In this document: positions 1 to 64,000 of the stretch, one piece after another | How the letters are laid out: the number at the start of each line of letters is the position of its first letter | Numbering within the stretch: the first letter of the stretch is position 1 | From: Shigella phage vB_SdyM_006 | Sequence record: MK295204 | Length of the DNA: 64,000 nucleotides | Direction: 5' to 3' (one strand) | Position numbers and translations under genes: made by a program | Notes under the pieces: model-generated | The model's database searches: none | What the model was told of the DNA's origin: nothing | What the model saw: only the letters and a program-made list of their open reading frames with translations

Positions 1-1562
1 TTTTTATTCCATCAGCTAAAATTATTGCACATTCAAAAGCAATTGGCACATACCCACAATTAGGTGCAGGATGGACTGCCGAAGTTTCAAAAAGTACTTC
101 TGGTGTTGCAGGTTCAATCACTTTAGATTCTATTATTGTTGATTCAGGTATTTTACTAACAGAATCTGATTCTGCAAATAGTATTATTACTTCTGAAGAA
201 TATATGGAACAAATTAAAGCTTATTCATTACCTGCTATTGCAGCCGTATATCCGGGTGAACGAGGTTCTAATATTGAAGTAGAAATAGTCTCTAAAGAAT
301 CTTATGAGAAAAATACGACTATAAATCAATACCCAGATGGTGGCGAAAAACAAACTTCCGGTCCTTTAGTATTCCAATATGGACCTCAAAATGAAGACCA
401 GTATGGTATCATTGTTCGTGTTGACGGAATTATCCAAGAATCTATGATTCTTAGTGTTAAACGTGGCGATAAAGATGTGTATGGTTCTAACATTTTTATG
501 GATGACTATTTCTCTAAAGGTTCTAGTAAATTCATTTATGCTAGTTCAATGAATTGGCCTAAAGGTTTTTCTGGATTTATTAAATTAGGTGGCGGTTTAT
601 CATCAAATAAAACTGTTTCTGCTGGTGATTTAATGCAAGCTTGGGACCATTTTGCTGATCGTGAATCATTACATGTTAATTTGCTGATTGCTGGATCTTG
701 TGCTGGTGAATCTGAAGAAATTGCATCAACTGTCCAAAAACATGTTATTTCTATTGCAGATGAACGTCAAGATTGTTTAGCTTTAATTTCTCCTCCAAGA
801 GAGCTCCTGGTTAACGTTCCTTTGGCCAAAGCTGTTTCTAATATAACATCATGGAGAAAAGGTAGAAGTTCATCAGGCGAAGCCCTGGACAACAATATGA
901 ATGTTAATAGTACATATTTTGAGATTGACGGCAACTATAAATATCAGTATGACAAGTACAATGATGTTAATAGATGGGTTCCATTAGCAGCAGATATTGC
1001 AGGATTATGTGCTAGAACAGATTCAGTTGCACAACCATGGGCTTCACCAGCTGGATATAATCGTGGTCAAATCATGAATTGTATTAAACTTGCTATTGAG
1101 CCAAGACAATCACATCGTGATGAACTATATCAATTAGGAATTAACCCTGTTGCAGGATTTGCAGGTGGTGATGGATTCATTTTATTCGGAGATAAAACTG
1201 GTGCATTAGCTCCAACTCCATTTGACCATATTAACGTTCGTAGACTGTTTAATATGCTTAAGAAAAATATTGGTGATTCCGCTAAATATAAATTATTCGA
1301 AATCAATGATGATTTTACTCGTAAATCGTTCAGAATGGAAGTTTCTCAGTATCTGGCTGGATTAAAATCACTTGGTGCAATGTATGATTTCCGTGTAGTT
1401 TGTGATACAACAAACAATACTCCTGCAGTTATCGATAGAGGAGAATTTGTAGCTTCTATCTATATTAAACCTGCACGTAGTATTAACTATATTACATTGA
1501 ACTTTATCGCTACAAATACTGGCGCTGATTTTGATGAATTAATTGGACCTCAACAACAGTAA
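1..1562 (+). CDS. 18: tail sheath protein, C-terminal ~520 aa (5' end lies outside window)
   Basis: Reading frame is open from position 3 to the stop at 1560-1562 with no upstream stop; sits directly upstream of the tail tube gene as in T4; followed by a hairpin terminator. Confidence 0.8.
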   Translation, partial: FIPSAKIIAHSKAIGTYPQLGAGWTAEVSKSTSGVAGSITLDSIIVDSGILLTESDSANSIITSEEYMEQIKAYSLPAIAAVYPGERGSNIEVEIVSKESYEKNTTINQYPDGGEKQTSGPLVFQYGPQNEDQYGIIVRVDGIIQESMILSVKRGDKDVYGSNIFMDDYFSKGSSKFIYASSMNWPKGFSGFIKLGGGLSSNKTVSAGDLMQAWDHFADRESLHVNLLIAGSCAGESEEIASTVQKHVISIADERQDCLALISPPRELLVNVPLAKAVSNITSWRKGRSSSGEALDNNMNVNSTYFEIDGNYKYQYDKYNDVNRWVPLAADIAGLCARTDSVAQPWASPAGYNRGQIMNCIKLAIEPRQSHRDELYQLGINPVAGFAGGDGFILFGDKTGALAPTPFDHINVRRLFNMLKKNIGDSAKYKLFEINDDFTRKSFRMEVSQYLAGLKSLGAMYDFRVVCDTTNNTPAVIDRGEFVASIYIKPARSINYITLNFIATNTGADFDELIGPQQQ

Positions 1563-1565
1563 TAT

Positions 1566-1584
1566 AAGGCCGAAAGGCCTTTTA
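1566..1584 (+). terminator. hairpin terminator after gene 18
   Basis: AAGGCC-GAAA-GGCCTT stem-loop followed by TTTTAT. Confidence 0.5.
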
Positions 1585-1599
1585 TAAAAGGATTAAATA

Positions 1600-2091
1600 A
1601 TGAATCTTACAGATTTAACACGTGCCTTTGAATCAGGAGATTTCGCTCGTCCAAACTTGTTCGAGGTCGAAATTCCGTTTTTAGGTAATAATTTTAAACT
1701 TAAATGTAAAGCAGCAACTATGCCGCCAAGTGTGGTAGAAAAAATTCCTGTTGGGTACATGAACCGTAAACTAAATATTGCCGGTGACCGTACTTATGAT
1801 GACTGGACAATTACGGTTTATAATGATGATGCACACTCAACTCGTCAAAAAATCCTTGATTGGTCGCATTTAACACATGGCCGTGGTGACGAAATTTCTG
1901 GTGCTTCTCCTGCAGAATATAAGAAAACTGCTTTAATCCGTCAATTCCATCGTAATGGTAAAGATGTTACACACGAAGAGACAGTCCAAGGAATTTGGCC
2001 TACTAACGTTGGTGAAGTTCAATTAGATTGGGACTCAAATAACGAAGTTGAAACATTTGAAGTAACATTCTCTGTTGACTGGACCGAATAA
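1600..2091 (+). CDS. 19: tail tube protein
   Basis: 163 aa, same length as T4 gp19; shared stretches TRAFESGDFARPNLF, EKIPVG-MNRK, LDWDSNNE-TFEV. Confidence 0.93.
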   Translation: MNLTDLTRAFESGDFARPNLFEVEIPFLGNNFKLKCKAATMPPSVVEKIPVGYMNRKLNIAGDRTYDDWTITVYNDDAHSTRQKILDWSHLTHGRGDEISGASPAEYKKTALIRQFHRNGKDVTHEETVQGIWPTNVGEVQLDWDSNNEVETFEVTFSVDWTE

Positions 2092-2095
2092 TAAT

Positions 2096-2109
2096 GGGCC
2101 TACGGGCCC
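2096..2109 (+). terminator. GC hairpin after gene 19
   Basis: GGGCC-TACG-GGCCC followed by TTATTA. Confidence 0.4.
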
Positions 2110-2120
2110 TTATTAATGGA

Positions 2121-2128
2121 TATAAATA
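2121..2128 (+). promoter_or_regulatory. T4-type late promoter TATAAATA upstream of gene 20
   Basis: Exact TATAAATA 21 nt upstream of ATG 2149. Confidence 0.6.
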
Positions 2129-2148
2129 TTAGTAACAATGGAGATATT

Positions 2149-3699
2149 ATGTTTGAAACTTTAAAAATGTTTAGCCCTTGGGCTAAAGAAGACCAATCAA
2201 CGTATAACCAAATAATTAATAATAACAATGATTCTATAACAGCTCCTAAATTTGATGATGGCGCTATAGAATATGAATCTGATTCATCTTCATATAATGT
2301 TTTAATGCAACAATTCTTCGGTTCTAATATAAGTCCAGAAGTTAAAAACACAACAGATTTAATTAAAACCTATCGGGCTTTAGTTAATATACATGAAGTT
2401 GATAATGCTGTTTCTGAAATAGTCAACGATGCTATAGTTTTTGATGACGACGAAGAAGTTGTATCAATAAATTTAGACAATACTTCATTTAGTGATTCTA
2501 TTAAAACTAAAATACAAGAAGAGTTTGATTCTGTTTTAAATATCTTAGATTTTAGACGAAGAGCCCAAGACCATTTTAGAAGATGGTATATAGATTCAAG
2601 GATTTATTTCCATAAAGTAATAGATGTTAATAACCCTAAAAAAGGGATAATGGAACTTAGACGATTAAATCCTTTTAATGTCCAATATGTCAGAGAAATT
2701 ATCACTGAAACAGAAAATAATGTAAAGGTTGTTAAAGGGTATAAAGAATCTTTTATCTATGATACTGGAAATGAAAGTTATACAATTGGCGGTAGAATAT
2801 ACGGTCCTAACACTAAAATATCTATCCCAAAATCTGCTATAGTTTATGCTCACTCTGGTTTAGTTGATGAATGCGGTAAAAATATTATCGGATATTTGCA
2901 TAGAGCTGTTAAACCGGCTAATCAATTAAAACTATTAGAAGATGCTATGGTCATTTATCGTATCACACGTTCTCCGGAACGAAGAGTGTTTTACATAGAT
3001 ACTGGTAACATGCCAAATAAAAAAGCAACACAACACATGAACAATATTATGAATGGGCTTAAAAACCGAGTTGTCTATGATGCAACTACAGGTAAAATTA
3101 AGAACCAACAACATAATATGGCTATGACTGAAGACTACTGGTTACAAAGACGTGACGGTAAAGCAGTTACTGATGTTACTTCTCTTCCTGGTGCAACAGG
3201 AATGAATGAAATAGAAGACGTCAGATGGTTTAATCAAAAATTATATGAAGCACTAAGAATTCCGTTATCTAGAATCCCTAATCCACAAGGTGGTGTTAAT
3301 TTTGGAATGGGCTCAGAAATAACTCGGGATGAGGTAAACTTTTTTAAATTTATCAAAATTCTTAGACATCAATTTGAGGCTATTCTTTCAGACCCACTTA
3401 AATCTAATTTAATCCTTAAAAAGATTATTACAGAAGAAGAATGGAACGAAGAGCGTAATAATATTAAAATCATTTTTAATAATGATTCATATTTTACTGA
3501 ACTTAAAGATGCCGAAATATTAGAACGTAGATTGAATATGCTTCAAATGGTAGAACCGTTTATCGGTAAATATTATTCTAATAGATCTGTTATGAAAGGT
3601 ATTCTTAAAATGACAGATGAACAAATAGAACAAGAATTTAAACAAATAGAACTAGAATCTAAAGATTCTAAATTTAATGATGAGCCCGAGGAATTTTAA
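2149..3699 (+). CDS. 20: portal vertex protein
   Basis: Long collinear similarity to T4 gp20 (e.g. [47 protein letters not shown]); start moved to ATG 2149, which follows a GGAG and a TATAAATA late promoter and matches the T4 N-terminus (FSPWAK). Confidence 0.93.
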
Positions 3700-3927
3700 A
3701 TGGAAGACATAATTGTAGCAATTAAAAATAAAGACCTTGTAGAGGTTAAAAAACTTTTCAGTGAAGCAATGAAAGAGCGAACACTAGGTCTAATCGAAGC
3801 CGAAAAATTAAAAATCTGTCAAAATATTTTTGTCGAAGGCGAAGAATCTGACAAAGACGATTCAGATGACAAAGAAAAAGACGTTAAAGATACTAAAAAA
3901 GATAAAGATGACAAAGATGCCGAATAA
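3700..3927 (+). CDS. 67: prohead core protein (acidic C-terminus)
   Basis: 75 aa, position between gp20 and gp68 as in T4; acidic Asp/Lys-rich tail. Confidence 0.65.
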
Positions 3928-3938
3928 GGAGAATTCTT

Positions 3939-4361
3939 ATGATTATTGTAGAAGATGATTTCGACATCACATTAGAAAACATAGAATCTTTTTCTGAAGA
4001 AGCAAGTAAACAATTCGACCTTATAAAAGCGTTAGAAAAAACCGATATAAATAGAATTATAGAGAACATTGCTTCTAGTGGTGATTTTGGTACTGCGATT
4101 TGTATGGGCTCATTAAACGAAAATATGCCTTTAAACGAGTATATTGTTAAACATGTTTCTTCACGCGGTGAAGTTACAAGAACTAAAGATAGAAAAACTC
4201 GTGAACGAAATGCGTTTAAAACAACTGGTTTAAGTAAATCTAAACGTAGACAAATTGCAAGAAGAGCCGTAAAAACTAAACGCGCTAATCCTTCTATCCA
4301 AACACGTGCTCAAAGAAAACGTAAAAAAGCGATGAAGAGAAGAGAGGCCTTAGGGTTATGA
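3939..4361 (+). CDS. 68: prohead core protein
   Basis: 140 aa vs 141 aa in T4; position between gp67 and gp21; basic C-terminus. Confidence 0.6.
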
Positions 4362-4984
4362 GTGAAATACTTTTAATCGAAGACTGGGGATTACCAGGTG
4401 AAACCTTAAACGGAACACCCTTAATTGAATCTTCAGAATCAGACGGCGCTCTTTATATTGAAGGTATTTTTATGCAGGCTGAAGTCGTTAATAGAAATAA
4501 ACGACTTTATCCTAAAAAAATCCTAGAACAAGCCGTAAGTAAGTACATAAAAGAACAAGTTAATTCTAAACAGGCTTTAGGCGAATTAAACCACCCACCA
4601 AGAGCTTCAGTTGATCCGATGCAAGCAGCGATTTTAATAGAAAAATTGTGGTGGGAAGGCAATAACGTGTATGGGAGAGCTAGAGTCATTGAAGGCGATT
4701 ACGGCCCAGGCGATAAGCTTGCTGCTAATATACGAGCTGGATGGATTCCAGGTGTAAGTTCTCGTGGCCTTGGTTCTTTAAAATCTTCTGGTAAAGGATA
4801 TAACGTTGTTCAAGAAGGTTATAGATTAACAGTAGGTGTAGACGTTGTATGGGGTCCTTCAGCACCAGATGCTATGGTTACTCCAAAAAGAATTCAGGAA
4901 TCTGTAGATATTCCTAAAAATATGGAAAATAGTGCTGACAAGGCATTTTCTTTATTATCACAGCGCTTAAAACAAGCGTTATAA
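4358..4984 (+). CDS. 21: prohead core scaffold protease
   Basis: Strong similarity to T4 gp21 ([55 protein letters not shown]). Confidence 0.92.
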
Positions 4985-5016
4985 ATAATTATGTAATTTA
5001 ACAACAGGACTTAAAA

Positions 5017-5811
5017 ATGCTTAAAGAATTCTTAATTGAAGAAGCACAGAAAATCAATGATGTTTCTGTAGCTCTAGATGGCATTTTCGAATCAGTTGAA
5101 TTGTCTGATGATGTAAAAGCCCAATTCAGCACTGTTTTCGAAAACGCAGTAAAAACTAATGCTATCAAATTAGCAGAAACCCATATCAATGACTTAACTG
5201 AAAAAGCTGATCAAAAAGAACTAGAGATTAAAGAATCTGTTCAAGCTGCTATAGAAACAGAAATGACCGAAAACATTTCTAAATTTATGGACCATGTATC
5301 AGAACAGTGGTTAGAAGAAAATAAATTAGCTGTGACTAATGGTATTAAAGCCGATTTATTTGAATCTATGTTCCAAAGTATTAAAACCGTAGTTATTGAC
5401 CATAATGTTATTCTTCCTGAAGAATCTGTGGATGTAGTCAAAGAAATGGAAGAAGAACTGGAAGAAAGTAAATCTGAAGTTGCTTCATTATTCGATAAAA
5501 CTGTATCTTTGCAAGAAAAAGTAAACACTCTTGAAAAAGAAAAAATTATCAAAGAAGAAACTCAAAATTTGACTGAATCACAAAAAGAAAAAGTTGCTTC
5601 TTTAATTGAAGGACTTGCTTATGGTGATAAGTTCAAAGATAATTTAGAAGCTATTGTTTCTATGGTGTCTAAAACTAATGAAGAAAAAGCACCTATTTCT
5701 GAAGCTATAAATACTACTGATGAGAGCGGTATCAACTATACCCCAGAAAATCCTGTCGTAAAAAACGACCCAATGAGTGTTTATACAGCTGCGGCTAAAA
5801 AAATCAATTAA
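5017..5811 (+). CDS. 22: prohead core scaffold protein
   Basis: 264 aa, acidic coiled-coil rich; N-terminus MLKE-LIEEAQKI and NVILPEESVDVV-EMEEEL match T4 gp22. Confidence 0.85.
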   Translation: MLKEFLIEEAQKINDVSVALDGIFESVELSDDVKAQFSTVFENAVKTNAIKLAETHINDLTEKADQKELEIKESVQAAIETEMTENISKFMDHVSEQWLEENKLAVTNGIKADLFESMFQSIKTVVIDHNVILPEESVDVVKEMEEELEESKSEVASLFDKTVSLQEKVNTLEKEKIIKEETQNLTESQKEKVASLIEGLAYGDKFKDNLEAIVSMVSKTNEEKAPISEAINTTDESGINYTPENPVVKNDPMSVYTAAAKKIN

Positions 5812-5831
5812 TTTAATTTAAAGGTATTAAA

Positions 5832-7382
5832 ATGGAAATCAAAAATAAAGATGCATTAATCGAAAAATGGGGTGGTTTTATGAGCAACCCTGATCTTGGA
5901 GTTATCGAAGGTTCTACCAAACAAGCTATTATGGCTAAAATCTTAGAAAACCAAGAAATGGATATTCAAAAATCTCCAGAATATCGTGACGAAAAAATTG
6001 CTGAAGCTTTTGGTGATTTTTTAACTGAAGCCGAAGTTGGTGGTGACCATGGTTATGACGCTAGCAATATTGCTATGGGTAAAACAAGTGGTGCTGTAAC
6101 TCAAATTGGGCCTGCTGTAATGGGTATGGTTCGTCGTTCATTCCCTAATATGATCGGGTTTGATATCGCTGGTGTTCAGCCAATGAATGGACCAACTGGT
6201 CAGTACTTCTCATTACGTTCTATTTACGGTGAAGATCCACTGGCTAAAGATGCTAAAGAAGCATTCCATCCTATGTTTGCACCAGATGCAATGTACGGTG
6301 GTCGTGGTTCTCACGAAGTATTCGAAAAAATCGAAGCTTCAAAATCATTAACCGAAGGTAAAGTTTACACATTTGAATTTGCCGAAACTGGTACTGCACA
6401 TTTACAAGCTGTAGAAGCTGTTACTATTGCAGGTACAGATGTAGAAGTAGATGTTCTTAAGAATATTGAAGCTGGTAAATTAGTAGAAATCGCAGAAGCA
6501 ATGGCAACAAGTATTGCGGAACTGCAACAAAGCTTTAATAAGTCTAAAGACAATCCATGGGATGAAATGACTTTCCGTATCGACAAACAAGTTGTTGAAG
6601 CGAAATCAAAACAACTTAAAGCAAGTTATTCTATCGAACTGGCACAAGATTTACGTGCAGTACATGGTATGGATGCTGATGCTGAGTTGAGTTCTATCCT
6701 GGCTACAGAAATTCTGTTAGAAATGAACCGTGAATTAGTTAACTGGATTAACTATACTGCTCAACCTGGTAAAACTGGTATGACATTAACCATGGGTTCA
6801 AAAGCAGGTGTATTTGACTTCCAAGACCCAATCGATACACGTGGTGCAAGATGGGCTGGTGAAAGCTTCAAATCTCTGTTATACCAAATCGATAAAGAAG
6901 CTGCAGAAATTGCACGTCAAACTGGTCGTGGTGCTGGTAACTTCTTGATTGCTTCACGTAACGTTGTTAATATCTTAGCTTCTGTTGATGTTAACGTTAC
7001 TCCAGCTGCTCAAGGTTTAGCACGTGGTCTGAATACAGATACAACTAAAGCAGTATTTGCCGGTGTTCTTGGTGGTAAATACAAAGTTTATATTGACCAA
7101 TACGCTCGTCAAGATTACTTCACTGTTGGTTATAAAGGTGCTAACGAAATGGATGCAGGTATCTACTACTGTCCATACGTTGCATTAACACCATTACGTG
7201 GTAGCGATCCTAAGAACTTCCAACCAGTAATGGGCTTCAAAACTCGTTACGGTATTGGTATTAACCCATTTGCTGATTCTCGTTCACAAGCTCCAACAGA
7301 CAGAATCACTTCTGGTATGCCTTCTTTAGATTCAATCGGTAAGAATGCTTACTTCCGCCGTGTGTGGGTTAAAGGTGCATAA
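5832..7382 (+). CDS. 23: major capsid protein
   Basis: 516 aa; near-identical blocks to T4 gp23 (GDHGY, TSGAVTQIGPAVMGMVRR, RGSDPKNFQPVMGFKTRYGIGINPF); strong terminator downstream. Confidence 0.97.
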   Translation: MEIKNKDALIEKWGGFMSNPDLGVIEGSTKQAIMAKILENQEMDIQKSPEYRDEKIAEAFGDFLTEAEVGGDHGYDASNIAMGKTSGAVTQIGPAVMGMVRRSFPNMIGFDIAGVQPMNGPTGQYFSLRSIYGEDPLAKDAKEAFHPMFAPDAMYGGRGSHEVFEKIEASKSLTEGKVYTFEFAETGTAHLQAVEAVTIAGTDVEVDVLKNIEAGKLVEIAEAMATSIAELQQSFNKSKDNPWDEMTFRIDKQVVEAKSKQLKASYSIELAQDLRAVHGMDADAELSSILATEILLEMNRELVNWINYTAQPGKTGMTLTMGSKAGVFDFQDPIDTRGARWAGESFKSLLYQIDKEAAEIARQTGRGAGNFLIASRNVVNILASVDVNVTPAAQGLARGLNTDTTKAVFAGVLGGKYKVYIDQYARQDYFTVGYKGANEMDAGIYYCPYVALTPLRGSDPKNFQPVMGFKTRYGIGINPFADSRSQAPTDRITSGMPSLDSIGKNAYFRRVWVKGA

Positions 7383-7395
7383 TCTTTAAGTTTAA

Positions 7396-7420
7396 AGCCC
7401 GGGAAACCGGGCTATTTTAT
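7396..7420 (+). terminator. terminator after major capsid gene
   Basis: AGCCCGG-GAAA-CCGGGCT followed by ATTTTATT. Confidence 0.7.
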
Positions 7421-7500
7421 TAATATTTTATCGTAAAGTATTAATAAAATATTTTAAACTCTAACAACTAAAAAGATTTATACTTTAAGAGAGAAATAAA

Positions 7501-8751
7501 ATGACCAATAAGATTCAAAAATTATTGCGCGAATCAAGTACAACAGCCAGTTCATCTAATGGACGTCCTGATCTTGTTGGGTTAACACGCGCAACACATG
7601 ATTTAATTTTTACAGATTTAATTGCAATACAGAATACAAATCAGCCAGAAGCGACTCTTTATGGTGTCAAATATTTAAATGACAATAAAGATATGAGTTT
7701 TATGACACCAGCTACATATTCTGGTGCTATAAAATCAAGAGAAAATATCGAAGAACTTGACCCATCTAAATCATATTCTAAAGATGATATGTTTAAATTT
7801 GAAGAAGTGGTTTATAAAGTCGTTAAAGATAATCCATTTACAGATTTGACGTCATTACCAAAAAATGAAGCTTTAGGCCAAGCAATTATAGATGGTTCTA
7901 TTAGATTTATGTCTGAAGCGGCATTAACTGGGCATTTTGAAAAGAAAGACGTAGAAATAGCAGAAGCTTCTGTCAGATTAGATCGTTGGAATATTCCTGT
8001 AAGAACAAGAAAAATTAAAACAGAGCTCACAGTTGAATTTGCTCAAGACTTAAATTCAAACCAGTTTGAAGCAGGTGCCGTAATTGATGACATGTTAGCT
8101 ACTATTTTAGCTGAAGATGTTAATAAAGACGTTATCCAAAAAATTATGACTGTTTCTAGTCGATATAAGGTTAAAGGAATTTCTGATAAAGGAATGTTAG
8201 ATTTAACCAAAACGGATGTTGCTCCTGAACAAGGACGTACTTTATATCGTTATATTTGTGAAATGAATGCGTCTATCGAAAGAAATACAACTTATGATGG
8301 GACATATGTTTTAGCTAGTTCAAGATGTGCTGCTATTTTGTCTGCATCAGGTTGGATGGATATTAATCCTGATTATCCTTTAGCCGCTGGCACACTTAAA
8401 AATGGCTTACCTGTTTATTCTGACCCTTGGTCTCCTGTTGACTATGTAGTTGTAGGAACTAAACAAAACCTTGGTGAGCTAGAACATGTAGGTTCTTTAT
8501 TCTATGCACCTTATATTGATTTTGATGGCGCAGGTGCTTATAAATTAGTTGTCGATCCAGATAGTTTACAACCTAAACTTGCTTTAATGGTCCGATATGG
8601 GTTATCAATTAATCCATATACAGTCATTGAAGTAGACGAAACACCTCAAAAAGAATCTATGTTAGTTCAAGGTGATGATTGGGACAATTTAGTTGGTAAG
8701 TCTAAAATGTCATATATTTTAGGTGTTCAATTACCTAAACTTATAGAATAA
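7501..8751 (+). CDS. 24: capsid vertex protein (gp23 paralogue)
   Basis: 416 aa, directly downstream of gp23; C-terminal pattern RYGLSINPY echoes the gp23 fold. Confidence 0.88.
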   Translation: MTNKIQKLLRESSTTASSSNGRPDLVGLTRATHDLIFTDLIAIQNTNQPEATLYGVKYLNDNKDMSFMTPATYSGAIKSRENIEELDPSKSYSKDDMFKFEEVVYKVVKDNPFTDLTSLPKNEALGQAIIDGSIRFMSEAALTGHFEKKDVEIAEASVRLDRWNIPVRTRKIKTELTVEFAQDLNSNQFEAGAVIDDMLATILAEDVNKDVIQKIMTVSSRYKVKGISDKGMLDLTKTDVAPEQGRTLYRYICEMNASIERNTTYDGTYVLASSRCAAILSASGWMDINPDYPLAAGTLKNGLPVYSDPWSPVDYVVVGTKQNLGELEHVGSLFYAPYIDFDGAGAYKLVVDPDSLQPKLALMVRYGLSINPYTVIEVDETPQKESMLVQGDDWDNLVGKSKMSYILGVQLPKLIE

Positions 8752-8765
8752 TTTATTTAATTTCC

Positions 8766-8806
8766 GGTAATTTATTACCTTTTTTGGGAACTTCGGTTCC
8801 CTTTTT
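8766..8806 (+). terminator. tandem terminators after gene 24
   Basis: GGTAA-TTTA-TTACC + TTTTTT, then GGGAAC-TTCG-GTTCCC + TTTTT. Confidence 0.75.
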
Positions 8807-8807
8807 A

Positions 8808-9371
8808 TTAGAAAAAATCATCTAATGTAAACTCTTTATATCCTATCATTTCTTTGAATTCGCACATCACTATTGGGTTATATAAATTATAAGTCTTTAT
8901 CCCTAAATAACGTGCTAGATAAACAGCTGTTCTTGTCCCTCCAGAAACATTCCCATATTTATCCTCAGGTGCCCAAAATATAACTGAATCAACAGGATTT
9001 TCTAAAGTAGGTGTTAATATTTGCATACAATTTCTACATTGAAGATGTTTAACAGTTTTAGAAACACTGTCTAATTTAGGATAAAATCTTCTTATAATAT
9101 TAGCGGCTTTTTCTTGGATTTCGTCATTAAAGTCTGTAAATATATGAACACCATTCCCAGAATAGTGATTATTGAACCCCTGGTGAGGAATAATAACACA
9201 TTTATTTTCAGATGAGTATTTCTTCATAAACAAATAATCACTCCCAGGCGCTCCTCCTGATGTTCCTAGCACTCCTAAATTAGAAATATATTCTCCACCA
9301 CTTATTAAAATATTAGATAAACGACTTGGTATTTTTCTTGACCCTATTAAAGCTACAGAATTTTTAACCAT
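8808..9371 (-). CDS. SLOG/DprA-like Rossmann-fold protein
   Basis: N-terminal pattern LIGSRKIPS...GTSGGAPGSD and C-terminal GGTRTAVYLARYLGIKTYNL resemble the DprA/LOG/YpsA (SLOG) glycine-rich nucleotide-binding loops; motif-level call only. Confidence 0.45.
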   Translation of the reverse strand: MVKNSVALIGSRKIPSRLSNILISGGEYISNLGVLGTSGGAPGSDYLFMKKYSSENKCVIIPHQGFNNHYSGNGVHIFTDFNDEIQEKAANIIRRFYPKLDSVSKTVKHLQCRNCMQILTPTLENPVDSVIFWAPEDKYGNVSGGTRTAVYLARYLGIKTYNLYNPIVMCEFKEMIGYKEFTLDDFF

Positions 9372-9380
9372 GCTAACCTC

Positions 9381-9400
9381 AAAAAGGACCCGAAGGTCCT
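9381..9400 (-). terminator. hairpin terminator 14 nt upstream of SLOG-like gene start
   Basis: AGGACC-CGAA-GGTCCT with T-run on minus strand. Confidence 0.55.
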
Positions 9401-9405
9401 TTAAT

Positions 9406-9561
9406 TTATTGTAAAGCTAAAATTAAACCCACAATAATAAACCATAACACAAACCCAATCCATAATGGTGATAACACCCATAGCCAAGACCAAGCAATGA
9501 CACCAACTAGTTTTAAAACAATAAACACAATACCTAGTACACCCAAAAATCCAATTTTCAT
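9406..9561 (-). CDS. small hydrophobic protein, 51 aa, likely membrane-embedded
   Basis: My own translation: MKIGFLGVLGIVFIVLKLVGVIAWSWLWVLSPLWIGFVLWFIIVGLILALQ; start 2 nt after upstream gene stop; followed by a hairpin terminator; below the ORF-track length cutoff. Confidence 0.35.
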   Translation of the reverse strand: MKIGFLGVLGIVFIVLKLVGVIAWSWLWVLSPLWIGFVLWFIIVGLILALQ

Positions 9562-9562
9562 A

Positions 9563-9808
9563 TTACCAACCTGTTATTTGTATTATATTAGAATCAAATT
9601 GGGTTCTTTTAACAGTTAACCCTTCGTTTTGTAATTTTGTAATAACTTTCTCTTGGACTCGGTATGAGATTTCACCTAGAGTCCAAGTTAAACTATCATA
9701 CCCATGTTTAGATTTAAGCATTAATCGCTTTGCAATATCATTAAACACCTGTTTAGATTCAAGCTCAACTAAGCTATCTTTAGAATCTTTTAATTTATCA
9801 ATAAACAT
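9563..9808 (-). CDS. hypothetical protein
   Basis: 81 aa ORF tightly packed downstream of rnlB. Confidence 0.4.
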   Translation of the reverse strand: MFIDKLKDSKDSLVELESKQVFNDIAKRLMLKSKHGYDSLTWTLGEISYRVQEKVITKLQNEGLTVKRTQFDSNIIQITGW

Positions 9809-9815
9809 AATAAAC

Positions 9816-10820
9816 CTATTTTGTAATTAAATTGACCCAATCTTTTCGAATGAATTCTTGTATTTCTTTTTGAATAGATTTCTTGATTAATGCTGGGTCA
9901 TCGTAATCAAGAATATCATGCCCGTCTTTTAACATATCTTTTAAAACATCCTGCATCATTAGACCTTGAACTTTGCCAAAATCTTTTGAAGATATTTCGC
10001 CAACATGGCTAATCACATTAGATAAACGTTGTGCAGTGATATATGATGTAGAAAAATTAACCAGTTCTTGGTCGTCATTTGATAATTCTGGTGTAGGTCT
10101 AATTGTTTTTACTTTACCAGTTTCTTTGAACTTAGCATTTTTACATTTAAAAATTACACGGCTTTTATTATTGAACTGTGTTGGAGTAATAGGTTTAAGA
10201 ACATAACCTTCTGCAATATTTTCTGAACCTTCTTTTTGAGGACCAAATACGTGGGCATTTGCAGCCGGAATACCATGTTCTTTTACTATTGCATTAAATT
10301 CTGGGATTAAAGAATCAAATGAACGCTCTAAATTACTTAATTCATCAAAGTCACCAGTTAAAATAACAGGGCAGATTTTAAGATTTGTTTTAGAAGATAA
10401 CATTCTTAAAAATAAAGCATCTACTAAATCACCATTAATTAAAATATCAAATACCCAGAAATCTTTTTCTTCGTAATCTACTTCTCGTTGAATACCAGGG
10501 CCTGCATATTCGCCAAAGACTGTTAAAAGTTCTAAGTCAGGCATTGATTCTTTAACAGTATTAAACATGTCAAGAATGTTTTGTTTATAACGCTTTAAGA
10601 TTAATTCGTATCCAAAAAATGCTTCAGATTCACCAATAAGATTAGTTCGTTTTGCACAAACAACATCTACACCATCACAAATAAAACTAAAATTAGTCCC
10701 ATGTATTTTTTCTTGGGCAATCCAAGGAATACCTGGTGCTGTTTTTCCTTCAAAAAAGGCCTTTTCTACTAATTTAGTGTTATCAATATTTTCAATAGAA
10801 TCATATTTAATAAATTGCAT
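9816..10820 (-). CDS. rnlB: RNA ligase 2
   Basis: 334 aa; nucleotidyltransferase lysine motif KIHGTN, plus blocks GYVLKP and KCKN-KF and GKVQGLMMQDVL matching T4 Rnl2. Confidence 0.9.
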   Translation of the reverse strand: MQFIKYDSIENIDNTKLVEKAFFEGKTAPGIPWIAQEKIHGTNFSFICDGVDVVCAKRTNLIGESEAFFGYELILKRYKQNILDMFNTVKESMPDLELLTVFGEYAGPGIQREVDYEEKDFWVFDILINGDLVDALFLRMLSSKTNLKICPVILTGDFDELSNLERSFDSLIPEFNAIVKEHGIPAANAHVFGPQKEGSENIAEGYVLKPITPTQFNNKSRVIFKCKNAKFKETGKVKTIRPTPELSNDDQELVNFSTSYITAQRLSNVISHVGEISSKDFGKVQGLMMQDVLKDMLKDGHDILDYDDPALIKKSIQKEIQEFIRKDWVNLITK

Positions 10821-11156
10821 TTATACCTCAAACAATCGTATTTTAAGACTAGTTGTATATTTGATTTCTAAATTATAAACTTTACCACTATAAACAACAA
10901 GAATTTTATTTGGGTTTTCTTCACACCACATTATATTATCGTCATTAATAATGTTTAAAAATTCTAGCTCTGAATAACAAGCCCACGAGAATGATTTACT
11001 TAAAAACTCTTTTAAATCAAGCCAATCGGTTTCGTCACAAATAGCAGGACTCATAACAGCAAGTTTGTGGGTATATGTTTCTTTATCACACCAACGAGTA
11101 AAAAACACTTCACGTTTTTCTTCTAAAGGAATAACACCAGCAGTATACCAAGACAT
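10821..11156 (-). CDS. hypothetical protein (paralogue of next gene)
   Basis: C-terminal NKILVVYSGKVYNLEIKYT aligns with NSILVLYIGESTQLEVKFT of 11166..11450. Confidence 0.4.
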   Translation of the reverse strand: MSWYTAGVIPLEEKREVFFTRWCDKETYTHKLAVMSPAICDETDWLDLKEFLSKSFSWACYSELEFLNIINDDNIMWCEENPNKILVVYSGKVYNLEIKYTTSLKIRLFEV

Positions 11157-11165
11157 AATAATTCC

Positions 11166-11450
11166 TTATTTGATTGGGATGATTCTAAATTTGTATTCAC
11201 CGCCACGAGTAAATTTAACTTCTAACTGAGTTGATTCACCAATGTAAAGAACCAAAATTGAATTTTTATTAGAACGTAACCAGTCTTGATATTCTTCAAA
11301 AGACTTGCGTAAAGATGGGATGCTATTTTTATATCGGCCTAAAATAGTCCATGAGAATTCACCACTGCCCATCCATTTAGTGGAACGGTCATATTTTAAA
11401 AGGTTTTCAATATCAATATTTAACCATGTTTTAAAGTTTTCTTTAATCAT
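11166..11450 (-). CDS. hypothetical protein (paralogue of previous gene)
   Basis: 94 aa; shared C-terminal motif with 10821..11156. Confidence 0.4.
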   Translation of the reverse strand: MIKENFKTWLNIDIENLLKYDRSTKWMGSGEFSWTILGRYKNSIPSLRKSFEEYQDWLRSNKNSILVLYIGESTQLEVKFTRGGEYKFRIIPIK

Positions 11451-11650
11451 TTTCTTACCTTCATTCGTTTACGATAAACTACTTTTTCGCGAGTTTTAAA
11501 TTCCTTCTGTTTTTGTTCAACTTCAATATAAACAGAAGCCATTTCTTTAGCTGTTCCACCCATTTTTCTGGCTATATCAACAAAGTGCATACCTTGTTGT
11601 TTAAGAAAGTGGATTTTTATTTTATCATGATTTGTCATTATTTTCTTCAA
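11447..11650 (-). CDS. hypothetical small basic protein
   Basis: 67 aa ORF; 4-nt overlap with downstream gene. Confidence 0.35.
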   Translation of the reverse strand: MKKIMTNHDKIKIHFLKQQGMHFVDIARKMGGTAKEMASVYIEVEQKQKEFKTREKVVYRKRMKVRK

Positions 11651-11831
11651 AATCTTTACAGATATCCAAGAGTTTTTTGTTTAAAGCTTCAACAAATTCT
11701 GTAGCTGAATCAGGGTATTCGTTAAATAAATAACACAAATACTCACTATGTATTTCATGGGCCACTTGAGAAACCATAGTCTTAAGTTCTTTATTCATAT
11801 AATCACCTCTCAATAATGTGTATTCTATCAT
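11625..11831 (-). CDS. hypothetical protein
   Basis: 68 aa ORF; overlaps both neighbours by about 26-29 nt, so the true start may be internal. Confidence 0.3.
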   Translation of the reverse strand: MIEYTLLRGDYMNKELKTMVSQVAHEIHSEYLCYLFNEYPDSATEFVEALNKKLLDICKDFEENNDKS

Positions 11832-12237
11832 CTAAAATATCATTAAGCATAGGACCAATGACATCCCAATTTAAGCCACCATTAGAACACCCTGGTTTAG
11901 GCAGGAGAACTCTTTTAAAATTGTTATTAGATACTATCTCCATTAATTCTAATGCACTCTTACGTATCAGGTCTTTATCAGACTTGTTATACCAATCATG
12001 TTTAGTAGGAAATGATATTAAATTAATGTTATTATATTTCGTAAGAATTCTGCATACATGGCCGTATTGGATTAAGGATTTAGCCATGATTAAGTCTAAA
12101 TTAGGAACCTTCAACGAAAAGAGACGGGCAATTCCGGCTCCCATAACAGCTCTTTTATTTTTCTTGATATTCATGTTTGTTGTAATGCAAATAGCATCAC
12201 AAGGGATATCAAGAATATTTCCAGATACTATTTTCAT
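11803..12237 (-). CDS. macro-domain protein (ADP-ribose binding/hydrolase fold)
   Basis: 144 aa; N-terminal GNILD-x4-DAICITTN and glycine loop AVMGAGIA, C-terminal LLPKPGCSNGGL, resemble macro-domain signature loops. Confidence 0.55.
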   Translation of the reverse strand: MKIVSGNILDIPCDAICITTNMNIKKNKRAVMGAGIARLFSLKVPNLDLIMAKSLIQYGHVCRILTKYNNINLISFPTKHDWYNKSDKDLIRKSALELMEIVSNNNFKRVLLPKPGCSNGGLNWDVIGPMLNDILDDRIHIIER

Positions 12238-12656
12238 AAAGCTTCTTTTAAAACTTCTATAGCATGCTTAATTTCAAAAGGGATACCTTCTGATGGATGC
12301 TGGCGAATGTTATCGTCAATATGACTAAAATCCATGCCAATTACACGGACTTTATATTTTTGCTCACTATCAAATTCTGATATATTAGAACCCCAAGTGT
12401 TTGATGATGTAACTTCTTTAGTCTCAAAATAAGTACATCCACAATGACAATATTCGTGCCAAAAATCACAGTCTTTATCAAATAAAGGGTGGTCTTCGCG
12501 AAGAGTTAAATATACCGCATAACTCCAATCCGGACGACCATCATTAAATAAAGCTTTATAACTAGGTGGTAATCCTGTAAACCATGAAGTAACTTCAATA
12601 GCTTCGCCTTTCTTTTTATCTGCATGAACAGTGTATACATATTTTTGAATAGACAT
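12234..12656 (-). CDS. hypothetical protein with His/Cys cluster
   Basis: 140 aa; contains WHEYCHCGC (HExxH-like plus Cys cluster); start overlaps stop region of downstream macro gene by 4 nt. Confidence 0.45.
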   Translation of the reverse strand: MSIQKYVYTVHADKKKGEAIEVTSWFTGLPPSYKALFNDGRPDWSYAVYLTLREDHPLFDKDCDFWHEYCHCGCTYFETKEVTSSNTWGSNISEFDSEQKYKVRVIGMDFSHIDDNIRQHPSEGIPFEIKHAIEVLKEAL

Positions 12657-12854
12657 TTATTTTACCTCAATAATAGTGAGTTCAGTATCTTCTGTCAAAT
12701 CACAAAAGTCAAAAGCCAATGCAGCAATACCTGGGTATTCTGATTCGTCAATAATACATTCAGTATTATTATTTTTGATGTCTAAGGCTAATTGATAATT
12801 AGACGTAGTAAATCCAAGTTCAAGTTCTTCGCACCATACGGTATACTTTTTCAT
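12657..12854 (-). CDS. small protein, tandem paralogue A
   Basis: 65 aa; aligns along its length with 12855..13049 (VWCEE, GF-T--YQLA, C-terminal IEVK). Confidence 0.45.
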   Translation of the reverse strand: MKKYTVWCEELELGFTTSNYQLALDIKNNNTECIIDESEYPGIAALAFDFCDLTEDTELTIIEVK

Positions 12855-13049
12855 TTATTTTACCTCAATGAGTTCACAATCGTATAAACAACTACACAGT
12901 TCACAAAAAGAATAAGCCGATGCATATGAATCAGTGTCTATCCAAAACCCAAGATTATCAATAGCACCTTTACGAACTTCATAAGCAAGTTGATAATCAA
13001 CTGTTTCAAATCCAATTTTCTTTTCTTCGCACCATACTATATATTTCAT
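12855..13049 (-). CDS. small protein, tandem paralogue B
   Basis: 64 aa; paralogue of 12657..12854. Confidence 0.45.
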   Translation of the reverse strand: MKYIVWCEEKKIGFETVDYQLAYEVRKGAIDNLGFWIDTDSYASAYSFCELCSCLYDCELIEVK

Positions 13050-13894
13050 GAGTATTCCTTGTCATAATAAGAATCTGGAGTAAAAATATTTAACATATTT
13101 GTAGAATTATCAATAGTAATAATATTTTCCTGTTCAACTTCAGGTGTATAATATTTTAAAAACTCTTCTTTAACGTATTTTACTGGATCACTTTTATAAT
13201 CGTCAGTAGAAATATCAAATAATTCAATTGTATACGTATCAAGCCATTTTTCAGAACATGTTAATCGTCCACATAATAATCCATCATAAACGATAGCATA
13301 TTCAATATGGCCCCATTTATATGAGCTATCAGCGTCGTGTCTGATTAGATAAAACTTAATATCAGAATTCTCACAATCATCACTAATATTGTCACGAACA
13401 TCGTATTCATTGAGCTCGGTCAATTCACTTAAAGCATTAATAAACAGGTTTTTATATTGAGGGCCAGTTACTAACTTATCTTCTGTTAGTTCTTTCTCAA
13501 TAAATTCTTTTAAAGTTAAAACTGGCAATTCATACTTAGGAAATAATGCAGTTTCAGTAATAGTGCCGATATTCAATTCGGCCAATTTCTTAATAACAGA
13601 ATCTTCAGCTTTATCAGAATCAGTCCAAATATGAAGAACTTTAAAATTATGATTATTCCAAATTTTTTGTGGGTCAACATCAATCACATCTTGGGTTTTA
13701 GACAAAAACATTAAAAGGTAATCAGAATCATTCCACCCTACTGGGTTTTCGTATTTTTGAATGACTAGATATTGGAAATCAGTCATTAATGCATTATATC
13801 TTTCTTTAGAAGCTAAAGAAGTAGAATCCATAGATGAAGAAAAAGCTTCAATAACACTAGCTGGGTTTTTAATTAACATTTTGAATAGTCCCAT
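13046..13894 (-). CDS. hypothetical protein
   Basis: 282 aa ORF, no recognisable motif. Confidence 0.5.
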   Translation of the reverse strand: MGLFKMLIKNPASVIEAFSSSMDSTSLASKERYNALMTDFQYLVIQKYENPVGWNDSDYLLMFLSKTQDVIDVDPQKIWNNHNFKVLHIWTDSDKAEDSVIKKLAELNIGTITETALFPKYELPVLTLKEFIEKELTEDKLVTGPQYKNLFINALSELTELNEYDVRDNISDDCENSDIKFYLIRHDADSSYKWGHIEYAIVYDGLLCGRLTCSEKWLDTYTIELFDISTDDYKSDPVKYVKEEFLKYYTPEVEQENIITIDNSTNMLNIFTPDSYYDKEYS

Positions 13895-14115
13895 GTGATT
13901 TTAACACGATCATGATATATTACTCTATCATGGCTTTTTGAAACTGTAAATCCTTTTTCTTTAAGAATTTCAATCAACGCATCTTTAATGGCTTCATTTT
14001 CTGGAAGCTTTGCGTAATGCTCTGTACTATCATGCAAAGCCAGTTGGCAAATATCATTTAACACAATAGCTAAATTGTGTTCAACAACAGTATTTTTAAG
14101 ATCAGATAAATTCAT
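13873..14115 (-). CDS. hypothetical protein
   Basis: 80 aa ORF, first gene downstream of a putative minus-strand early promoter. Confidence 0.4.
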   Translation of the reverse strand: MNLSDLKNTVVEHNLAIVLNDICQLALHDSTEHYAKLPENEAIKDALIEILKEKGFTVSKSHDRVIYHDRVKITWDYSKC

Positions 14116-14149
14116 ATTATTCTCACAGTTGCGAATTGATGATGTGTAT

Positions 14150-14177
14150 ACTATATTATAAAATAGTGTTTGTAAAC
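14150..14177 (-). promoter_or_regulatory. putative divergent early promoter (GTTTAC-N16-TATAGT)
   Basis: GTTTAC on minus strand (plus 14172-14177) with TATAGT 16 nt downstream; weaker match. Confidence 0.3.
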
Positions 14178-14200
14178 ATCTAAAATAATTTAAAATAAAT

Positions 14201-14229
14201 GTTTACTTTTGCTGTCATTATGATATTAT
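14201..14229 (+). promoter_or_regulatory. T4-type early promoter (GTTTAC-N17-TATTAT)
   Basis: -35 GTTTAC 14201-14206, 17-nt spacer, -10 TATTAT 14224-14229; part of a conserved cassette. Confidence 0.6.
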
Positions 14230-14271
14230 ATACATATTGAAACGAAACATGAAAAACAAATGGAGTATATT

Positions 14272-14616
14272 ATGAATAAGACACAAATCAATGCAGTTTT
14301 AAAAACTTTAGGTTATGGTAATTTACGTTATTCTAATGGTAAAACATACCGCAGAGGAAACTCTATGGTTAAAGGTTTTCATTTAATTTCTACTGGTGCA
14401 TGTATGGTGACTTCACCAGAAACACAAAAATTTAGTGATCTTGTTAATGAGTTAAAACAACATTTTGAATTACAATCATATTATGACAATTGCATGGCAA
14501 TATTTGTGACAGGAAAATTAAAAATTGTTGTTTGTTTAACAAATTTTAATACATACGGTGGCTTAAACCCAGATTATAAAACATGGTTTGCATCTGTTAA
14601 TATTGAAAAGTTATAA
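14272..14616 (+). CDS. hypothetical protein, lone plus-strand gene in an accessory island
   Basis: Start placed at the second ATG, preceded by GGAGTATAT as in two other copies of the same promoter-leader cassette; own early promoter upstream and bidirectional terminator downstream. Confidence 0.5.
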   Translation: MNKTQINAVLKTLGYGNLRYSNGKTYRRGNSMVKGFHLISTGACMVTSPETQKFSDLVNELKQHFELQSYYDNCMAIFVTGKLKIVVCLTNFNTYGGLNPDYKTWFASVNIEKL

Positions 14617-14620
14617 AACA

Positions 14621-14645
14621 AAAATGGGACCGTAAGGTCCCATTT
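14621..14645. terminator. bidirectional terminator between plus-strand island gene and gene 54
   Basis: TGGGACC-GTAA-GGTCCCA flanked by A-run and T-run. Confidence 0.7.
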
Positions 14646-15560
14646 TCAAATTAATCTTGTTACAGCTCCTATTCCTCCTCCAGCACCACCTAATCTTGTT
14701 AAATTTCTTAATGAAGAGCTTAAAGAGTTTTCTTCTGAAATTGTATCTATGGCACCAATTGCTTTTGATTCTAACCAATCAAGAGCTGCTTGCCTACCGA
14801 CAGAACCTACCTGCATCACCCTGTATGCGAATGTAACATCAAAAACAGCAATAGTATTATTATCTTCATATGAAAGTTCAGGAGCACCTACCGACATAGG
14901 AACACACCCTGTGAACATGGCAACAGTATGTGGAAGACCGTTTCTATTGTGTAAATTAACCTGGATATCGGCTTCAACATCTATAGGTAAAGCACGTAGT
15001 CCTGTGATTGGGTCTTCAACTGAATTCACCCAATCTTGCATAGCTCGATAATTACTTGCTTCTGAATCCATCCTAAACGAAATTATCAACGGGTCATATT
15101 CTCTAGATAGAACTTTTATATTAGGTGAATTATGATTTTTATCCATCTCATAAGATAGTCTGTTTTCTGGTAATTTGACAGAATAAACCATTAACCCAGA
15201 TGTTGGAAATGCCATATTAAAGAAATCTAATAGATAAGTCCCTACTTCAAATTCTCCTAATAATGATTGAACCACACGATTAGACATGGCTCCTAAAAGA
15301 TATTTAGAAACACCAGATTTTCTCACTAGTTTTTGAGTACCAGCAACAACTAGACTTGATACTGCACTAGTTACATCATTTTGAGATATTCCAAGAAAAT
15401 CTGTATCTATAGGTAAATTGTTAAACAAAAAACCACCAAAATTATCTAAAAGCTCATTAGTTTTTGATGATGGGGCTGTGGCAAAAACAACACTAAACAT
15501 GTTTGTTCTTTGGAAGTCAAGATTGACAGCTTGGCTTTTAAATTCTTCTAATGTATACAT
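14646..15560 (-). CDS. 54: baseplate tail-tube junction protein
   Basis: 304 aa; last gene of the 51-27-28-29-48-54 hub series, matching T4 order and length (320 aa). Confidence 0.75.
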   Translation of the reverse strand: MYTLEEFKSQAVNLDFQRTNMFSVVFATAPSSKTNELLDNFGGFLFNNLPIDTDFLGISQNDVTSAVSSLVVAGTQKLVRKSGVSKYLLGAMSNRVVQSLLGEFEVGTYLLDFFNMAFPTSGLMVYSVKLPENRLSYEMDKNHNSPNIKVLSREYDPLIISFRMDSEASNYRAMQDWVNSVEDPITGLRALPIDVEADIQVNLHNRNGLPHTVAMFTGCVPMSVGAPELSYEDNNTIAVFDVTFAYRVMQVGSVGRQAALDWLESKAIGAIDTISEENSLSSSLRNLTRLGGAGGGIGAVTRLI

Positions 15561-16603
15561 TATAACAATCCTTCTGCAAACAAAGTTCCACGATTTAGTG
15601 TTAAAATCTCTCTAAACGTTATTTCAAGAGTAAACGTACTTGGTAAATTTGGGGCCATGGCTAGACCATTAAAATGTCCATTAGGAGATTTGTCAAATCT
15701 TATACTAGAAATCTGGGCTGGTCCAAATATATCAGTTCGGCCATCATAAGAAGATGTTTTACCAAAATTTCGTATAACCCATATTGTTGGGTTACTTACA
15801 ACAAGAACATTAGTTAAAAAACTTGTAATATTTTCCAATATTGTTCCTGAAGTATCAGCACCGTCTGGGGTATTAGGATTTATTAATGTTGTTTTATACC
15901 ATTCATCAATAGCGGCTTTAATTTCTTTAGCAAATTTAGACACACCTGTTTCACCATAAGAGAAATAACTAAATATTTCGTAAATATACAAAATTTGTAT
16001 AAGGTCTTGTGGAGTCCTTGGTGTTAAATGCCAGGTAAAAACTTTAGTTCTATTATCCGCTCCAGCATACATAGATCTAGCTGTAGTATAAATTTGTTCG
16101 CCTTTATCAGCCATAATTCCTTGTGTAATCGAATCTAATGCACCAAAAACAGCCGTTGACGCAACATTACTCAAAGCACCTGTTACGCTACCACCACCTT
16201 TAGTTAATAAAGAATCTCCAACATCATTAAATCTATGAGAAATGTTATCTACGTCAGATTGACTTCTTGGCATTAATATATTAGCAACAGATTCTTGACT
16301 AAAGGTGGTTGTCCCACCTTTTTTAGAAAAATCAATATTAATTGCGTCAACGGCATTTTGTTTTTTTCTAAAGTCTCTTAATGAGCCTGTATCGCGTGCA
16401 TTATAATTATATGCAGTAAATAACAGCCCGTTTTTATATAAGTCATTAAGTCTAAAATCTAAAGCATTATCTGTACCAGAGGCTCGTTCTGCTGGAAACT
16501 GAGCCACTAATGTTTTGGTTTGAGTATTTGTTGGATTAGAAGACCCAGCAGATATTTTTGTTCCTATTTTCTCTACTTCTTCATCCAGAACTTTTATTTT
16601 CAT
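15560..16603 (-). CDS. 48: baseplate tail-tube cap protein
   Basis: 347 aa; position between gp29 and gp54 as in T4 (364 aa). Confidence 0.75.
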   Translation of the reverse strand: MKIKVLDEEVEKIGTKISAGSSNPTNTQTKTLVAQFPAERASGTDNALDFRLNDLYKNGLLFTAYNYNARDTGSLRDFRKKQNAVDAINIDFSKKGGTTTFSQESVANILMPRSQSDVDNISHRFNDVGDSLLTKGGGSVTGALSNVASTAVFGALDSITQGIMADKGEQIYTTARSMYAGADNRTKVFTWHLTPRTPQDLIQILYIYEIFSYFSYGETGVSKFAKEIKAAIDEWYKTTLINPNTPDGADTSGTILENITSFLTNVLVVSNPTIWVIRNFGKTSSYDGRTDIFGPAQISSIRFDKSPNGHFNGLAMAPNLPSTFTLEITFREILTLNRGTLFAEGLL

Positions 16604-18324
16604 TAATTAACCTCTAAAGCTTTATACATGCCAGGAGCAGCATATCCTGTTACAGGATTTTGTTGAATAACAGTCTTATTATTAGCTACATTGTTTTGGA
16701 CATTAGCTGTATTTGTGGTCGTTTGAGATGATGTTTCTGTTGTTTCTATATTATTGATATTTTCTGCACTTGTGTAAGCTTGAGATTCTTTAGGATCTTC
16801 AGGTTTAATAGATGGGATCTGCTCTAATAACAAATCTGATCTATCTAATGCATCTATTCCTAATTTATAATAATCCGAATCGACTTCAACATCTTGGTTA
16901 TCAACAATAGAACTTGCAAGTTCTCTTAATTCGCCAGCTATTTTAGTTAAAGCCTCTGGGTTATTTCTATGAGCTTCAGATAAGGCCATTAATTGATTTA
17001 ATCTAGCTTCAGTTTTTACTTGTTCTTCTATATCGCCCATTTCTGGTGCAGATTCATCTTGCTTTTTAGCTAAAGCAATAGCCCTATCAGCATCTTCTCT
17101 ACTTATAACATTATTTTTTACATAAGTGTTTGCAGCTTCTTCTATAGACCCACCTGTAAATCTTGCTCTAGCTTTTATCATTGATAAATAGCCTTCATCA
17201 TCACTTTTGGCGGTATTTCTAATGTCGTTACCACGAACTTTAGCCATTAACTTAAGTTCATCTTCGTTAGGCATATAACCTGTATTTTTATTATATGCTT
17301 CTATAGTTGCAACTTCTAATTCGTCAGCCCAGTCGTCCTGCCCTATAGCTCGTAATAATGAAGATAACATTTTTCCTAATGCGTACTGTAAGCCTTGTAA
17401 AAGATTTTCTAAAACGTTTACCATACCTTTTACAATGGCTAATGCTAAATTACCAAAATCGCCTTCTTTCCAGAATTTTTTGACATCTTCTAGTGTAGCA
17501 AATATAGAACGCAATATCGGGGCTAGTGGTCCAAGTTTTTCTTCAAAATCGTCAAAGGCTTCATTAAATAATTTACCCCAATATTTAAAATGAATCATTA
17601 TAAGGTCCATAGCTAATACTATAGCCAACATTATTGCTGCCCATTTGGCAGCAAACAACGCCGCTGTTACAGTGTATTTAAACAACATATCAGCTATTCT
17701 GTTTGTCATCCCATAAGCAGATTTGAACCCAGTTTTAACATTTTTATTTAAAGAATTTAAAACTTTAGATAAAGAGTCTTTTTCTTTATTGTCATCTTTA
17801 GGTTCTTTCTTTTTCTTCTCTTCTTCTGGGACCGGTGCTCTATCGACGTCATCTCTTCTAATAACAAGGTCTTTAATAGCAGATTCTAGTTTATTATCTT
17901 CAACCGGAACAGGGAGTTTAGAAAAAGCTTCTTCGGTCTCAGAAACTTCTGGTTCTACAATTTCCTGTTTTTCTGGTTTAAATTTTTCTTTTAACATATT
18001 ACTTAATTTAGATATGTTCGAAGAAAAAGAATTTGATAATTTAGAATTACTTGTTGCTAAGTCTTTTAAGTTATTATTTGTTTCTTGACTAGAATCTATT
18101 AATAACTCAACACCAGCTTGAACATCTTCTACAGAAGAAACAACTTTAGAAGTCCCAGATTCTACGGTTTCTGCAACTAGCTCAATACCATTTGATAAGT
18201 CATCTAAAGAATCAGAAACATTAAGCATAGAGTTAGCAACATTTTCTTGGCCTTTAGATTCTTTAGATATTTTATTTTTTTCTTCTATTACTTTATTTCT
18301 TCTAAACGAATCAGGTGTTTTCAT
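16603..18324 (-). CDS. 29: baseplate hub / tail length determinator
   Basis: 573 aa vs 590 in T4; position after gp28; low-complexity Ser/Asn-rich segments and a central hydrophobic stretch. Confidence 0.75.
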   Translation of the reverse strand: MKTPDSFRRNKVIEEKNKISKESKGQENVANSMLNVSDSLDDLSNGIELVAETVESGTSKVVSSVEDVQAGVELLIDSSQETNNNLKDLATSNSKLSNSFSSNISKLSNMLKEKFKPEKQEIVEPEVSETEEAFSKLPVPVEDNKLESAIKDLVIRRDDVDRAPVPEEEKKKKEPKDDNKEKDSLSKVLNSLNKNVKTGFKSAYGMTNRIADMLFKYTVTAALFAAKWAAIMLAIVLAMDLIMIHFKYWGKLFNEAFDDFEEKLGPLAPILRSIFATLEDVKKFWKEGDFGNLALAIVKGMVNVLENLLQGLQYALGKMLSSLLRAIGQDDWADELEVATIEAYNKNTGYMPNEDELKLMAKVRGNDIRNTAKSDDEGYLSMIKARARFTGGSIEEAANTYVKNNVISREDADRAIALAKKQDESAPEMGDIEEQVKTEARLNQLMALSEAHRNNPEALTKIAGELRELASSIVDNQDVEVDSDYYKLGIDALDRSDLLLEQIPSIKPEDPKESQAYTSAENINNIETTETSSQTTTNTANVQNNVANNKTVIQQNPVTGYAAPGMYKALEVN

Positions 18325-18829
18325 TTTGGAATAATCCTAATATGTCGTCGCCATAAACAACTTTGTCTTCAAGGTTTATAGCAATACTTTTTCCAAGTTC
18401 ATCAGCCCATTTATACACAAAAGCTGGCATACTACCAAAATCAACTTTTTCTAAACATAATGTTTCTAAAAGTTCTTTAGCTGAAGTGAATCTTTCTCCT
18501 GGTAATATGTCTCTAAATTTATATTCTTTTCCTTGATAAGTAAATTTAGGTGTTGGTAATAGATAAACATCATTTATTGAGTAAGTTTTATCTTTATATA
18601 CGAATGTGTCTGTACATTTACCATTAAATTCGGCTAAATGAAGCAAGACTAAATGAGCTTCTTTAAATGACAAATTTTTATCTACAGAATCAAGAACTAT
18701 TTTTAAAGTATCTTCTGGAGATTTAGCTTCTTTGAATTTGTCATAATAATTAAGTCCGAGTTTAGGAATTGTTAATTCTTTTCCATTTATATTAATCTTC
18801 TTCAGTGGAAGAATTATCTTTAATTTCAT
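18311..18829 (-). CDS. 28: baseplate hub distal subunit
   Basis: 172 aa vs 177 in T4; position between gp27 and gp29. Confidence 0.65.
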   Translation of the reverse strand: MKLKIILPLKKININGKELTIPKLGLNYYDKFKEAKSPEDTLKIVLDSVDKNLSFKEAHLVLLHLAEFNGKCTDTFVYKDKTYSINDVYLLPTPKFTYQGKEYKFRDILPGERFTSAKELLETLCLEKVDFGSMPAFVYKWADELGKSIAINLEDKVVYGDDILGLFQNENT

Positions 18830-19937
18830 TTTTTACCTTAATATGATCTACTGGTTTAAGAATTTTACTATTACTGAACATGTAAATATGTGTAAAACTC
18901 TGATTATTAGACATTTCATGTATAACAGAATCTACATAAAAAGTACTTAAGAACTGATTCTTAGGGTCATAGAATTCTAATTTATTTCCAGGCGTTATAT
19001 CAAAATCCCCATAAGTTGTACATTTTGCATAGGAATCATATTGAGCCATTGTATTTAATTTAGTCGCTTCTTCATACCCATTTCTAAATAACTGATCTGA
19101 ATACCCGCCATTTCTCGAAACTAAAATAGAATTTTCGCCATTTCCATTCACTATCCTAGTACAAGTTTTATCAATCATACTAAAAGAATATATAGTCGAG
19201 TTTTCGTATGGGTTTCTATTATGAGAATTTGTTTTTGTTATCCATTCAAAATCATATGCAAGTGGATATTCAAGTTGATCTGCAAATTGTCCAACCATTA
19301 ACGGTTCTCCGACTACCATTTCCTTAACTTTTGAATTAATGATTTGTTGGAAATCTGTGACGTGGATCCCATTAAAATCATCCCAAACCAAAGCAAACAT
19401 ATCAGATGCAACAGAAATACCAGTATCTCTAACATAGTCCATATATTCCTTAATTCCAAGAACCCATGGAACTAAAGGAACGTGAATATTCGTGCCAGTG
19501 ATCGTAGGTTTCAATAAAGGGGTGTCGGTATATAAAACATTTATCATTTCTTCTATAGTCTCTGTGGCGTTCTTGAAGAACACTCGACTAAATTTAAGAT
19601 TTTTATTTTTATACGGTGGAATCAATTGCATTGTAATAATGTTATCGCCTTTTTGATCAACTGATACAGAAGAATATTTTACGGCATAAATTCTATTTTT
19701 AGTTATTGATGTATTTGCATTACCTACAGAAATTTGGATTATTTGGTCTCCATCTAATTTAGTATGCATATTTTTATGATCGTAAATTTGTAACATCCCT
19801 TCGTTGGTCCCGTATAAATCATCTCTAATTGTCAACGAAGTAAAAGTTCCTGCTAATTCTATAAATCGGTTTTCTAACCAAGCATCATAACTTTGGTATA
19901 ATTTTATCGATATATTAGGATAACCCACCTTTTGCAT
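18792..19937 (-). CDS. 27: baseplate hub protein
   Basis: 381 aa vs 391 in T4; position after gp51. Confidence 0.8.
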   Translation of the reverse strand: MQKVGYPNISIKLYQSYDAWLENRFIELAGTFTSLTIRDDLYGTNEGMLQIYDHKNMHTKLDGDQIIQISVGNANTSITKNRIYAVKYSSVSVDQKGDNIITMQLIPPYKNKNLKFSRVFFKNATETIEEMINVLYTDTPLLKPTITGTNIHVPLVPWVLGIKEYMDYVRDTGISVASDMFALVWDDFNGIHVTDFQQIINSKVKEMVVGEPLMVGQFADQLEYPLAYDFEWITKTNSHNRNPYENSTIYSFSMIDKTCTRIVNGNGENSILVSRNGGYSDQLFRNGYEEATKLNTMAQYDSYAKCTTYGDFDITPGNKLEFYDPKNQFLSTFYVDSVIHEMSNNQSFTHIYMFSNSKILKPVDHIKVKNEIKDNSSTEED

Positions 19938-20688
19938 GTTTTTTGTCCTTTAAATCTTTTTCTATTAATGCTAATGTGATTGTCCTGTTCATTGGGGTCA
20001 TTTTCTCTATATCGTTTAGAGAATAGCCTTGTTTAACCATGATATGATTAATTTTATAAAATGCTATAATTTCCTCTTCAGACAAAATTATTTTAAACAG
20101 GTCTAAAATGTTTCTATATACCATTTCGTGAGTATCACAACAACTAAATTTAACAGGGATATAAATTGGATATATCTCTTTTATTATTTGTTCAAAATCA
20201 TCTAGAGAAATAACAGACATAACAAGATTTTTATTCTCTTGGTCTAAATCTTCCCATATATAAGAACCATTATTGTCTTCAATTTTATATATACAGCTGT
20301 CAAATAATTTTTTTATATCAGTTGTCATTATATCTGTAAAATCAAAATGAATTTTTATTCCTGAAGTTTCTAGAACAGGTCTTTTAAGTCTTTTCAATTC
20401 TAAGTTTAAAAAGGTCTTCTTTTCTTTACCACATTTAGGGCATTTAAAACGTATAGGAAGAACAGATTTACCAATAGATGAAGTAAACCAAATTATAAAT
20501 GCATAAGCTCTATATATTTTTGGCATATAAGGAAATGACTCTTCTAATAATTCATCTAGTATTTGTTCTGCTTCTTCTTGATTTTTTTCTATTTCACTCC
20601 GTACAAATAATAATTGTAAATAATCATCATTAGTAAACTGACGAATTCTGTATGTTTTTTCTGGTGTGACTATTCTTATTATGTTCAT
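19915..20688 (-). CDS. 51: baseplate hub assembly protein
   Basis: 257 aa vs 249 in T4; divergently arranged from gp26 with a shared late-promoter region; contains CPKCG and CCDTHE motifs. Confidence 0.65.
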   Translation of the reverse strand: MNIIRIVTPEKTYRIRQFTNDDYLQLLFVRSEIEKNQEEAEQILDELLEESFPYMPKIYRAYAFIIWFTSSIGKSVLPIRFKCPKCGKEKKTFLNLELKRLKRPVLETSGIKIHFDFTDIMTTDIKKLFDSCIYKIEDNNGSYIWEDLDQENKNLVMSVISLDDFEQIIKEIYPIYIPVKFSCCDTHEMVYRNILDLFKIILSEEEIIAFYKINHIMVKQGYSLNDIEKMTPMNRTITLALIEKDLKDKKHAKGGLS

Positions 20689-20704
20689 AGTGTCTCCTCT
20701 TATT

Positions 20705-20712
20705 TATTTATA
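20705..20712 (-). promoter_or_regulatory. late promoter TATAAATA for gene 51 (divergent, overlapping)
   Basis: Exact octamer on minus strand 17 nt upstream of ATG 20688; overlaps the plus-strand octamer by 4 bp. Confidence 0.5.
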
Positions 20713-20716
20713 AATA
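20709..20716 (+). promoter_or_regulatory. late promoter TATAAATA for gene 26
   Basis: Exact octamer 18 nt upstream of ATG 20734. Confidence 0.6.
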
Positions 20717-20733
20717 GATAAAAAGGAGACACT

Positions 20734-21318
20734 ATGTTTGAAATAACATGTAACGACATAACATACAACGCTAGATATTTCACTCTAGACGAATACGAGG
20801 ACGTTCTTAATAAAATAACTGATAATAATATTAAAGACGCCATTAGTGGGCTCTTAATTGATTGTATAGACTCCTACGATACAAACTTGCCTAAACACTA
20901 TGCAGAATGTATTTTTCTTAAATTATGGGCTCACAGTTTAGGTGGAGTAACTAAAGAACTAAATGATATTTTTGTTAATTTTAATTATATAGAAACACCT
21001 AAAGAAAAAGGATTTATTTACAAATTAGATGGATTGAGTCTCAAAATGAGATATCCAAAATTATTTGAAGACTCTGATAAATTAGAAATGGTCATAAATT
21101 GTATTGACTCAGTATTATTAGAAGACCAAACAGAAATTAAAGCTTCAGAGCTTTCTTCAGATGATTTAAACGTTTTATATTCATACTTGACGAAAGACGT
21201 AATTTTTTCGTTAAGAGACGAATTACTTAGACCTAAACCGTATATCGCTTTTCCTGTTGATGACGAAATTAAAACAATAGAAGGGTTTAAAAATTTATTA
21301 GAGGTGATAGATGAGTAA
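20734..21318 (+). CDS. 26: baseplate hub subunit
   Basis: 194 aa vs 208 in T4; immediately upstream of gp25; TATAAATA late promoter 18 nt upstream. Confidence 0.7.
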   Translation: MFEITCNDITYNARYFTLDEYEDVLNKITDNNIKDAISGLLIDCIDSYDTNLPKHYAECIFLKLWAHSLGGVTKELNDIFVNFNYIETPKEKGFIYKLDGLSLKMRYPKLFEDSDKLEMVINCIDSVLLEDQTEIKASELSSDDLNVLYSYLTKDVIFSLRDELLRPKPYIAFPVDDEIKTIEGFKNLLEVIDE

Positions 21319-21697
21319 AATGAATGTTTTATATTCTGACTTAGACCCTAAAATGGAAAAAGGCTGGGATAAAGACCTGCATAAAGTCGTAGGAGATAGG
21401 GCTGTCAAAAATTCTATTCTAGGAATAATTAGTACTAGGAAAGGGTCTAGACCCTTTGACCCAGAATTTGGGTGTAATATAACAGACCAATTATTCGAAA
21501 ATATGAGTCCATTAATAGAAGACACTATAGAGCGATCTATAGTTTCGGCTATTAAAAATTATGAGCCAAGAGTACAAAGATTAAAAGTTTCTGTTACTGC
21601 ATTGTATGATTCAAATTCTATAGTTGTAGATATTATTTTTTCTATTGTAGATAATCCAGACACATTAGAACAGATAAAAGTTCAATTATCAAAATAG
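21311..21697 (+). CDS. 25: baseplate wedge protein (lysozyme-like fold)
   Basis: 128 aa; blocks LYSD-DP-M, TRKGSRPFDPEFGC and NYEPR--L-V match T4 gp25. Confidence 0.9.
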   Translation: MSKMNVLYSDLDPKMEKGWDKDLHKVVGDRAVKNSILGIISTRKGSRPFDPEFGCNITDQLFENMSPLIEDTIERSIVSAIKNYEPRVQRLKVSVTALYDSNSIVVDIIFSIVDNPDTLEQIKVQLSK

Positions 21698-21936
21698 TTT
21701 ACTATAGTTATTAATTTATTACTTAATAGTTATATATAATATATAAAGAACTTAATAAAATAATAAAAATTCTGGAGCTGCGCTCCAGATTTCTTTAGAA
21801 ATAGTAACATATAGTTATTAATTTATTACTTAATAGTTATATAGAATATACTATACTTTTAATAAATTAATTTACTAGAGTTACTATTAATAGGCTATTA
21901 TAATAAAATGGTTATAATGAATCATTTGGAGGAACT
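21698..21936. repeat. composite AT-rich intergenic repeat element, copy A (gp25/uvsY)
   Basis: Contains two copies of ATAGTTATTAATTTATTACTTAATAGTTATATA plus a stem-loop; near-identical modules at 58498..58703 in swapped order. Confidence 0.8.
21772..21788 (+). terminator. stem-loop inside composite repeat, downstream of gene 25
   Basis: CTGGAGC-TGC-GCTCCAG. Confidence 0.4.
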
Positions 21937-22347
21937 ATGAATTTAGAAGAATTACAAACAATGTTATCAGAAGATTTAAGAATTGATCCATTAAAACTTC
22001 AATATGAAGCTGCAAATAATCCAACATTATATGGAAAATGGTTAAAAATTTATTCTGATATAAAGAAAGGAATTATTTCTTATGAAGCTAATAAGAAAAA
22101 ACTTTTAAAACAAAGATTAGACCATTATACTGGACGTGGTGATGAAGTGTGTATGGACTTATATGAAAAATCAGAACTTAAAACTGTTATTGCAGCTGAC
22201 CCAGAAATTTTGAAAACACAAACATCTGTGGAATATAGAACATTATTATTGGATTTTGCATCAAAAGCTTTAGATGCTATTAAAGCCCGTGGATTTAGTA
22301 TTAAGCACATTCTAGAATGTAGACAATTTGAGGCAGGAACAAAATGA
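21937..22347 (+). CDS. uvsY: recombination mediator protein UvsY
   Basis: 136 aa; LQYEAANN, YTGRGDE, YEKSE-KTV, LLDF-S-ALDAIK-RGF-IKHI match T4 UvsY. Confidence 0.9.
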   Translation: MNLEELQTMLSEDLRIDPLKLQYEAANNPTLYGKWLKIYSDIKKGIISYEANKKKLLKQRLDHYTGRGDEVCMDLYEKSELKTVIAADPEILKTQTSVEYRTLLLDFASKALDAIKARGFSIKHILECRQFEAGTK

Positions 22348-22715
22348 CAAGCATTGATGTATTGAATCAACAGATTGATTTAGCTTCTTCAATTGAAGGA
22401 ATTACTGACAAAACTCCTGTAATAAAATCAATGAAACACTATTTAAGAGATATAAATAATATTAAGCCAATGGCTGAAGGTATACTTAAAAGTAATAAAT
22501 TACCTGATTATACATTATCTCAAATCATTGAAGAACTAAAAGGATGGGCTATGGACCATATTTGTGTAGTTTGTAAAAAGCCTATTGATGAGAGTTTAGT
22601 TATCTATAACGATAATAATGAACCTGTTCATCCGGGGCCTTGTTATAATTTTGCTAAAGAACAACCTGTAACAGAATCAGGTCATTCTTTAAATGAAGTA
22701 GAATTATTAATGTAA
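22344..22715 (+). CDS. hypothetical protein downstream of uvsY (UvsY.-2 position)
   Basis: 123 aa; overlaps uvsY stop by 4 nt. Confidence 0.5.
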   Translation: MTSIDVLNQQIDLASSIEGITDKTPVIKSMKHYLRDINNIKPMAEGILKSNKLPDYTLSQIIEELKGWAMDHICVVCKKPIDESLVIYNDNNEPVHPGPCYNFAKEQPVTESGHSLNEVELLM

Positions 22716-22720
22716 AAAAT

Positions 22721-22746
22721 AAAAGACGAGGGTTACTCGTCTTTTT
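22721..22746. terminator. bidirectional terminator between uvsY.-2 and uvsW.1
   Basis: AAAAGACGAG-GGTTA-CTCGTCTTTTT. Confidence 0.65.
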
Positions 22747-22954
22747 CTGTTTCTAAATCTTCTAATTCTAATCTCTTGCCTTCTAAGGCATCTCTTATAG
22801 AGATATCATCAGTATCTTTAATTTCTAATTCTTTTATACGTTTAGAATAATATTTTTCTAATTCGTCTAAACCAGCCAATGTTTGACATTCTCTTATTTT
22901 GTTCATAAAAGTTTCGACACTAGCTTCGATTAAAATATCTTTAAATTTTAACAT
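22733..22954 (-). CDS. small acidic protein downstream of uvsW (UvsW.1 position)
   Basis: 73 aa; overlaps uvsW 3' end by 7 nt. Confidence 0.5.
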   Translation of the reverse strand: MLKFKDILIEASVETFMNKIRECQTLAGLDELEKYYSKRIKELEIKDTDDISIRDALEGKRLELEDLETEKDE

Positions 22955-24453
22955 AATTTTACCTCTCTCATAGAATAATCAAATTGTTCACTTGCATACC
23001 TTTCTATACGTTCTAAAGCGTGTTTTAATGCATAATTTAAATGTACATATTTCTTTTTAGAATTTTTAGATTTAGGTTTTACACCCATGTCATCTACAAT
23101 GTCCCAAAGAACACCTTCAGCTTTAGAACCATGTAATCTAAGAACACGTCCAATAGATTGTAATACGGTTACTTTTGATTTAATTGGGTGTGCAAATATA
23201 ACATGGTGTAAATTTTTTATAGATACACCAGCACTGAAAACACCATAAGAAGCGACTACAACCATCCCTGAGCGTTTTTCTGCTAAGGCCTTTATAATAT
23301 CTCTATCTTTGTCTTTAACTTCTCCTGCGATAAAGAAGACGTTTTCTTCGCCATATATAGCCTTACATGCCTCGTATAGATCTTTACCATGGGCTATTCT
23401 ATCAAACATAACAAACACATTTTCATTTTTAGATGCTAATTTACATGCAAGTTTAGCTATCCATTCATTACGCTGTTTAGCTTTAATAATGATTTTAATT
23501 TCATCTTGATACGAAAATCCTTTAACTTTTTCTGTAAACGCATCCGGGTATCTTAAAAACAAAGTATTAATTTTAAGTTTAGACACTTGTCCTGCTTCCA
23601 TTAGTTCAGCCGTGGACACTGGTTTGTATATATCTCCAAATAATCCGATATATTGCATTACATTAGCTTTGCCATCTTTAACGGTTCCTGTTAGCCCGAA
23701 TTTAAATTTACAGTTGTTTAATCCGTTAATAATAGTACTAATACTTTTACCAGTCGCTAAATGACACTCATCATTCATTAACATTCCAAATTGACTAAAC
23801 CATTCTTTTGGTTGCTTAATAGCTGTCTGCCAGGTTGATACGTAAACCAAAGCATCAGAATCTTTAGCTGTACCGCCTTTTATTCCTAATAACATTTCTT
23901 TAGAAAATAGTCTATAGTCGACTAAGTCATCAATCATTTGTTTAACAAGAATAGTTGTTGGAACTAAAATTAAAACTTTACCTTGAAAGTTTTCTATATA
24001 ATAACGTGCTAAGAGCGCCTGGATCAACGATTTACCAGCTGATGTAGGTAAATTCAATAAAGCTCTATTTTGTGTTAAGCCTTTAACTACAGAATCTTTT
24101 TGATACCAATGAGGCGTTATCTTAGATGACCCAGAATATATTTCTTTAGAATCTATCCAATCAGAAACTTCTTTTTCAGTAATATCGCCATTATCATATA
24201 TTTTAGGATCCGTTTCTACAGTATAGTCCATATTAGAAGCAAACTTTTTAACATAGTTCACAAGCCCGTATGGTAATAAGCCGTCATACCCTAAAATTCT
24301 AATCTTGCCGTCCCATTGACCATATTTAAATTTTGGATTAAATTGGTACCCAGGAGTTTCGAAAGAGAAATAATCTCTTAATTCAAAGAACACAGAATCT
24401 TCACACTCGATTTTTACACTACTATAATCGTAAAACTTTAATTTAATATCCAT
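22948..24453 (-). CDS. uvsW: UvsW DNA helicase (SF2)
   Basis: Long identity runs with T4 UvsW (PTSAGKSLIQALLARYY, WFSQFGM-MNDECHLATGKSIS, KKKYVHLNY-LKH); start set at ATG 24453 (MDIKLKF), which lies downstream of a minus-strand TATAAATA. Confidence 0.92.
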   Translation of the reverse strand: MDIKLKFYDYSSVKIECEDSVFFELRDYFSFETPGYQFNPKFKYGQWDGKIRILGYDGLLPYGLVNYVKKFASNMDYTVETDPKIYDNGDITEKEVSDWIDSKEIYSGSSKITPHWYQKDSVVKGLTQNRALLNLPTSAGKSLIQALLARYYIENFQGKVLILVPTTILVKQMIDDLVDYRLFSKEMLLGIKGGTAKDSDALVYVSTWQTAIKQPKEWFSQFGMLMNDECHLATGKSISTIINGLNNCKFKFGLTGTVKDGKANVMQYIGLFGDIYKPVSTAELMEAGQVSKLKINTLFLRYPDAFTEKVKGFSYQDEIKIIIKAKQRNEWIAKLACKLASKNENVFVMFDRIAHGKDLYEACKAIYGEENVFFIAGEVKDKDRDIIKALAEKRSGMVVVASYGVFSAGVSIKNLHHVIFAHPIKSKVTVLQSIGRVLRLHGSKAEGVLWDIVDDMGVKPKSKNSKKKYVHLNYALKHALERIERYASEQFDYSMREVKLC

Positions 24454-24467
24454 TACTTTCACCTTGT

Positions 24468-24475
24468 TATAAATA
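24468..24475 (+). promoter_or_regulatory. late promoter TATAAATA for inh-like/hoc-like genes
   Basis: Exact octamer 33 nt upstream of ATG 24509. Confidence 0.6.
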
Positions 24476-24481
24476 CATATA

Positions 24482-24489
24482 TATTTATA
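24482..24489 (-). promoter_or_regulatory. late promoter TATAAATA for uvsW
   Basis: Exact octamer on minus strand 28 nt upstream of ATG 24453. Confidence 0.6.
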
Positions 24490-24508
24490 CAAAGCCTAAG
24501 AGGACATT

Positions 24509-25222
24509 ATGAAAATTGATCAACAATATATTGATTCTTTAACTGAAGAATATACTTCAGGCGAAATTGATAGAAAAACAGCTAAACAAAAATTAACAGA
24601 TTATGCTAAAGAATCTTTTAATTTTGATTTAAACAAACAAAAAAGTTTTGAGAATATGATTGTTCAGCTTAAAGAAATGATCGATAATTATGTAGAACCC
24701 GAATTAGAAGAACAAGATGGAATTTCTATTAAAGATCTAATTACCGCAGCTGACCAATTAGATGGTAAAAGTGTTTTTAATGATGCCAATGAAGAAGCAT
24801 TAGAATTACTTTCAGATGTTTCTTATGATGGAATTAAACCAGATTTGGTAATTAAAACACCCCAACCACAAATTACTAAAGAAGAAATTATTGATAAACC
24901 AGAAAAATCTTTAATAAGTAAGAATTTAGAAGTTAAAGAAGAAATTAAATCCCAAGAATATATGCCGGAATCGGCAAAATATGTTCTTCCTGATGGGTTC
25001 TCTCCAACTATTACATTAATTGGTAAAACTCCTGGATATTATACTCTTCCATGGTGGATTTATCAATGGATTTTAGAAAATGAAGATTGGAAAGATAGGC
25101 CAGAAGAATGCCCCGAGTATTCAGCTATTAATATTTTAAAATCATTGATTTACTTTATTAATAGAGATGGACAGGTCAAAATTAGAGAAACAAGAAATTC
25201 AAGATTTTATACCCTAAAATAA
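24509..25222 (+). CDS. hypothetical late protein (position of T4 inh)
   Basis: 237 aa; TATAAATA late promoter 33 nt upstream; assignment to Inh is positional only. Confidence 0.35.
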   Translation: MKIDQQYIDSLTEEYTSGEIDRKTAKQKLTDYAKESFNFDLNKQKSFENMIVQLKEMIDNYVEPELEEQDGISIKDLITAADQLDGKSVFNDANEEALELLSDVSYDGIKPDLVIKTPQPQITKEEIIDKPEKSLISKNLEVKEEIKSQEYMPESAKYVLPDGFSPTITLIGKTPGYYTLPWWIYQWILENEDWKDRPEECPEYSAINILKSLIYFINRDGQVKIRETRNSRFYTLK

Positions 25223-25231
25223 GGATTATAT

Positions 25232-26056
25232 ATGAGTATAGTACTAAAATTAACACCAGAGAACCCTAAAATTACTATAGGAGAATCTCAAGAATTCACC
25301 ATGACTACAGAGAATCAAACAGATGAGACTCTAAAATATGAATGGTATATTAATGAAGACATATATGAAGCCACAAATAAAAATATGACATATACACCTG
25401 ATAAATCAGGTGAATTTATTATAAAATGTAAAGTATCTTCTTTAGGATTAGAAGGGGAAACCGTTTTAGGCGAAGAATCCACCACTTTAACTGTAAATCT
25501 TAAAACTATAACCGATTTGACGACAAATATTACAGGCCCAAAAGAAGCAGAATATGGCGAAGAATTTGAACTTGTTGTAAATGCTGAAACTACAGCAGAA
25601 TCTCCTAAATATACATATAAATGGTCTAGTGGTGAAACTACAAAAAAAATAAAGGTAATTGAATCTGAAGAAGGTGAAAAAACTTTTACATGTACAGTAA
25701 CATGTAAATCAACTAATTATGAACCCGCTACTTCAACATCAGAACATAAAGTTTCTATATCAAAACCCGTAGTTCCTGAACCAGATCCGTCTTGTGAATC
25801 ATGTAGATATATTCATCCTTTAGACCATAGAGAATCAGCATATTTATGGGTAGGATACTGGGTACTAGAAGAAATAGAAAAAGCCGTGGAAGAAGGAATT
25901 GATTGGAAGAAGCCAGATGATACTGATCTAAAATATAAATGTGATTTGAAGACCCTCGCATTTATGTTAGAAAAATACCCTAATGTAGATGTACAAGAAT
26001 CAAGAAATGGATATATCTTATCTAAAGACGATATTGAAAATGGGGTTATTTACTAA
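25232..26056 (+). CDS. Ig-like domain protein, possible Hoc-like capsid decoration
   Basis: 274 aa; two roughly 90 aa repeats with Ig-like beta-strand patterns plus a C-terminal domain; position next to the inh-like gene. Confidence 0.4.
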   Translation: MSIVLKLTPENPKITIGESQEFTMTTENQTDETLKYEWYINEDIYEATNKNMTYTPDKSGEFIIKCKVSSLGLEGETVLGEESTTLTVNLKTITDLTTNITGPKEAEYGEEFELVVNAETTAESPKYTYKWSSGETTKKIKVIESEEGEKTFTCTVTCKSTNYEPATSTSEHKVSISKPVVPEPDPSCESCRYIHPLDHRESAYLWVGYWVLEEIEKAVEEGIDWKKPDDTDLKYKCDLKTLAFMLEKYPNVDVQESRNGYILSKDDIENGVIY

Positions 26057-26060
26057 ACAA

Positions 26061-26090
26061 AAAAGGGACCAATTGGTCCCTTTTTATTTT
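26061..26090. terminator. bidirectional terminator after hoc-like gene
   Basis: A-run, GGGACC-AATT-GGTCCC, T-run. Confidence 0.7.
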
Positions 26091-26359
26091 TATTTTCTAA
26101 AGATCTTACCAAATTTGCTAATCACAAAATTCTCACCAACTTTAATATCGATACGAATAGAAACATGTCCTATTGTATCAGTATTCAACATATCACTTAA
26201 AGACATTGAAGAATGTCTTTCGAAATCTTCAACAATATTAAACCCATCATTATCACAATGAGTGTCAATAAATTCTTTAAGCTTTACTGAGCTTCCTTCA
26301 GATAAAATAGGGTCATTATAGAAACGACAAGATGATTCAAATAATTTTAAAGTAACCAT
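26090..26359 (-). CDS. hypothetical protein downstream of alt
   Basis: Start set at ATG preceded by AAGGAG (MVTLKLFE...); about 89 aa. Confidence 0.4.
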   Translation of the reverse strand: MVTLKLFESSCRFYNDPILSEGSSVKLKEFIDTHCDNDGFNIVEDFERHSSMSLSDMLNTDTIGHVSIRIDIKVGENFVISKFGKIFRK

Positions 26360-26419
26360 GATATTCTCCTTTGTTGTTGATGTAAGTATAGTAACACTAC
26401 ACAAAGGAGATGTAAACAA

Positions 26420-28483
26420 TTAAATAATAAATTTTTCTGGGACAAAAGTAAGATCAACAGCTGTTGATAATAATTCTAGCCCTTTTTGACTAATTTTACC
26501 AGTATTTTCTTTTAAGAATTCTTTAAACCCAATTTTTTCGATTTTTCCTTCAGATAAAAACTTATTTCCGTCAATAAGTTCGCTTTCATCTAGTAATTCT
26601 GGATCCACTACAGATGTTTCTACTAATATTGGTCTATTAAATTCTATATCACGAGCGTTTTCATAACCGTGGATAGAATGAATCTTAAGAGCTAAACCTC
26701 TAGGTAAAATCACCTCGCATTCACTAGAGTATTTTGACATATTACCAGGAATAATAACATTGACTTTATGTGCACCTTTAATAGTTATACCCATAGAAAT
26801 GTTAATATCTGTTTTCTTAGTTGCTTTCTTACCATTAACGGCTACACCAATATTTTTTGGTGTCATAACTGTTGATATAACATCATCGAATGTTTCGGAT
26901 TCAAAAGTTACTGTAGTCGCGTTAGGTTTAATATTATCAAGAACATCATTTCGTTCCCCAAAAATAATTGGAGCTAATGAAGTCGAAATATAATTAGGAA
27001 AATATAATGTTTTATTTTTAGCAGCTTTTTCTACGTCGGCATAAGGTAATTTTTGTGCTCTATATAAAATAGTTCCTTTTTCTAACTTGGTTCCTTTTTT
27101 GAAGGCCCCATCTAAGACAGGAATTTTGTTTTCATACACAGATTTTAAACTTTTATCTTTACCAAGCAAAAAGTCGTTCATTTCTTCATATCCACGTAAA
27201 GCATAATCTGTGATAACTTTTCGCTCTTCTTCTGTTAAATCCATTTCTGTTTCGGTTCTAAATAACTCTTCTAAAGGAGTATAGAAAACATTTCTGTTTA
27301 AAGCAGAGATACAGCCTCTTAAAGCTCTAGTCTTAGCCACATTATCGTCAGGTCCATATGTTTCTAAATCTTCGGCTATTTTTTTGTAAACATCCATAGC
27401 ATTATTAGAAGTTTTGAGCGCATTGTTAATTATCAATATATACGGTTTTGCTAATTTATATTTTTCTTCACTAGATAAATGATAAAAATTTTCAACACCA
27501 TACCCAGATATGCGTTCTAAAGAATCTAATAAAAATCTAGCTTCTAGATCTGATTCTTCTTCACTCACGGCCGAATTTATTTTATCTAAAAACACAGATT
27601 TAGATTCATCAATTTTATTAAGGACATTTTTATGAACTAATGCAATTTTTGTAGAATCACTTTGGACAATAGGAGGATTATCTTGTAGTTCAATATATTT
27701 TCTTCTTCCTTCTTCAGAATAATTTTCTAAGTCTTCTGGTTTAGAAACACCATACATTGCTGATAATAATTCACGTCTAGAAACTTTAGTTTTTGAAATG
27801 ACAGATCGTTCACTTCTTGTGTTTTCTTGTGCTGCAATACTTCCTGCAATGGCTTCTAATTTAGACACTTGCTTGCCAGTTTTGTCATTGATATACACAT
27901 CACCTACTTTAGAATCGACTTTAGTATATAAGTCAGAATCAATACCAGGAATCCCAGCGATGTCTTCTAAAGGTCTGTTTTTACGATATATTAAAACATA
28001 AGCATGTTTACCTGTAAATTGATACAAATCTTCTAAGACAACAAATTTACCACCAGTACGTTGCATAGCCAGACGTTTGATTATTCTTTGTAATGTCTTT
28101 TCTTGGCCTTTCATTTTTTTAGCAGGGAATCTAAATAAAACTGCGTCCATTTTAAGTTTTTTAACTTGTTCGTATACAGTGTCAAAAATAGTATTCAATG
28201 CCCCAATAGGGTCTGAGCCTAAACCATTTCTTAATTCTGCTGCATTACCATTTTTAGACAAACTCATCAAAAACACTTGAACAAATTTATCACCTTGCTT
28301 TACTGCTTTTAATGCATCGCCTTTAGATAAATAAGACACCATTCTAACTAAAAGATTGTCATTTCCAGGAACACTGACATTCCATAATTGAGGGACCTTA
28401 GCCCTTTTATTAAGATTAATAGCTTTATATTGAGCTATTTCTGAATCAAAAACCTCATTTAAATTAATTTCATTTAATTCCAT
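26420..28483 (-). CDS. alt: Alt-like ADP-ribosyltransferase (packaged, R-S-ExE class)
   Basis: 687 aa vs 682 in T4; ART triad in order: LYRAQ (Arg), ISTSL (Ser-Thr-Ser), ECEVILPRG (Glu-x-Glu); TATAAATA late promoter upstream. Confidence 0.8.
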   Translation of the reverse strand: MELNEINLNEVFDSEIAQYKAINLNKRAKVPQLWNVSVPGNDNLLVRMVSYLSKGDALKAVKQGDKFVQVFLMSLSKNGNAAELRNGLGSDPIGALNTIFDTVYEQVKKLKMDAVLFRFPAKKMKGQEKTLQRIIKRLAMQRTGGKFVVLEDLYQFTGKHAYVLIYRKNRPLEDIAGIPGIDSDLYTKVDSKVGDVYINDKTGKQVSKLEAIAGSIAAQENTRSERSVISKTKVSRRELLSAMYGVSKPEDLENYSEEGRRKYIELQDNPPIVQSDSTKIALVHKNVLNKIDESKSVFLDKINSAVSEEESDLEARFLLDSLERISGYGVENFYHLSSEEKYKLAKPYILIINNALKTSNNAMDVYKKIAEDLETYGPDDNVAKTRALRGCISALNRNVFYTPLEELFRTETEMDLTEEERKVITDYALRGYEEMNDFLLGKDKSLKSVYENKIPVLDGAFKKGTKLEKGTILYRAQKLPYADVEKAAKNKTLYFPNYISTSLAPIIFGERNDVLDNIKPNATTVTFESETFDDVISTVMTPKNIGVAVNGKKATKKTDINISMGITIKGAHKVNVIIPGNMSKYSSECEVILPRGLALKIHSIHGYENARDIEFNRPILVETSVVDPELLDESELIDGNKFLSEGKIEKIGFKEFLKENTGKISQKGLELLSTAVDLTFVPEKFII

Positions 28484-28513
28484 TTTATCACCTTTATAAT
28501 AAGAATATATTAC

Positions 28514-28521
28514 TATTTATA
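28514..28521 (-). promoter_or_regulatory. late promoter TATAAATA for alt
   Basis: Exact octamer on minus strand 30 nt upstream of alt ATG 28483. Confidence 0.6.
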
Positions 28522-28527
28522 CCAAAA

Positions 28528-28550
28528 AGGAGACCGAAGTCTCCTTGTTT
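28528..28550 (-). terminator. hairpin terminator (AGGAGAC-CGAA-GTCTCCT family)
   Basis: 7-bp stem, CGAA loop, T-run on minus strand; between cassette gene and alt late promoter. Confidence 0.6.
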
Positions 28551-28563
28551 TTATATTATTTAT

Positions 28564-28773
28564 TTATTCACCAATTTCTTCTAAGAAATTCTCATAATCA
28601 GTTGGGAATCTTTTCCAAAACTTTTTAATTTTTTGTTCTTTATTCTTGCATTCTGCCAATGAAATCATTAAACCGTTATCAGAATCAGATTCAACTCGTG
28701 TTAATGTTAAACCTAATTCAGAAAGTGCTGTTAAGTGATTTTGTGCCAATACATATAAATATAAATCAAACAT
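28564..28773 (-). CDS. hypothetical early protein (cassette-driven)
   Basis: Start placed at ATG after GGAGTATATT within the conserved early promoter-leader cassette; 69 aa. Confidence 0.45.
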   Translation of the reverse strand: MFDLYLYVLAQNHLTALSELGLTLTRVESDSDNGLMISLAECKNKEQKIKKFWKRFPTDYENFLEEIGE

Positions 28774-28813
28774 AATATACTCCGTTGTTTCCGTGTGTTG
28801 TTTCAATATGTAT

Positions 28814-28842
28814 ATAATAACATGTCTACAGCAAAAGTAAAC
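28814..28842 (-). promoter_or_regulatory. early promoter (GTTTAC-N17-TATTAT), cassette copy
   Basis: Minus-strand GTTTAC (plus 28837-28842), 17-nt spacer, TATTAT (plus 28814-28819). Confidence 0.6.
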
Positions 28843-28861
28843 ATGTTATTGTGGCTTTTTA

Positions 28862-29098
28862 TTAAATAATTCTAGCTATCAATGCAGAAGTATTAATACT
28901 AACAGTAAATTCCATTGGCGTTTCATCTTCTTCAGAACTAATTACCATTGAATGGATTTCGGTAACACCAGATACGGATAAAACTCTATCTTCAATAATA
29001 GTTATATGTGAAGAATATTCAAAAGGACCATATGGGTCTCCATCTAATCTAGATGTATCTTTAAGCATTTTTAACAATTCAGCACTTGATAATTTCAT
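28862..29098 (-). CDS. hypothetical early protein (cassette-driven)
   Basis: Start placed at ATG after GGAGTATATA in the second copy of the cassette; 78 aa. Confidence 0.45.
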   Translation of the reverse strand: MKLSSAELLKMLKDTSRLDGDPYGPFEYSSHITIIEDRVLSVSGVTEIHSMVISSEEDETPMEFTVSINTSALIARII

Positions 29099-29135
29099 TA
29101 TATACTCCATTTTCGTATGTTGTTTCAATATGTAT

Positions 29136-29164
29136 ATAATAACATGTCTACAGCAAAAGTAAAC
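29136..29164 (-). promoter_or_regulatory. early promoter (GTTTAC-N17-TATTAT), cassette copy
   Basis: Minus-strand GTTTAC (plus 29159-29164), 17-nt spacer, TATTAT (plus 29136-29141); directly follows a terminator hairpin. Confidence 0.6.
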
Positions 29165-29185
29165 AAAAAAGAGCCTTTCGGCTCT
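29165..29185 (-). terminator. hairpin terminator upstream of cassette promoter
   Basis: GAGCC-TTTC-GGCTC followed on minus strand by TTTTTT then GTTTAC. Confidence 0.6.
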
Positions 29186-29387
29186 AAATAATTTTTGATA
29201 AATCATCTTGTATTGCTAAGATTTTATGAAAATCTGATTCTCTTATAGGACAAGACTTATCTAACTTAAATGATATTAAAGAATTCATAAAGATAGATTC
29301 TATTTGTTCTTCTAAATCATCTATTAAAATATTCTTCTGGTGATTGTCCAAAGATTTCATAAAAGTCATTTGCCTCTTGTTTATCAA
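29184..29387 (-). CDS. hypothetical small ORF overlapping ligase 3' end
   Basis: 67 aa ORF; overlaps the ligase gene by at least 44 nt in another frame, so doubtful. Confidence 0.2.
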   Translation of the reverse strand: MINKRQMTFMKSLDNHQKNILIDDLEEQIESIFMNSLISFKLDKSCPIRESDFHKILAIQDDLSKII

Positions 29388-30789
29388 GACGTCTCATTTT
29401 AACACGTGGTAAAAATAAACTATATGTTTCTCGTCCATCAACTTTTTGAGCTGCATTACATACACCCGAGATAATCATACCGACAAGTTTACCTTTCTTA
29501 TGAAGATCCCATAATAAACGACGGTCTAATTCATGACGTTTATCGAGTGGAATCCAGATTTTTTCTTTTGAACCTTTTACCTTTTCGTAATCTTTATCCT
29601 TAAAACCAGAACCACAGTCAACTAAAATAGTCCCATCTCTAGACCTTAAATTGACACCACCTAATTTTTCAGGGTCTTTAGAATGTGGATACGCACCAAT
29701 AATTTCTAAATCAAAATCTTTTTCTTCTTTAAATTTTACTTGGTCACAAGTACGTCCATCAGACCAAACACCAAGTTTATTTTTTAGAATAATACCTTCT
29801 AACTTCATATCAACATATTTTCTGTAAATAACTTGGGCTTCTTCTAAAGTCTTAACTTCTTCTGATGGAATTAATTCTAAACGTCCTGCTTTTTTAGTAA
29901 TTAATTCTAAATTTTTTAACCTTTCTTTGTAAGGTTTATTAATTTCTGAATTATCAGTCTGTGTACCTTGTGTAACTTCATAGTTAATTAGATCCCAGAC
30001 CTGGAATTTAACACAATCTGCTTCGGTTTTTGAAATGGTTCCTTGGATTGATTTATTTGCAATACCGTTACCTTCTTCTCTAGAAGCAACAATATTTTCT
30101 TCTTCGTCTTCATCAAAGAATAAATCTAGACCTTGTTTTGTTGATTTAGGAAAATAAACTAGTTCACCATCAAGAACAACGTTTCCTAATCCTTCAGTGA
30201 TAGATACAATTTCTTCTTTTAGCAAATCTAGACCAAGATATTCGCTACCAGAACGAGAATATAAATTAACTTCCCCGTCTACAACTTCGGCAAAACATCT
30301 AGCACCATCTGCTTTAAGCTGAGCTAATGCTGGGAATTTAATTTTAGATACATTAGCTTTACTAAAAGGCGCTGCTAAAAACTGCGGCTGCTTTGGTAAT
30401 AAATTTTCCCATACTTTGTTTGGAATACTTCTTCCTACACCACATTCCAAGTCACGTTTGACAATGCGTTTAATTAATGCTGCATCTTTAGGGCATAAAC
30501 TTTCTAATACATCTTTTAAAGCAGCAATTGCAGCATGTCCTGTTAAAACCCGTTCACCTAAAACATTTTCTAAAAAATCTAAAGCGTCACGAAGTGTTTT
30601 AGATTCGGTTTTAGGTTCATATTCTGGAATCTTTTTAATATGGAATTTGACTCTTTGAGAATATGTTAATCTAAACACATCTTTTACTAATAAATTGTTT
30701 TTATATTTTAAAAGAATATTTTCTTTTTCTTTTAATGAATCCGTAGAAGCTAGTTCTACAATAATATCGTATACCATACCTTTTTCCAT
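29317..30789 (-). CDS. 30: ATP-dependent DNA ligase
   Basis: 490 aa vs 487 in T4; adenylation motif FPALAQLKADGARCFAEV, plus RDLECG and GLEGIILKN blocks. Confidence 0.93.
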   Translation of the reverse strand: MEKGMVYDIIVELASTDSLKEKENILLKYKNNLLVKDVFRLTYSQRVKFHIKKIPEYEPKTESKTLRDALDFLENVLGERVLTGHAAIAALKDVLESLCPKDAALIKRIVKRDLECGVGRSIPNKVWENLLPKQPQFLAAPFSKANVSKIKFPALAQLKADGARCFAEVVDGEVNLYSRSGSEYLGLDLLKEEIVSITEGLGNVVLDGELVYFPKSTKQGLDLFFDEDEEENIVASREEGNGIANKSIQGTISKTEADCVKFQVWDLINYEVTQGTQTDNSEINKPYKERLKNLELITKKAGRLELIPSEEVKTLEEAQVIYRKYVDMKLEGIILKNKLGVWSDGRTCDQVKFKEEKDFDLEIIGAYPHSKDPEKLGGVNLRSRDGTILVDCGSGFKDKDYEKVKGSKEKIWIPLDKRHELDRRLLWDLHKKGKLVGMIISGVCNAAQKVDGRETYSLFLPRVKMRRLDKQEANDFYEIFGQSPEEYFNR

Positions 30790-30798
30790 TTATAGTCC

Positions 30799-31434
30799 TT
30801 ATTTTATACTATTTAATGATTCTTCTAAGTCTGGTAAAATGGATTCAAAATCATACCAGTCTTTAACATTGATAATAGGACAATCTGGCAAATCACGTTG
30901 TCCACGTGGCATATGAATCAAAGGTAGTCTCGAAATAACTTTATGACAATCTTCAAGATTATGAGCCAAATCATCAACAAAACATAAAAGATTTTTAGTG
31001 TGTTTAACTTTAACATCTAAATAATGAGGAGTTTTAGATTCACCATAATTCACAAGTAAAATATCACTAAATGCATTAGGAAATAAAGAATTCAAATTAT
31101 ATAACCGATTAAACAATGCCTGGTTAGTAGTTCCTAAAGCTGTGATAGCAACAAATTCATACTTATGTTTAAGCCTATTAATGACTTCAATGGCATCAGT
31201 ATATCCAGTTAGATACTTAATATATTTTGAGTTATTGTATTCCGTCATTAATTTTAAGCCAAGTTCTTCATTACAACGGAACATTTCGCCTGGCGACATA
31301 AAAACATTTTCTGTGATAACTCTTAAAATATTTGATGTATCAATACCATAATCTTGTGCAAAATAAGGAAGTCCAGATGCCCACTGGACTAAAATGCCAT
31401 CAACGTCAGTTAAAATAACAGGTTTTACTTGCAT
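30799..31434 (-). CDS. HAD-superfamily phosphatase, nucleotidase-like
   Basis: N-terminal HAD motif I VILTDVDGILV; 211 aa. Confidence 0.55.
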   Translation of the reverse strand: MQVKPVILTDVDGILVQWASGLPYFAQDYGIDTSNILRVITENVFMSPGEMFRCNEELGLKLMTEYNNSKYIKYLTGYTDAIEVINRLKHKYEFVAITALGTTNQALFNRLYNLNSLFPNAFSDILLVNYGESKTPHYLDVKVKHTKNLLCFVDDLAHNLEDCHKVISRLPLIHMPRGQRDLPDCPIINVKDWYDFESILPDLEESLNSIK

Positions 31435-31877
31435 TATGCATCCTCATATTTAATTGCCATAAGAGCCTTTTTAGTGAATTCGTAGATGTCAATATTTTTA
31501 ACACCTTGGCTTAAAATAGATTCCACTGTTTTATCAAGAACTGGCTTAATAAAAGGTCCTTGAAGATTCATTGTTCCAGTTCTATCTTTAAATGCGATAA
31601 CGAATTTACGATCGACCCAATTATTTTTGGGTTCAAGATTTTCTATTTTTTCAAAATAACCATGTTCATCAACGTCAATAATAAACGCTACTGTAAAATC
31701 GTCTTCGGTTAAAGTTTCGTCACCACATTTAAGTTTTTTGACATGTCCACTTTCGTCAAGTTCAATAACTTTAAATGGGCTATTTGAGATAGCATTAGCA
31801 ATACGTTCATTAGAATAATTTTCATCAACAAATCCGTCAATGTCAATTAATTTATACCAACCATTTAATTCAAACAT
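31434..31877 (-). CDS. hypothetical protein (paralogue of next gene)
   Basis: 147 aa; shares Y-x-LI, YS-x-E-I and NPFKV-x-L motifs with 31885..32337. Confidence 0.45.
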   Translation of the reverse strand: MFELNGWYKLIDIDGFVDENYSNERIANAISNSPFKVIELDESGHVKKLKCGDETLTEDDFTVAFIIDVDEHGYFEKIENLEPKNNWVDRKFVIAFKDRTGTMNLQGPFIKPVLDKTVESILSQGVKNIDIYEFTKKALMAIKYEDA

Positions 31878-31884
31878 AGTATTC

Positions 31885-32337
31885 TCACTTAAAAGTAATA
31901 GATTGGGTGATTTCAGCAGTTTTATCTAAAGTATACATTTCAACTTTACCAGTAGGATTTTTTGTTAAAAATGCTTCGATACTTTTATGTGCTGATTCTT
32001 CATCTAGAGGAACTGAAGAAGTTTCTACACCGTTTAAAATTTGGACTAAAACTACACGGGCTGACGGGACTACAACTTCATTAAAATACTCCACTTCATA
32101 TTTAGAAATCACCACTGTTAATTGAGAGTCAAAATCAGAAGGTGTGTATTCTTTTCCGTTAATTGAAATTAAAACAACATCACGATTGCCAGGCCCAAGA
32201 GCTAAAACTTTAAAAGGATTTTTCCCAATAAGGTTATAAATTTTTTCATTATATGCCGAGTACTCTTTAAACTCGTGTTCATTGATAAGTTGATAAGATT
32301 TACCGATTTCAAATTCAAAAGCTGTTTTAGTTTTCAT
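31885..32337 (-). CDS. hypothetical protein (paralogue of previous gene)
   Basis: 150 aa; paralogue of 31434..31877. Confidence 0.45.
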   Translation of the reverse strand: MKTKTAFEFEIGKSYQLINEHEFKEYSAYNEKIYNLIGKNPFKVLALGPGNRDVVLISINGKEYTPSDFDSQLTVVISKYEVEYFNEVVVPSARVVLVQILNGVETSSVPLDEESAHKSIEAFLTKNPTGKVEMYTLDKTAEITQSITFK

Positions 32338-32338
32338 A

Positions 32339-32659
32339 TTAGGACCTTATTTTTAAGATTGTTTTCATTGCAGCAACTAATGGTTTTTTATCCTCAACCC
32401 AGTCATCACAACATAAATTTTCATTATCGAAATTATTGTATCTAGAACCTAGACAATGTAAACCGATAAATGTATCATTTGATGTTTTTGTTACACTGAT
32501 ATCATGGTCTAACATTAAGACCCAAGCTTGATTAATATTATTACATGGATCAAATTTTAAGCCATTAATATAAACAAATAACTTAAACCCTTGGTTTTCT
32601 ACTGTGTATTCATACCCAAGACTTTTAGCTAGTTCAATATTAATATCAAGTTCAGTCAT
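32339..32659 (-). CDS. hypothetical protein
   Basis: 106 aa ORF with FDPCNN motif; 4-nt overlap with upstream NADAR-like gene. Confidence 0.45.
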   Translation of the reverse strand: MTELDINIELAKSLGYEYTVENQGFKLFVYINGLKFDPCNNINQAWVLMLDHDISVTKTSNDTFIGLHCLGSRYNNFDNENLCCDDWVEDKKPLVAAMKTILKIRS

Positions 32660-33093
32660 AACCGTCTCCTTAAAGATGTCAATATACCACAGAATTCTTG
32701 GTTTGTTAATATAGTTTCGAACTTATTTTCGCATCCTATAGTATGAACTAATGTTTTATCGCCTGTTGCTCTCAGAGCATCTCTGAATGATTTATTCTGA
32801 TTAAACATATGAATATATGCTCTGACTAGTAAACGTTTGTAGGCTTCACTGTGACGATTAATAGGGCATCCATTATACCACATAGTGTCATTTTTCATTT
32901 TAGGACCAGCTAATTTGGCCTTTAATCCATGCAGTTTAAACACTTCAGATTGTTCTTTAGGGTCTTTAATTTTTAATCCTTGTAAAAATCCTTCTATACT
33001 GCCAAAGAGCTGATTGTCCATTTTAAAAGGATGCTCAGCAAAATTACTTAAAGCACATGAAGGCCAAGGGCCTCTAGAATGAATATCAATCAT
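32656..33093 (-). CDS. NADAR-like (YbiA-type) putative ADP-ribose glycohydrolase
   Basis: 145 aa; LSNFAEHPFKMDNQLFGSIEGFLQGLKI aligns with the YbiA core FSNFA-x-PI-x-DG-x3-TSEHYFQAQKF. Confidence 0.55.
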   Translation of the reverse strand: MIDIHSRGPWPSCALSNFAEHPFKMDNQLFGSIEGFLQGLKIKDPKEQSEVFKLHGLKAKLAGPKMKNDTMWYNGCPINRHSEAYKRLLVRAYIHMFNQNKSFRDALRATGDKTLVHTIGCENKFETILTNQEFCGILTSLRRRL

Positions 33094-33107
33094 ATATCCT
33101 CTAAACC

Positions 33108-33130
33108 AAAAAAGGAGACCGGAGTCTCCT
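33108..33130 (-). terminator. hairpin terminator 20 nt upstream of NADAR-like gene start
   Basis: AGGAGAC-CGGA-GTCTCCT with T-run on minus strand. Confidence 0.55.
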
Positions 33131-33137
33131 TAATCAT

Positions 33138-33374
33138 TTATAGTGTCACCAAATCCAAGATACGCTCTATTTGGTCAATAATTGCTTTGCCAGAGTCATT
33201 ATCGTAAACAAACTTTGTTAATGCTATATTTCTTATAGTAGTTGTTTTTGCTAATTCTTTAAGATCGTTATTAAAGAAATAAAGTGCGTCGGCTTCATTG
33301 TCGAAATACTTATTATAAACCTTTTTTTCTTTAACAATTCTGTATACTAAATTATATTGAGTTGATGTTGACAT
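33138..33374 (-). CDS. hypothetical early protein
   Basis: 78 aa; early promoter upstream, hairpin terminator downstream. Confidence 0.45.
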   Translation of the reverse strand: MSTSTQYNLVYRIVKEKKVYNKYFDNEADALYFFNNDLKELAKTTTIRNIALTKFVYDNDSGKAIIDQIERILDLVTL

Positions 33375-33402
33375 TTTAGACCTCCGTTATTAATTGTGAT
33401 CT

Positions 33403-33432
33403 ATAATATCCTTTTTTAAAAGAGAAGTAAAC
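33403..33432 (-). promoter_or_regulatory. early promoter (GTTTAC-N18-TATTAT)
   Basis: Minus-strand GTTTAC (plus 33427-33432) and TATTAT (plus 33403-33408) upstream of gene 33138..33374. Confidence 0.45.
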
Positions 33433-33450
33433 ACTTATTTTCAATAAAAC

Positions 33451-33474
33451 CAAAAAAGGAGACCGAAGTCTCCT
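33451..33474 (-). terminator. hairpin terminator (AGGAGAC-CGAA-GTCTCCT family)
   Basis: Same stem as 28528 copy; T-run on minus strand. Confidence 0.6.
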
Positions 33475-33479
33475 TAAAT

Positions 33480-33614
33480 TTATTTCTTGTTTCCTAAATT
33501 AGCTAAAAACTTAGCTCGCCCATTTTCTTGTCGTTTAACAAATCCAACCAGTTTGTCTAGGTCTTGGTTAATACGTTTATTTGTTTTTCGTTTGTAACCT
33601 TTACGTGCGGACAT
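33480..33614 (-). CDS. small basic protein, 44 aa
   Basis: My own translation: MSARKGYKRKTNKRINQDLDKLVGFVKRQENGRAKFLANLGNKK; below ORF-track cutoff. Confidence 0.3.
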   Translation of the reverse strand: MSARKGYKRKTNKRINQDLDKLVGFVKRQENGRAKFLANLGNKK

Positions 33615-33623
33615 AGTAATTCC

Positions 33624-33869
33624 TTATTTCAATGTAACAATATAATGACGAACAGCTTTACGTGCATTAGAACTTAAATGCTTAGCATATTTTAAATTAT
33701 CATTTTCGATAAGCTCTTGGTGAAGATTTTTTTGTTCTGGATTTAAGTGTTTAAAACCTTCAAGAACTTTAAGTGCTTCAGCCAGAACATCGATTGATGC
33801 ACCATAGTTTTCATGGCCATTTTGGAAAGAATTACGTTGGATATCTAAAATTGTTTTTACAAAAGTCAT
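33624..33869 (-). CDS. hypothetical protein
   Basis: 81 aa ORF upstream of gene 31 region. Confidence 0.4.
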   Translation of the reverse strand: MTFVKTILDIQRNSFQNGHENYGASIDVLAEALKVLEGFKHLNPEQKNLHQELIENDNLKYAKHLSSNARKAVRHYIVTLK

Positions 33870-33900
33870 AGATGCCTCAAAAATGCGAGGTTAATATTTA

Positions 33901-33917
33901 GTGGTCATAATGACCAC
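33901..33917. promoter_or_regulatory. 17-bp perfect palindrome GTGGTCAT-A-ATGACCAC
   Basis: Exact palindrome in the intergenic region downstream of gene 31; no adjacent T-run. Confidence 0.3.
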
Positions 33918-33942
33918 CGGTTTAGAACACATGTTCATATAG

Positions 33943-34260
33943 TTATTTATACACTGCTGCAATAGATTTATAATGAGCAGTAATAAATTTTATTGGGAAT
34001 TCACTAGCTTTTTTATCATTAAAAACAGTTTCTGGATGAGGAACATTACGCATGTTACCTGTAGGTAAAGGGACCTTATCACCGATCTCAAAATAACCTT
34101 GAGGAACACAATCACCAATGGCATAAATTTCACCATATTGTGGTAATTCACCTTGTTGACGAACACCAATAACAATACCTGAAGCCGAAACTTCTTCGGT
34201 CCCAGCTGATTCTGCTTTTGCTGCTATAATAACGCTTTCACCTAATGCTTTAATATCCAT
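33943..34260 (-). CDS. 31: head assembly co-chaperonin (GroES-like)
   Basis: 105 aa vs 111 in T4; GNMRNVPHP and FITAHYKSIAAVYK align with T4 gp31 (IRNVPHP, FVTCHYKAIPCLYK). Confidence 0.85.
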   Translation of the reverse strand: MDIKALGESVIIAAKAESAGTEEVSASGIVIGVRQQGELPQYGEIYAIGDCVPQGYFEIGDKVPLPTGNMRNVPHPETVFNDKKASEFPIKFITAHYKSIAAVYK

Positions 34261-34589
34261 TAAACCAACCTTAAAATGTCTTCATACTTCATAGAATTAA
34301 CAGAAATAATTGATTCTGTTGTAATAGAACGCCATGCATTAATCTCTGTATCAAATACTCGGATATATGATGGTGTTTTTGTTTCTTTTTCTGTTAAAGG
34401 TTTAGAACTATCTTGTTTAGGATGATGTTCTTCAGGAATAATATCATAATCTAGTGTACAGCGAATAACTCTAATAGAACCATCTTTTTTAGTAAAAACA
34501 ATTTCATTTTTACCATTATGTAGTAAGGTTTTAATTAAAGCAGTTAATTTAGCTTTTCTTTCTTCTGTAAGTTTCATTTTACACCACAA
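34260..34589 (-). CDS. conserved hypothetical protein
   Basis: 109 aa ORF between cd and gene 31. Confidence 0.45.
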   Translation of the reverse strand: MWCKMKLTEERKAKLTALIKTLLHNGKNEIVFTKKDGSIRVIRCTLDYDIIPEEHHPKQDSSKPLTEKETKTPSYIRVFDTEINAWRSITTESIISVNSMKYEDILRLV

Positions 34590-35125
34590 TAGTTAGTTAT
34601 AGTAGACCAATCAATATGATTGAGATTAGAACGCTCATATTTAATAACTTCAATTCCAGAATCTAATAAAATCTGGTCCCATCCAGGAACATTGCGATCA
34701 TATGTTTCTGCATAAACAAGTTTTTTAATACCAGATTGAGCAATCGCTTTAGCACAATCAGGACATGGCGATAATGTTACATACATTGTTCCGCCATCAA
34801 TAGAAATACCATTACGAGCAGCAAAAATAATTGCATTTAATTCTGCATGGATTTCATGTTTAGAAGACCATGCATTATGTTGCTCACGGAATTCCATATT
34901 TAATCCTGTAATAGTTTTAGGACGAGGACCTGGAACAATAATAGGTTTAGTCCAACCTTTTTCTGCTGCATGGTCGCAGCAATTGACGCCACCAGTAGGA
35001 GAACCATTATAACCAGTAGAAATGATTCTTCCACCTTTTTCAATAACAGCACCAACTTTCCAAGAAACACATTTAGATTCTTGAGAAATGATATAAGCAA
35101 GTTGGAGATATGTCGAAGCTTTCAT
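34574..35125 (-). CDS. cd: dCMP deaminase
   Basis: 183 aa; N-terminus MKASTYLQLAYIISQESKC-SWKVGAVIEK-GRIISTGYNGSP nearly identical to T4 Cd; zinc motifs HAELNAI and PCPDCAKAI. Confidence 0.93.
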   Translation of the reverse strand: MKASTYLQLAYIISQESKCVSWKVGAVIEKGGRIISTGYNGSPTGGVNCCDHAAEKGWTKPIIVPGPRPKTITGLNMEFREQHNAWSSKHEIHAELNAIIFAARNGISIDGGTMYVTLSPCPDCAKAIAQSGIKKLVYAETYDRNVPGWDQILLDSGIEVIKYERSNLNHIDWSTITNYCGVK

Positions 35126-35411
35126 TAGAACGATCCTCTATGTATTCTAAACATTTAGACGGAGTTTGAACCTGTACATCATAAGTATGGCTCTCATAAT
35201 TGAATTCTGCTTTAACAACATATTTTAAAGCATGTTCTGGGTCCATTAATTGAATTAATGTATGGATTGTTGATTTCAAATTTAATTGAAGTTTCCAATC
35301 GCATATCTCAAATAAATTATTTTTATGCCATTGTTCAATATACAAACGAAGAAACTCATCCAAATTTTCTGGAGATGCATGATTTAATTCTTTTACAACT
35401 TTAATACTCAT
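35073..35411 (-). CDS. hypothetical protein
   Basis: 112 aa ORF; 52-nt overlap with cd start in another frame. Confidence 0.35.
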   Translation of the reverse strand: MSIKVVKELNHASPENLDEFLRLYIEQWHKNNLFEICDWKLQLNLKSTIHTLIQLMDPEHALKYVVKAEFNYESHTYDVQVQTPSKCLEYIEDRSNESFDISPTCLYHFSRI

Positions 35412-35413
35412 TA

Positions 35414-35752
35414 TTATTCCTTAAGCATATACATATAAACTAAATAGGTTGTGTTTCTAGTTTTTACAATAGCTACTCTATCATCTAACATTTTAAAGCT
35501 CTTTACAGTAGATGTACTAACATAAGTTTCATCTTTAAATCGATTAGAAATATCACTGTAAATAAGTCCAGAAATACCAAATCTGGCTTCTAAATTAACT
35601 TCAAGAATATGCTCTAATTTATCAGACATTCGATGTCCGATAACAGCTAGAATAGCATCGCATGCACAAGCATTTCGAATAGAAGATAATTCAGATTCTT
35701 GGTTTTGCCCTATTTTATCTTCAATTGCGTTAATCAATTTTTCTGTTTTCAT
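35414..35752 (-). CDS. hypothetical protein
   Basis: 112 aa ORF immediately downstream of the DAHP synthase gene. Confidence 0.45.
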   Translation of the reverse strand: MKTEKLINAIEDKIGQNQESELSSIRNACACDAILAVIGHRMSDKLEHILEVNLEARFGISGLIYSDISNRFKDETYVSTSTVKSFKMLDDRVAIVKTRNTTYLVYMYMLKE

Positions 35753-36723
35753 TATAAGTCCACAATTAATTGTGCAGTGTCAAAGATATCAATACAAGGA
35801 TCTGTAATTGATACACCCCATAAAAGATTATCGGAAATCTTTTGATTACCTTCTATTAAATTACTTTCAATCATAAGCCCAAAAGTATTTTTAGCTTTAA
35901 TTGCTTCTTTAGCTACATTAATTTGGTTTTTAAAATTACCTTCACAATTAGCGTGTGAGCAGTCAACCATAACTGGAATCTCTAAAGACTCAATATATTC
36001 TTTAGAATAATTAGTTTTATATTCTTTACCGATTTTACCACCACGTAAAATAATATGCGTATTTAGATTTCCACTTGCATAGATTTTACTAATCACGCCA
36101 TCCATATTAATACCTAAATACGAATGTGGAAAAGCTGAACTCTTCATAGCATCTAATGCTACTTGAATATCACCTGATGTTGAATTTTTAAATCCAACGG
36201 CCATAGGCAGCCCAGAAGCTATTTCACGATGAGTCTGTGATTCTGTTGTTCTAGCGCCGATAGCAGTCCAACTAAAAATACCAGATAGATACTTAATAGT
36301 AAATGGGTCTAAGACCTCTGTCGCCAAAGGAAGCCCAAGATTCAATAGTTCTATGCATAAGTGACGAGCAATTCTTAACCCTTCATCCATGTTAAACGAA
36401 CCATTTAATTCAGGGTCATTAACAAGTCCTTTCCAACCTACGGTTGTACGTGGCTTTTCAAAATAGACCCGCATTACTAAAAGACATTTATCACCAATAT
36501 GGTTTTGTAATCTTTTTAAATACTGCCCGTAAATGACCGCTTGTGCTGGGTCATGAATAGAACAAGGCCCAACAACGATCAGTTTTTTAGAACTCACGCC
36601 AGAAATAATATCTTTAACTTCTTGGCGATGATTTTCCACTTGTTGCTTTAATTCATCAGAAATTGGCAACTCATCATGTAGCTCTTGTGGTGTGCTAATA
36701 GTTTTAACGTGCATGGATATCAT
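35752..36723 (-). CDS. 3-deoxy-D-arabino-heptulosonate 7-phosphate (DAHP) synthase, class I (AroG-like)
   Basis: 323 aa; collinear with E. coli AroG: VVGPCSIHD, MRVYFEKPRTTVGWKGL, GARTTESQTHRE-ASGL, HIILRGG, DCSHAN, ESNLIEGNQ, SITDPCI; all four AroG metal ligands (Cys, His, Glu, Asp) conserved. Confidence 0.88.
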   Translation of the reverse strand: MISMHVKTISTPQELHDELPISDELKQQVENHRQEVKDIISGVSSKKLIVVGPCSIHDPAQAVIYGQYLKRLQNHIGDKCLLVMRVYFEKPRTTVGWKGLVNDPELNGSFNMDEGLRIARHLCIELLNLGLPLATEVLDPFTIKYLSGIFSWTAIGARTTESQTHREIASGLPMAVGFKNSTSGDIQVALDAMKSSAFPHSYLGINMDGVISKIYASGNLNTHIILRGGKIGKEYKTNYSKEYIESLEIPVMVDCSHANCEGNFKNQINVAKEAIKAKNTFGLMIESNLIEGNQKISDNLLWGVSITDPCIDIFDTAQLIVDL

Positions 36724-36964
36724 ATTCCTCTGAATGGATTAAATGAGTATCATCTTCGATTTTTAACCATAACGTTAATTTAAAAATACCTAAACGACAA
36801 CTGATATCCCATTCAACATCTGATTTAAATAGTGTTTTGAAAATACGATTGACCTGATAAACAATAGCTTCATCAGTAGAAGCATAATCAGAACACATGG
36901 AAATTACGCCTTGAGCCATATCTGATATTGATAATTGCTTAGGAACTTTGTATACATTACACAT
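36704..36964 (-). CDS. hypothetical protein
   Basis: Start set at internal ATG preceded by GGAGA (MCNVYK...), about 86 aa. Confidence 0.35.
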   Translation of the reverse strand: MCNVYKVPKQLSISDMAQGVISMCSDYASTDEAIVYQVNRIFKTLFKSDVEWDISCRLGIFKLTLWLKIEDDTHLIHSEEYDIHAR

Positions 36965-37163
36965 AAAGAATTCTCCAAGTATATCCACCTTCTGGATATT
37001 CACCAATAATAAAATATTGAATACCTTTTGGCGATTCAACTGTTACTAAAACTTCATTAATAAACCCAGAATTAATAGTATTGTGTGAGTTTAAAGTTAC
37101 AGTTGAATCAACTATTTTTTCTGAGAGAGCTTTTGCAAACTCTCTAACTTTATTTTTAAACAT
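36957..37163 (-). CDS. hypothetical protein
   Basis: 68 aa ORF. Confidence 0.35.
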   Translation of the reverse strand: MFKNKVREFAKALSEKIVDSTVTLNSHNTINSGFINEVLVTVESPKGIQYFIIGEYPEGGYTWRILYV

Positions 37164-37168
37164 TATAA

Positions 37169-37360
37169 TTAACCTAAGTTTAAAACAACTTTTTTAATTT
37201 CGCAATCAGGGCCGAAACGAGTATCTATTGCATCTTTAGCTTCTTTGAATGATTTGTACAAACACAAATGTTCTTCTCGTTTTCGTGTAAAGATTCCTTG
37301 CGAAATAGAAATACCTTGAATCATAAAAGTATTTTTACGAAAAATTGCAAATAATTCCAT
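37169..37360 (-). CDS. hypothetical protein
   Basis: 63 aa ORF abutting pnk stop. Confidence 0.35.
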   Translation of the reverse strand: MELFAIFRKNTFMIQGISISQGIFTRKREEHLCLYKSFKEAKDAIDTRFGPDCEIKKVVLNLG

Positions 37361-38358
37361 TAAAAGTCACCTCTATTAACTTGCCAGCACTCAAGTCCAA
37401 GAACTCGCCACATATCAACTACTTGTTGACGGTCATCTAAAACATAAAGAACATTATACCTATTTGCAATGTGTTTGTAAAACAATTCTTTCTTAACAAT
37501 AGAATCTTTTCTATGATCTTTATGACTACGCATAATAAGCTTAGAATATTTTACGCCGTGTTTGTTAAGCCATTTTTCGGTCCCAATACGATGCTCTTTT
37601 TCTTCACCTTCTTCGCGTCCAGATGTTAATAATATCTCAACACCTAAATCATGCATCATATTAATATGATTAATAACATTTTGACGAGGTGTATCTTTCC
37701 ATAATTTATACAGGTCATGTGGGCTACGATGATTGTTGTCAGCAATAGTTCCATCAATATCAACAATAATAGCTTTAGGCAAATCTAAAGTCTTAGACCA
37801 ATCAGGAACACCATGCAAGTAATGTTGCATTTTTTCATAAAACGAATAAATTACTGCTGGAGGAACTGCTGATTCTCCACGGTACAAGTTTCGTTTATAT
37901 AGTGTTTCTAAGTCTTCATCAAAATAAACCCAATCAAGCTGGTATTTAAAGGTTTTAGCAATATCTTTCCATTTATCTCGTGTTTTTGGATTTAAGTTTG
38001 TGTCTGACACAATAACAATGCGATGACCAGATTTATTAAGCCATTCAACTGCGAGCAATTGCTGTTTATCTGTAACTTCTCGCTCACGTTGTTTTGATGG
38101 CTTATATTCATTACGCTTGCAATTAAATAGTTCACAGCGTAAATCATCACGATTAACATTTAGAACAATACCTGGATTAGCAGATACCATTTCTTCAGCC
38201 CAAGTAGATTTACCAGAACCTGGTGCACCAACTGTCATAATAATTTGTTTTACAAATTCTTCTTTTGGTTTTGGAATATCATAACCCATGTACTTAAGAA
38301 CCTGTTCATTTTCAATATTAACCCAAGTAATATCATCACTTTGCATTGGTACAAACAT
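37360..38358 (-). CDS. pseT: polynucleotide 5'-kinase / 3'-phosphatase
   Basis: 332 aa; P-loop GAPGSGKST, HAD motif IIVDIDGTIA, C-terminal VDMWRVLGLECWQV-RGDF matching T4 Pnk. Confidence 0.93.
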   Translation of the reverse strand: MFVPMQSDDITWVNIENEQVLKYMGYDIPKPKEEFVKQIIMTVGAPGSGKSTWAEEMVSANPGIVLNVNRDDLRCELFNCKRNEYKPSKQREREVTDKQQLLAVEWLNKSGHRIVIVSDTNLNPKTRDKWKDIAKTFKYQLDWVYFDEDLETLYKRNLYRGESAVPPAVIYSFYEKMQHYLHGVPDWSKTLDLPKAIIVDIDGTIADNNHRSPHDLYKLWKDTPRQNVINHINMMHDLGVEILLTSGREEGEEKEHRIGTEKWLNKHGVKYSKLIMRSHKDHRKDSIVKKELFYKHIANRYNVLYVLDDRQQVVDMWRVLGLECWQVNRGDF

Positions 38359-38533
38359 AATAATCCTTATTCTTTAATCAAAGAATTCATAAATTCGATA
38401 AAAGCTTCACGTGCATCATTGAGTTGCTCAGCCGTTTTATTATATTCGTCGTAATCAGTCACATGTCTAAGAGATGTTCCTAATTGTTCGAATTGGCTAA
38501 ACAACCCATATAAAATATGAAACTCTAGAGGAG

Positions 38534-39247
38534 TCATTTTAATTCCTGCTCAATTTTGTCAATGATTGCATAAATTTCATGTTTAACTGGAGTAACGGTT
38601 TTACCTGATTTTTTAAACAACTTAGAAGCTTCTTCAGGATTTGTTTTATACAATTTTTTAGCTTCTTCTTTGATGATAGTGGCTTCTTCAACTGCAGACA
38701 TAAGTTCTTTAAGCTTTTTACGAAGATCTTCGATATCATTATTACATGGAACAAAATCTTTTTCTAAAATCATAAAACGATGCCATTGAGTAACAGAAAT
38801 TGGGTCAGTTAATTTAAAATCTGATATTTCTGTTTTACCAGGAATAATGATATCATTATCAGTCTCAGCAACTTTGACTACAACATGAGTCACTTTGTCA
38901 TCTTCAATAGTTGGAATAAACCGAGGTCTTAAATCAGGATTTGCCTTTTTAGTAGAATGCAAAGAAGCAAATCGTTTAAACCGAGTATCTGTAATACTAT
39001 GGACAAACGAAGCATCATTAAGCATATATACGTTCTGGTCATCTTCAAGAATGTGCACATCACCTGGGAGATGTAACATATATCCTGACGATGAAGCAGG
39101 GCTAGAATTGAAACCTGGTAAATGATTAACTTCAGAATAATCGATCTTAAAAAGACCATCAGATCTTCGTGTTGCATTGACAGTAATAGGGAACACAATA
39201 CCTGCCATGCTTGCAAAACCATTATGGCTTGTTAATTTAATTTTCAT
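38534..39247 (-). CDS. hypothetical protein (shares N-terminal motif with next gene)
   Basis: 237 aa; N-terminal F-x-S-x2-GI-x-FPI-x-V-x-AT motif shared with 39250..39471. Confidence 0.5.
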   Translation of the reverse strand: MKIKLTSHNGFASMAGIVFPITVNATRRSDGLFKIDYSEVNHLPGFNSSPASSSGYMLHLPGDVHILEDDQNVYMLNDASFVHSITDTRFKRFASLHSTKKANPDLRPRFIPTIEDDKVTHVVVKVAETDNDIIIPGKTEISDFKLTDPISVTQWHRFMILEKDFVPCNNDIEDLRKKLKELMSAVEEATIIKEEAKKLYKTNPEEASKLFKKSGKTVTPVKHEIYAIIDKIEQELK

Positions 39248-39249
39248 AA

Positions 39250-39471
39250 TTATTCCTCTATAACTGAAAACTCACGTGGTGTAAAATAATAAGAATCTGT
39301 TGATGCGGATTTGTCAAATCCTTTTAATTTAATGAACTGAGATTGGGCAACGTTGATACAAGCGCTGTTATCACAATCAGGTGTAGCATAGACTTCAATA
39401 GGAAACTGAATACCTTCTAAAGAAGTAAACCTGCCATCACATAATATTTTTACTTTTATCATAATTTTCAC
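39250..39471 (-). CDS. hypothetical protein (paralogous N-terminal motif)
   Basis: 73 aa. Confidence 0.4.
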   Translation of the reverse strand: MKIMIKVKILCDGRFTSLEGIQFPIEVYATPDCDNSACINVAQSQFIKLKGFDKSASTDSYYFTPREFSVIEE

Positions 39472-39745
39472 ACTTAGGTTCGTTTAAGTCAACACGGTAA
39501 TAACATACCATAGTTTTCATTTGTTGTAAATATCTTTTTACATCTTCAAGCCAAATTCTTAAATCTTGAGAGTCTTTATAAGATAAAGCAACTTGTGGGC
39601 CGTCTTTATTAATGACTTTCCATTTTACATCTAATGGCTGAACAGGAGCTGGCCATTGTGGATGGATTTTAGGCACTTCCTGTGGTGCAGGAACAACGCT
39701 ATTGCACCCGGTTAATAACATAATAGGAATTATCAGATGTTTCAT
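39437..39745 (-). CDS. o-spanin (outer-membrane lipoprotein)
   Basis: Signal peptide ending in lipobox LLTGC, proline-rich N-terminal region; overlaps i-spanin gene by 4 nt. Confidence 0.7.
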   Translation of the reverse strand: MKHLIIPIMLLTGCNSVVPAPQEVPKIHPQWPAPVQPLDVKWKVINKDGPQVALSYKDSQDLRIWLEDVKRYLQQMKTMVCYYRVDLNEPKCENYDKSKNIM

Positions 39746-40101
39746 TTCGTTTCCTCTACAACACTATCAGTGAACTTTTTAAACGAATTATTAATAAGTT
39801 TAGACACTAGTCCAGGTTTAGATTCAACGATATGTTCACGAGCTGCATCTTTTTTTAGTTTATAAGTTATGCTATTGGTTTCCGTCTGAATAGAACTAAA
39901 CTTATCGTTTAAAGCGTTGTATTGCTTTATTTGATTATTAAGTTTTTCTTTATAATCATCAAATTCTGTATTAAGCTTTTGTAGTGCTTTTTCTGTTTGA
40001 TCTAGTTTTGTTGCATTTTCTGTGTATAAATGGAATAATACCCCATTACTCAAAATAAGAACAAGACCAATAACTAAATAAATTTTTGTGTTCATTGACA
40101 C
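39742..40101 (-). CDS. i-spanin (inner-membrane, coiled-coil)
   Basis: N-terminal hydrophobic helix IYLVIGLVLILSNGVLFHL followed by coiled-coil-like periplasmic region; translationally coupled to o-spanin. Confidence 0.7.
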   Translation of the reverse strand: MSMNTKIYLVIGLVLILSNGVLFHLYTENATKLDQTEKALQKLNTEFDDYKEKLNNQIKQYNALNDKFSSIQTETNSITYKLKKDAAREHIVESKPGLVSKLINNSFKKFTDSVVEETK

Positions 40102-40592
40102 ACCTTAAAAATTGTGTTAATGATGTCGTCAGAAGATAATCCTCTGAATAGAATATGATTTCTTGATGTTGAAGAACTACAGGAAAAAGAAGGGATTAAA
40201 GAAGCCATATCATCGTATGTTAGTTCTTTATGCATAATACCAAGTTGGTGTTTTTCATAAATCGGGTCAACGATAATATAGCATTTATGGCCATTGATAT
40301 GAACATTAGGCTGTGAAATATTAATAAAGACCTCTGCATCAGTGTTAGCTAAATAACTTTCTAAAAATGACTTCATTTCTTGAACAGCTTCAGGTAATTT
40401 TTCGCGTCGTTCTTCAGAAACACGATTATTATATTCTTTTTGTTTGAGTGATTTAGATTTATTACGACCTAAAGCTGCTCTTAAATCAGACAAATAGCCT
40501 ACGCGTTTAGAGCCTTTCCAAACAGATAACCCATCATGACGGTCTCCAAAAGAAGCCACTACCATATCATTTGTAATTAGTTGTAAATCCAT
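40092..40592 (-). CDS. hypothetical protein (position and size of T4 alc)
   Basis: 166 aa vs 167 aa for T4 Alc; positional inference only. Confidence 0.4.
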   Translation of the reverse strand: MDLQLITNDMVVASFGDRHDGLSVWKGSKRVGYLSDLRAALGRNKSKSLKQKEYNNRVSEERREKLPEAVQEMKSFLESYLANTDAEVFINISQPNVHINGHKCYIIVDPIYEKHQLGIMHKELTYDDMASLIPSFSCSSSTSRNHILFRGLSSDDIINTIFKVCQ

Positions 40593-40649
40593 GTTAACCT
40601 CTCATTTTCAAATTTGTCTTACTATATTATAAAAATGAGAGGTTGTAAA

Positions 40650-41768
40650 CTACTTTTTATATACTTCTGGGATAAAAAATGTGTAGTATTTAACAAATAG
40701 ATCGTTTAAACATGATAATAATACGTCATAGTCAAATCCATTATACATTTTCATATAGGCAGAAAACACTTGTGGCACGCCTGCTTTATTGAATTCTGTC
40801 TGACCATTGATTGCGTAGTCTTTTCGATCTTTTCCAAGATTTGCTTCATAAACCATTTTAACAGATTCAACTTGGTCATGAATAGCTTGAGTATAGACTT
40901 CTTCAAAGGCTTTAATTTTTTCTAAAGATTCTTGGTCATTTGCAAATAATGATTTCAAATCGTCAGAGGTTCCTTCTACAATTGCTTTAAAAAGGTCTTC
41001 ATTTGAAGTAATAGAATCTTTTGTTCTGTGTAAAGAAACATAAGCATAACTTTTTACTTTAAATTTAGTCCCATCAGACATCTGAGCAACAACGCCTTCA
41101 ATACCTTGTGATTCATAAACACGCTCTACCCAACCTTCTTCAGGTTCGTATCTAGTAACCAAAATTGGTCTTAATTCTTTAATTGCTTTTAAAGAGTCAT
41201 AATCAATATATTCGCCGGTTTCATTATGACGAGCATTTAACAAGATTAAAGCTGGCTCAGAGTATTTAAGAACAATACGATTTGTTGGTGCAACATATTC
41301 AAAATTAAAAGTGTACTCAGGGTTATCTTTAATCACTTTCCTAACTTCAGAATACATTTCACTATTGATTAGTTTACATGCCTCTAGAGCCTGTTCTGAG
41401 CTAATAGAACCTTTAGATTTTAGATAAACGAACCCGTCAACAAGATAAGAACTAATTAATGAGCCGTCAGCTTTATCCATGAGATATTCTACTTTAGAAA
41501 GATCTAAATCCATTGTCATAGGATTTTCGTTTAAATTAAAAAACTTTTCCATAGGTCTAGAAAGAACTTTGACTGGATTATTATCTTTATCAAGTTCAAA
41601 CATAATACCACGACATTCTAAAGCATCTGGCAATAACCAATCTGAATATGAAGCATAATTATAATTAAAAATCCTTCCTTTTTTATCTATACTCAAATTT
41701 ACGTCATTATAGAAAAACTTTGTTCTATCATACTCGCATAAAGCCATCAAATTGTCAAATAGTTTCAT
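40650..41768 (-). CDS. rnlA: RNA ligase 1
   Basis: 372 aa vs 374 in T4; nucleotidyltransferase motif KADG (KxDG) and position upstream of denA. Confidence 0.8.
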   Translation of the reverse strand: MKLFDNLMALCEYDRTKFFYNDVNLSIDKKGRIFNYNYASYSDWLLPDALECRGIMFELDKDNNPVKVLSRPMEKFFNLNENPMTMDLDLSKVEYLMDKADGSLISSYLVDGFVYLKSKGSISSEQALEACKLINSEMYSEVRKVIKDNPEYTFNFEYVAPTNRIVLKYSEPALILLNARHNETGEYIDYDSLKAIKELRPILVTRYEPEEGWVERVYESQGIEGVVAQMSDGTKFKVKSYAYVSLHRTKDSITSNEDLFKAIVEGTSDDLKSLFANDQESLEKIKAFEEVYTQAIHDQVESVKMVYEANLGKDRKDYAINGQTEFNKAGVPQVFSAYMKMYNGFDYDVLLSCLNDLFVKYYTFFIPEVYKK

Positions 41769-42175
41769 TCTTTTTCCTTATGTTGTGTATTCCAATCAGG
41801 GTTAAACATTTTAATAAAAATTGGCTCTTCAAGGTCCATAGTACTTATTTCCATTTGCCCTAAATCATTTTTAGCCACTAAGTCAAAACACTGACGATAA
41901 TAAAATATTACAGATTTACCTTGATTTAAAGAATCATAGATATTTTTAGATTTAGTGGAATCTGAAGTCCAAGTTTGCCTGTTCATGGAAGTTCTGTAAT
42001 AATTTATCCTCTTTCTAAGATTTTTAGTTTTACCAATGTAAACTAATTGTCCATCAACTTCTATAGCGTATATTACATTTCTTTTTGTTTTAAGCTCTTT
42101 TGGAATAGGTGATATTTCATTATTGTCTAAATTGAGCTCTAAATATTTTACAAATCCGAATTGTTTAAATGACAT
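41765..42175 (-). CDS. denA: endonuclease II (GIY-YIG family)
   Basis: 136 aa, same length as T4 DenA; GIY-YIG core VIYAIEVDGQLVYIGKTKNLRKRINYYR. Confidence 0.85.
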   Translation of the reverse strand: MSFKQFGFVKYLELNLDNNEISPIPKELKTKRNVIYAIEVDGQLVYIGKTKNLRKRINYYRTSMNRQTWTSDSTKSKNIYDSLNQGKSVIFYYRQCFDLVAKNDLGQMEISTMDLEEPIFIKMFNPDWNTQHKEKE

Positions 42176-42182
42176 AAAAATA

Positions 42183-42198
42183 AAGGGCCGAAGCCCTT
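42183..42198 (-). terminator. hairpin terminator between nrdB and denA
   Basis: AAGGGC-CGAA-GCCCTT, T-run on minus strand. Confidence 0.55.
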
Positions 42199-42202
42199 CT
42201 CC

Positions 42203-43375
42203 TTATAAGTATTTCTTAAATCCATCTAAAACTTCTGGATTAATATCTTCATCAATTTGAGAAATTAAATAAGAATCGATTTCAACTTCTTGAGGTGCTG
42301 ATTGAACACCTTCAGAATTTAGATATTTAGACATCCAGACTAAAGGATTTTTAAGACCTTTATATGGACTATTTAATCCAGCATGACGCATTCGGATATC
42401 AGTAATATAGTCTACATAGCCTTTAAGATTTGTATGGTTTAAACCTGAGACAGTCCCAAATTTAAACAGATCATCTACCCAATCTTTTTCTTGTTGATTT
42501 ACTTCTAAGAATAATGTAGTAGCTTCTTCTTCAAGTTCATCTGCGATTTTTTTCCAGTGTTCGCCTTCTTTACCAGATTGCCATTGACGAATCATATATT
42601 GAGTGCCTTTAAGATGTAATTGTTCATCACGGGCAATCAACTTCATGATTTTGGTATTGCCTTCAAGAACACCTTTGTTTTCGAAGAAATTAAATGTACA
42701 CGCAAAAGATACATAAAACCGAATAGCTTCTAAAGCATTAATGGCATGCATACATAGATATAGTTTACGCATGGCATCATCTAAATCTTTTTCATATCGA
42801 TTCCAAGCGCCAATTAATTGGAATCCTGTTGGGTCTCGTTGTTCTTCTTCCTCAATAATGTCTTTAATATTTTCGTATTCTCTGATAGCCTTAATTAAAG
42901 AATCATAATATTTTGTGATTGATTCTGCACGAGCCATAATAGCATCATCAAGAACAATTTCGTCAAATTCTTTTGATGGGTCTTCATAAAGATTACGCAT
43001 AATATGAGTATAAGACCTAGAATGAATTGTTTCGCTAAATGACCATGTTTGAATCCATGTTTCTAATGAGACATCAGAACAAATAGACAATAAAGCTTCT
43101 GATGGACCACGTCCTTGAATAGAATCAAGAAGTGTTTGATATTTTAAGTTATTAGTAAAAATTCTTTTTTCGTGTTCAAGTAATTTGTCGTACTGTGATT
43201 TGTCTGTCATTAAATTAACTTCTTCTGGCCGCCAAAAAAAGCTTAAAGCTTTTTCAGTCAAATCTTCAAAGACTCGATGTTTTACTGTTTCGTAACGTGC
43301 AATACCTGTTGATTCACCAAAGAACATTGGCTGAGACATGATGTCGATTTGTTCTTTATTAAAAATAGTTGCCAT
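42203..43375 (-). CDS. nrdB: ribonucleotide reductase small subunit (class Ia), uninterrupted
   Basis: 390 aa vs 388 in T4; contiguous ORF, so no intron. Confidence 0.9.
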   Translation of the reverse strand: MATIFNKEQIDIMSQPMFFGESTGIARYETVKHRVFEDLTEKALSFFWRPEEVNLMTDKSQYDKLLEHEKRIFTNNLKYQTLLDSIQGRGPSEALLSICSDVSLETWIQTWSFSETIHSRSYTHIMRNLYEDPSKEFDEIVLDDAIMARAESITKYYDSLIKAIREYENIKDIIEEEEQRDPTGFQLIGAWNRYEKDLDDAMRKLYLCMHAINALEAIRFYVSFACTFNFFENKGVLEGNTKIMKLIARDEQLHLKGTQYMIRQWQSGKEGEHWKKIADELEEEATTLFLEVNQQEKDWVDDLFKFGTVSGLNHTNLKGYVDYITDIRMRHAGLNSPYKGLKNPLVWMSKYLNSEGVQSAPQEVEIDSYLISQIDEDINPEVLDGFKKYL

Positions 43376-43476
43376 TTTAATCCTTAATTTTTCTTTTTAC
43401 AAGGGTCCCATCTTTTACTGCTTTGTCATAAGCAATTTTAATTAATCGTAGACGTTCCACTTTAGAATTTCTAATT

Positions 43477-43510
43477 TTGTTAAAATCTATCTCGGACGAA
43501 TCCGAGATAG
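43477..43510 (-). terminator. terminator after nrdA
   Basis: 10-bp stem CTATCTCGGA-CGAA-TCCGAGATAG then T-run on minus strand. Confidence 0.65.
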
Positions 43511-43515
43511 TTGTA

Positions 43516-45756
43516 TTATAACTTACAGCTTTCGCAATCTGACTGTCCTTGATCTTCATCTTGATTATTACCATCATTAGTATTATGATAATACATAGTT
43601 TTTCCACCTAATGACCAGAAGTATAACATATCATCCATGATTACGCTCATTGGTACCTTAGATTTTTCATAAATACTTGGAGTGTAATAAGTATTAACAG
43701 AAATACTTTGGTCTACAAACTTCTGCATAATAGCAGCTTGAGTTAAATAACCTTTCATTCCGCGTTTACTTAGGTCCCAGGCATAATCATAAAGATCTTC
43801 ATTAAACTCAATATTAGGAACAACTTGATTAAACGACCCGTCTTTAGAAGCTTTAGCTGTTACAGATTTTCTTGGTGGTTCAATACCATTTGTGCTATTA
43901 GAAACTTGAGAAGACGATTCACACGGCATTAATGCAGATAAAGTACTGTTTCTGATACCATATTTCTTAAGGTCTTTTCTTAAAGATTCCCAATCACAAA
44001 CATATTCCGGTTTAACAATTTTATCTAAATTTTTATTATACCAATCAATAGGTAATAAGCCTTGAGAATACTTAGTTTCGTGATAAAGTTCGCATGGACC
44101 TTTTTCTTTAGCTAAATCAACAGAAGCTCTGATTAATGCATATTGTAGTCGTTCAAATAACTCATGAGTAAACTGTTGTGCATTATCATAATTTAAGAAC
44201 TGAGAAGCTAACGCCGCTGCATAGTTAGTTACACCCATTCCTAATGCTCTACGTTTTTTAGCAATTAAAGCTTTTTCAACAGGATAATCTTGATAATCTA
44301 ATAAAGCATCTAATGCTCGGACACCGACACGTGCAATTTTATTAATTTGTTCTTGGTCTTGATAATCAAAAGAATCTAGAACAAATGCACTTAATGTACA
44401 TAAAGCTATTTCGCCATCAGGTTTGCCTACATCACTTGTTGGCAATGTAATTTCAGCACATAAATTACTTAATCTGATAGGTGATGTTCTTCTGATAAAA
44501 GAACCTTGTCTATTAACATTATCGACAAAGAACGGATAAATTCTTGCAGTGTTAGCTCGTTCAGTTAATAGAATAGAAAATACTTCTGAAGCCTTAATTC
44601 GTTTTTTACGAATATTAGGGTCTTTTTCTGCTGCTTCATATAAATTACGGAATTTCTCTTCATCAGAAAAATATGAATCATACATTCCTTGGACTTCATG
44701 TGGGCTGAACAGAGTAATATAATCGTTATTAATTAAACGTTCAATCATAAGGTTATTAATTTGAATTCCATAGTCAAGATGTCGAATACGGTTTTCTTCA
44801 ATGCCTTTATTATTTTTTAGAACAAGCAATTTTTCTAATTCAAGATGCCAAATTGGATAATATAATGTAGCAGACCCACCACGAATACCACCTTGAGAAC
44901 AACTTTTTACAGAAGCCAAATGAGTTTTCCAGAAAGGAATAACGCCAGTGTGTCTTACTTCGCCTGAACCAATTTTAGAACCTTCAGCACGATACATACC
45001 AGCATTAATGCCAATCCCAGCTCGTTTAGAAATATATTTGATAATTGAACGGTTTGTTTCATTAATAGAATCTAATGAGTCACCACTATCAATAACAACA
45101 CAAGAGCTAAATTGACGAGTAGGTGTTCGTACACCAGCTAAAATAGGTGTAGGTAATGATAATTGTTTATCCGAGACTACGTCATAGAATTCAATGACCT
45201 GGTTTAATCGATTATTAGTTTCTTCTTGGAATAAGCACATCCCAATTAGCATAAATGCATATTGAGGAGTCTCGTAAATAATTCCAGTCGAACGGTCTTT
45301 AACTAAGTATTTACTTATTAATTGCATTGTCCCTGCATAAGTAAATTTAAAATCTTTATCATGATTGATATGATTTTCTAATTCTTCAATTTCTTGTGCT
45401 GTATATTTACTTAAAATCTCAGAATCATATAATCCCAGGTTTACATTACGAGAAATTAATTCAATAAATGGAATAGGATTAGATTGTCCATATACTTTTT
45501 TACGTAATGCAATATGCTCTAAATTAGAAGCCACATACTGATAATCTGGGGTTTCTTTTGAAATATTAGAAGCAGCAACTTTAATAATTGTTCGTTGAAT
45601 CTGCTCTGTGGTCATATTATCTGTAAACATTGGTCTAGAGATTTCCATTACTTCATATGGGTCCACTGATGTATTTCTGCATGCAATCTCTAGTACATTA
45701 ATAATTTTAGATTCGTCAAAATCTTGAGTTACACCTGATGATTTAATTACTTTCAT
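43516..45756 (-). CDS. nrdA: ribonucleotide reductase large subunit (class Ia)
   Basis: 746 aa; catalytic blocks NLCAEI, SNLC, C-terminal CESCKL redox pair; 10-bp-stem terminator directly after stop. Confidence 0.95.
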   Translation of the reverse strand: MKVIKSSGVTQDFDESKIINVLEIACRNTSVDPYEVMEISRPMFTDNMTTEQIQRTIIKVAASNISKETPDYQYVASNLEHIALRKKVYGQSNPIPFIELISRNVNLGLYDSEILSKYTAQEIEELENHINHDKDFKFTYAGTMQLISKYLVKDRSTGIIYETPQYAFMLIGMCLFQEETNNRLNQVIEFYDVVSDKQLSLPTPILAGVRTPTRQFSSCVVIDSGDSLDSINETNRSIIKYISKRAGIGINAGMYRAEGSKIGSGEVRHTGVIPFWKTHLASVKSCSQGGIRGGSATLYYPIWHLELEKLLVLKNNKGIEENRIRHLDYGIQINNLMIERLINNDYITLFSPHEVQGMYDSYFSDEEKFRNLYEAAEKDPNIRKKRIKASEVFSILLTERANTARIYPFFVDNVNRQGSFIRRTSPIRLSNLCAEITLPTSDVGKPDGEIALCTLSAFVLDSFDYQDQEQINKIARVGVRALDALLDYQDYPVEKALIAKKRRALGMGVTNYAAALASQFLNYDNAQQFTHELFERLQYALIRASVDLAKEKGPCELYHETKYSQGLLPIDWYNKNLDKIVKPEYVCDWESLRKDLKKYGIRNSTLSALMPCESSSQVSNSTNGIEPPRKSVTAKASKDGSFNQVVPNIEFNEDLYDYAWDLSKRGMKGYLTQAAIMQKFVDQSISVNTYYTPSIYEKSKVPMSVIMDDMLYFWSLGGKTMYYHNTNDGNNQDEDQGQSDCESCKL

Positions 45757-45767
45757 TTTATTCCTTT

Positions 45768-46379
45768 CTAGATATAATATTGATCTATTTTTCTAATATG
45801 GCTTTTAATAAACGAACTTAATATGGATGACAATTTTATAGAATTTTCTACATTGTAACACCCCATAATCTTTTTATCACAAGATGCTAAAGAAAACATA
45901 TAAACAGGTTCTTTGTTTTCATCATTTAAATAATTAACAATAGATACAGCAGAAGAAAAATGGTTATTGTTTTTATCATCTGTTAAAAAATCTTTGATAC
46001 ATATTTCTGTCTTAGATTCTGCATGGTATTTCCAACTATCTAGATATTTCACAAGTTTATTAAGCTTAGTTTTATAATGGGATAAAATTTTATCTGCACA
46101 TATTTTATTAGGGGTTTTACCGTATGAATAAAAACTTGGTGTGTGTAAAATAATATGTCTAGTCCCGAAATTAAATCCTATAGATGCCACTAAATTTATA
46201 GGTCTATTTTTATTTCTTATCTTTTTGTATTCTAAAGAAACAGATTCTGATAAAACAATCCATTCGGATTCGTTAATTTCATAAAAAGCATTATTTGATA
46301 TTTCTGTGGAAATATCAGTTTTATTAATATACATAAAAGTCTCACAAATATATTTTATCATTAAACAGTTTATTAACAA
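45768..46379 (-). CDS. hypothetical protein
   Basis: 203 aa ORF between nrdA and td; no nuclease motifs recognised. Confidence 0.5.
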   Translation of the reverse strand: MLINCLMIKYICETFMYINKTDISTEISNNAFYEINESEWIVLSESVSLEYKKIRNKNRPINLVASIGFNFGTRHIILHTPSFYSYGKTPNKICADKILSHYKTKLNKLVKYLDSWKYHAESKTEICIKDFLTDDKNNNHFSSAVSIVNYLNDENKEPVYMFSLASCDKKIMGCYNVENSIKLSSILSSFIKSHIRKIDQYYI

Positions 46380-46626
46380 CTTCGGCTATTATATCACCAT
46401 GGCATGGCTTAGGATAACATGTGCAACCAAGTCTAGAGCCTCTTAAAACTTCAAGATGATGTTTATTTATTTCGCCAGTTTTTATTTTATTAAGAAAATA
46501 TGGGATAAACCTTTTGATGTTTTCTTCTCTAGTTCCATCTTTAAAAGGATTACCCCACATTGTCCCTCTTTGAATATTAATATCAAAGTCAGAGTTATAT
46601 TTATTAACGACTCTACAATGTTTCAT
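46342..46626 (-). CDS. small Cys/His protein, possibly DUF4326-like
   Basis: 94 aa; motifs WGNPF and LGCTCYPKPCHGD; family assignment from memory, not verified. Confidence 0.45.
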   Translation of the reverse strand: MKHCRVVNKYNSDFDINIQRGTMWGNPFKDGTREENIKRFIPYFLNKIKTGEINKHHLEVLRGSRLGCTCYPKPCHGDIIAEVVNKLFNDKIYL

Positions 46627-46787
46627 TAACTATACATTAAAGGAAGAATTACAACAAACAATAATAGCATAATTAATAATAATTCCATTATATCTCCTTA
46701 AACCAAGGTTGGGTTTCTTCATACAAAAATCCGGCCATTAAACAAATAACAGGAAACCAAATAATAAAAGCTATTAAATATTCCATG

Positions 46788-47135
46788 TTAGTCCTTTGGC
46801 TTCATGAATTCTAATAAAGCTTCTTTAAGTTCGCTAATATTAAGCCAGGCATTAAATTCTGATTTATATTCTCTAAAGTCTATAATATATTCTAAAGGAA
46901 CAATAGAACCCAATTTTAGTTCATGTGTATAATCAAACAGTAACGTTGAACCAGAATAACAACTAATTTTTAAATTTTCGTATTCGTTATAATTAAATTC
47001 AATTGTCTTATCAAATGGGTCTACATCATACAATAATTCGCATTTATACAATTCGGAACAAAGGGATTCTACAGAATCCCAAATTCCTAAAGTGTGCTCA
47101 TAATCATCATAGACCGCTTGGACTAAAAAATTCAT
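46788..47135 (-). CDS. hypothetical protein
   Basis: 115 aa ORF. Confidence 0.45.
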   Translation of the reverse strand: MNFLVQAVYDDYEHTLGIWDSVESLCSELYKCELLYDVDPFDKTIEFNYNEYENLKISCYSGSTLLFDYTHELKLGSIVPLEYIIDFREYKSEFNAWLNISELKEALLEFMKPKD

Positions 47136-47143
47136 AATATTTC

Positions 47144-47995
47144 CTATACACTGAAAGGGTATTTAATAGCAGGGTGATATTGATAATCTTGTACTTCAAA
47201 ATCATCTACAGTGACCCAGGTTTCAATATCTTCTAATGATCTGATATTATCATTAATAATAAGTTTAGGTGCATTAAACGGCGTCCTAGACACATGCTCT
47301 GGGACTAAAGATAATTGGTCTTCATAGATATGGGCATTTGTTATCTTATGAAACACTTTACCAGGTTTATTTGCTGTAATCTGGGCCATTAAATGTAAAA
47401 GCACATAACACTGAATCATATTAAAATTTAAACCTAATGGGACATCACATGATCTTTGGTATGAAGTTAAATATAAAGTCCCATTAACGAGAGAAAAATT
47501 ATGGGTATGCATACAAGGACGTAAACAACCTAAGTCAAATTCTCCTGGATTCCAGAACGTTAGGATTTCTCCACGATCATCAGTTCCTTCACTTAAATTA
47601 TCATAGATTTTTCTGAGTTGGTCAATAGTGCTATTAGGTCCTTGCCATTGTCGTCCTTGAACACCATAAACACGGCCCATATCGTCTTCACCTTTGCGAT
47701 GAGGGTTATTTAGCCATGCTTGATTTTCATTAGCGTTTGCATTCCATGTATTACAACCAATTTCACGAAATTGCGCTGCATTGTCGTAACCACGAAGATA
47801 TCCTAACAGTTCAGCAATAGCAGCTTTATAAAAGCTTTTACGAGTTGTATCAATTGGGAATTCAGAATATTCTAGGTCGGCATTAATAATAACACGACAA
47901 AATTTTCCAGTTCGTTTATTATATACGTCTTGGCCTTCATTATAAATCTTTTTTAATAATTGTTGATACTGATTCTTTTCTAAGATCTTTTCCAT
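47144..47995 (-). CDS. td: thymidylate synthase, uninterrupted
   Basis: 283 aa; active-site region [11 protein letters not shown] and C-terminal [10 protein letters not shown]; single contiguous ORF. Confidence 0.95.
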
Positions 47996-48285
47996 TTATT
48001 ATCACTCACGTACACCAATTGTTTAAAAGATAGTTTAAGCTGTTCTATAGATACTTTAGAATCCGCTGTAACGAATTCTAATTCACCCATTCCTAGCATT
48101 TTACCATCAACCCAAAGTTCAATACATGTCATGTCCCACCAATTTTTTCTAGAATTCAAGAAATCTCTAACTTGTTCTAAGTTAGAGAAAACTCCTGCGT
48201 TTCTAGAGGATTCACACATATTATGGTCAACAACAATAAGTATCTTCGACATTTTTATCCACCAAAACAAAATAAATTTGCTCAC
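47980..48285 (-). CDS. hypothetical protein
   Basis: 101 aa ORF overlapping td start by 16 nt. Confidence 0.4.
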
Positions 48286-48634
48286 CTTGTTTAATAAAAT
48301 ATCCGTAGATTTTTACTTCAGTATCTTTAACTTTAACATACCCTTCAGAAACGGCTTTTGTTATGTCAAATAGTGTAGTACGAATATAAACCAAGCCATC
48401 TTTAGTTCTAATAGATGTACATGATGAATTTATATTTGAGCCAAGTTCTTTTATATCACAAGAAATCTCATAAATACCATGGTGTAATTCTCGTTCTTGA
48501 CAATTTCTATAATTAGATTTAAAAGTTTTTAAAGAAATAGAATCTAAAAAGAATGTTCTTGAAGGAGGCGCTTTAACTAATTTCCATGAGCACATTGGTT
48601 GTACAAACTTTTTATACAATTTAATTTCAGCCAT
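48227..48634 (-). CDS. hypothetical protein, tandem paralogue A
   Basis: 135 aa; shares W-x-LV-x-AP, FF-x-D, HG(I/V)YE and SEG motifs with 48627..49028. Confidence 0.45.
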   Translation of the reverse strand: MAEIKLYKKFVQPMCSWKLVKAPPSRTFFLDSISLKTFKSNYRNCQERELHHGIYEISCDIKELGSNINSSCTSIRTKDGLVYIRTTLFDITKAVSEGYVKVKDTEVKIYGYFIKQGEQIYFVLVDKNVEDTYCC

Positions 48635-49028
48635 TATTCAAGTCCTCATTTATTAAAGGATAAAGACAAATAATACGGCCATTTTTTCTAAAGATACCTT
48701 TAACTGTAATTAAGTTATTTTCAATTTTAGTATGTCCTTCAGAAATAGATTTAAAAAGACGACATAAACATGTGTCCATTTTAACAGCTCGTTTATCTGT
48801 GATATCTGAATTTGTCAAATATAAATCGTGTCCATTACCGCCATATTCTCTATCAATTTTATAATTTTTTAATTCGTAGACACCATGCGGCATAACATCA
48901 ACATGTTCTTTTCGTATTAAAGATTTATACCCATCGATAGTAAGGTCTTTAAAGAATAAGAAATGTTCTTTAGGTGCTTCTACAAGAACCCAATTATTTT
49001 GTTCTTCAAATCTGTGAATTAGTTGCAT
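48627..49028 (-). CDS. hypothetical protein, tandem paralogue B
   Basis: 133 aa; paralogue of 48227..48634. Confidence 0.45.
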   Translation of the reverse strand: MQLIHRFEEQNNWVLVEAPKEHFLFFKDLTIDGYKSLIRKEHVDVMPHGVYELKNYKIDREYGGNGHDLYLTNSDITDKRAVKMDTCLCRLFKSISEGHTKIENNLITVKGIFRKNGRIICLYPLINEDLNNG

Positions 49029-49648
49029 ACTCGTTCCAGTATAGTTTCTTCGATATAATTTTTAATATCGATATCGTTAAAATAATCAGTAACATATAAA
49101 TGAGATTCTACTAACTTAAATTTAGCGTATCCACTCAAATATTGCCCAATAGATTTATCTAAAAATGTATCTGCAGGATTTGTATCTGCATGTAAAACAG
49201 AAGTCCAAATAATCCTATCACAAAATTCAAATGAAGCTTCGATTAAACGTTTACCACCTATAATAGAAACTAAGTTCTTAGGGTTCTTGTTGTTAAATGT
49301 TGGAGCAACTTCGGCTTCTTTACAGATTTGTTCTAATTCATAAGGACCCCATGGTCCTACTATTTCTTTATCAGCAGGTTTTCCGTCTAATGAAAGTAGT
49401 TCACCTCTAGGGTCATCAACAAGAACAATAGAAATTCGGTCTTTCAATTTAGGCATAGACATAAATGTTTTAGGGCCCATGATAACATACGAATCAATTT
49501 GAGACGTAACAGGAACCATTCTAGGAGCTATAGTTCTTGATCTGAAGTTATCCATATCTTTTTTAATACGTGGCCAAGGAAGGGTTCCTTTGAATCCTAT
49601 TCCGTATCCTTTCTGGTCGTATTGAGTTGCAAAAACGGTCTGAATCAT
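49019..49648 (-). CDS. frd: dihydrofolate reductase
   Basis: 209 aa; DHFR N-terminal signature GTLPWPRIKKDMDNFRSRT and glycine pair IIGGKRL; position upstream of td. Confidence 0.8.
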   Translation of the reverse strand: MIQTVFATQYDQKGYGIGFKGTLPWPRIKKDMDNFRSRTIAPRMVPVTSQIDSYVIMGPKTFMSMPKLKDRISIVLVDDPRGELLSLDGKPADKEIVGPWGPYELEQICKEAEVAPTFNNKNPKNLVSIIGGKRLIEASFEFCDRIIWTSVLHADTNPADTFLDKSIGQYLSGYAKFKLVESHLYVTDYFNDIDIKNYIEETILERVCN

Positions 49649-49682
49649 AGAATCTCCAAAGGGACTTTCGTCCTTTAATTTA

Positions 49683-50033
49683 TTAAGCTAGCCAAAAATC
49701 TTTATTCGTACCAAAAATATTAATTGTGACCTTATCAGCAGTCTCATCATATTTTTTATTAACTAAAACTAGGTCATCAATCTTGTGACATACACGAAGT
49801 TTCTTATAAAAATAATTTAATATTTCATAAAGTTCTTTTGTTTCTTCACGCGGTTCGTTAGACATACAATAACAACGAATAGCAGATAAATCATATCCAA
49901 ATTCTTCTGGGCCCATAAGTTTTGCATTAATTTCTGCAGGGTCAACATCTTTATAACAACACATAGGGTAGACAGTCCCATCCATGTCACGAAATTTGAA
50001 GCCGTAATCTGCCAGTGTTTTTAAAGTTTTCAT
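49683..50033 (-). CDS. hypothetical protein
   Basis: 116 aa ORF. Confidence 0.45.
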   Translation of the reverse strand: MKTLKTLADYGFKFRDMDGTVYPMCCYKDVDPAEINAKLMGPEEFGYDLSAIRCYCMSNEPREETKELYEILNYFYKKLRVCHKIDDLVLVNKKYDETADKVTINIFGTNKDFWLA

Positions 50034-50040
50034 ATTGTTC

Positions 50041-50544
50041 TCACATTTTTACCAAAGTTTCTTTTAAAAATTCATATGCACTGATGAAGTCTTTTTCTTC
50101 AGTATATCCAAGTTCAGGTATTTCAATAGAAGGGTCTTTAAATCTAGCTTCAAGAGTTTTTATCATTTTCTTGACACCTTTTTTATCTAAAAATACCGCT
50201 TTACCTGGTGTATATAAATTCGCAGAATACACTTTATGCTTAGTGGGCCCATCTACAATCTTACCTTCATCTAAAGGTTCTAAAAACTGTATTGTAAATT
50301 GAGTAAACAAATAAGGTGTAATAACCCATGGAACAAATACACCATCAACACAGAGTCGATAACAAGATTGATTAATTCGTTTAAGCCCAAATTCAACATC
50401 CCATTTACTAAAATCATTATTTGTAATATAATTAGCAATTTGAGTATTTTGAACTCCATTTTTAGCATTAATGAATTTATTAAAATCTTCTTTAGATTTA
50501 AATTTGTACCGACATACGTTTTTAAGGTTTTTAGGCTGTTTCAT
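50041..50544 (-). CDS. hypothetical early protein
   Basis: 167 aa; preceded by GTTTAC-N17-TATTAT early promoter and SD GAGG. Confidence 0.5.
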   Translation of the reverse strand: MKQPKNLKNVCRYKFKSKEDFNKFINAKNGVQNTQIANYITNNDFSKWDVEFGLKRINQSCYRLCVDGVFVPWVITPYLFTQFTIQFLEPLDEGKIVDGPTKHKVYSANLYTPGKAVFLDKKGVKKMIKTLEARFKDPSIEIPELGYTEEKDFISAYEFLKETLVKM

Positions 50545-50572
50545 AATCTACCTCATTTGTTTTGATGTGTCC

Positions 50573-50601
50573 ATAATATCACGCTAAAAATCTTTGTAAA
50601 C
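50573..50601 (-). promoter_or_regulatory. early promoter (AAATAAATGTTTAC-N17-TATTAT)
   Basis: Minus-strand GTTTAC (plus 50596-50601), 17-nt spacer, TATTAT (plus 50573-50578); follows the gene 32 terminator. Confidence 0.55.
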
Positions 50602-50620
50602 ATTTATTTTCTATAAAACC

Positions 50621-50643
50621 AAAAAAGGAACCCGAAGGTTCCT
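50621..50643 (-). terminator. terminator after gene 32 (AGGAACC-CGAA-GGTTCCT)
   Basis: Hairpin then T-run on minus strand, directly followed by an early promoter. Confidence 0.65.
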
Positions 50644-50655
50644 TTTATTAAGAAA

Positions 50656-51552
50656 TTAGATGAGTTCGTTTAAAATATCATCAACTGACTGGTCAGTCAT
50701 TGAGCTTTCACCCAAATCAACTGGTTCGTTAAATGAAGACATTTGACTAGAAAAATCATCTTGAGCAGATAAATTATCTAATTCGGCATCAATATCAGCA
50801 GAAGCATTTGATGCAGAACCTGCAACCATTCCAACACCCATAACTTGTTTAAACTTAGTTTCTAACTCAGCATAAGGTTTAAACTGGTCTTTAGCAACGA
50901 TAGCTTGTAAATCTACACATTGATCAATAATTGATTTTTGAACAGCTTCATCATCAATATTAGGAATTTCTGATTGTGCATAGAACTTACAGTCATCATA
51001 ATTAGGGAAATTACTTACTTTTTTAACTTTAAGAGCAAAGTTAGCACCTTCAAAAGGACAGAAAATATTTACTGGTGTCTCACCCATTTCGATATCAACG
51101 TTTGCCATAGAATCAATCTTATCCATGATTTTTTGACCGAAACGATATTTAAATACTTTACCTTCATTTTCAGGAGCACTTGGGTCTTTAACAACTAAAA
51201 TATTAGCCCAATAAGAATGTTTACGTTTAATCAGTTTATATTCTTCTGGATTAGTATTGTATGAGTCTTTTTCTGTTAAATATTTACACACTGGGCATGA
51301 ATCATAATCGCCGTGTGTAGAACTACAATTATTGATATACCATTTACCATTTTTCTTAAAACCATGATTTGTTAGTTTAACAAATGGAGTAGCATTATCA
51401 TCTTTAGCTGGTAAAAAACGAATTACTGCGTTACCATTACCTGCGGCATCAGTTTTTAATTTCCATTCGTTTTTATCTTCGTTTTGAAAACCACCACCTT
51501 TTAAGCCAGCTAATTGTTCTTGAAGTTCTGTTACTGATTTACGTTTAAACAT
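50656..51552 (-). CDS. 32: single-stranded DNA-binding protein
   Basis: 298 aa vs 301 in T4; zinc ligands in [15 protein letters not shown], acidic C-terminal tail. Confidence 0.93.
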
Positions 51553-51593
51553 ACTTTTACCTTTATATTATTTACAGTTTTACTTTATTTACT

Positions 51594-52247
51594 TTAATAT
51601 TTACATGCATTGATTGTTTCAACAAAAACTTTCTTTGCCGTTTCACTATCTATTTCTAGAAGTTTTTTATATGAACTTAATTTAGTTGAATATGTAGACC
51701 AAACTAAGTCAGTCGAACATTGGTCATGTTTATTTATAATACCTAAAAACGAATCAAGTAAAATAAAAGTTTCATAACCAATGATATTAGATTGGAGAAG
51801 TTTGAATATATAAGATGTTTGTGTTTTAGTATTATATTCAAATATATCTTTAAGCGAACTTACATTTATCTTTTTAGAGAAGTAATAAATGTTTTTAAGG
51901 TCTTCTTTATAAACATCAGAAAGACCTTGTAATTTACCAATATATTCTCTATAAAATACCAAGGCGTCGGCGTCGGATATTTCACCTATCCAAGCATCTT
52001 GGTTAGCTACTAAATTAGAAATAAAAATATAAACAAGTTCATTAAGTTTATATTTATCAGAAAGTTTTTCAAAAAAATATTTATCACGACGTTTATTATA
52101 AGCCGCATCCGATATACGCATTGTCCAGTTATACTTAATTACATCGTATTTACCGTTCATATGATTTTTTAACATCAAATATAATTGGTACACACTTTTA
52201 CCGGTAATATATCTATTTGAATTATGTGGAATACGGACTTTAATCAT
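51594..52247 (-). CDS. 59: helicase loader
   Basis: 217 aa, same length as T4 gp59; long identity runs (GKSVYQLYLM-K-HMNGKYDVIKYNW, FISNLVANQDAWIG-ISDADALVFYREYIG, FKLLQSNII). Confidence 0.95.
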   Translation of the reverse strand: MIKVRIPHNSNRYITGKSVYQLYLMLKNHMNGKYDVIKYNWTMRISDAAYNKRRDKYFFEKLSDKYKLNELVYIFISNLVANQDAWIGEISDADALVFYREYIGKLQGLSDVYKEDLKNIYYFSKKINVSSLKDIFEYNTKTQTSYIFKLLQSNIIGYETFILLDSFLGIINKHDQCSTDLVWSTYSTKLSSYKKLLEIDSETAKKVFVETINACKY

Positions 52248-52251
52248 AATA

Positions 52252-52521
52252 TTAAAATAAGAAATCTAATGTATTCATTGTAAAAGATTTACGAACAGAT
52301 GGACGAAGCTCGTTGTTTTCTAAAGCTTCTTTAGTAATTTTATCAACTATAGCACCTGGTAAATACTTATTACATAAATTGTATGGAATAGAATTTTCTT
52401 CTAACCAATTTGTAGAAGCTTCTAAATAAGAAGCTCCTTCTTTAACTTTTTGTTCAATTAAAGCTCCAACTAATGTTGGGTCTTCTATATCAATATTATT
52501 GGTTTGGGAACAAAGAGTCAT
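52252..52521 (-). CDS. 33: late transcription accessory protein (gp33 position)
   Basis: 89 aa; position between gene 59 and dsbA as in T4; positional call. Confidence 0.5.
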   Translation of the reverse strand: MTLCSQTNNIDIEDPTLVGALIEQKVKEGASYLEASTNWLEENSIPYNLCNKYLPGAIVDKITKEALENNELRPSVRKSFTMNTLDFLF

Positions 52522-52765
52522 ATAAATCTAATGCCTCGTCAGTTTCTGCTTCGAATCGTTCACGAGTTTGTTTATGGTAAATTGCAAATACACGATTCCA
52601 CATTTTAGAATCAACACCTAATTCGTCTTTGGCTTGGTTTTTAATGTCTTTAATTTTTTCGGCGTATCCTTCCATAATAGTTTTTTGGTCAGATGCATCT
52701 TTAATCATTGCTGCTAATTTTTCACCATGGACTGCTTCATCAAATTCAATTTTTTCTTTAGACAT
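52496..52765 (-). CDS. dsbA: dsDNA-binding protein (DsbA position)
   Basis: 89 aa, same length as T4 DsbA; positional call. Confidence 0.5.
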   Translation of the reverse strand: MSKEKIEFDEAVHGEKLAAMIKDASDQKTIMEGYAEKIKDIKNQAKDELGVDSKMWNRVFAIYHKQTRERFEAETDEALDLYDSLFPNQ

Positions 52766-52773
52766 AATTACCT

Positions 52774-53691
52774 CTAAAACATGTTAATATCTTTAGTTAA
52801 TTTAACTAAACCGGATTTTATAAAATATGGATAAATTTTACTTCTTCCAGGAACTTTAAAATTATCAAACTCATCAATAATTTTTGTTTTAATATCTTCT
52901 GGAATACAAGTCATATCTATCATAATCTTGTTTTCATTAAAGCGTTTAAGTTCTTCTTCAGAAAGATGTTTTTCTGGACCATCGTCTAAACAATCTTGAA
53001 TTAACTTAGACGAAATACTTGGTGCACGTTCACCTTCTAAACGAGTAAACCAGTAGTCTGAACGGCATTTTACACCAGCTACAGCATCTTTTCTATCACC
53101 TTTAAGAAGTTTAGTCATTAAAAACTCTGGGATAGGTTCTTTTGATTTAACCATCTTTTTAAGTTGTGGTGCCCATTGTTCAACATTATTATGTATATGC
53201 AATTGTTTATAGTCACCATCTGAAGAAATAATCATTATTTTTCTGTCTAAACATTCTCTAAGAGTAAGAACGCCGATAATATCATCAGCTTCAACTCGTG
53301 GAATGTCAATAGAATAATAAGGCATATTATCTTTAAATTCGGCTTTAATTATTTCCATTGCTGAAAAATAACCTTCCCAATCAAAAGAAGTATTATCTTC
53401 ACGGGCGGCTGCACGTGTTTTCTTGTAATAATACCCGTAGTCTCGACGCCAATAGCCGTTATTAGCATTATCAAAAGCTAGCACTGTAATTGGATATTTG
53501 TCATTAAATTTTTTAAGATTGTACCTGATACTGTTTAAGATAATATGGCGTAACATCCCGATTTTAATAGGAACATTTTGGAATTCTTGTAAGGCTGAAG
53601 CTAATGCAATTTGAGACATATCAAAAAACTTAATTCCAGGTTTTTCGTCTTCTTCGTCTTCAAAAAATGCGCTTAAATTAACTTGATTCAT
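52774..53691 (-). CDS. rnh: RNase H (5'-3' exonuclease, FEN family)
   Basis: Blocks FDMSQIAL, HLILNS, GYWRRD-xYYYKK-R, WDWEGYF, ISSDGD-KQLH, SDYWFTRLEGER match T4 RNase H; start set at internal ATG 53691 (MNQ...). Confidence 0.9.
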   Translation of the reverse strand: MNQVNLSAFFEDEEDEKPGIKFFDMSQIALASALQEFQNVPIKIGMLRHIILNSIRYNLKKFNDKYPITVLAFDNANNGYWRRDYGYYYKKTRAAAREDNTSFDWEGYFSAMEIIKAEFKDNMPYYSIDIPRVEADDIIGVLTLRECLDRKIMIISSDGDYKQLHIHNNVEQWAPQLKKMVKSKEPIPEFLMTKLLKGDRKDAVAGVKCRSDYWFTRLEGERAPSISSKLIQDCLDDGPEKHLSEEELKRFNENKIMIDMTCIPEDIKTKIIDEFDNFKVPGRSKIYPYFIKSGLVKLTKDINMF

Positions 53692-53729
53692 AAATCCTCT
53701 AATAAATATAGTAAAGAAAGGAGCCATAT

Positions 53730-56700
53730 ATGACTTTAAATAAATCACTTAAAGCAACGTACGGACTTGATGCCTCTAATGAAAAAGTTATAAATGTCGG
53801 ATTAGCTGACAAAAATACTTTAACAGATGGCGTTAATGTCGAATTTTTAATTCAAGAAAACACAATCCAAGCATACGACAAAAATCGTGGATATGAAAAA
53901 GGCTTTGCTGTTATATTTGAAAATAGAATTTATGTTTCAAATCAAAAAATAGAATCTCCAGCTGGAGATTTTGAGCCTCATAAATGGTTTTCTTTACGTG
54001 TAGACCCTAAATGGGACACGGTATTTGAAACCGTAGCATCAGGTCAAATTATAACATCAGGACAGTTTATTGCAGCTAATACGTCAATAAACGATTTATA
54101 TTTTAAATTGCCTAGAAAACCACAACCAGGTGATACAATTTGTATCAAAGAGGTCTCTGGTAATTCAGGCTATAAGTTCCTTAAAATAGGTAAAACCGAT
54201 AATAATATTTTATGGAACGGAACTAATGTTGAAGAATTATATCTAACACGTCCGTATTCGCAAACTTATTTTATATTTTCTGGGAACGTTTGGAATGTAT
54301 TTCAAATAGAGCACGAAGATATTGGTAGAATAATATCTACTTCACCATTAAAGCAACAAGTTTCTTCTGGAGAGAGATTATATAGATTATCCAATACTGG
54401 TCCTATCAATATCATGTTACCTAAATATGCTATGCATGGTGATGTTATTGAGATGTTTGATATTGATGGATTAACTTCAATAAATCACTTAACTCTTTAC
54501 ACGTCTGAAGGGTCTGGGCATGCTATAGGAACTTTAGGACAATCTAAATTAGAAATAAGAACTATTGGTAACGGGCGATTAGTATTTGATAGTTCTAATA
54601 ATCTATGGAGATTATGGGACGGCGATATAAGAACTCGTTTAAAAACTATCAAAGAAGATCGTAAACTATTACCTAATGAACAGGTTCTTGTCTATGGGAT
54701 GAATAATACAGTTAAAGAAACCGTCACTCTAACGTTACCTAGAAATATTGCTGTCGGTGACACAGTTGAGATTTCTTTAGGTTATATGAGAAAAGGCCAG
54801 ACAGTTATCATAAAGACTGAGGGCGATGATATTATTGGGACTGATAAAACATTATTACAATTCCCTAAACGATCTCAGTATCCGCCTGAAATGACCTGGG
54901 TTGAAGTAAAAGAACTTGTGTTTAATGGTACTGATGATTATTTACCTTATTTAAAATTTGCGTATGTAGAAACATTATCTGATTTAGGGTGGGCAGTTCA
55001 ACATTATCGTCCTAATGTTGAGCGTGTAGATTTTAAAAATCCAGAAAGAATCGGATTGATAGCATTAGCTACTCAAGATCAAGCAAACAAAGATCATGAA
55101 AACAACCCAGAAAAAGAATTGGCTGTAACACCATTTACTTTGGCAAATAGAGTTGCTACAGAAGAACGACGTGGTATTGCTAAAACAGCAAAAACTTCTA
55201 TGGTCAATCAAAACTCAAATGGAAAATTTGAAGATGACACAATTGTCACACCTAAAAAATTAAACGAACGAACAGCTACAGAAGAACGACGTGGCCTAGC
55301 CGAAATTGCTACTCAAGAAGAAACAAATACAGGTAAAGATGATACGACTATTGTTTCTCCATTAAAACTCGAGAACAGGAAAGCCTCAGAAACTTTATCT
55401 GGTATTGCTAAAATAGTCCCATCTAAAGGAACGCCAGGAACACAGCGTGATAAACAAGGAACTGGTGTTTATAATTACACGGATAATAAGACTATTGTTT
55501 CTCCTTCAGCTATACATGAGCTTTTAAGTACAGAAAATTCTCATGGTGTTGTTTATTTAGCTTCTGAAACTGAAGTTATTGAAGCACCAGATATGGACCC
55601 TAAATTTCCTGTTGCTGTAACTCCGGTTCAATTACATAAGAAAACTGCTACAGAAGATAGAATAGGTTTCTCTCAAATCGCTACACAAGAAGAAACTGAT
55701 GAAGGAACTGATAATTTTAAATTTATAACACCTAAAAAATTAAATGATCGAAGATCAACAGAAACTTTAGAAGGTATCTCAAGATACGCTACTTATGAAG
55801 AGTTTAAAAAAGGTGATTCAAATTTAATATCCGAGCCTAATAAAATAAAACAGTTTTTACAAGAAGCAAGAATAAAAGTTGTTCCTGAATCTGGAATAGT
55901 TTTTACTGGTAATATTTGGGACACATGTAATTTTGATATCAAACCTTCAACTGAAGTTGATAGAGGGACATTAAAATTATCAACTCAAGGCCAAGCTAAT
56001 ACTGGTGAAGATGATACAACAGCAATTACACCTAAAAAATTACATAATAAAAAATCAACTGAATTGGTTGAAGGTATAATCCAACTTTCTAATTACGCTG
56101 AAACAATAGCAGGTGATGTTAATAATAAAGCAATATCTCCTCAGAATTTTGTTTTAGCTGTTCAAACAGAAAATAATGGATTAGAAGCCTCTACTTCTTT
56201 ACGTGGATTTGTTAGACTGTTAGATGGTGCTAGTATTTGGCAAGGAACAGATGAATCTGGTAGTGACCCGGATAATGAAGACTTTTTGCATAATGGATAT
56301 GCAGTATCTCCACGAGAATTAAATAAAGCTTTAAGTCATTATCTTCCTATCAAAGGAAAAGCAGTTAACTCTACTTTATTTGATGACTTAAAAACTTCTG
56401 ATTTTATTAGAAGAAACATAGACCAAGAAATTGATGGGGATATGACTTTTAATAACCCAGTTATTCTTAAAGATACATTAGTTTCTACAAGTTCTGGTAA
56501 ATTTGAATCACTAGAAAGTAAAACGGTTTCTGTCGGTGACGGTACTAAAGGTTCAATAAACTTTTTGTCTGCTACACCATGGAAAATTGATGTACAAGAT
56601 GATTTCAAAATTAACAATGTAAAAATTGATAAAGATGAAGTTATCCATTCTAAAGGATTAGAAACAATTTCTCATGTTGACACTTCAGAATATAGATTAA

Positions 56701-57386
56701 ATGGTAAAACATTTATTTCTGGACAAGGTACTATCAATGTAGGTGATGCTGAATCTCAAATTAGATTCCAATCCAAAAATCCTAATGATGTTAGAATTTC
56801 TGGCTCTACAATTATTGTTAATACCAATTTAGAAGAAAAAGGTAATAAGCACTTTATTAATCGTAAACAAGATACCGTTGACGGAGATATTGAATTTACT
56901 AAACCAGTTAAAATCAATATCCAAGAAAATATGGTTGAAGTTTCCGAAGGTATATTTGTTGCCAAAATAACTTCTAAACAAGAATATGAGAAATATCCAG
57001 GTATTGCAGTTCCTAAAATAGACCAAGAAACACAAAAAGTTATTGATTATACTTATGTTAAAGGACCTGGTACACTTACTCAATATGGTGATACTAAATC
57101 TTATACATACAGAATCTGGGCTCCACAAGCTTTAGGTCAAGAAGATAATCATAACAACTATTCATTATGGATGCAGGTTTATAATCCAGTTAAAGGAGAA
57201 TTTGATGCATGGGGTAGAATATACACATCTCAAAATCCACCAACTGCTGCTGAAATAGGAGCTGTGTCTTCATCTGGTTCTACTTTCGAAACACTTAAAG
57301 TTAATCAATGGTTACAAGTTGGACCTGTAAGAATGGTTCCAGACCCAGTAACTAAAACTGTAAGGTATATATGGATCGATGAGTAA
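53730..57386 (+). CDS. 34: long tail fibre proximal subunit
   Basis: 1218 aa; internal repeats of the form ATEERRG-x-A...DDTT-x-TPKKL; first gene of the 34-35-36-37 series. Confidence 0.85.
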   Translation: MTLNKSLKATYGLDASNEKVINVGLADKNTLTDGVNVEFLIQENTIQAYDKNRGYEKGFAVIFENRIYVSNQKIESPAGDFEPHKWFSLRVDPKWDTVFETVASGQIITSGQFIAANTSINDLYFKLPRKPQPGDTICIKEVSGNSGYKFLKIGKTDNNILWNGTNVEELYLTRPYSQTYFIFSGNVWNVFQIEHEDIGRIISTSPLKQQVSSGERLYRLSNTGPINIMLPKYAMHGDVIEMFDIDGLTSINHLTLYTSEGSGHAIGTLGQSKLEIRTIGNGRLVFDSSNNLWRLWDGDIRTRLKTIKEDRKLLPNEQVLVYGMNNTVKETVTLTLPRNIAVGDTVEISLGYMRKGQTVIIKTEGDDIIGTDKTLLQFPKRSQYPPEMTWVEVKELVFNGTDDYLPYLKFAYVETLSDLGWAVQHYRPNVERVDFKNPERIGLIALATQDQANKDHENNPEKELAVTPFTLANRVATEERRGIAKTAKTSMVNQNSNGKFEDDTIVTPKKLNERTATEERRGLAEIATQEETNTGKDDTTIVSPLKLENRKASETLSGIAKIVPSKGTPGTQRDKQGTGVYNYTDNKTIVSPSAIHELLSTENSHGVVYLASETEVIEAPDMDPKFPVAVTPVQLHKKTATEDRIGFSQIATQEETDEGTDNFKFITPKKLNDRRSTETLEGISRYATYEEFKKGDSNLISEPNKIKQFLQEARIKVVPESGIVFTGNIWDTCNFDIKPSTEVDRGTLKLSTQGQANTGEDDTTAITPKKLHNKKSTELVEGIIQLSNYAETIAGDVNNKAISPQNFVLAVQTENNGLEASTSLRGFVRLLDGASIWQGTDESGSDPDNEDFLHNGYAVSPRELNKALSHYLPIKGKAVNSTLFDDLKTSDFIRRNIDQEIDGDMTFNNPVILKDTLVSTSSGKFESLESKTVSVGDGTKGSINFLSATPWKIDVQDDFKINNVKIDKDEVIHSKGLETISHVDTSEYRLNGKTFISGQGTINVGDAESQIRFQSKNPNDVRISGSTIIVNTNLEEKGNKHFINRKQDTVDGDIEFTKPVKINIQENMVEVSEGIFVAKITSKQEYEKYPGIAVPKIDQETQKVIDYTYVKGPGTLTQYGDTKSYTYRIWAPQALGQEDNHNNYSLWMQVYNPVKGEFDAWGRIYTSQNPPTAAEIGAVSSSGSTFETLKVNQWLQVGPVRMVPDPVTKTVRYIWIDE

Positions 57387-58497
57387 TATAATGGTTGAAT
57401 TCGGCCAAGATTATGTAGGTGCTCAAACGTTTGCAGAGAACAATGCACTTACATATAAGTTAACTATTAAGGCTAGTAATAAAAACACACAGGGTGAATC
57501 CTGTGTGTTAATTAACGATAATCAAATAACAACTGAATGCGATACTGGTATTAATGTTTGGGTCATTAATAATATAGGTAAACTTGATAATACTATGTGT
57601 TTTGATGTATCAACAGAATCTGGTATAACAGCATTTATAACATTTTTGAAAGAACAAACTTCTGGAATAATTTGTTTAGCTTCATCTAACGAATTAGATT
57701 CAACTCAAGTCTTAGCTGATTATATGAAATCTATAGGTTCTGCTTCATGGAATAATTTTATGATTTCTAAAATCAAAACAGTGTCTTATGCAGCAGTCTA
57801 TCGTCCAGAATTAAAATCCATTGTTCTGGAATCTATACAATATTCTGATGGAATTAAAGAAGATGAATTACTTGAGTTAGAAACCATTTTTGATTCTAAT
57901 AATTCTATAGGAATAACAGGATTTCCTGGTTCAATCGTATATGATTATAAAGAATACACGTCAATTGAACAAGATTATAAAAAATGGCCTACTAATCTTT
58001 TAAATAACAAGCTTTCTGATTATGGTCTTAAACCTGGCGATTGGGTTTCTTTGAGTGCTTCTATATTTGGAGATAAAGAATTAAAAGATGACGGTGGATG
58101 GACTAGAATAGATTGTAGATGGGTATTTGGTAATGCATGGAAACAATCATTTTATTTAGAAAGTACATTGAAAGGGAATTATCCTGTTCAGTCTATGGTT
58201 AATCCTGGTATCTGGGAATCTAAAACAGTTTATTCTCAAATACCAGAAGGTGTAGATGGATTTGTTATAATAGCTTCAAGATATAATTCAGACTTAGGCC
58301 ATTCTGCTGTAAAAAATGTTGCATTCGGAAGAGCTGCAGAACCTATAATAGAAAAATCTGATAGACAAATAGGTATAAATGGTATTAGAAATTCTTTTGT
58401 AAAAGAGGAAGAACAAAAAGTAGGATCGTTATTAAGTTTGTTAAATCTTAAAGACAAATCCGACACAGTTTCTTCTATAAACTTTAAAGAAATATAG
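57379..58497 (+). CDS. 35: long tail fibre hinge protein
   Basis: 372 aa, same length as T4 gp35; overlaps gp34 stop by 8 nt. Confidence 0.75.
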   Translation: MSNIMVEFGQDYVGAQTFAENNALTYKLTIKASNKNTQGESCVLINDNQITTECDTGINVWVINNIGKLDNTMCFDVSTESGITAFITFLKEQTSGIICLASSNELDSTQVLADYMKSIGSASWNNFMISKIKTVSYAAVYRPELKSIVLESIQYSDGIKEDELLELETIFDSNNSIGITGFPGSIVYDYKEYTSIEQDYKKWPTNLLNNKLSDYGLKPGDWVSLSASIFGDKELKDDGGWTRIDCRWVFGNAWKQSFYLESTLKGNYPVQSMVNPGIWESKTVYSQIPEGVDGFVIIASRYNSDLGHSAVKNVAFGRAAEPIIEKSDRQIGINGIRNSFVKEEEQKVGSLLSLLNLKDKSDTVSSINFKEI

Positions 58498-58634
58498 TAA
58501 CATATAGTTATTAATTTATTACTTAATAGTTATATAGAATATACTAGACTTTTAATAAATTAATTTACTAGAGTTACTAATTTATTACTTAATAGTTATA
58601 TATAATATAAAGAACTTAATAAAAATAATAAATT

Positions 58635-58658
58635 CTGGGAGCTTTGCTCCCAGTTTTC
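58635..58658 (+). terminator. stem-loop inside composite repeat, downstream of gene 35
   Basis: CTGGGAGC-TTT-GCTCCCAG followed by TTTTC. Confidence 0.5.
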
Positions 58659-58675
58659 TTTAGAAAATGCTCTTT

Positions 58676-58683
58676 TATAAATA
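58676..58683 (+). promoter_or_regulatory. late promoter TATAAATA for gene 36
   Basis: Exact octamer 20 nt upstream of ATG 58704. Confidence 0.6.
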
Positions 58684-58703
58684 GTATAAAGAAAGGAGAT
58701 TAT

Positions 58704-59168
58704 ATGGCAGATCTTAAAAGAGGAAGTACTGCTGGAGGAGAATTAATCCTTACACAAGGTAATTTTCCATTAATTCCAGTAGGAAATTCCTTATATTTTA
58801 ATAAGCATAAAGTCTATACCGAACACGATAAGCCTACAGCAGAAGAAGTTGATTCTGTTTCGGCATCTAAAGGTGGAGAATTTAAAGAAAGAGTAATTTT
58901 TAAAGAATTACAGGTAGGGAAACAAGACCCTTTAATTATTAAAGACCATTCTATAGCTGGGACTGAAATAATTCTTAAACAATTAGAAATTAAAAACTTA
59001 GAAAAATCATTACTAGTTCTTAATCCTGATAATCCAGAATTACTTCAAGTTCAATCAATGAAAACAGATAGATTGGTTTTAGACACAATATCAACTCAAC
59101 CTAATCATGCAGTTAGATATGACCAAGTGGTTCTTGTTGGAGATATTATAGATTTTGGAGAATTCTAA
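58704..59168 (+). CDS. 36: long tail fibre distal small subunit
   Basis: Start at ATG 58704 (MADLKRGSTAGGELILTQGNFPL), matching the T4 gp36 N-terminus; AAGGAG SD and TATAAATA late promoter upstream. Confidence 0.85.
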   Translation: MADLKRGSTAGGELILTQGNFPLIPVGNSLYFNKHKVYTEHDKPTAEEVDSVSASKGGEFKERVIFKELQVGKQDPLIIKDHSIAGTEIILKQLEIKNLEKSLLVLNPDNPELLQVQSMKTDRLVLDTISTQPNHAVRYDQVVLVGDIIDFGEF

Positions 59169-61261
59169 TGGCAAAAATTCCAAGAATACAATTTAAAAGA
59201 ACTAAAACACCAGGAACAAAGCCTTCAAAAGATATTTTAGCTGAAGGTGAATTAGCAATTAACTTAGCTGATAGAACTCTTTTTACAAAATCCGGAGATG
59301 ATATTATTGATCTTGGCTTTGCTAAAGGCGGCACAGTTAATGGAGATATTAATCAAGAAGCTGGAAATTTTACAACCAATGGGTCAATGACTGCTAAAAC
59401 ATACATTGATATAAAAAATAGCTTAAATGACAAAAAAATATTTAGGCTTTCTTATGAAGGAGATCGTGGCGCTTTATTGTCTGTTAATGAAGGCGACAAT
59501 AAATGGAAAACTATACTTGTTCCATTAGACGAAGATGGGACTAAAACTATAGCTACTCGTGAACACGTAGGAAAAATGGTTTCTACTAATGATGGAGAAA
59601 CCAAATTAAGGGCTCCAAACCAGACTAACTTATTGATTGCAAAAGACAATAAAGAACTTGTTTGGTACGATGGATCCACTAATAATAGAATGGTTAATTT
59701 TGGTGCAGGTGGTTTAGATTTAGCCCACAAAGGTAGTGATATTGTCGGAGTTAGTTTATACAAAAAAGATGGCAATCAGGTTCGAATAGAAACCCATGCC
59801 CATTCATCGGCCCTTATGTTAGCTTTTGCATATAAAGATTCTGCAGGAAATAATTCATATGTAATCAATATGCCAAAAGAAAATGGTATATTAGCTACAC
59901 AAGGATGGACAGATGCCAAATACTATAAAAGGAATGACAGCCCATCGTTCAAAGAATACGTTAATGTTTTTCATAATACCACAGGGTCTTATACTCAATT
60001 AGGATATGGTAATGCAGGTGCTACATGGTCAGTTAACACAGGCGGCAATTGGTATATATTAAAACATCCCCTAGCTAATGGTACAGTTGCTTCTCAAGAA
60101 TGGAGTCAAGCTACGCATTACAATAAATCAGAATCTGATAATAGATATGTTAAAATTGGTATAGGTGGTGGTTACCCACTACATAATTATAATGCAGGTG
60201 GCCATGGCTATTCTACTTGGAATGAAAAAGGTGTACGTCAAGCTTATATAGGATTCGCAAATGATGGTTCTACAGAATTTACCATTAGTAACGAAAAAGG
60301 ATCTAATAGTACTATTAACCTTAAAGCGGGTAATGTTTTAGTTAATGGTGTAACTATCGCCTCTCAAAACTGGGTAATTTCTAATTTTTATAAAAAAACA
60401 GAAACATATAATAAATCTGAAATTGATGGCAAAGTTAATGGACGATTAACACAGGCCCAAGGTGATGCTAGATATTATACTAAAACCGATTCTGACGGTC
60501 GTTACTTACGAATGAATATCACCAACAAAACTAGTATGCCGGTATTCTATAGAACAGCAAACTATGGAGATGATGCAAACCAACGTGATTTAAATTACGC
60601 AGGATTTTATAGAACTAACGGATTAAACAGCTTACCGAGTCTCATAATTCATGTTCCTCATAGTAGTGGGCTAGCTCATGGAAGAGGTATAGGATTTGAC
60701 TACGGTTCAGCCGGATATGGGATTTATACTTATGCATATGATGCGAATGGAAAATATCAAGGTCAAAAATCTATCGCATTGAGCGAGTATCACTATTCAA
60801 AAACTGTATCAGATGATAGATATTACCAGAAGTCTCAAACATATTCTAGAGCAGAAGTTGATTCTAGAGTAAACGGAAGATTAACTCAAGCCACGGCGGA
60901 TGGAAGATACGCGTATAAAGGTGGTGCTAATGCTCAAAACTTTGGTGCTAACATAGTTGATGCTGCTGACGTTAATATTCGTTCAGATTTAACTGTAAAA
61001 TCAAATTTAGTTAAAATAAATAATGCTATACAAACTGTTAAAACATTAACAGGGTATACATATGATTTAAAATTAAACGATAATACATATAAACAATCTG
61101 CAGGTATAATAGCACAAGATGTACAAAAAGTTCTACCAGCATTAGTTACAGAGGACTCTTTAGGATTATTATCTGTTAATTATAATGGTTTAACTGCAGT
61201 TCTTGTTAATGCTATAAATGAATTATCTGAAAGATTAGAAAGATTAGAACGAGGTGTATAA
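59168..61261 (+). CDS. 37: long tail fibre distal subunit with C-terminal intramolecular chaperone domain
   Basis: 697 aa; N-terminus MAKIPRIQFKRTKT-GT-PS; D-x-RY fibre repeats; C-terminal ~92 aa with SDLTVK Ser-Lys dyad and GIIAQDVQKVLPALV...AINELSERLERLE typical of peptidase S74 chaperone domains. Confidence 0.85.
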   Translation: MAKIPRIQFKRTKTPGTKPSKDILAEGELAINLADRTLFTKSGDDIIDLGFAKGGTVNGDINQEAGNFTTNGSMTAKTYIDIKNSLNDKKIFRLSYEGDRGALLSVNEGDNKWKTILVPLDEDGTKTIATREHVGKMVSTNDGETKLRAPNQTNLLIAKDNKELVWYDGSTNNRMVNFGAGGLDLAHKGSDIVGVSLYKKDGNQVRIETHAHSSALMLAFAYKDSAGNNSYVINMPKENGILATQGWTDAKYYKRNDSPSFKEYVNVFHNTTGSYTQLGYGNAGATWSVNTGGNWYILKHPLANGTVASQEWSQATHYNKSESDNRYVKIGIGGGYPLHNYNAGGHGYSTWNEKGVRQAYIGFANDGSTEFTISNEKGSNSTINLKAGNVLVNGVTIASQNWVISNFYKKTETYNKSEIDGKVNGRLTQAQGDARYYTKTDSDGRYLRMNITNKTSMPVFYRTANYGDDANQRDLNYAGFYRTNGLNSLPSLIIHVPHSSGLAHGRGIGFDYGSAGYGIYTYAYDANGKYQGQKSIALSEYHYSKTVSDDRYYQKSQTYSRAEVDSRVNGRLTQATADGRYAYKGGANAQNFGANIVDAADVNIRSDLTVKSNLVKINNAIQTVKTLTGYTYDLKLNDNTYKQSAGIIAQDVQKVLPALVTEDSLGLLSVNYNGLTAVLVNAINELSERLERLERGV

Positions 61262-61854
61262 TGGCAGTAACAGGACCACGAGTCGGTAGTTCTGCTAAAG
61301 CAGAAACCGGCCTAGCTAGTATGAAGGCCGCCGGCGCTAAATTAGGTTTAAGTGTCCCTTTTAAAATGTCACAAATGATTGGTAAAAGTGTAGCAGTTAA
61401 ATGTATTATGGGTTCAGCACAGAAGCCAGTGTTTAATCAACAAATCTATTTTGTCTATGCATCAAAAGGGGTACTACAAAGTCCGAGAATACCAAGTACA
61501 TTGAACATTGGTGATATACCTGAATCTAACCCGCCATTGAACACTACTTATAAAATTGAAGATGTGGAAGTTATCTCTATATACCGTTCTGATGATGTGG
61601 CTAAAACTAAAAATGAATATGGTTTTGGTATTCAAACAAAAGATTATAAACAACCGTGTAATGAGATAGAAGTTGAAATTAAAGGATATAAAGCTAAATT
61701 GAAATTAGTGTGGCGTGTTGGGGGTTATGCAAAGCCAACATTTTATGTAAGCACTCGTGATGTTGGTAATAACAACTGGCAAGACGTTAGAGATGTTTAT
61801 GATTTCTTACAAGCTGGCAAAGAATACGAATTTATTATTAAAAAGGTGAGTTAA
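61261..61854 (+). CDS. hypothetical protein in the gp38 slot (possible fibre tip or assembly factor)
   Basis: 197 aa; start overlaps gp37 stop (TAATG); lies between gene 37 and holin t where T4 has gp38; no glycine-rich adhesin motifs. Confidence 0.4.
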   Translation: MAVTGPRVGSSAKAETGLASMKAAGAKLGLSVPFKMSQMIGKSVAVKCIMGSAQKPVFNQQIYFVYASKGVLQSPRIPSTLNIGDIPESNPPLNTTYKIEDVEVISIYRSDDVAKTKNEYGFGIQTKDYKQPCNEIEVEIKGYKAKLKLVWRVGGYAKPTFYVSTRDVGNNNWQDVRDVYDFLQAGKEYEFIIKKVS

Positions 61855-61895
61855 CAATATTTTGCGCATAATTTAATTAGTTTAAGAGAACAACT

Positions 61896-62519
61896 ATGGA
61901 TAAAGGCTTTTTTCTAAGCCTGCTTGATACATTGTTTAAAGACGCCGATGGAAAATTAATCCTTTGGCGTCTTCTTTCTATAGGAGTACTTGGGATTGGA
62001 TGTTTTTTATATGTCGCTAGAAATGAATTTTTGGAATTATATAAAAACACTAGATATGAGGCTTATCAACAAGTTCAAAAACAAGAAAGAGAACTTAAAT
62101 TTGAAAAAGCTGTTGTAGACCAATTGCAAATAGTCCATGTATCATCTGAAGCAGAGTTCAGTGGAATAACTGAATTTAGACCTGTAGGATTAAATTATTT
62201 TTTTGATTTAATTGCTTATGAAGGGAAACTTCCTGAGGAATTAAACTCAAAAAATTTAGGAGGCTGGCCTGTAGATAAAACTGCAGAAGAATATATCAAT
62301 CATATGAATGGACATTATTATACATCAACAGAACATTTTAGATTACCAACAAGGACTAAAATAGAAAATAAATGGTTGTTTTCTTGTCCTTATTATAATT
62401 TAAATAATAATTATGCCGGGAGTATATTTATGATGTGGCCTGAAAAACCTGAGATAAATGAAGATAGACTTAATATTATATGTTCTCAGGCTTCCAGGAC
62501 CATAGGTAGGACTAAATAA
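61896..62519 (+). CDS. t: holin (T-type)
   Basis: 207 aa; N-terminal TMD and blocks LQIVH-SSEA-FS, FRP--LNYF-D-IAYEGKLP, CPY-NL-N-YAG-I-M-W match T4 holin T. Confidence 0.9.
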   Translation: MDKGFFLSLLDTLFKDADGKLILWRLLSIGVLGIGCFLYVARNEFLELYKNTRYEAYQQVQKQERELKFEKAVVDQLQIVHVSSEAEFSGITEFRPVGLNYFFDLIAYEGKLPEELNSKNLGGWPVDKTAEEYINHMNGHYYTSTEHFRLPTRTKIENKWLFSCPYYNLNNNYAGSIFMMWPEKPEINEDRLNIICSQASRTIGRTK

Positions 62520-62521
62520 AA

Positions 62522-62917
62522 TTACGAATATAATCTATCATATTGTTGTTTATGTTGTGACTGAAAGGATTCTACACAACATTTACAATATGGAAATAAC
62601 TTGTCTTCAGAATTATTCGATTCTGAAAATGAACTAATCATTAATTGTTTACCACATCCTTTACAAACTTTTGTTGATTTAACAAATGTGTCTGGGCATG
62701 GCTCTACTAATAATTTTGATAAAACCGATTTACCTAATGTAACCACTACTAAATCCGATTGTAAATAATTGTTTTTACAATCACCCCAATCAACATAAAT
62801 AGTACGTCGCCCTCTATCTTTAACTACACCAATTTTATTAATAGGGTTTTGTTTATCGCCTATATAGTATTTTGATGACGGACTAATATAAACTAAATCG
62901 CCAGTTTTAATGTGCAT
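62522..62917 (-). CDS. hypothetical protein with C-terminal zinc-ribbon-like Cys cluster
   Basis: 131 aa; CKGCGKQ ... YCKCC. Confidence 0.45.
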   Translation of the reverse strand: MHIKTGDLVYISPSSKYYIGDKQNPINKIGVVKDRGRRTIYVDWGDCKNNYLQSDLVVVTLGKSVLSKLLVEPCPDTFVKSTKVCKGCGKQLMISSFSESNNSEDKLFPYCKCCVESFQSQHKQQYDRLYS

Positions 62918-62919
62918 AA

Positions 62920-63174
62920 TTAATCCTTATGATGTTTGCTTGTAGCGGTTTTAATAATTGTGTTGTTATTAACAAAATCTTCAGCTTCTTGTTCAGAAAC
63001 AATTTTGATAACTAATGTGTCTTCGCCATTTTCTAAACGTTCTTCTAAAGGGCATATCGAATCCACATAATCTTTAATAGATTTGATATAATTATTGTCT
63101 GTTACTACTCGCTGAGTCCCAGAAGCAAACATATCCACTTTACCATTTCTTTTATAAGATGCAATAGAATACAT
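62920..63174 (-). CDS. hypothetical protein
   Basis: 84 aa ORF. Confidence 0.4.
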   Translation of the reverse strand: MYSIASYKRNGKVDMFASGTQRVVTDNNYIKSIKDYVDSICPLEERLENGEDTLVIKIVSEQEAEDFVNNNTIIKTATSKHHKD

Positions 63175-63533
63175 TATAAGTGACCTTCTTCTTGATTTAA
63201 GTTAATTTTATATTCAAATACGTGAGCGTAATAACCGTTATGAATATTAACAAGTTCTAAATAATACCCACCTGTGATTTCAAAACAGATACTATTAAAA
63301 TAATTAGAATTGTCATCGCCAATAGAAAAGTCTGTTAGCCCAATAAAGCAAACATCTTCCGGAAGATCTTCAAATTCAACTGAGGTAAAGCCATCATCAG
63401 ATTTTTGATAAAATTTATAATACGCTGATTCACAACAGTGTTGAGAAGACACATCGTATCCAACAAAATTATCATTTTGATCAATAAAATTTGTTGTAGT
63501 AGACCACTCTTTTACACATTTCTTTTTAATCAT
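63174..63533 (-). CDS. hypothetical protein
   Basis: 119 aa ORF. Confidence 0.4.
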   Translation of the reverse strand: MIKKKCVKEWSTTTNFIDQNDNFVGYDVSSQHCCESAYYKFYQKSDDGFTSVEFEDLPEDVCFIGLTDFSIGDDNSNYFNSICFEITGGYYLELVNIHNGYYAHVFEYKINLNQEEGHL

Positions 63534-63877
63534 TTTTTAAGTTCCAATTCTTCTTTAGAAAACCAACGAATCATACCGTATTTGTCAACACACGCATAAG
63601 ATAAACTATCACTATCATCAATCTCGTGAACAGTAAGTTCTTCGCCAATAGAAACATCAGATTCACAACCTACTAGATTCTTAGTAAATACAACCTTATC
63701 ACCAACAGAGAATCCTTCATATAGATTCCAGTCTTCTAGTTTAAATTTACCTTTTAGTCCAGGACTTAATTCAATTTCTAAAGGATAATCACCACCTGAA
63801 ACACCTACAAGAGTTCCTTTAATATTACCATTTATGACAGTAGCACCAATATTGATACCATTACCAACTTTAAACAT
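63530..63877 (-). CDS. hypothetical protein
   Basis: 115 aa ORF, glycine-rich N-terminus. Confidence 0.45.
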   Translation of the reverse strand: MFKVGNGINIGATVINGNIKGTLVGVSGGDYPLEIELSPGLKGKFKLEDWNLYEGFSVGDKVVFTKNLVGCESDVSIGEELTVHEIDDSDSLSYACVDKYGMIRWFSKEELELKK

Positions 63878-64000
63878 ATTAACCTCTATTTAAATGCATT
63901 TCAATAATAGAATAAGTCGATTTATGGCCCATATTAAATTCTTCAATTAATTGTTTTTTCTCGTCTTCAGTTAATGACTTAATTAAAGACTTTAAGTTAC
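63870..64000 (-). CDS. hypothetical protein, C-terminal fragment (5' end outside window)
   Basis: Open minus-strand frame entering from the window end and stopping at 63870-63872 (...LTEDEKKQLIEEFNMGHKSTYSIIEMHLNRG). Confidence 0.3.

Follow-up and report, generated by a model that had tools for sequence, protein, structure and literature searches.

Two short open reading frames occupy positions 39437-40101 of the window, by which we mean the whole 64,000-nt stretch of DNA that was analysed. The question raised by this locus is whether the two genes encode a two-component spanin, a device with which phages disrupt the outer membrane of the host when infection ends, and, if so, to which of the known types the pair belongs. 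Gene structure, membrane-anchor signals, helical prediction, homology, synteny and conservation form the basis of our answer. With high confidence, we assign the genes at 39437-40095 to the T4-type two-component spanins, in a Proteus T4-like phage that is nearly identical to phage phiP4-3 (Straboviridae, Bragavirus; NC_055737.1). The pair is already known, being a member of the T4 PseT.3/PseT.2 family that is annotated in a near-identical Proteus phage. The coordinates of all features are collected in Table 1.

Table 1. Features of the spanin locus, its neighbours and other lysis genes in the window
Feature	Coordinates	Strand	Description and evidence
i-spanin gene (PseT.3 homologue)	39742..40095	minus	117 aa from ATG 40095; ORF, PHROG 739, BLASTP, RefSeq gp043
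o-spanin gene (PseT.2 homologue)	39437..39745	minus	102-aa lipoprotein precursor; ORF, PHROG 812, BLASTP, RefSeq gp044
ATGA junction i-spanin/o-spanin	39742..39745	minus	AAATGAAAC; the 4 nt common to both ORFs
ATGA stop/start junction alc/i-spanin	40092..40095	minus	CAATGAAC; alc ORF ends at 40092; RefSeq gp042/gp043 coordinates share 4 nt
i-spanin N-terminal transmembrane segment	40027..40083	minus	residues about 5-23, IYLVIGLVLILSNGVLFHL, after MNTK
i-spanin periplasmic long helix alpha1, heptad pattern	39820..40026	minus	residues about 24-92; AlphaFold2 and heptad test
i-spanin conserved C-terminal helix alpha2	39745..39819	minus	after KPG break; motif KPGLVxKxINxSFxxF
o-spanin lipoprotein signal peptide and lipobox	39704..39745	minus	MKHLIIPIMLLTG / C14; PROSITE lipobox core pattern matches residues 4-14
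o-spanin proline-rich linker	39632..39703	minus	residues 15-38, 7 Pro; low pLDDT, no secondary structure in model
o-spanin segment with periplasmic C81 and C92	39470..39505	minus	counterparts of T4 PseT.2 C87 and C98
alc, inhibitor of host transcription	40092..40592	minus	Pfam PF17527 ALC, E 1.2e-39; PHROG 1253, E 1.2e-70
Candidate sigma-70-type (T4-early-like) promoter	40621..40649	minus	TTTACA-17-TATAGT, 10/12 consensus matches; in the 57-bp rnlA-alc gap
T-type holin	61896..62516	plus	tblastn with phiP4-3 holin, 99.5% identity; Pfam Phage_holin_T, E 1.8e-48
rIII-like lysis-inhibition accessory gene	33627..33869		

Gene organization and start codons

As seen from the ORF listing and the sequence, two minus-strand ORFs fill the interval, with the i-spanin gene upstream and the o-spanin gene downstream. 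An earlier note on this DNA, made from the sequence alone, is refined here with respect to strand, since both spanin genes are encoded on the minus strand. The same note had placed the start of the i-spanin gene at 40101, where an in-frame GTG opens an ORF (39742..40101) of 119 aa, two residues more than the ORF from ATG 40095. We regard ATG 40095 as the more likely start because the sequence AAGGTG lies 5 nt upstream of it, because it shares an ATGA with the stop codon of alc, and because it corresponds to the RefSeq start of gp043. With GTG 40101 as start codon, the AAGG of this Shine-Dalgarno-like AAGGTG would be just 1 nt away, compared to the 5-nt spacing for ATG 40095. Pm5461, a related Proteus phage, has an ATG at the position of GTG 40101, and the 119-aa form is the less likely, still conceivable, product. 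Taken together, the spanin genes and alc are chained by two ATGA junctions, an arrangement that suggests translational coupling. At its other end, the o-spanin gene shares 26 nt, comprising codons for its C-terminal tail, with the next gene.

The pair had previously been described as overlapping. This is correct insofar as four nucleotides, ATGA, are shared, but it is wrong as a class label. In the "overlapped" architecture, represented by LysB/LysC of P2, the o-spanin gene would begin deep within the i-spanin gene, in a different frame, and run on past its end, with tens to hundreds of bp in common. Although the annotated coordinates do share 4 nt, nothing beyond the ATGA is common to the two genes, and no codon of either protein lies within the body of the other gene. 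Moreover, the o-spanin frame contains TGA and TAG stops 7-8 codons upstream of ATG 39745 and no start codon in between. Therefore, the 4-nt junction is the sole possible arrangement. T4 serves as the paradigm of the "separated" spanin architecture, and even a pair with an 8 bp overlap was classed as "separated according to our criteria" (Kongari et al. 2018, PMC6139136); the junction in T4 is likewise 4 nt long. We consider an overlapped architecture extremely improbable, and the pair is "separated" under these published criteria. The embedded class (lambda Rz/Rz1 type) was also considered and rejected, as 39437..39745 is not contained within 39742..40095.

The upstream gene encodes a predicted membrane-anchored helical protein

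The N-terminal segment of the i-spanin has a Kyte-Doolittle mean of 2.22 over 19 residues and is modelled as a helix by AlphaFold2; no second hydrophobic segment is present in the protein. Based on the positive-inside rule, with Lys4 on the N-terminal side of this segment, the i-spanin is probably a type II membrane protein (N-in/C-out).

For the remainder of the protein, an AlphaFold2 model with an 8-sequence alignment as input (mean pLDDT 82) predicts a helix spanning residues 3-92, in which the pLDDT reaches 94, a break at Lys-Pro-Gly (residue 93), and a further helix spanning residues 94-116. The best 28-residue heptad window is LQKLNTEFDDYKEKLNNQIKQYNALNDK, with LLFYLQYL at the a/d positions. 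Its score, a simple home-made measure and not that of COILS or Pepcoil, was reached by 4 of 500 sequences obtained by shuffling the periplasmic domain; on the same score, T4 PseT.3 was equalled by 7 of 500. All Pfam matches of the i-spanin are sub-threshold, and all are to coiled-coil families. The description of this protein as a transmembrane domain followed by a coiled coil is thus borne out by the hydrophobic segment, the modelled helices and the heptad test. The i-spanin contains no Cys.

The downstream gene encodes a probable lipoprotein precursor

The o-spanin begins with a signal peptide of 13 residues, with a Lys in the n-region and an h-region of about 8 residues that includes a Pro, followed by Cys at position 14. 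The classical PROSITE positional rule asks for a Cys at positions 15-35, and Cys14 thus comes one residue too early. In E. coli, Asp at position +2 keeps lipoproteins in the inner membrane (Lol avoidance). Because the +2 residue of the o-spanin is Asn15 rather than Asp, the protein is predicted to be sorted to the outer membrane. The sequence LTGC fits the lipobox consensus [LVI][ASTVI][GAS]C (Kongari et al. 2018, PMC6139136). With the match to the PROSITE core pattern and the 7 Pro in residues 15-38, the earlier description of a lipoprotein with an LLTGC lipobox and a proline-rich region holds. In the mature o-spanin, proline accounts for 9 of 88 residues.

The structural model of the o-spanin is of low confidence (mean pLDDT 64) and contains a short beta-hairpin and a long helix at residues 56-83. 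A profile search with the o-spanin alignment against solved structures returned no match at E ≤ 0.1. The sole hydrophobic segment is the signal peptide, with the Kyte-Doolittle maximum at residue 3, and the C-terminus (NYDKSKNIM) is polar. A unimolecular spanin of the T1 gp11 type, which combines an N-terminal lipobox with a C-terminal transmembrane domain, was rejected on these grounds, as the o-spanin has no transmembrane domain in its polar C-terminus.

Each of the two proteins has one block that stands out as the best conserved in its alignments: KPGLVxKxINxSFxxF at the C-terminus of the i-spanin and RIWLxDVKRYxxxxKxMxCYYR in the o-spanin. Judging from this conservation, the two blocks may form the interface between the partners.

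Family assignment and conservation

Scans of both spanins against Pfam and NCBIfam found no family above threshold. Therefore, the family assignment was based on PHROGs and direct BLASTP comparisons. The i-spanin matched PHROG 739 ("Rz-like spanin") with an E-value of 6.7e-27 and the o-spanin PHROG 812 ("Rz-like spanin") with an E-value of 3.4e-38. In BLASTP, the i-spanin was 35% identical to T4 PseT.3 over 95 aa (E 6e-13), and the o-spanin was 43% identical to T4 PseT.2 over 99 aa (E 4e-26). The o-spanin and PseT.2 match at the lipobox Cys as well as at both C-terminal Cys.

Conservation was assessed on a set of 14 loci obtained by scanning viral contigs with the o-spanin alignment. Leaving aside the near-identical phiP4-3, their proteins share 20-84% identity with those of the window. 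Each of the 14 encodes an o-spanin with a lipobox and, upstream of it, an ORF whose N-terminus is hydrophobic (Kyte-Doolittle 1.57-2.44). The Cys pair of the o-spanin is always 11 residues apart, in each of the 14 loci as well as in T4, and the lipobox Cys is invariant in the alignments. The ATGA junction was found in 13 of the 14 loci, and the i-spanin lacks Cys in 13; in the most divergent locus, L019, the spanin genes overlap by 16 nt. Homologues of the o-spanin were detected by tblastn in 1767 phage records. The majority belong to T4-like phages that infect enterobacteria, Vibrio or Aeromonas; some others, with about 33% identity, come from T5-like phages about 110 kb in size.

These data bear on the reading that both ORFs arose by chance, or through erroneous gene calling, in a phage genome rich in AT. 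In favour of it, both ORFs are short and go unrecognised by Pfam and NCBIfam. However, the strong E-values in the PHROG and BLASTP comparisons, the 1767 phage records and the retention of the pair in 14 of 14 loci speak against chance. The conservation data refute this reading, and we assign it a probability close to zero.

The same alignments help to judge whether the 102-aa PseT.2 homologue is non-lipidated owing to its short signal. In that case, it could be a soluble or inner-membrane-tethered partner, or the pair could be decaying, and another factor would disrupt the outer membrane. The position of the Cys at residue 14 and the h-region of only about 8 residues with a Pro would fit such a scenario. 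Nevertheless, the Lys in the n-region, the hydrophobic core and LTGC all agree with the lipobox consensus, Cys14 aligns with the lipidated Cys of PseT.2, and the 13-residue signal is kept in the o-spanin of Pm5461, at about 80% DNA identity. Decay is contradicted by the conservation of the whole o-spanin, the invariance of its functional Cys residues and the intact partner gene, which together indicate purifying selection. A non-lipidated or decaying o-spanin is therefore very unlikely, and we retain its assignment as the lipoprotein of a T4-type pair. That the short signal itself reflects an atypical route of export or lipidation is conceivable but very unlikely.

Comparison with the spanins of T4 and lambda

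PseT.3 and PseT.2 of T4 complement a lambda Rz/Rz1 double amber mutant; PseT.3 is devoid of cysteine, while C87 and C98 of PseT.2 are both essential for lysis (Kongari et al. 2018, PMC6139136). The supplementary tables of that study contain neither a Proteus phage nor an LLTGC lipobox.

The window pair resembles its T4 counterpart in many respects. The i-spanin is 117 aa long in both phages and has an N-terminal transmembrane domain, a long helix, the KPG break, a conserved C-terminal helix and no Cys. In both o-spanins, a lipobox is followed by a linker and then by a C-terminal helix, which carries two Cys spaced 11 residues apart. The T4 genes pseT.3 and pseT.2 share exactly 4 nt, again ATGA, and alc is located directly upstream in T4 as in the window. 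In neither case is the spanin pair linked to holin t or to the endolysin.

There are also differences. The o-spanin signal peptide is shorter in the window (Cys14 compared to Cys17 in T4), the linker is richer in proline, and a C-terminal tail of 9-10 residues (NYDKSKNIM) follows the last Cys. Whereas alc and the i-spanin gene meet in an ATGA in the window, they overlap by 10 nt in T4. Finally, the partner endolysin in phiP4-3 is an M15 peptidase and not the T4 lysozyme. These differences leave the classification as a T4-type spanin unchanged.

In its functional logic, the pair corresponds to Rz/Rz1 of lambda, combining a predicted type II inner-membrane protein that has a helical periplasmic domain with a small, proline-rich outer-membrane lipoprotein. 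At the level of sequence, only a weak profile match was obtained, between the window i-spanin and PHROG 214 ("Rz-like spanin", E 2.7e-4). The lambda genes are embedded, whereas the window pair is separated, and lambda Rz has periplasmic Cys residues and two coiled-coil helices, in contrast to the Cys-free i-spanin of the window. Rz1 is unstructured, while T4-type o-spanins contain a helix (PMC6139136).

Genomic neighbourhood and expression

The gene order nrdB-denA-rnlA-alc-i-spanin-o-spanin-...-pseT is the same as in T4, with denA encoding the GIY-YIG endonuclease II. The earlier note had recognised the T4 arrangement, in which the spanin genes lie next to pseT. Synteny with and homology to T4 support the arrangement as such, but immediate adjacency to pseT does not apply. 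Three unrelated ORFs (70, 237 and 56 aa), occupying 1078 bp, separate the o-spanin gene from pseT in the window, compared to pseT.1 alone in T4, and the constant immediate neighbour is alc on the upstream side. The 70-aa ORF was considered as a PseT.1 orthologue and rejected, since it shows no similarity to T4 PseT.1.

Upstream of alc, a candidate promoter was found that reads GTTTACA, including the base preceding the -35 hexamer, followed by a 17-nt spacer and TATAGT. In a scan of the region for sigma-70 promoters and terminators, the number of sites was not above shuffle expectation. The candidate might drive alc and the spanin genes, and we treat it as a lead only. The T4 late-promoter motif TATAAATA occurred 15 times in the window, against 16.9 expected occurrences, and on the minus strand it was absent from the 11 kb upstream of the spanin pair. 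Thus, a dedicated late promoter finds no support. The pair sits in a block of early/middle-oriented genes and not in a late lysis cassette, the timing of transcription being suggested by the parallel with T4. From the ATGA chain with alc, the T4-early-like promoter sequence and the lack of a nearby late motif, one might propose that the spanin complex is installed early and has a second, pre-lysis role, for example in remodelling the envelope, in lysis inhibition or in signalling related to superinfection. We judge such a role to be highly improbable. As the gene order is the same in T4, the early position of the spanin genes is a known feature and not a discovery.

Other lysis genes and a model for spanin action

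The T-type holin gene is located 21.8 kb from the spanin pair, in agreement with the earlier estimate of more than 20 kb. Likewise, the statement that no endolysin gene is visible in the window was upheld: tblastn with T4 lysozyme and with the M15 endolysin of phiP4-3 gave no match in the window. No muralytic Pfam domain was detected among the window-specific ORFs that were scanned, and the colinear part of the phiP4-3 annotation lists no endolysin. A search elsewhere in the genome had been recommended for the endolysin, and in phiP4-3 it is encoded by gp248 (108238-108609), about 78 kb from the spanin genes. The product of gp248 matches Peptidase_M15_4 (E 9.9e-15) and is not a homologue of T4 lysozyme. 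The phiP4-3 endolysin has been counted, together with the enzyme of RB49, among the orthologues of M15 L-alanoyl-D-glutamate peptidases (PMC10487532). Proteus Bragavirus phages have thus kept the T4 spanin module at its T4 position despite an M15 endolysin and replaced downstream genes. It is a modest example of how, in T4-like phages, the three lysis functions are not linked genetically and can be swapped independently of one another.

For this pair, we infer localisation, complex formation, disulfide chemistry, membrane fusion and transcription timing, and the proposed pathway would be as follows. By homology with T4 and lambda, the i-spanin would enter the inner membrane by its N-terminal transmembrane helix, with its long helical domain reaching into the periplasm. 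The o-spanin would be exported, lipidated on Cys14 and cut by signal peptidase II, and its final location would be the outer membrane, in the inner leaflet. The KPGLV..INxSF helix of the i-spanin might then bind the RIWLxDVKRY...CYYR helix of the o-spanin with its two Cys, and the resulting complexes would bridge the periplasm, threaded through the peptidoglycan mesh. Upon opening of the inner membrane by holin T, the M15 L-Ala-D-Glu peptidase endolysin, encoded outside the window, would degrade the murein. Once the murein is gone, lysis would be completed by collapse of the spanin complexes, which would bring about fusion of the inner with the outer membrane.

Related Proteus phages

The window aligns colinearly with phiP4-3 in reverse complement, over roughly 5.7-69.8 kb and with a few indels. 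A 2.7-kb query around the spanin pair was 99.5% identical in DNA sequence to phiP4-3; for Proteus phage SJ_PmiM the figure was 98.4%, and for Pm5461 and PM2 about 80%. In phiP4-3, the corresponding genes gp043 (354 nt) and gp044 carry the RefSeq name "Rz-like spanin", and their coordinates and 4-nt junctions are as in the window. The earlier note had expected confirmation rather than novelty from this locus, and this annotation of near-identical phage genes proves it right. The o-spanin of phiP4-3 is 99% identical to that of the window; after the lipobox, the window has Asn15 where phiP4-3 has Thr.

The homologous genes of Pm5461 (gp158 and gp159, NC_028762.1) are also annotated as "Rz-like spanin" and show the same architecture as in the window, with protein identities of 84% for the o-spanin and about 69% for the i-spanin. 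The i-spanin of Pm5461 is annotated from a later Met, which truncates the transmembrane domain. In the GenBank versions MG696114 and KP890823, both spanins are still labelled hypothetical proteins. The gain for annotation is that these GenBank entries and the truncated start of the Pm5461 i-spanin could be corrected.

Lysis genes and their relatives

The endolysin of Proteus phage phiP4-3, a near-identical reference, is encoded outside the part that corresponds to the window (positions 38438..38809 of the phiP4-3 locus L020, equivalent to NC_055737.1 108238-108609). Its product is a 123-aa Peptidase_M15_4 protein, an L-Ala-D-Glu peptidase type of endolysin like those of RB49 and T5 rather than an e-type lysozyme as in T4. 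In this lineage, a T4-type holin and spanins thus operate alongside an endolysin of another class. At a distance of about 5.6 kb from the spanin genes, the window also carries an rIII-like accessory gene for lysis inhibition, whose product had no match in the Pfam scan.

Homologues of the o-spanin were also found in T5-like phages with genomes of about 110 kb (the five records H25-H29), where they are annotated as o-spanin/i-spanin. They share about 33% identity with the query over 90% of its length, indicating that T4-type and T5-type o-spanins are detectably related. In the related Proteus phage Pm5461, the annotated start of the i-spanin gp158 (locus L005, 2801..3139) is an internal Met that gives a protein of 112 aa and cuts into the transmembrane segment. 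An in-frame start upstream of this Met (MSMNTK...) yields 118-120 aa, in agreement with the family. Judging from these reading frames, the start codon of gp158 is probably mis-annotated in the public record.

Reading frames downstream of the o-spanin

The o-spanin gene is directly followed by a 70-aa ORF, with which its 3' end shares 26 nt, and then by a 237-aa ORF. When the two products were compared, the 70-aa ORF showed 31% identity (E 2e-8) to the first ~70 residues of the 237-aa ORF, and both touched phrog_13367 and phrog_20482. At the sequence level, the 70-aa ORF is a paralogue of the N-terminal part of its neighbor, and the arrangement looks like a partial tandem duplication. In T4 this position is occupied by pseT.1, but a comparison with T4 PseT.1 showed no similarity between the two proteins, which are thus unrelated. 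Pm5461 lacks the 70-aa ORF.

Features of the window outside the spanin pair
Feature	Position	Strand	Remark
rIII-like gene	33627..33869	-	98.8% identical to phiP4-3 gp058
237-aa ORF	38534..39247	-	
70-aa ORF	39250..39462	-	
203-aa ORF	within 45768..46626	-	between nrdA and td block
94-aa DUF4326 protein	within 45768..46626	-	E 1.1e-20
Thymidylate synthase (td)	47144..47995	-	single uninterrupted 283-aa ORF
Distal long-tail-fibre gene	59168..61261	+	697-aa ORF

Differences from phiP4-3

In phiP4-3, td is annotated as two pieces flanking a homing-endonuclease gene (gp031-gp033). Since the window has an uninterrupted ORF and its alignment lacks about 1.05 kb of phiP4-3 sequence at td, this gene appears to be an intron/homing-endonuclease-free variant. 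A second mobile-element presence/absence difference between these near-identical phages is the nrdB-nrdA gap, which is only 140 bp (43376..43515) in the window but holds a 633-bp homing-endonuclease gene (gp038) in phiP4-3. The two phages also differ in the stretch from nrdA to the td block (alignment gap 45766-46341), where the 203-aa ORF of the window had no match in the Pfam scan. Within the distal long-tail-fibre gene, a patch of ~730 bp (60104..60838) gave no megablast-level alignment to phiP4-3, whereas its flanks are ~98% identical. This patch is probably a host-range-determining mosaic segment.

Follow-up and report, generated by a model that had tools for sequence, protein, structure and literature searches.

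In phage T4, the genes td and nrdB both carry group I introns (with I-TevI and I-TevIII, respectively), and a free-standing HNH gene, mobE, lies between nrdA and nrdB. Proteus phage phiP4-3 (Bragavirus p43) likewise has a 1055-nt td intron that is homologous to the T4 td intron and whose gene encodes GIY-YIG, NUMOD3 and I-TevI DNA-binding domains. The td-nrdA gap of T4 also harbors nrdA.1, a member of the Pfam family DUF4326 (E 5.5e-22), which follows nrdA.2 (DUF5496) and abuts nrdA. A computational study predicted that DUF4326 is a divergent clade of rhodanese-phosphatases processing the terminal ribose phosphates of ADPr derivatives (PMC9503650), and fusions of DUF4326 to other domains have been reported (PMC7824862, PMC9503650); our literature search found no experiment on any DUF4326 protein.

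The DNA analyzed here is a stretch of 64,000 nucleotides from sequence record MK295204 (hereafter, the window). It is 99.1% identical to the deposited Proteus phage SJ_PmiM and is itself a Bragavirus, a T4-like Proteus phage. Relative to T4, with which it shares host genes and gene order across the td-nrdA-nrdB region, the window lacks both introns and mobE. All genes of the block are encoded on the minus strand in the order frd, td, ORF115, two mini-ORFs, nrdA.1, ORF188, nrdA, a small ORF, nrdB, denA and rnlA (Table 1), and the gene order agrees with those of T4 and RB6. The genes are separated by short gaps or have overlapping stop and start codons, an arrangement that suggests co-transcription and translational coupling. 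Overall, we consider it very probable that the region is a conserved T4-type early/middle nucleotide-precursor block in which td and nrdB are intron-free and nrdA.1 has its ortholog in the DUF4326 gene. The window itself adds little, being a normally organized segment of an already deposited Bragavirus genome.

Table 1. Genes, open reading frames and empty intron sites in and around the td-nrdA-nrdB block of the window.
Feature	Coordinates	Strand	Basis or remark
td, thymidylate synthase, 283 aa, uninterrupted	47144-47995	minus	single ORF and profile matches
Empty phiP4-3-type td intron site, R181/S182 codons	47452..47453	minus	comparison with phiP4-3
Empty T4-type td intron site, G188/L189 codons	47431..47432	minus	tblastn and T4 exon junction
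ORF115, 115 aa, phrog_22133	46788-47135	minus	Bragavirus only
32-aa hydrophobic ORF (MEYLIAFIIWFPVICLMAGFLYEETQPWFKEI)	46688..46786	minus	annotated in SJ_PmiM and PM2
20-aa hydrophobic ORF	46626..46688	minus	TAATG overlaps with both neighbors
nrdA.1 ortholog, 94-aa DUF4326 protein	46342-46626	minus	Pfam and T4 match
ORF188 (203-aa ORF if TTG start, reaching 46379)	45768..46334	minus	ATG at 46334
nrdA, class Ia RNR alpha subunit, 746 aa, contiguous	43516..45756	minus	profile and T4 comparison
Small ORF like T4 a-gt.2 (DUF5486), start codon uncertain	43377..43559	minus	nrdA-nrdB spacer
nrdB, class Ia RNR beta subunit, 390 aa, uninterrupted	42203-43375	minus	single ORF and profile matches
Approximate empty T4-type nrdB intron site, NrdB residues about 225-227	42695..42701	minus	comparison with T4
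denA, endonuclease II (GIY-YIG)	41765..42175	minus	T4 EndoII ortholog

An initial sequence-only reading of the window had assigned the 94-aa protein to DUF4326 on the basis of its WGNPF and CxC...CHGD motifs, and the assignment holds. The protein matches PF14216 over positions 1-82 of 82 (E 1.1e-20; 74.5 bits, cutoff 25), with WGNPF at residues 24-28 and C68-T-C70-YPKP-C75-H76-G-D78 toward the C-terminus. It is 67% identical to T4 NrdA.1 over 89 residues (E 5e-42), and the two share the core residues N8, R20, G25, N26, C68, C70, P72, C75, H76, G77 and D78 as well as family, gap position and direction of transcription. T4 NrdA.1 is longer (108 aa versus 94 aa), with an N-terminal extension of 7 residues and a C-terminal one of 9 that are missing from the window protein. 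These comparisons exclude a loss of the reciprocal best match to T4 NrdA.1, which would have counted against orthology, and nrdA.1 is found in the td-nrdA gap of T4, RB6 and four Bragavirus genomes. Based on these matches, the window gene is identified as the ortholog of T4 nrdA.1 in a conserved position, and DUF4326 genes of the td-nrdA gap should be named accordingly. What does not survive is the contrast implied by the sequence-only reading, in which the gap would hold a DUF4326 protein in place of what T4 encodes: the corresponding gap of T4 and of RB6 contains nrdA.1. Because T4 also encodes a DUF4326 protein, NrdA.1, at that site, the gene reflects conserved synteny rather than a substitute for an intron.

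The immediate neighbors of nrdA.1 do differ. In place of the T4 arrangement, the window has ORF115 and two mini-ORFs upstream and ORF188 inserted before nrdA. Of these, the sequence-only reading had listed only the last, as a 203-aa protein beside the 94-aa one, and had missed the ORFs of 115, 32 and 20 aa. ORF115 shares 47% identity with its PM2 counterpart and has no similarity to T4 NrdA.2. The 32-aa and 20-aa ORFs are translationally coupled; in PM2, the sequence of the 20-aa ORF differs while its hydrophobicity is kept. An ORF does lie at the position of the supposed 203-aa protein, but its TTG start is doubtful: the product is probably 188 aa, initiated from the ATG, a product that agrees with the gene calls of PM2 and of clusters P0113 and P0114. 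The SJ_PmiM counterpart is annotated as 197 aa. Homologs of ORF188 form two clusters only among 5.8 billion proteins and are limited to Bragavirus-type phages, and in phiP4-3 the gene is replaced, exactly from the nrdA.1 stop codon to the nrdA start codon, by an unrelated 95-aa ORF. ORF188 is a lineage-restricted, swappable cassette. Its AlphaFold2 model (pLDDT 53) was too poor for a fold search, and PADLOC and NCBIfam searches with the three gap proteins returned no matches.

The DUF4326 family extends well beyond this locus, with homologs in about 2000 phage records and 17,194 clusters at 50% identity, and occurs in archaeal viruses and giant viruses in addition to T4. Among 261 members, C68, C75 and H76 are invariant, C70 is present in 260, N26 in 258 and R20 in 257; R20, G25, N26 and C70 are each kept in at least 257. 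The positions of the GNP (G25-N26-P27) and CxCxPxxCHGD motifs are conserved in 249-261 of the 261, except for P27 (218/261). The three Cys and one His, C68, C70, C75 and H76, invariant or nearly so, fit a metal site as well as a thiol nucleophile. In the AlphaFold2 model of NrdA.1 (pLDDT 93.5), C68 ends a strand (residues 65-68), C70 falls in the following loop, and C75 and H76 begin a helix (residues 76-87). PDB sequence searches with a single DUF4326 protein and with a profile recovered only spurious TPR and PPR repeat matches, Foldseek found no match to the model in the PDB, and a BFVD structure search returned other DUF4326 proteins only. We independently reproduced the previously reported domain fusions: the 43 long DUF4326 members include SLOG-type domains (15), NADAR (3), RNase H (1) and Dam (1). 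In unrelated phages, the neighboring genes belong to replication, repair or nucleotide metabolism: nrdD/nrdG, dut/dcd, MazG, gp46/47, RNase HII, ligase and Dam.

The invariant residues and the SLOG and NADAR fusions together suggest that the protein is a small enzyme with substrates of the ribose-phosphate or ADP-ribose type. We tentatively propose that NrdA.1 is a small alpha/beta enzyme whose active centre would combine N8, R20 and G25-N26 (the GNP loop) with the strand-loop-helix C68-x-C70-x-P-x-x-C75-H76-G-D78. Produced early, alongside replication and nucleotide-metabolism functions, the enzyme would target a phosphate or ribose linkage in a substrate derived from a nucleotide or from ADP-ribose, whether that substrate is free or joined to nucleic acid. 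This proposal agrees with the rhodanese-phosphatase prediction for the family. Against it, the loop differs from those of PTP and Cdc25 enzymes. These feature C-X5-R, whereas DUF4326 features C-X5-H (C70-YPKPC-H76) with the His in 261/261 members, and has neither the C-X5-R of rhodanese-phosphatases nor the C-X4/5-R of rhodaneses. A more specific version, in which DUF4326 would be a new kind of enzyme with a Cys/His centre, destroying or repairing a molecule derived from ADP-ribose, is more doubtful still. Candidate substrates may include a ribose phosphate that serves as an immune signal, or the product of its breakdown; ends of nucleic acids that are ADP-ribosylated or phosphorylated are further candidates. 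If true, DUF4326 would represent a widespread viral counter-defence or repair function. T4 nrdA.1 would offer a ready genetic handle, and the window contributes one more ortholog with no special bearing on function.

Alternatively, NrdA.1 could be a metal-binding protein in which C68, C70, C75 and H76 coordinate Zn, making it a Zn-dependent hydrolase or a non-catalytic binder of nucleic acid or protein rather than a thiol phosphatase. We regard this as possible, though short of probable. All or nearly all of the 261 members retain each of the four candidate ligands, which adopt a knuckle-plus-helix-start arrangement in the model; moreover, no Arg occupies the C+6 position and no significant phosphatase match was found. 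Yet C75 directly precedes H76, so that the two would be awkwardly placed to share one ion, and the near-invariance of N8, R20, G25, N26 and D78, distant in sequence from the Cys cluster, suggests a substrate pocket. The repeated fusions to SLOG and NADAR, which are enzymatic or ligand-binding domains, likewise favor an enzyme.

The location of the gene could also be explained if NrdA.1 were an accessory factor of RNR or dNTP synthesis, such as a redox-active Cys protein. Consistent with this, the DUF4326 gene occupies the td-nrdA gap of T4, RB6 and Bragavirus, follows nrdB in Slopekvirus Matisse, has nrdD and nrdG on either side in jumbo phage WPEC5, and is close to dut and dcd in IME392. Beyond T4-like phages, however, most contexts have no nearby RNR gene, including those of Ackermannviridae (after gp46/47), N4-like early regions, Sophrita, PN09, Chazly21, PaMx74 and metagenomic phages, and fusion to an RNR domain is seen in none of the 43 long members. 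The label "ribonucleotide reductase NrdA-like" that databases attach is mistaken: it derives solely from the T4 gene name and has spread from there. We reject a general DUF4326-RNR linkage, which holds for T4-like phages and one jumbo phage only, and consider an accessory role unlikely. Slightly less plausible again is a kinship with the NADAR N-glycosidase fold, of which DUF4326 would be a reduced form that removes ADP-ribose from bases: comparison of the DUF4326 profile with a small NADAR alignment in hhalign gave a probability of 0.2%, the DUF4326 portion of a fusion protein scored -1.8 bits with a NADAR HMM, and the presence of both domains within single polypeptides implies that their functions are probably distinct. 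Homology to NADAR was rejected by phmmer, hmmsearch and hhalign alike, and Pfam NADAR (PF08719) did not match the 94-aa protein of the window.

The td product matches Pfam Thymidylat_synt over profile positions 1-266 of 266 (E 2.5e-71) and the NCBIfam equivalog NF002498 over positions 2-283 of 283 (473.9 bits, cutoff 427). It retains L158, C161, D184 and N192, which correspond to E. coli L143, C146, D169 and N177, the residues of dUMP-type specificity (10.1101/2025.06.16.659550). The equivalog-level HMM and the specificity residues agree in assigning the product as ThyA-type (dUMP to dTMP). When the window Td was aligned to T4 and RB6 by tblastn, the alignment broke at residues 188/189, and the phiP4-3-type site lies 21 nt upstream of this T4-type site. 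The window keeps the protein context of the T4 insertion site (PLG|LNFN versus FLG|LPFN), and 27 of the 48 nt in the I-TevI homing-site region of T4 td are identical. Uninterrupted td is also found in three other Bragavirus genomes (SJ_PmiM, PM2 and Pm5461).

Similarly, nrdB matches Pfam Ribonuc_red_sm over profile positions 6-281 of 281 and NF006576 over positions 4-375 of 376 (472 bits, cutoff 346), and NrdA is 67% identical to its T4 counterpart. The nrdA-nrdB spacer measures 140 bp, and a small a-gt.2-like ORF is found at the position that mobE occupies in T4. We rejected this ORF as the relic of a homing endonuclease gene (HEG) because it has no similarity to either the phiP4-3 HNH protein or T4 MobE. 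The sole GIY-YIG ORF of the region, denA, was likewise ruled out as a homing endonuclease; it is the ortholog of T4 EndoII, and its product shares 59% identity with the N-terminal region of T4 DenA.

The sequence-only reading had further described td and nrdB as single contiguous ORFs free of introns and homing endonucleases, and each part of that description is borne out. A scan of window positions 40000-52000 with Rfam RF00028 (Intron_gpI) gave zero matches at E<=1, and the same scan detected both the td and nrdB introns of T4 (36.9 and 35.7 bits). The real td intron of phiP4-3 was missed, so the negative Rfam result is weak alone; T4 was therefore used as the control, and the absence of introns rests on colinearity of ORFs and profiles. 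Both genes are colinear from end to end with the profiles and with the T4 and phiP4-3 exons, with no extra sequence, and their products run unbroken across the T4 intron positions. No homing-endonuclease ORF was found within or beside td, nrdA or nrdB. Thus, td and nrdB are intact, intron-free alleles, the unoccupied form of sites that are filled by mobile introns or HEGs in T4 and phiP4-3. This is the common state among T4 relatives, shared by most of them, and is not unusual. It is highly improbable that td, nrdB or the gap ORFs conceal an overlooked intron, cryptic or degenerate, or the remnant of a homing endonuclease: although Rfam failed on a genuine intron and ORF188 has been swapped in the manner of a mobile cassette, the colinear genes leave no added sequence, searches of Pfam, NCBIfam and PADLOC revealed no nuclease domain in ORF188, ORF115 or the a-gt.2-like ORF (the last dissimilar to either HNH protein), and in PHROGs, ORF188 and ORF115 match families without assigned function.

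Finally, phiP4-3 provides the filled counterpart of these alleles. It is 97.5-99% identical to the window at the nucleotide level in three of four aligned blocks and 95% across nrdA, and it carries intact copies of nrdA.1 and ORF115 that differ little from those of the window. Its td intron lies between the R181 and S182 codons rather than at the T4 site, where codons also differ between the phages at the phiP4-3-type position (CAA AGA in the window, CAG CGT in phiP4-3), and a 629-bp insert with an HNH+NUMOD3 gene separates nrdA from nrdB, where the window has only its short spacer. The window and phiP4-3 form a natural empty/filled pair at three sites, namely the td intron, the nrdA-nrdB HNH gene and the ORF188 cassette, and this allele pair could be used for studies of homing and co-conversion. 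Mismatches between the two phages are clustered beside every insertion or replacement.

The td-nrdA-nrdB region is a compact block of minus-strand genes, as established by ORF listing and family searches. Megablast places the window in Bragavirus, the T4-like Proteus phages, with 99.1% identity to SJ_PmiM, 95.7% to phiP4-3, and 84% to PM2 and Pm5461; vB_SdyM_006 has been given as 98% similar to phiP4-3 (PMC7925395). The arrangement is ordinary, and public records already contain such regions.

Genes and ORFs of the td-nrdA-nrdB block, in gene order
Feature	Coordinates	Strand	Basis
gp32	50656-51552	minus	ORF listing, family searches
frd	49019-49648	minus	ORF listing, family searches
Three small ORFs (between frd and td)		minus	
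td	47144-47995	minus	ORF listing, family searches
ORF115	46788-47135	minus	
32-aa ORF	46688-46786	minus	
20-aa ORF	46626-46688	minus	
DUF4326 gene (94 aa)	46342-46626	minus	
ORF188	45768-46334	minus	
nrdA	43516-45756	minus	
Small DUF5486 ORF (in the 140-bp nrdA-nrdB spacer)	43377-43559	minus	
nrdB	42203-43375	minus	
denA	41765-42175	minus	
rnlA (after denA)		minus	

Both td and nrdB are uninterrupted and free of homing endonucleases, as the sequence-only reading had claimed. Td matches Pfam Thymidylat_synt over 1-266/266 and the NCBIfam equivalog NF002498 over 2-283/283, and NrdB matches Ribonuc_red_sm over 6-281/281 and NF006576 over 4-375/376, with both NCBIfam cutoffs exceeded. In tblastn against T4 and RB6, Td residues 9-188 correspond to T4-type exon 1 (in T4 and RB6) and residues 189-283 to exon 2 (in RB6); NrdB residues 1-225 and 227-390 correspond to T4 exons 1 and 2. 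Td and NrdB of the window thus continue unbroken through the T4 insertion points. No intron was found in 40000-52000 by Rfam, scanned by E-value; applied to the T4 locus as positive control, the scan returned Intron_gpI in both genes, at 36.9 bits (E 1.7e-6) for td and 35.7 bits (E 4e-6) for nrdB. Though it detected both T4 introns, the scan was blind to the real td intron of phiP4-3; ORF and profile colinearity are therefore the main evidence that the window lacks introns. The sole nuclease-domain ORF nearby, denA, shares 59% identity with T4 endonuclease II and is not a homing endonuclease. T4 carries a segG-like endonuclease between genes 32 and 59, whereas the window has none at that place. 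Since SJ_PmiM, PM2, and Pm5461 share the empty allele, the absence of inserts is probably ancestral in Bragavirus; the number of homing endonucleases in T4 is exceptional among its relatives (PMC2988022).

phiP4-3 is 97.5-99% identical to the window in three of four shared blocks and 95% across nrdA, and the two differ at three places. First, its td is split between the R181 and S182 codons (47453 and 47452 in the window) by a 1055-nt insertion (6652-7706 in L001, the phiP4-3 sequence), with U as the last nucleotide of the 5' exon and G as the last of the insert. This insert and the T4 td intron are homologous (segments 71%, 77%, and 91% identical), and the insert's I-TevI-like product has GIY-YIG, NUMOD3, and I-TevI DNA-binding domains. 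The site lies 21 nt upstream of that in T4 (between G188 and L189; 47432 and 47431 in the window), close to the positions 23 and 25 nt upstream at which I-TevI cleaves its own target (PMC2988022). Second, window 43378-43514 is replaced by a 629-bp segment with an HNH+NUMOD3 gene, in the same nrdA-nrdB spacer that mobE occupies in T4. Third, window 45767-46331, holding ORF188, is replaced by 261 bp with an unrelated 95-aa ORF, the divergence beginning directly past the nrdA.1 stop codon. Mismatches crowd beside each difference, with 10 in 43300-43377, 61 in 45400-45766, and 21 in 47100-47458, where the usual level is about 0-1 per 100 nt; this clustering looks like the pattern expected of recombination, or of homing with co-conversion of flanks. 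Further mismatch patches are found at 44600-44800, inside nrdA, and at 50100-50600.

The 94-aa protein was rightly recognized from its motifs as DUF4326 (Pfam, E 1.1e-20), but the gene is no contrast with T4. T4 and RB6 carry nrdA.1 and nrdA.2 in the td-nrdA gap; T4 NrdA.1 is also DUF4326 (Pfam, E 5.5e-22) and is 67% identical to the window protein (E 5e-42), which by homology and position is its ortholog. In phiP4-3 the full 94-aa ORF is intact and annotated as 72 aa from a later start. Elsewhere (Sophrita gp122, VEcB gp157, phrog_24867), DUF4326 proteins are mislabelled "ribonucleotide reductase NrdA-like", a misnomer carried over from the name of the T4 gene.

DUF4326 homologs were found in 1996 phage records by tblastn and, by a full HMMER scan, in 17,194 representatives of clusters formed at 50% identity, and BFVD matches include haloarchaeal viruses, pandoraviruses, pithoviruses, and marseilleviruses. 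A literature search found no experimental work on the domain. Neighbors in unrelated phages are replication, repair, and nucleotide-metabolism genes: nrdB and denA in Matisse, dut and dcd in IME392, MazG and SSB in PaMx74, gp46/47 in Ackermannviridae, and RNase HII, DNA ligase, and Dam in metagenomic phages; in N4-like phages the gene lies in early regions. In the jumbo phage WPEC5 (L006 4983-5309) it sits between the anaerobic genes nrdD and nrdG, a second, independent adjacency to ribonucleotide reductase (RNR), of a different class. The AlphaFold2 model of NrdA.1 is confident (pLDDT 93.5; strand 5-8, helix 33-49, strand 65-68, helix 76-87). C68, C75, and H76 are invariant in 261/261 members, and C70 (260), G25 and P72 (259 each), N26 (258), R20 (257), N8 (250), and D78 (249) nearly so. 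Among 43 long members, 15 carry SLOG-type domains, three NADAR, one RNase H, and one Dam, reproducing fusions described by the Aravind group, who predicted either a divergent rhodanese-phosphatase domain that targets ADP-ribose derivatives at their terminal ribose phosphates or a connection of NAD-based systems with the modification or replication of DNA (PMC9503650, PMC7824862). NrdA.1 may be a small enzyme, expressed early and built around a Cys/His centre, and we only tentatively propose a ribose-phosphate or ADP-ribose-type substrate. About as plausible is that the conserved Cys/His residues mark a metal-site protein. An accessory role to RNR is less likely, as is a NADAR-like role, for which hhalign against a small NADAR alignment was negative.

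Td carries the canonical dUMP-specific ThyA residues L158, C161, D184, and N192, by the criteria of 10.1101/2025.06.16.659550, which discusses dCMP-modifying thymidylate synthase homologs for Bragaviruses. By these residues the window protein is a true thymidylate synthase and not such a homolog. Td is only 36% identical to its T4 counterpart, versus 67% for NrdA and about 60% for NrdB, which suggests that td may differ in origin from the flanking RNR genes. The frd-td interval, empty in T4, holds paralogous neighbors (48227-48634 and 48627-49028; 135 and 133 aa; both phrog_1928) and a 101-aa ORF.

The 203-aa protein of the sequence-only reading is present in the gap, but probably not at that extent: the longer version starts at a TTG (46379), and a likelier ATG at 46334 gives ORF188. 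Its product is 100% identical to a vB_SdyM_006 protein. Its matches are limited to phrog_29380, five Proteus-phage records, and, in a set of 5.8 billion proteins, two clusters; its structure model is unreliable (pLDDT 53), and it behaves like a replaceable cassette. The phiP4-3 ORF in its place is mislabelled "major virion structural protein", although it has no Pfam match; together with the short nrdA.1 call, this is one of the annotation errors in L001 5244-5757. ORF115 is restricted to Bragavirus, unrelated to T4 NrdA.2, and fast-evolving, since it is 47% identical to PM2 against about 84% DNA identity over the region. The seemingly non-coding 160 bp at 46626-46786 comprise two hydrophobic mini-ORFs (32 and 20 aa), translationally coupled to their neighbors through TAATG overlaps and likely to encode small membrane peptides; in PM2 the 20-aa sequence is divergent, with a 6-nt deletion, and stays hydrophobic. 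Finally, the nrdA-nrdB spacer ORF is a T4 a-gt.2 homolog (Pfam DUF5486, 37 bits) without similarity to the phiP4-3 HNH+NUMOD3 endonuclease or T4 mobE; it overlaps the end of nrdA and is left unannotated in SJ_PmiM and PM2.

What the first reader, a model, noticed from the sequence alone, without database searches (positions are those of the whole stretch)
48227..49028. Tandem paralogue pair inserted between frd and td
Two adjacent proteins of 135 and 133 aa share W-x-LV-x-AP, FF-x-D, HG(I/V)YE and SEG-x-K motifs, with a further 101-aa ORF next to them. In T4, frd and td are immediate neighbours as I recall, so this is an insertion into the nucleotide-metabolism operon.
Basis: partly seen in the sequence, partly recalled or inferred. 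Interest (0 to 1): 0.4.

Follow-up and report, generated by a model that had tools for sequence, protein, structure and literature searches.

The report
Duplicated small gene between frd and td
Two adjacent genes between the dihydrofolate reductase and thymidylate synthase genes of this Proteus T4-like phage are true duplicates of a small protein of unknown function that occupies this spot in most T4 relatives, so T4 is the odd one out for lacking it.

Summary
ORF133 (48627-49028, minus) and ORF135 (48227-48634, minus) are paralogues: BLASTP E 4e-12, 29% identity. Both match PHROG 1928 (function unknown) at about 1e-30.

In T4, frd and td overlap by 4 nt. But one or two members of this family lie between frd and td in about a dozen sampled Straboviridae genera. 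These include phage T2, where RefSeq leaves the intact ORF unannotated.

Most two-copy phages carry a short form plus a long form. The window has two long forms, which cluster with the single Gualtarvirus copy (83% bootstrap). That points to a separate, lineage-specific duplication.

All genes from frd to td overlap end to start, and I found no convincing terminator between them. Both copies are under purifying selection (dN/dS about 0.2).

Function remains unknown. My best guess is a dispensable early binding protein that works as a dimer. The genes are ordinary in kind and mildly interesting in detail.

The parts
48627..49028 (-). ORF133, the upstream (frd-proximal) long-form member of the phrog_1928 family
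   Evidence: ORF. It matches phrog_1928 at 9e-31. The AF2 model has pLDDT 92.1 and pTM 0.85, with OB-type strand order in residues 49-124. Its start ATG overlaps the end of frd by 10 nt. dN/dS is 0.20.
48227..48634 (-). ORF135, the downstream long-form paralogue; the closest relative of the single Gualtarvirus copy
   Evidence: BLASTP against ORF133 gives E 4e-12. It matches phrog_1928 at 2.5e-30. It groups with the Gualtarvirus single copy at 80% bootstrap. Its start overlaps the ORF133 stop by 8 nt (ATGGCTGA), with GAGGA 11 nt upstream. dN/dS is 0.21.
47980..48252 (-).
   Evidence: It matches phrog_20605 at 1.9e-51, covering residues 12-101 of the 101-aa form. It is annotated as 90 aa in SJ_PmiM, phiP4-3 and PM2. 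A weak homologue lies directly after the family gene in Gualtarvirus (phmmer 1e-6 to 2e-7). It overlaps ORF135 by 26 nt and td by 16 nt. dN/dS is 0.18.
49019..49648 (-). frd (dihydrofolate reductase), the upstream boundary of the slot
   Evidence: Pfam DHFR_1 at 2.4e-12 and phrog_316 at 2.7e-36.
47144..47995 (-). td (thymidylate synthase), the downstream boundary; intronless here and of a non-T-even ThyA lineage
   Evidence: Pfam Thymidylat_synt at 2.5e-71. It is 63-66% identical to the td of T5-like phages but only 34-36% identical to other T4-like td. phiP4-3 carries an intron with an I-TevI-like gene at this position.
50573..50600 (-). Sigma-70-like promoter candidate (TTTACA, 16 nt spacer, TG, TATTAT) upstream of ORF167; possible start of the transcription unit that contains the pair
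   Evidence: This is a consensus scan only. The total number of promoter-like hits in the region is no higher than in shuffles, so the assignment is tentative.
50623..50646 (-). Terminator-like hairpin (10 pairs plus a T run) directly after gene 32
   Evidence: Six terminator-like sites were found against 1.9 expected. Between frd and td the scan reports only one weak site (3 G-C pairs), inside ORF90.

Best explanation
ORF133 and ORF135 are two diverged copies of a small, mildly basic protein family (phrog_1928, about 105-136 aa) found so far only in T4-like phage genomes. The family is a regular occupant of the frd-td junction.

**Shown**
- The two genes are paralogues under purifying selection.
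- They form a chain of overlapping, probably translationally coupled genes: frd, ORF133, ORF135, ORF90, td. The chain has no T4-type late promoter motif.
- The pair arose by duplication of the long form in the common ancestor of Bragavirus and Gualtarvirus. This is separate from the older short/long duplication seen in Tevenvirinae and Marfavirus.
- The gene is dispensable in at least some phages.

**Inferred**
- The protein is an OB-like beta-barrel: beta1-3, helix, beta4-5, with an N-terminal strand/helix extension that short forms lack.
- Its invariant His-Gly-x-Tyr (start of beta1) and Gly-x-Phe-x-Lys-x-Gly (beta4-beta5 hairpin) residues form a ligand-binding surface.
- It acts early in infection as a dimer: a homodimer where there is one gene, and a heterodimer of the two co-translated paralogues here.
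- It binds a nucleic acid or a partner protein. It does not catalyse a step of dTMP synthesis.

The ligand is not known.
For: **Paralogy and family**
- establish the relationship between the two genes and their family.
- An exhaustive profile search of 1.84 billion representatives finds only 44 clusters. About 41 of them are small proteins of this type.
- Nearly every context examined is a T4-like frd-td junction.

**Operon**
- All four gene junctions overlap.
- There is no TATAAATA motif on the minus strand between 46000 and 51700.
- A terminator and then a promoter-like site lie after gene 32.

**Selection**
- dN/dS is 0.20 and 0.21.

**Duplication history**
- In the NJ tree, both Bragavirus copies plus the Gualtarvirus copy form a clade at 83% bootstrap.
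- ORF135-type plus Gualtarvirus group at 80%. The long 'D' clade of other genera has 79%.

**Fold**
- The model has pLDDT 92.1 with the element order E49-59, E69-72, E81-84, H88-96, E100-116, E119-124.
- Top Foldseek PDB hits are Stn1/Ten1, RPA32/14 and Cdc13 OB domains.

**Charge**
- Median pI is 8.7 and median net charge is +2.

**Dimer hint**
- The linker-fused ORF133-ORF135 model, built on 14 genome-paired rows, has pTM 0.69. The maximum expected if only one 133-aa half of the 298-aa chain were placed is about 0.45.
- Every two-copy phage has the two genes overlapping.

**Dispensability**
- T4 lacks the gene.
- Some Tequatroviruses carry an unrelated 68-aa ORF in the slot instead.
- Morganella phage Rgz1 has a nonsense codon at residue 34.
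Against: - There are no matches in Pfam, NCBIfam, PADLOC or PDB sequences.
- The fused-model pTM is the only evidence for a heterodimer. No PAE or coordinates were available, the tether and the shallow alignment may inflate it, and I could not run a homodimer control.
- Single-copy phages keep either a short or a long form, so a heterodimer cannot be obligatory.
- Synteny with frd and td may reflect only the generally conserved gene order of T4-like genomes, not a functional link.
- Nothing tested here shows binding to anything.
Confidence: 0.45

Rival explanations
1. The family is an accessory host-interaction gene, for example an inhibitor of a host defence or another host protein. It merely sits in a permissive junction of the early region. 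The repeated duplications reflect diversification against variable host targets rather than dimer formation.
For: - The slot is polymorphic within one genus: empty in T4, a family member in T2, and an unrelated 68-aa ORF in fFiEco06.
- The gene is lost or broken in some phages.
- Copy number varies from 0 to 2 among genera.
- The tandem pair has arisen at least twice, and probably three times if Aeromonas phage PX29 is counted.
- ORF133 evolves faster than ORF135: 76% against 88% identity to PM2.
- The genes appear to be expressed early and are small with no catalytic motifs, as is typical of T4 host-takeover genes (established knowledge of T4 early genes).
Against: - dN/dS of about 0.2 shows no sign of an arms race.
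- There is no PADLOC match. That library holds defence proteins, not anti-defence proteins, so the test is weak.
- The family keeps the same position and the same invariant residues across hosts from Escherichia to Proteus, Serratia and Yersinia. This argues for a conserved phage-internal or universally conserved target.
Confidence: 0.3
2. The proteins are accessory subunits of the phage deoxynucleotide-synthesis machinery. They bind Frd, Td or gp32, and so tether dTMP synthesis to the replication fork or regulate it.
For: - The position between frd and td is invariant, with start/stop overlaps on both sides, in about a dozen genera.
- The fold is OB-like, a fold often used for ssDNA and protein binding.
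- The association survived even where td itself was replaced by a different ThyA lineage.
- From memory, not checked here: T4 dNTP-synthesising enzymes are reported to form a complex that interacts with gp32.
Against: - T4, the phage in which that complex was defined, has no such gene at this junction.
- Phages outside the T4-like group normally have frd and td overlapping directly, with no family member.
- One distant member (P0009) lies in a different neighbourhood, next to NMN-transporter and NadR-like genes.
- No fusion to Frd or Td was seen.
Confidence: 0.15
3. The ORFs are non-functional remnants, or chance ORFs in an expanded intergenic spacer.
For: - No function is known.
- T2 RefSeq leaves the homologous ORF unannotated.
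Against: - dN/dS is 0.2, with dS of 0.27-0.87.
- Profile matches reach 1e-30.
- The fold prediction is confident.
- The family is conserved across genera with invariant residues.
Confidence: 0.01

Closest known systems
PHROG 1928 (phage protein family, function unknown); 'hypothetical proteins' SJ_71/SJ_72 of Proteus phage SJ_PmiM and phiP43_028/029 of phiP4-3
   Same: Both window proteins match the profile end to end (E about 1e-30). They are 99% identical to annotated hypothetical proteins of SJ_PmiM and phiP4-3.
   Different: Nothing differs: they are members. The family has no described function, fold or name.
The unannotated 115-aa ORF between frd and td of phage T2, and its homologues in T2-type Tequatrovirus, Mosigvirus and Jiaodavirus
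   Same: Same family (phrog_1928 at 8e-36), same slot, and the same conserved W, HGxY-like and GRFxKxG motifs.
   Different: - It is the short form, lacking the roughly 28-residue strand/helix segment after Trp13.
- It is a single copy.
- It belongs to a different branch of the tree.
Short-plus-long tandem pairs of Karamvirus CC31, Gelderlandvirus, Moonvirus, Kanagawavirus, Winklervirus and Marfavirus
   Same: Two overlapping family members lie between frd and td.
   Different: Those pairs are short (next to frd) plus long (next to td) and come from an older duplication. The window pair is long plus long from a separate duplication, with an extra 90-aa gene before td.
OB-fold proteins: bacterial SSB/PriB, and the small heterodimeric OB pairs RPA32/RPA14 and Stn1/Ten1
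   Same: - The secondary-structure order is beta1-beta2-beta3-helix-beta4-beta5.
- These proteins are the top structural hits.
- Two small paralogous subunits are possibly paired.
   Different: - There is no sequence-profile similarity.
- The family has an N-terminal extension not found in those families.
- No evidence of DNA binding was obtained.
Other small conserved ORFs of the T4 gene 32-nrdA region (frd.1/DUF5417, frd.2, frd.3, nrdA.1/DUF4326)
   Same: They are small early ORFs of unknown function, kept in syntenic positions around frd and td in T4-like genomes.
   Different: hhalign finds no relation to frd.2 or nrdA.1 (probability 0.2%). Those families have Pfam entries; this one has none.

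Membership tests
PHROG 1928 | A significant full-length match to the family profile | tested here: met
   ORF133 scores 9e-31 (residues 2-131 against profile 6-125 of 126). ORF135 scores 2.5e-30.
PHROG 1928 / frd-td slot family | Conserved residues W13, H48-G49-x-Y51, G111-x-F113-x-K115-x-G117 (ORF133 numbering) | tested here: met
   All are present in both window proteins. W, G111, F113 and K115 are invariant in 45 of 45 sequences.
PHROG 1928 / frd-td slot family | Location between frd and td on the same strand | tested here: met
   for the window. for relatives.
OB fold | A five-stranded barrel with the order beta1-beta2-beta3-alpha-beta4-beta5 | tested here: met
   DSSP on the pLDDT-92 model gives E49-59, E69-72, E81-84, H88-96, E100-116, E119-124. 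The same order appears in the ORF135 half of the fused model.
OB fold | Significant structural superposition on solved OB domains | tested here: inconclusive
   [not shown]
Bacterial/phage SSB or PriB family | A sequence-profile match to SSB-type domains | tested here: not met
   No Pfam, NCBIfam or PDB-sequence match for any of the 45 members.
Bacterial/phage SSB or PriB family | Binding of single-stranded DNA | not testable with these tools
   This needs EMSA or a similar assay.
RPA32/RPA14- or Stn1/Ten1-type OB heterodimer | Two OB subunits forming a defined heterodimer | tested here: inconclusive
   The fused model has pTM 0.69 with a disordered linker. No PAE, no multimer model and no control were available.
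T4 frd.2 (Pfam FRD2) and nrdA.1 families | Profile similarity | tested here: not met
   hhalign probability is 0.2% for both.
Known anti-phage defence components (PADLOC) | A match to a defence-system protein model | tested here: not met
   No hits for ORF133, ORF135 or ORF90 at E up to 1.

The most novel reading that the evidence does not exclude
The frd-td slot family is a previously unrecognised phage OB-fold dimer. The window's two translationally coupled paralogues would form an RPA32/RPA14-like heterodimer that binds single-stranded nucleic acid or gp32. This would physically link thymidylate synthesis to the replication fork. Tandem duplication into heterodimers would have evolved independently two or three times at the same junction: in Tevenvirinae/Marfavirus, in Bragavirus, and in Aeromonas phage PX29.
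Probability: 0.1. Interest if true: 0.6.

Novelty: new member of a known kind. Interest (0 to 1): 0.3.

Why it matters
T4 is the reference for all T4-like genome annotation, so genes that T4 lacks tend to stay nameless. This small family is one of the most consistently placed non-T4 genes in the group.

- tblastn finds it in over 600 phage genomes, including T2.
- It always lies between the two enzymes of the thymidylate cycle.
- It has been duplicated repeatedly at that spot.

T2 (gene present), T4 (gene absent) and Morganella phage Rgz1 (nonsense allele) are natural comparisons for a first phenotype. A confident predicted fold and a short list of invariant residues give direct targets for mutagenesis.

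If the protein links nucleotide synthesis to replication, that would bear on the old question of how the T4 dNTP-synthesising complex is organised. If it is a host-interaction factor, it adds a widespread early gene to that catalogue. As it stands, it is an ordinary uncharacterised accessory family.

Tried and rejected
- **Known-family searches found nothing.** Pfam, NCBIfam, PADLOC and PDB-sequence searches of the two proteins or the family profile gave no useful hit. One member has a stray LCI-fold hit at E 0.003, which I treated as chance.
- **T4 neighbours are unrelated.** I tested relatedness to T4 frd.2 and nrdA.1 by hhalign and rejected it.
- **Locus search with the family alignment failed.** The search for related loci with A2 found no conserved stretch to search with. 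I used td-centred loci instead.
- **AlphaFold database search was unavailable.** The afdb50 Foldseek library was not on the machine.
- **First fused alignment was discarded.** The version that included unpaired sequences (A4) had single proteins split across the two halves. I did not use it. Only genome-paired rows (A5) went into the fused model.
- **Word-indexed protein searches added nothing.** They returned only hypothetical proteins with no names or Pfam domains.
- **Literature searches found no description.** Nothing describes a gene between frd and td. Two search calls failed on term length.
- **Intron linkage was considered and not supported.** I asked whether T4's loss of the gene is tied to the td intron and I-TevI. 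Gelderlandvirus, phiP4-3 and fFiEco06 have a td intron and still have an occupied slot.
- **Late or virion role is not supported.** There is no late-promoter motif on the coding strand in the region.
- **Not tested.** I did not check whether T4 has a family member elsewhere in its genome.

Full report
**Where the window comes from.** The region is 99.1% identical to Proteus phage SJ_PmiM and 98.4% identical to phiP4-3, both Straboviridae of the genus Bragavirus. All genes here are on the minus strand, in this order:
- gene 32 (50656-51552)
- ORF167 and ORF116
- frd (49019-49648)
- ORF133 (48627-49028)
- ORF135 (48227-48634)
- a 90/101-aa ORF (47980-48252, or to 48285)
- td (47144-47995)
- three small ORFs, then nrdA

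**Checking the observation.** The two proteins align over 126 residues at 29% identity, E 4e-12. Each matches phrog_1928 (function unknown) at about 1e-30.
- The third ORF matches phrog_20605 from residue 12 of its 101-aa form, and relatives annotate it as 90 aa. ATG 48252 is therefore the likely start.
- dN/dS against Proteus phage PM2 is 0.20 for ORF133, 0.21 for ORF135 and 0.18 for ORF90. For comparison it is 0.08 for td and 0.32 for frd. All three are real coding genes.

**Operon anatomy.**

| Junction | Overlap | Note |
|---|---|---|
| frd / ORF133 | 10 nt | |
| ORF133 / ORF135 | 8 nt (ATGGCTGA) | GAGGA 11 nt upstream |
| ORF135 / ORF90 | 26 nt | |
| ORF90 / td | 16 nt | |

- A strong hairpin terminator follows gene 32 (50646-50623).
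- A sigma-70-like site with a TG-extended -10 lies at 50600-50573, just upstream of ORF167.
- Between frd and td the scan gives only one weak terminator-like site, inside ORF90.
- The T4 late-promoter motif TATAAATA is absent from the minus strand between 46000 and 51700.
- I infer that the pair is expressed before replication, on one message with frd and td, by coupled translation.

**How wide the family is.** A profile search that read all 1.84 billion cluster representatives found 44 clusters at E 1e-3 or better.
- Three of these are long repetitive proteins and probably spurious.
- No member has a Pfam, NCBIfam, PADLOC or PDB-sequence match.
- tblastn against 50,697 phage records found 32 records with ORF135, 123 with a long-form member (P0026) and 613 with a short-form member (P0011). 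All are T4-like phages of Enterobacterales.

**The frd-td slot across T4-like phages.** Every genomic context I opened, bar one, places the family between frd and td.

| Copies in the slot | Phages |
|---|---|
| One short form | T2, Mosigvirus PTK, Jiaodavirus KpV477 |
| One long form | Tegunavirus phiR1-RT, Yersinia phage MHG19, Serratia phage 92A1, Gualtarvirus |
| Short next to frd, long next to td | Karamvirus CC31, Gelderlandvirus, Moonvirus Merlin, Kanagawavirus, Winklervirus CBH8, EcS1, Pectobacterium PM2, Marfavirus F48 |

- The exception is P0009. It lies on a short contig next to NMN-transporter and NadR-like genes.
- In T2 the ORF is intact but unannotated in RefSeq.
- T4 has nothing in the slot: frd and td overlap by 4 nt.

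**Variation within Tequatrovirus.** The slot comes in three states: empty (T4), the T2-type family member, or an unrelated 68-aa ORF (fFiEco06).
- 363 records carry the T2-type ORF.
- 515 records have T4-like frd/td ends.
- Of 12 rows taken at even steps down the ranking of those 515 records, one was T4-type, six had about 416 extra bases and three had about 206 extra bases.
- In T2 the insert is bracketed by AAATGAAA on both sides. Deletion between these repeats gives the exact T4 junction.
- T4 is therefore best read as having lost the gene.

**Outside the T4-like group.** In phages outside the T4-like group (T5-like and others) where frd lies directly upstream of td, the usual state is a 4-nt overlap with no family member. 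The family was thus an early acquisition within T4-like phages, not a Bragavirus insertion.

**History of the window's pair.** I built a neighbour-joining tree of 30 members (BLOSUM62 distances, 200 bootstraps).
- Both Bragavirus copies and the single Gualtarvirus copy fall in one clade at 83%.
- ORF135-type is sister to Gualtarvirus at 80%.
- The td-proximal long copies of other genera form a separate clade at 79%.
- Both window proteins keep the roughly 28-residue segment that short forms lack.
- The window's pair is therefore a second, lineage-specific duplication of the long form. It predates the Bragavirus-Gualtarvirus split, and Gualtarvirus later lost one copy.
- ORF90 has a faint homologue directly after the family gene in Gualtarvirus, which supports shared ancestry of the block.

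**A possible third pair.** Aeromonas phage PX29 has two adjacent 157-aa paralogues (E 7e-13 to each other) in the same slot. They are only weakly similar to this family:
- hmmsearch E 3e-4;
- hhalign E 6e-4 at 28% probability;
- Foldseek hits to Aeromonas phage proteins at about 1e-3.

**Fold.** AlphaFold2 with the 45-sequence alignment gives pLDDT 92.1 and pTM 0.85.
- Residues 49-124 have the OB order: three strands, a helix, then two strands.
- Residues 1-45 add short strands and a helix.
- Foldseek against the PDB is not significant. Its top hits are Stn1/Ten1, RPA32/14 and Cdc13 OB domains.
- BFVD returns only uncharacterised homologues from T4-like phages.
- The invariant residues lie at the start of beta1 (H-G-x-Y) and in the beta4-beta5 hairpin (G-x-F-x-K-x-G).
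- Placing them together as a binding patch is inference, because no coordinates were returned.
- The family is mildly basic, with median pI 8.7.

**Heterodimer test.** I fused ORF133 and ORF135 with a 30-residue Gly-Ser linker. The alignment held 14 rows, each pairing the two copies of one genome (A5).
- The model has pLDDT 73.9 and pTM 0.69, and the linker is below pLDDT 50.
- If the two halves were placed independently, pTM should not exceed about 0.45, since one half is 133 of 298 residues.
- The value therefore hints at a defined mutual arrangement.
- This is weak evidence. There was no PAE, no coordinates and no homodimer control, and the chain was tethered.
- Single-copy phages show that a heterodimer cannot be obligatory.

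**What it most likely does.**
- Shown: a conserved, dispensable, probably early, co-translated small protein family with an OB-like predicted fold, duplicated repeatedly at one junction.
- Inferred: it is a binding module that works as a dimer, a heterodimer here, on a nucleic acid or protein ligand.
- It probably has no catalytic role. T4 makes dTMP without it, and the protein has no enzyme-like motifs.

**Rivals.**
- A host-interaction or anti-defence accessory gene. The polymorphic slot, the losses and the copy-number changes favour this. The low dN/dS and the conservation across hosts count against it.
- An adaptor of the nucleotide-synthesis complex. The strict position favours this. Absence from T4 and from frd-td pairs in phages outside the T4-like group counts against it.
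- Non-coding remnants are excluded.

**Novelty.** The genes are already in GenBank as hypothetical proteins and in PHROGs as family 1928. This is a member of a catalogued but uncharacterised family. What is new here:
- the fold assignment;
- the finding that T4 is the exception at this junction;
- the unannotated T2 gene;
- the independent duplications.

I score interest at 0.3.

Noticed in passing
window 47144-47995 (td): The td of Bragavirus and Gualtarvirus is not of the T-even lineage. It is 63-66% identical to the td of T5-like and other phages (Providencia PR1 and PSTCR5, Salmonella SE11, Cronobacter S13) but only 34-36% identical to the td of other T4-like phages (F48, EcS1, Pectobacterium PM2). 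This suggests td was replaced by a foreign ThyA while the neighbouring small genes stayed.
   Followed up: partly
L096 2501-2848 (phage T2, NC_054931 138770-139099 region): RefSeq T2 leaves a 413-bp gap between frd and td unannotated. The gap holds an intact 115-aa member of the family (phrog_1928 at 8e-36).
   Followed up: yes
L096 2470-2900, L108 524-730, L007 9110-9113: The Tequatrovirus frd/td junction has three alleles: empty (T4), the T2-type family ORF, and an unrelated 68-aa ORF (fFiEco06, MSNKLKVKD...). The T2 insert is flanked by the 8-base repeat AAATGAAA. Recombination between the repeats would give the T4 junction exactly.
   Followed up: partly
L066 3762-4708 (Aeromonas phage PX29): Two adjacent 157-aa paralogues (E 7e-13 to each other, phrog_12587) and a 104-aa ORF lie between frd and td. 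They are only weakly similar to the phrog_1928 family, so this may be a third, very divergent tandem pair in the same slot.
   Followed up: partly
L005 3001-3411 (Morganella phage Rgz1): The single family gene carries a nonsense codon at residue 34, whereas the gene in Providencia phage PSTRCR_121 is intact with only 8 base differences. It is annotated as two fragments. This is either a natural knockout or a sequencing error.
   Followed up: partly
L002 2147-4053 (phiP4-3), compared with window 47144-47995: phiP4-3 is 98% identical to the window, but its td is split by an intron carrying an I-TevI-like homing endonuclease. The window and SJ_PmiM have an intronless td.
   Followed up: no
L003 2026-2610 (Proteus phage PM2): The 194-aa 'hypothetical protein' upstream of the pair in PM2 is the phage's dihydrofolate reductase. 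It matches an frd profile and is only 55% identical to the window's Frd, making frd the most divergent conserved gene in this block.
   Followed up: partly
window 46342-46626: A 94-aa DUF4326 protein (E 1e-20, phrog_464) lies between td and nrdA. DUF4326 proteins hold the same position next to nrdA in Gelderlandvirus and Pectobacterium PM2.
   Followed up: no
window 49683-50544: ORF116 and ORF167, between gene 32 and frd, have no homologues outside the closest relatives (SJ_PmiM, phiP4-3). They replace the frd.1/frd.2/frd.3 genes found at this position in T4, T2 and others. ORF167 has a faint N-terminal match to goF / AntA-like profiles (E 1e-4 and 0.05).
   Followed up: no
window 50623-50646 and 50573-50600: A 10-pair GC-rich hairpin with a T run lies directly after gene 32. 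It is followed by a TG-extended sigma-70-like promoter candidate, a likely boundary between transcription units.
   Followed up: no

Follow-up and report, generated by a model that had tools for sequence, protein, structure and literature searches.

A predicted T2/S16-type long-tail-fibre tip carrying a rare, unclassified adhesin head in a Bragavirus

Introduction

In phages T2, T6 and S16 the distal tail-fibre protein gp37 cuts itself at the chaperone domain, after which gp38 caps the new end (PMC7917993; PMC3157838; bioRxiv 10.64898/2026.05.12.724579). The cleavage site in S16 gp37 is DLNVS^SDRRIKK (PMC7917993), and three conserved tryptophan residues of S16 gp38 occupy hydrophobic pockets in the base of gp37 (PMC6851490). 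In T4, gp38 is a chaperone, unrelated to the adhesin and absent from the virion, and gp37 lacks the chaperone domain and has its own receptor-binding needle tip (PMC6851490).

We have analyzed a window of 64,000 nucleotides from Shigella phage vB_SdyM_006 (record MK295204). The initial annotation of this DNA had proposed that gp37 ends in a chaperone domain and that the next gene encodes something other than gp38, so that the tip would differ from those of both T4 and T2. The layout of a chaperone-bearing gp37 followed by a gp38 adhesin is already known and understood from T2, T6 and S16, and its occurrence therefore adds nothing new by itself. What is unusual here is a rare, unclassified adhesin head, the replacement of the docking tryptophans, and the existence of Bragavirus relatives with the same junction but unrelated heads.

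Results

The C-terminal chaperone domain of gp37

The gp37 gene is divided as follows.

59168-61261, + strand: whole gp37 gene (697 aa, 76.5 kDa at full length), ending in a Peptidase_S74 intramolecular chaperone
59168..60982, + strand: predicted mature part of gp37, aa 1-605, 66.5 kDa; matches PHROG 19966, 'long tail fiber protein distal subunit', with E = 1e-263
60983..61261 including the stop codon, + strand: gp37 intramolecular chaperone, aa 606-697, 10.1 kDa, from the Peptidase_S74 match and the alignment with S16

The HMM search suggested as a check on the initial annotation matched Peptidase_S74 (PF13884) to aa 606-660 over model positions 1-57 of 58, with a score of 43.8 bits (E = 3.2e-11) against a Pfam gathering cut-off of 22 bits. 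The domain begins with SDLTVK at aa 606 (nt 60983) and forms the last 92 residues of the fibre protein, exactly as had been placed from the letters alone. A catalytic-type serine is the first residue of the domain, with a lysine five residues further on, so that S606-D-L-T-V-K611 conforms to the pattern S-D-x-x-x-K. The complex of three gp37 chains with gp38 at the tip of the S16 long tail fibre (PDB 6F45) was reportedly described by Dunne et al. in 2018. In a phmmer search of the PDB our gp37 matched the gp37 chain of that entry (6F45_A, E = 8e-14), where the counterpart sequence is S-D-R-R-I-K, and the cleavage site and the positions of the serine and lysine align. The proposal of an S74-like domain with a Ser-Lys dyad is thus upheld. 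By homology we predict autocleavage between R605 and S606, with S606 and K611 as the dyad, and the distal end of the mature protein would then be the tip strand ...IVDAADVNIR605.

Could the domain instead be a decayed remnant without cleavage activity, leaving gp37 at full length and the adhesin bound elsewhere or not at all? We regard this as very unlikely. All five Bragavirus gp37 proteins preserve the dyad and the SDxxxK spacing, and they share the same tip strand. The S74 score is on a par with the values for PM2, for Pm5461 and for the T2-like phage RB27 used as a control (41-49 bits across the four), and the S74 region is conserved across the genus (about 80% at the nucleotide level) beside hypervariable flanks.

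A gp38 attachment domain in the next gene

The adhesin gene overlaps the end of gp37 and has two parts.

61259..61263, + strand: TAATG, in which the gp37 stop and the adhesin start codon overlap; GAGGT lies 8 nt upstream
[quoted passage not shown]
61396..61854 including the stop codon, + strand: C-terminal domain of the adhesin, aa 46-197, a putative receptor-binding head of orphan sequence

The open reading frame (61261-61854) encodes 197 aa (21.8 kDa) and lies directly 3' of the chaperone-ending gp37 and 5' of holin t, the position found in T2 and S16. The TAATG coupling to gp37 had been noted correctly. The counterpart gene of phiP4-3 carries the RefSeq name "tail fiber adhesin", and GenBank records give the gene as 'distal long tail fiber assembly catalyst'.

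The first 40 residues match Gp38_N (PF21721) at 57.9 bits, where the cut-off is 25 bits. Viral contigs were scanned with a sequence pattern for homologues of the 54-aa N-terminus; a word-index search, which is weak on short queries, returned none. A profile of seven sequences reaches S16 gp38 (6F45_D) with E = 1.5e-14, and hhalign aligns the protein with canonical gp38 at a probability of 98.5% over aa 1-54. In a survey of Gp38_N loci the upstream gp37 carried x^SDxxxK and a tail of 92-112 aa in 21 of 23 cases, the other two giving no motif read-out.

These matches bear on the reading of the initial annotation, in which the chaperone domain replaces the gp38/gp57A system, the 197-aa protein is unrelated to gp38, and the tip is new and unlike that of T4 or T2. 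Its observations on composition are sound: the protein contains 8.1% glycine with no GGG run (23.6% and three runs in gp38 of the T2-like phage RB27), and it has no match to Pfam GP38 (PF05268) at E<=10, a model that RB27 gp38 reaches with 238 bits. A single-sequence phmmer search of the PDB also found no match for the 197-aa protein. Yet the Gp38_N score and the two profile comparisons place a gp38 attachment domain in the slot, and the gp37 proteins of RB27 (Peptidase_S74 at the C-terminus, 48.6 bits, followed by gp38) and S16 themselves bear the chaperone domain, in agreement with the literature. The Gp38_N match and the RB27 control refute this reading, and we give it almost no credence. 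The contrast with T4 stands, although it is textbook knowledge; the contrast with T2 does not. The true difference from T2 is limited to the receptor-binding part of the adhesin and its docking residues.

Those docking residues have changed completely. Aligned with the three docking tryptophans of S16 gp38 are R7, S20 and K35, and the chemistry of the interface must consequently differ from that in S16; it could be weaker or transient.

A conserved joint and exchangeable heads

Comparison of the Bragaviruses reveals a sharp change in conservation within the adhesin gene. The gp37 tip ANIVDAADVNIR and aa 1-45 of gp38 are kept across the group (about 80% nucleotide identity over positions 60838-61394), the sequence 3' of codon 45 consists of unrelated replacements, and similarity returns to 94% in the holin. 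The module boundary at gp38 residue ~45 is clean: on one side lies the conserved joint, made up of the gp37 tip, the chaperone domain and the attachment domain, and on the other a head that is exchanged freely. Proteus phages carry at least four or five adhesin heads unrelated to one another, and the variant follows the host: the present head is found in the P. penneri phage phiP4-3, and others in the P. mirabilis phages PM2 and Pm5461. The order of chaperone-ending gp37, Gp38_N gene and holin is also seen in RB27, BM7, PM2, Pm5461 and L002, and the metagenomic relative P0002 has gp36, gp37 (with S74), a Gp38_N protein and the holin in succession.

It might be argued that the 197-aa protein is a transient assembly factor like T4 gp38, absent from virions, and that the processed tip or shaft of gp37 binds the receptor as in T5 pb1. 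The three tryptophans by which S16 gp38 is locked onto gp37 are absent here, and the GenBank label speaks of an assembly catalyst. The gp37 shaft is moreover a mosaic, in which aa ~314-557 differ from phiP4-3 and a swapped, globular-looking module (aa 437-569) is shared with PSTCR6, a Providencia phage that lacks gp38; some host specificity could therefore sit in the shaft. [quoted passage not shown] The only family matches of the protein in Pfam, NCBIfam and PHROG are Gp38_N and adhesin PHROGs, and none of these collections (Pfam at E<=0.1) gave a match to the tail-fibre assembly families of T4 gp38 or Tfa type; NCBIfam holds no model matching either gp37 or the 197-aa protein. The label itself is a legacy T4 name that has been put on true adhesins too. 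On balance we consider a purely transient role unlikely.

The adhesin head

The head has very few relatives. Among 1.84 billion (1.84e9) representative proteins only two were found, in phiP4-3 (99%) and P0002 (37%), and the region from about aa 46/55 to 197 has no Pfam or PHROG match at E<=10. No relation to canonical gp38 was detected by hhalign beyond aa 54, and the idea that the head is the canonical central beta-helix minus its glycine loops is unsupported, as the alignment stops there. Remote homology between the different Bragavirus heads was not demonstrable (hhalign probability 2.6% over 24 columns).

AlphaFold2 models of the full adhesin (8 sequences) and of aa 44-197 (2 sequences) both had a mean pLDDT of ~55. 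Values of 65-83 were reached only in the last ~100 aa, where the order of strands and helices agrees between the two runs. The best Foldseek match in the PDB, to ferredoxin-reductase barrels, had E = 0.08 and TM <=0.26, which supports no fold call. Nor did a Foldseek search of BFVD support one; apart from weak matches, its sole results were the adhesins of phiP4-3 and PM2. We propose that the head is a beta-rich domain, and not the polyglycine sandwich of T2 and S16.

Flanking genes and signals

The fibre genes are flanked by the following features.

58635..58653, + strand: terminator-like hairpin between gp35 and gp36 (8-bp stem with 6 GC pairs, then a T run)
58676..58683, + strand: T4-type late-promoter consensus TATAAATA, lying 20 nt 5' of the gp36 start codon (ATG)
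58704..59168, + strand: gp36, long tail fibre distal connector, 154 aa (PHROG 1425, E = 4e-33)
61896..62519, + strand: holin T (Pfam Phage_holin_T, 165 bits)

The late-promoter consensus has this one match between 52 and 64 kb of the window. The motif is not enriched across the window as a whole, so the site is only suggestive as the probable origin of a late transcript covering g36-g37-g38. A scan for sigma-70 promoters gave no usable signal in the AT-rich late region. The Pm5461 record has a terminator annotated at the position equivalent to the hairpin, and a promoter at the same place as the late-promoter site. The length of gp36 is the same in the phiP4-3 annotation, and holin T closes the fibre module as in T4 and T2.

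Discussion

A model for the fibre tip

We consider it probable, from the sequence comparisons, that this locus encodes a long-tail-fibre tip of the T2/S16 type, with chaperone cleavage and a docked adhesin, in a Bragavirus, a T4-like phage of Proteus closely related to phiP4-3. Folding and trimerization of gp37 would be aided by its own C-terminal S74 domain. After trimerization Ser606, together with Lys611, would cut the R605-S606 bond and the 10-kDa chaperone would depart, exposing the distal face of the trimer, which the strand ...DAADVNIR605 makes up. Translation from the overlapping TAATG start would yield the 197-aa protein, and this would dock on the exposed face through its three-helix attachment domain (aa 1-45), probably with one copy per gp37 trimer as in S16. 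It would be retained in the virion as the outermost part of the fibre, and its C-terminal ~150 residues would act as the host-receptor-binding module.

A more detailed version is possible but distinctly tentative. In this the Bragavirus joint uses polar or charged contacts (R7 and K35 of gp38 against D598 and D601 of gp37) in place of tryptophans in pockets, and carries interchangeable heads that are not polyglycine sandwiches. Where T2-type gp38 binds porins, the present head would be a new fold that recognizes another class of surface structure on P. penneri.

Proteus phages are candidates for use against catheter-associated urinary tract infection, and the boundary at gp38 residue ~45 offers a ready-made site for grafts that would retarget them. 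The exchangeable heads are also a source of uncharacterized receptor-binding domains. Loss of all three docking tryptophans means that the S16 interface is not universal, which matters for the transplantation of gp38 adhesins between fibres.

Comparison with known systems

The gene slots are the same as in T4 (34-35-36-37-38-t). In its Pfam family, in the spacing of its Ser-Lys dyad and in its place at the very C-terminal end of a trimeric fibre, the chaperone domain agrees with those of endosialidase (endoNF) and T5 pb1, but in those proteins cleavage exposes their own functional end, with no separate adhesin cap.

The short, 175-aa adhesins of Klebsiella T4-like phages (such as Kpn BM7, Marfavirus; PHROG 1121, 'tail fiber adhesin') resemble the present one in matching Gp38_N only and lacking glycine-rich motifs, and their genes lie between an S74-bearing gp37 upstream and the holin downstream. 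It is therefore widespread for the gp38 attachment domain to bear an alternative head. Homology of these adhesins to the 197-aa protein ends at aa 45 (hhalign), however; their head belongs to another sequence family and most keep the tryptophan triad.

A further comparison is with the other Bragavirus adhesins (Proteus phages PM2, 168 aa, and Pm5461, 171 aa; metagenomic P0004, P0006 and P0007). Their attachment domain is identical or nearly so, the tryptophan triad is absent in all, with R/S/K or similar residues in its place, and the gp37 tip, chaperone domain and gene order are the same. The heads are unrelated by sequence, and only phiP4-3 and P0002 share the one described here.

With S16, T2 and T6 the locus shares a gp37 with an S74 chaperone and x^SDxxxK, followed by a small protein with the ~45-residue gp38 attachment domain and then holin t, and also the co-variation of the gp37 tip with the gp38 N-terminus as a cassette. 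It differs in that the adhesin is shorter (197 aa as against ~250-260 aa) and lacks the sequence of a central beta-helix or polyglycine sandwich (PF05268 absent; 8% as against ~24% glycine), and the chaperone domain is also shorter (92 as against 111-113 aa). The docking tryptophans of S16 are replaced by Arg, Ser and Lys, and the gp37 tip strand (IVDAADVNIR) has no aromatic residues, unlike those of S16 (IYCRDLNVS) and RB27 (FVRDVYVR).

Organization of the fibre module

A T4-type long-tail-fibre module lies at the end of the window, with its components identified using PHROG and Pfam.

53730-57386, + strand, gp34
57379-58497, + strand, gp35
58704-59168, + strand, gp36
59168-61261, + strand, gp37 (697 aa)
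61261-61854, + strand, ORF of 197 aa
61896-62519, + strand, holin T

Judged by DNA similarity, the window belongs to a Proteus T4-like phage. Over 78% of the stretch from gp37 to the holin (59168-62519), its identity to phiP4-3, a Proteus phage of the genus Bragavirus that infects P. penneri, is 97.7%. The stretch 58635-58683 contains a GC-rich hairpin, which is a terminator candidate, and 23 nt on, a short way 5' of gp36, TATAAATA, the T4 late-promoter consensus; this order agrees with annotated features of Proteus phage Pm5461. Residues 57-127 of gp35 (57379-58497) give a sub-threshold Pfam match (25.8 bits, cut-off 27) to ILEI, the interleukin-like EMT inducer family, which may reflect chance or a small beta-rich domain in common.

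Relative to phiP4-3, a central-distal block of the gp37 shaft has been replaced (60105-60837, aa ~314-557). The flanks have 97-98% DNA identity, and overall protein identity is 72%, with divergence confined to this block. The window thus comes from a phage other than phiP4-3, and gp37 may hold a second host-range element. A globular-looking module at 60476-60874 (aa 437-569), including FYRTANYGDDANQRDLNYAGFYRTNGLNSLPSLIIHVPHSSGLAHGRGIGFDYGSAGYGIYTYAYD, closely resembles a part of gp37 from Providencia phage PSTCR6, a protein of 1115 aa; nucleotide identity is 85.7% over 60491-60875. PSTCR6 gp37 has no S74 chaperone domain, and there is no gp38 gene ahead of the holin; thus one module is found with two different tip designs. 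On either side of the swapped module lies an internal repeat, YNKSEIDGKVNGRLTQAQGDARY and YSRAEVDSRVNGRLTQATADGRY (60404-60472 and 60839-60907; aa 413-435 and 558-580), plausibly providing recombination anchors for module exchange.

The chaperone domain of gp37

The initial annotation described an S74-like chaperone domain ending gp37, followed by a translationally coupled gene for a protein without glycine-rich motifs. Pfam Peptidase_S74 matches residues 606-660 with 43.8 bits (E 3e-11; gathering cut-off 22 bits), covering model positions 1-57 of 58. SDLTVK begins at residue 606 (nt 60983) as proposed, and the piece from there to the C-terminus has 92 aa (10.1 kDa). The gp37 stop and the start codon after it share the sequence TAATG, preceded by GAGGT, and the 197-aa protein has 8.1% glycine and no GGG runs; gp38 of the T2-like phage RB27 has 23.6% glycine and three long runs. 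Each detail matches, and the observation is therefore confirmed in full.

A phmmer search of the PDB brings up gp37 of Salmonella phage S16 (6F45_A) at E 8e-14, and there DVNIR-SDLTVK lies opposite DLNVS-SDRRIK. S16 gp37 undergoes autocleavage at DLNVS^SDRRIKK, and the 113 C-terminal residues that are set free act as its intramolecular chaperone (PMC7917993). That the window's domain is dead is unlikely because the dyad is intact and the sequence conserved.

The gp37 and adhesin genes of the window and phiP4-3 overlap by the single-base TAATG. The gp37 frame of Proteus phages PM2 (L005 3501-3520) and Pm5461 (L006 3501-3520) and of a metagenomic relative (L002 2819-2828) extends 10-20 nt into the adhesin gene, with the chaperone tail ending ...KNGSNRT or ...KKWQ.

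The 197-aa protein is of the gp38 type

Pfam Gp38_N, the N-terminal domain of the tail-fibre adhesin gp38, is recognised in residues 1-40 of the 197-aa protein with 57.9 bits (cut-off 25 bits). A seven-sequence profile of this domain matches the S16 adhesin structure (6F45_D; E 1.5e-14), and when profiles are compared with each other, residues 1-54 align to eight canonical gp38 proteins with a probability of 98.5%. The phiP4-3 orthologue is 99.5% identical and already named "tail fiber adhesin" in RefSeq, so that this annotation exists in the closest reference genome. RB27, analysed as a control, also has Peptidase_S74 in gp37 (994-1053, 48.6 bits), and its gp38 comprises Gp38_N plus GP38 (PF05268, 238 bits). 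The initial interpretation holds in part; its claims that the downstream protein is not gp38 and that the tip differs from that of T2 are refuted by the Gp38_N match and the RB27 control.

We surveyed 23 Gp38_N loci, 17 collected from viral contigs and six others. The upstream gp37 has x^SDxxxK followed by a 92-112-aa tail in 21; in the remaining two the motif could not be read. In T2, T6 and S16, chaperone-domain cleavage of gp37 precedes capping by gp38 (PMC3157838; PMC7917993; bioRxiv 10.64898/2026.05.12.724579). Most T-even phages thus follow the design of a chaperone domain and then gp38, to which T4 is the exception (PMC6851490). In one viral contig (L015 1501-1617) the Gp38_N gene has only 38 codons (MAVTGPWVGSS...PFYEII*) and seems to be what decay or a frameshift has left of an adhesin.

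The joint and the head

By the account of those who solved the S16 structure, gp38 is fixed to gp37 through three tryptophans that are highly conserved (PMC6851490). The aligned residues in the 197-aa protein are R7, S20 and K35, and every Bragavirus homologue has R/S/K or similar non-aromatic residues there; most surveyed canonical gp38 proteins and Klebsiella short adhesins have W/W/W. Leading up to the cut, the gp37 strand of Bragaviruses reads IVDAADVNIR, where RB27 has FVRDVYVR and S16 has IYCRDLNVS; the aromatics are lost and two aspartates gained. We infer a co-evolved, more polar interface. In four contigs of T4-like phages (L009, L010, L011, L017) the triad is partly or fully replaced (N/S/M, W/S/W, L/W/L, M/W/M), with gp37 tips of DVEIR, NVEIR or DVRIR. 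The docking interface has greater plasticity than one would gather from the S16 structure.

No relation was detectable to the eight canonical gp38 proteins past residue ~54, or, past residue 45, to the short adhesins (175 aa) that T4-like phages of Klebsiella carry. At E ≤ 10, neither Pfam nor PHROG matches the C-terminal 153 residues. By tblastn, phiP4-3 was the only one of 50,697 phage genomes to match residues 61-197. When residues 51-197 were used to scan 1.84 billion representative proteins exhaustively with HMMER, two relatives emerged, the phiP4-3 protein and P0002, which is 37% identical and comes from a metagenomic contig ordered gp36, gp37 (S74), Gp38_N protein, holin. AlphaFold2, run twice, reached a mean pLDDT of ~55; both models placed five strands, then a helix and one last strand, in the last ~100 residues (pLDDT 65-83), with no resolved structure at residues 45-95. 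By these searches the head is a non-canonical orphan.

From 60838 to ~61394 the window has ~80% DNA similarity to PM2, Pm5461 and the P0002 contig, spanning the distal ~50 residues of mature gp37, its chaperone domain and residues 1-45 of gp38. Over 61395-61854 the similarity is lost, to resume at 94% in the holin. The heads of PM2, Pm5461 and three metagenomic Bragavirus adhesins (P0004, P0006, P0007; 168-188 aa) have no demonstrable homology to that of the window (hhalign probability 2.6%). The head variant tracks the host: the window's head is found in a P. penneri phage, and P. mirabilis phages carry different ones. A conserved joint adjoining a variable head is what one would expect to see in a specificity determinant. 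The 197-aa protein might instead serve assembly only, with gp37 itself binding the receptor, which the missing tryptophans and mosaic shaft favour; the variability pattern and the lack of any Tfa or T4-gp38 similarity argue against that, leaving it improbable.

Homology and context suggest how a tip of this kind would form and act, in its cleavage, docking, stoichiometry and receptor binding. The chaperone domain would aid gp37 trimerization, after which S606 and K611 would sever the chain behind R605 and so free the 10-kDa piece. The N-terminal three-helix domain of the adhesin would then dock on the exposed trimer face and remain as the outermost fibre element, with its C-terminal ~150 residues binding the host receptor.

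The interest of the locus is modest, lying chiefly in the module boundary and in the receptor-binding domains, uncharacterised so far, that it supplies for Proteus phages. It is a variant of the known T2/S16-type tip, with an orphan head and a tryptophan-less joint. Its joint and head pattern agrees with the "lock-and-key" relation reported by Trojet et al. (PMC3157838), in which subtypes of the gp37 C-terminus pair with subtypes of the gp38 N-terminus.
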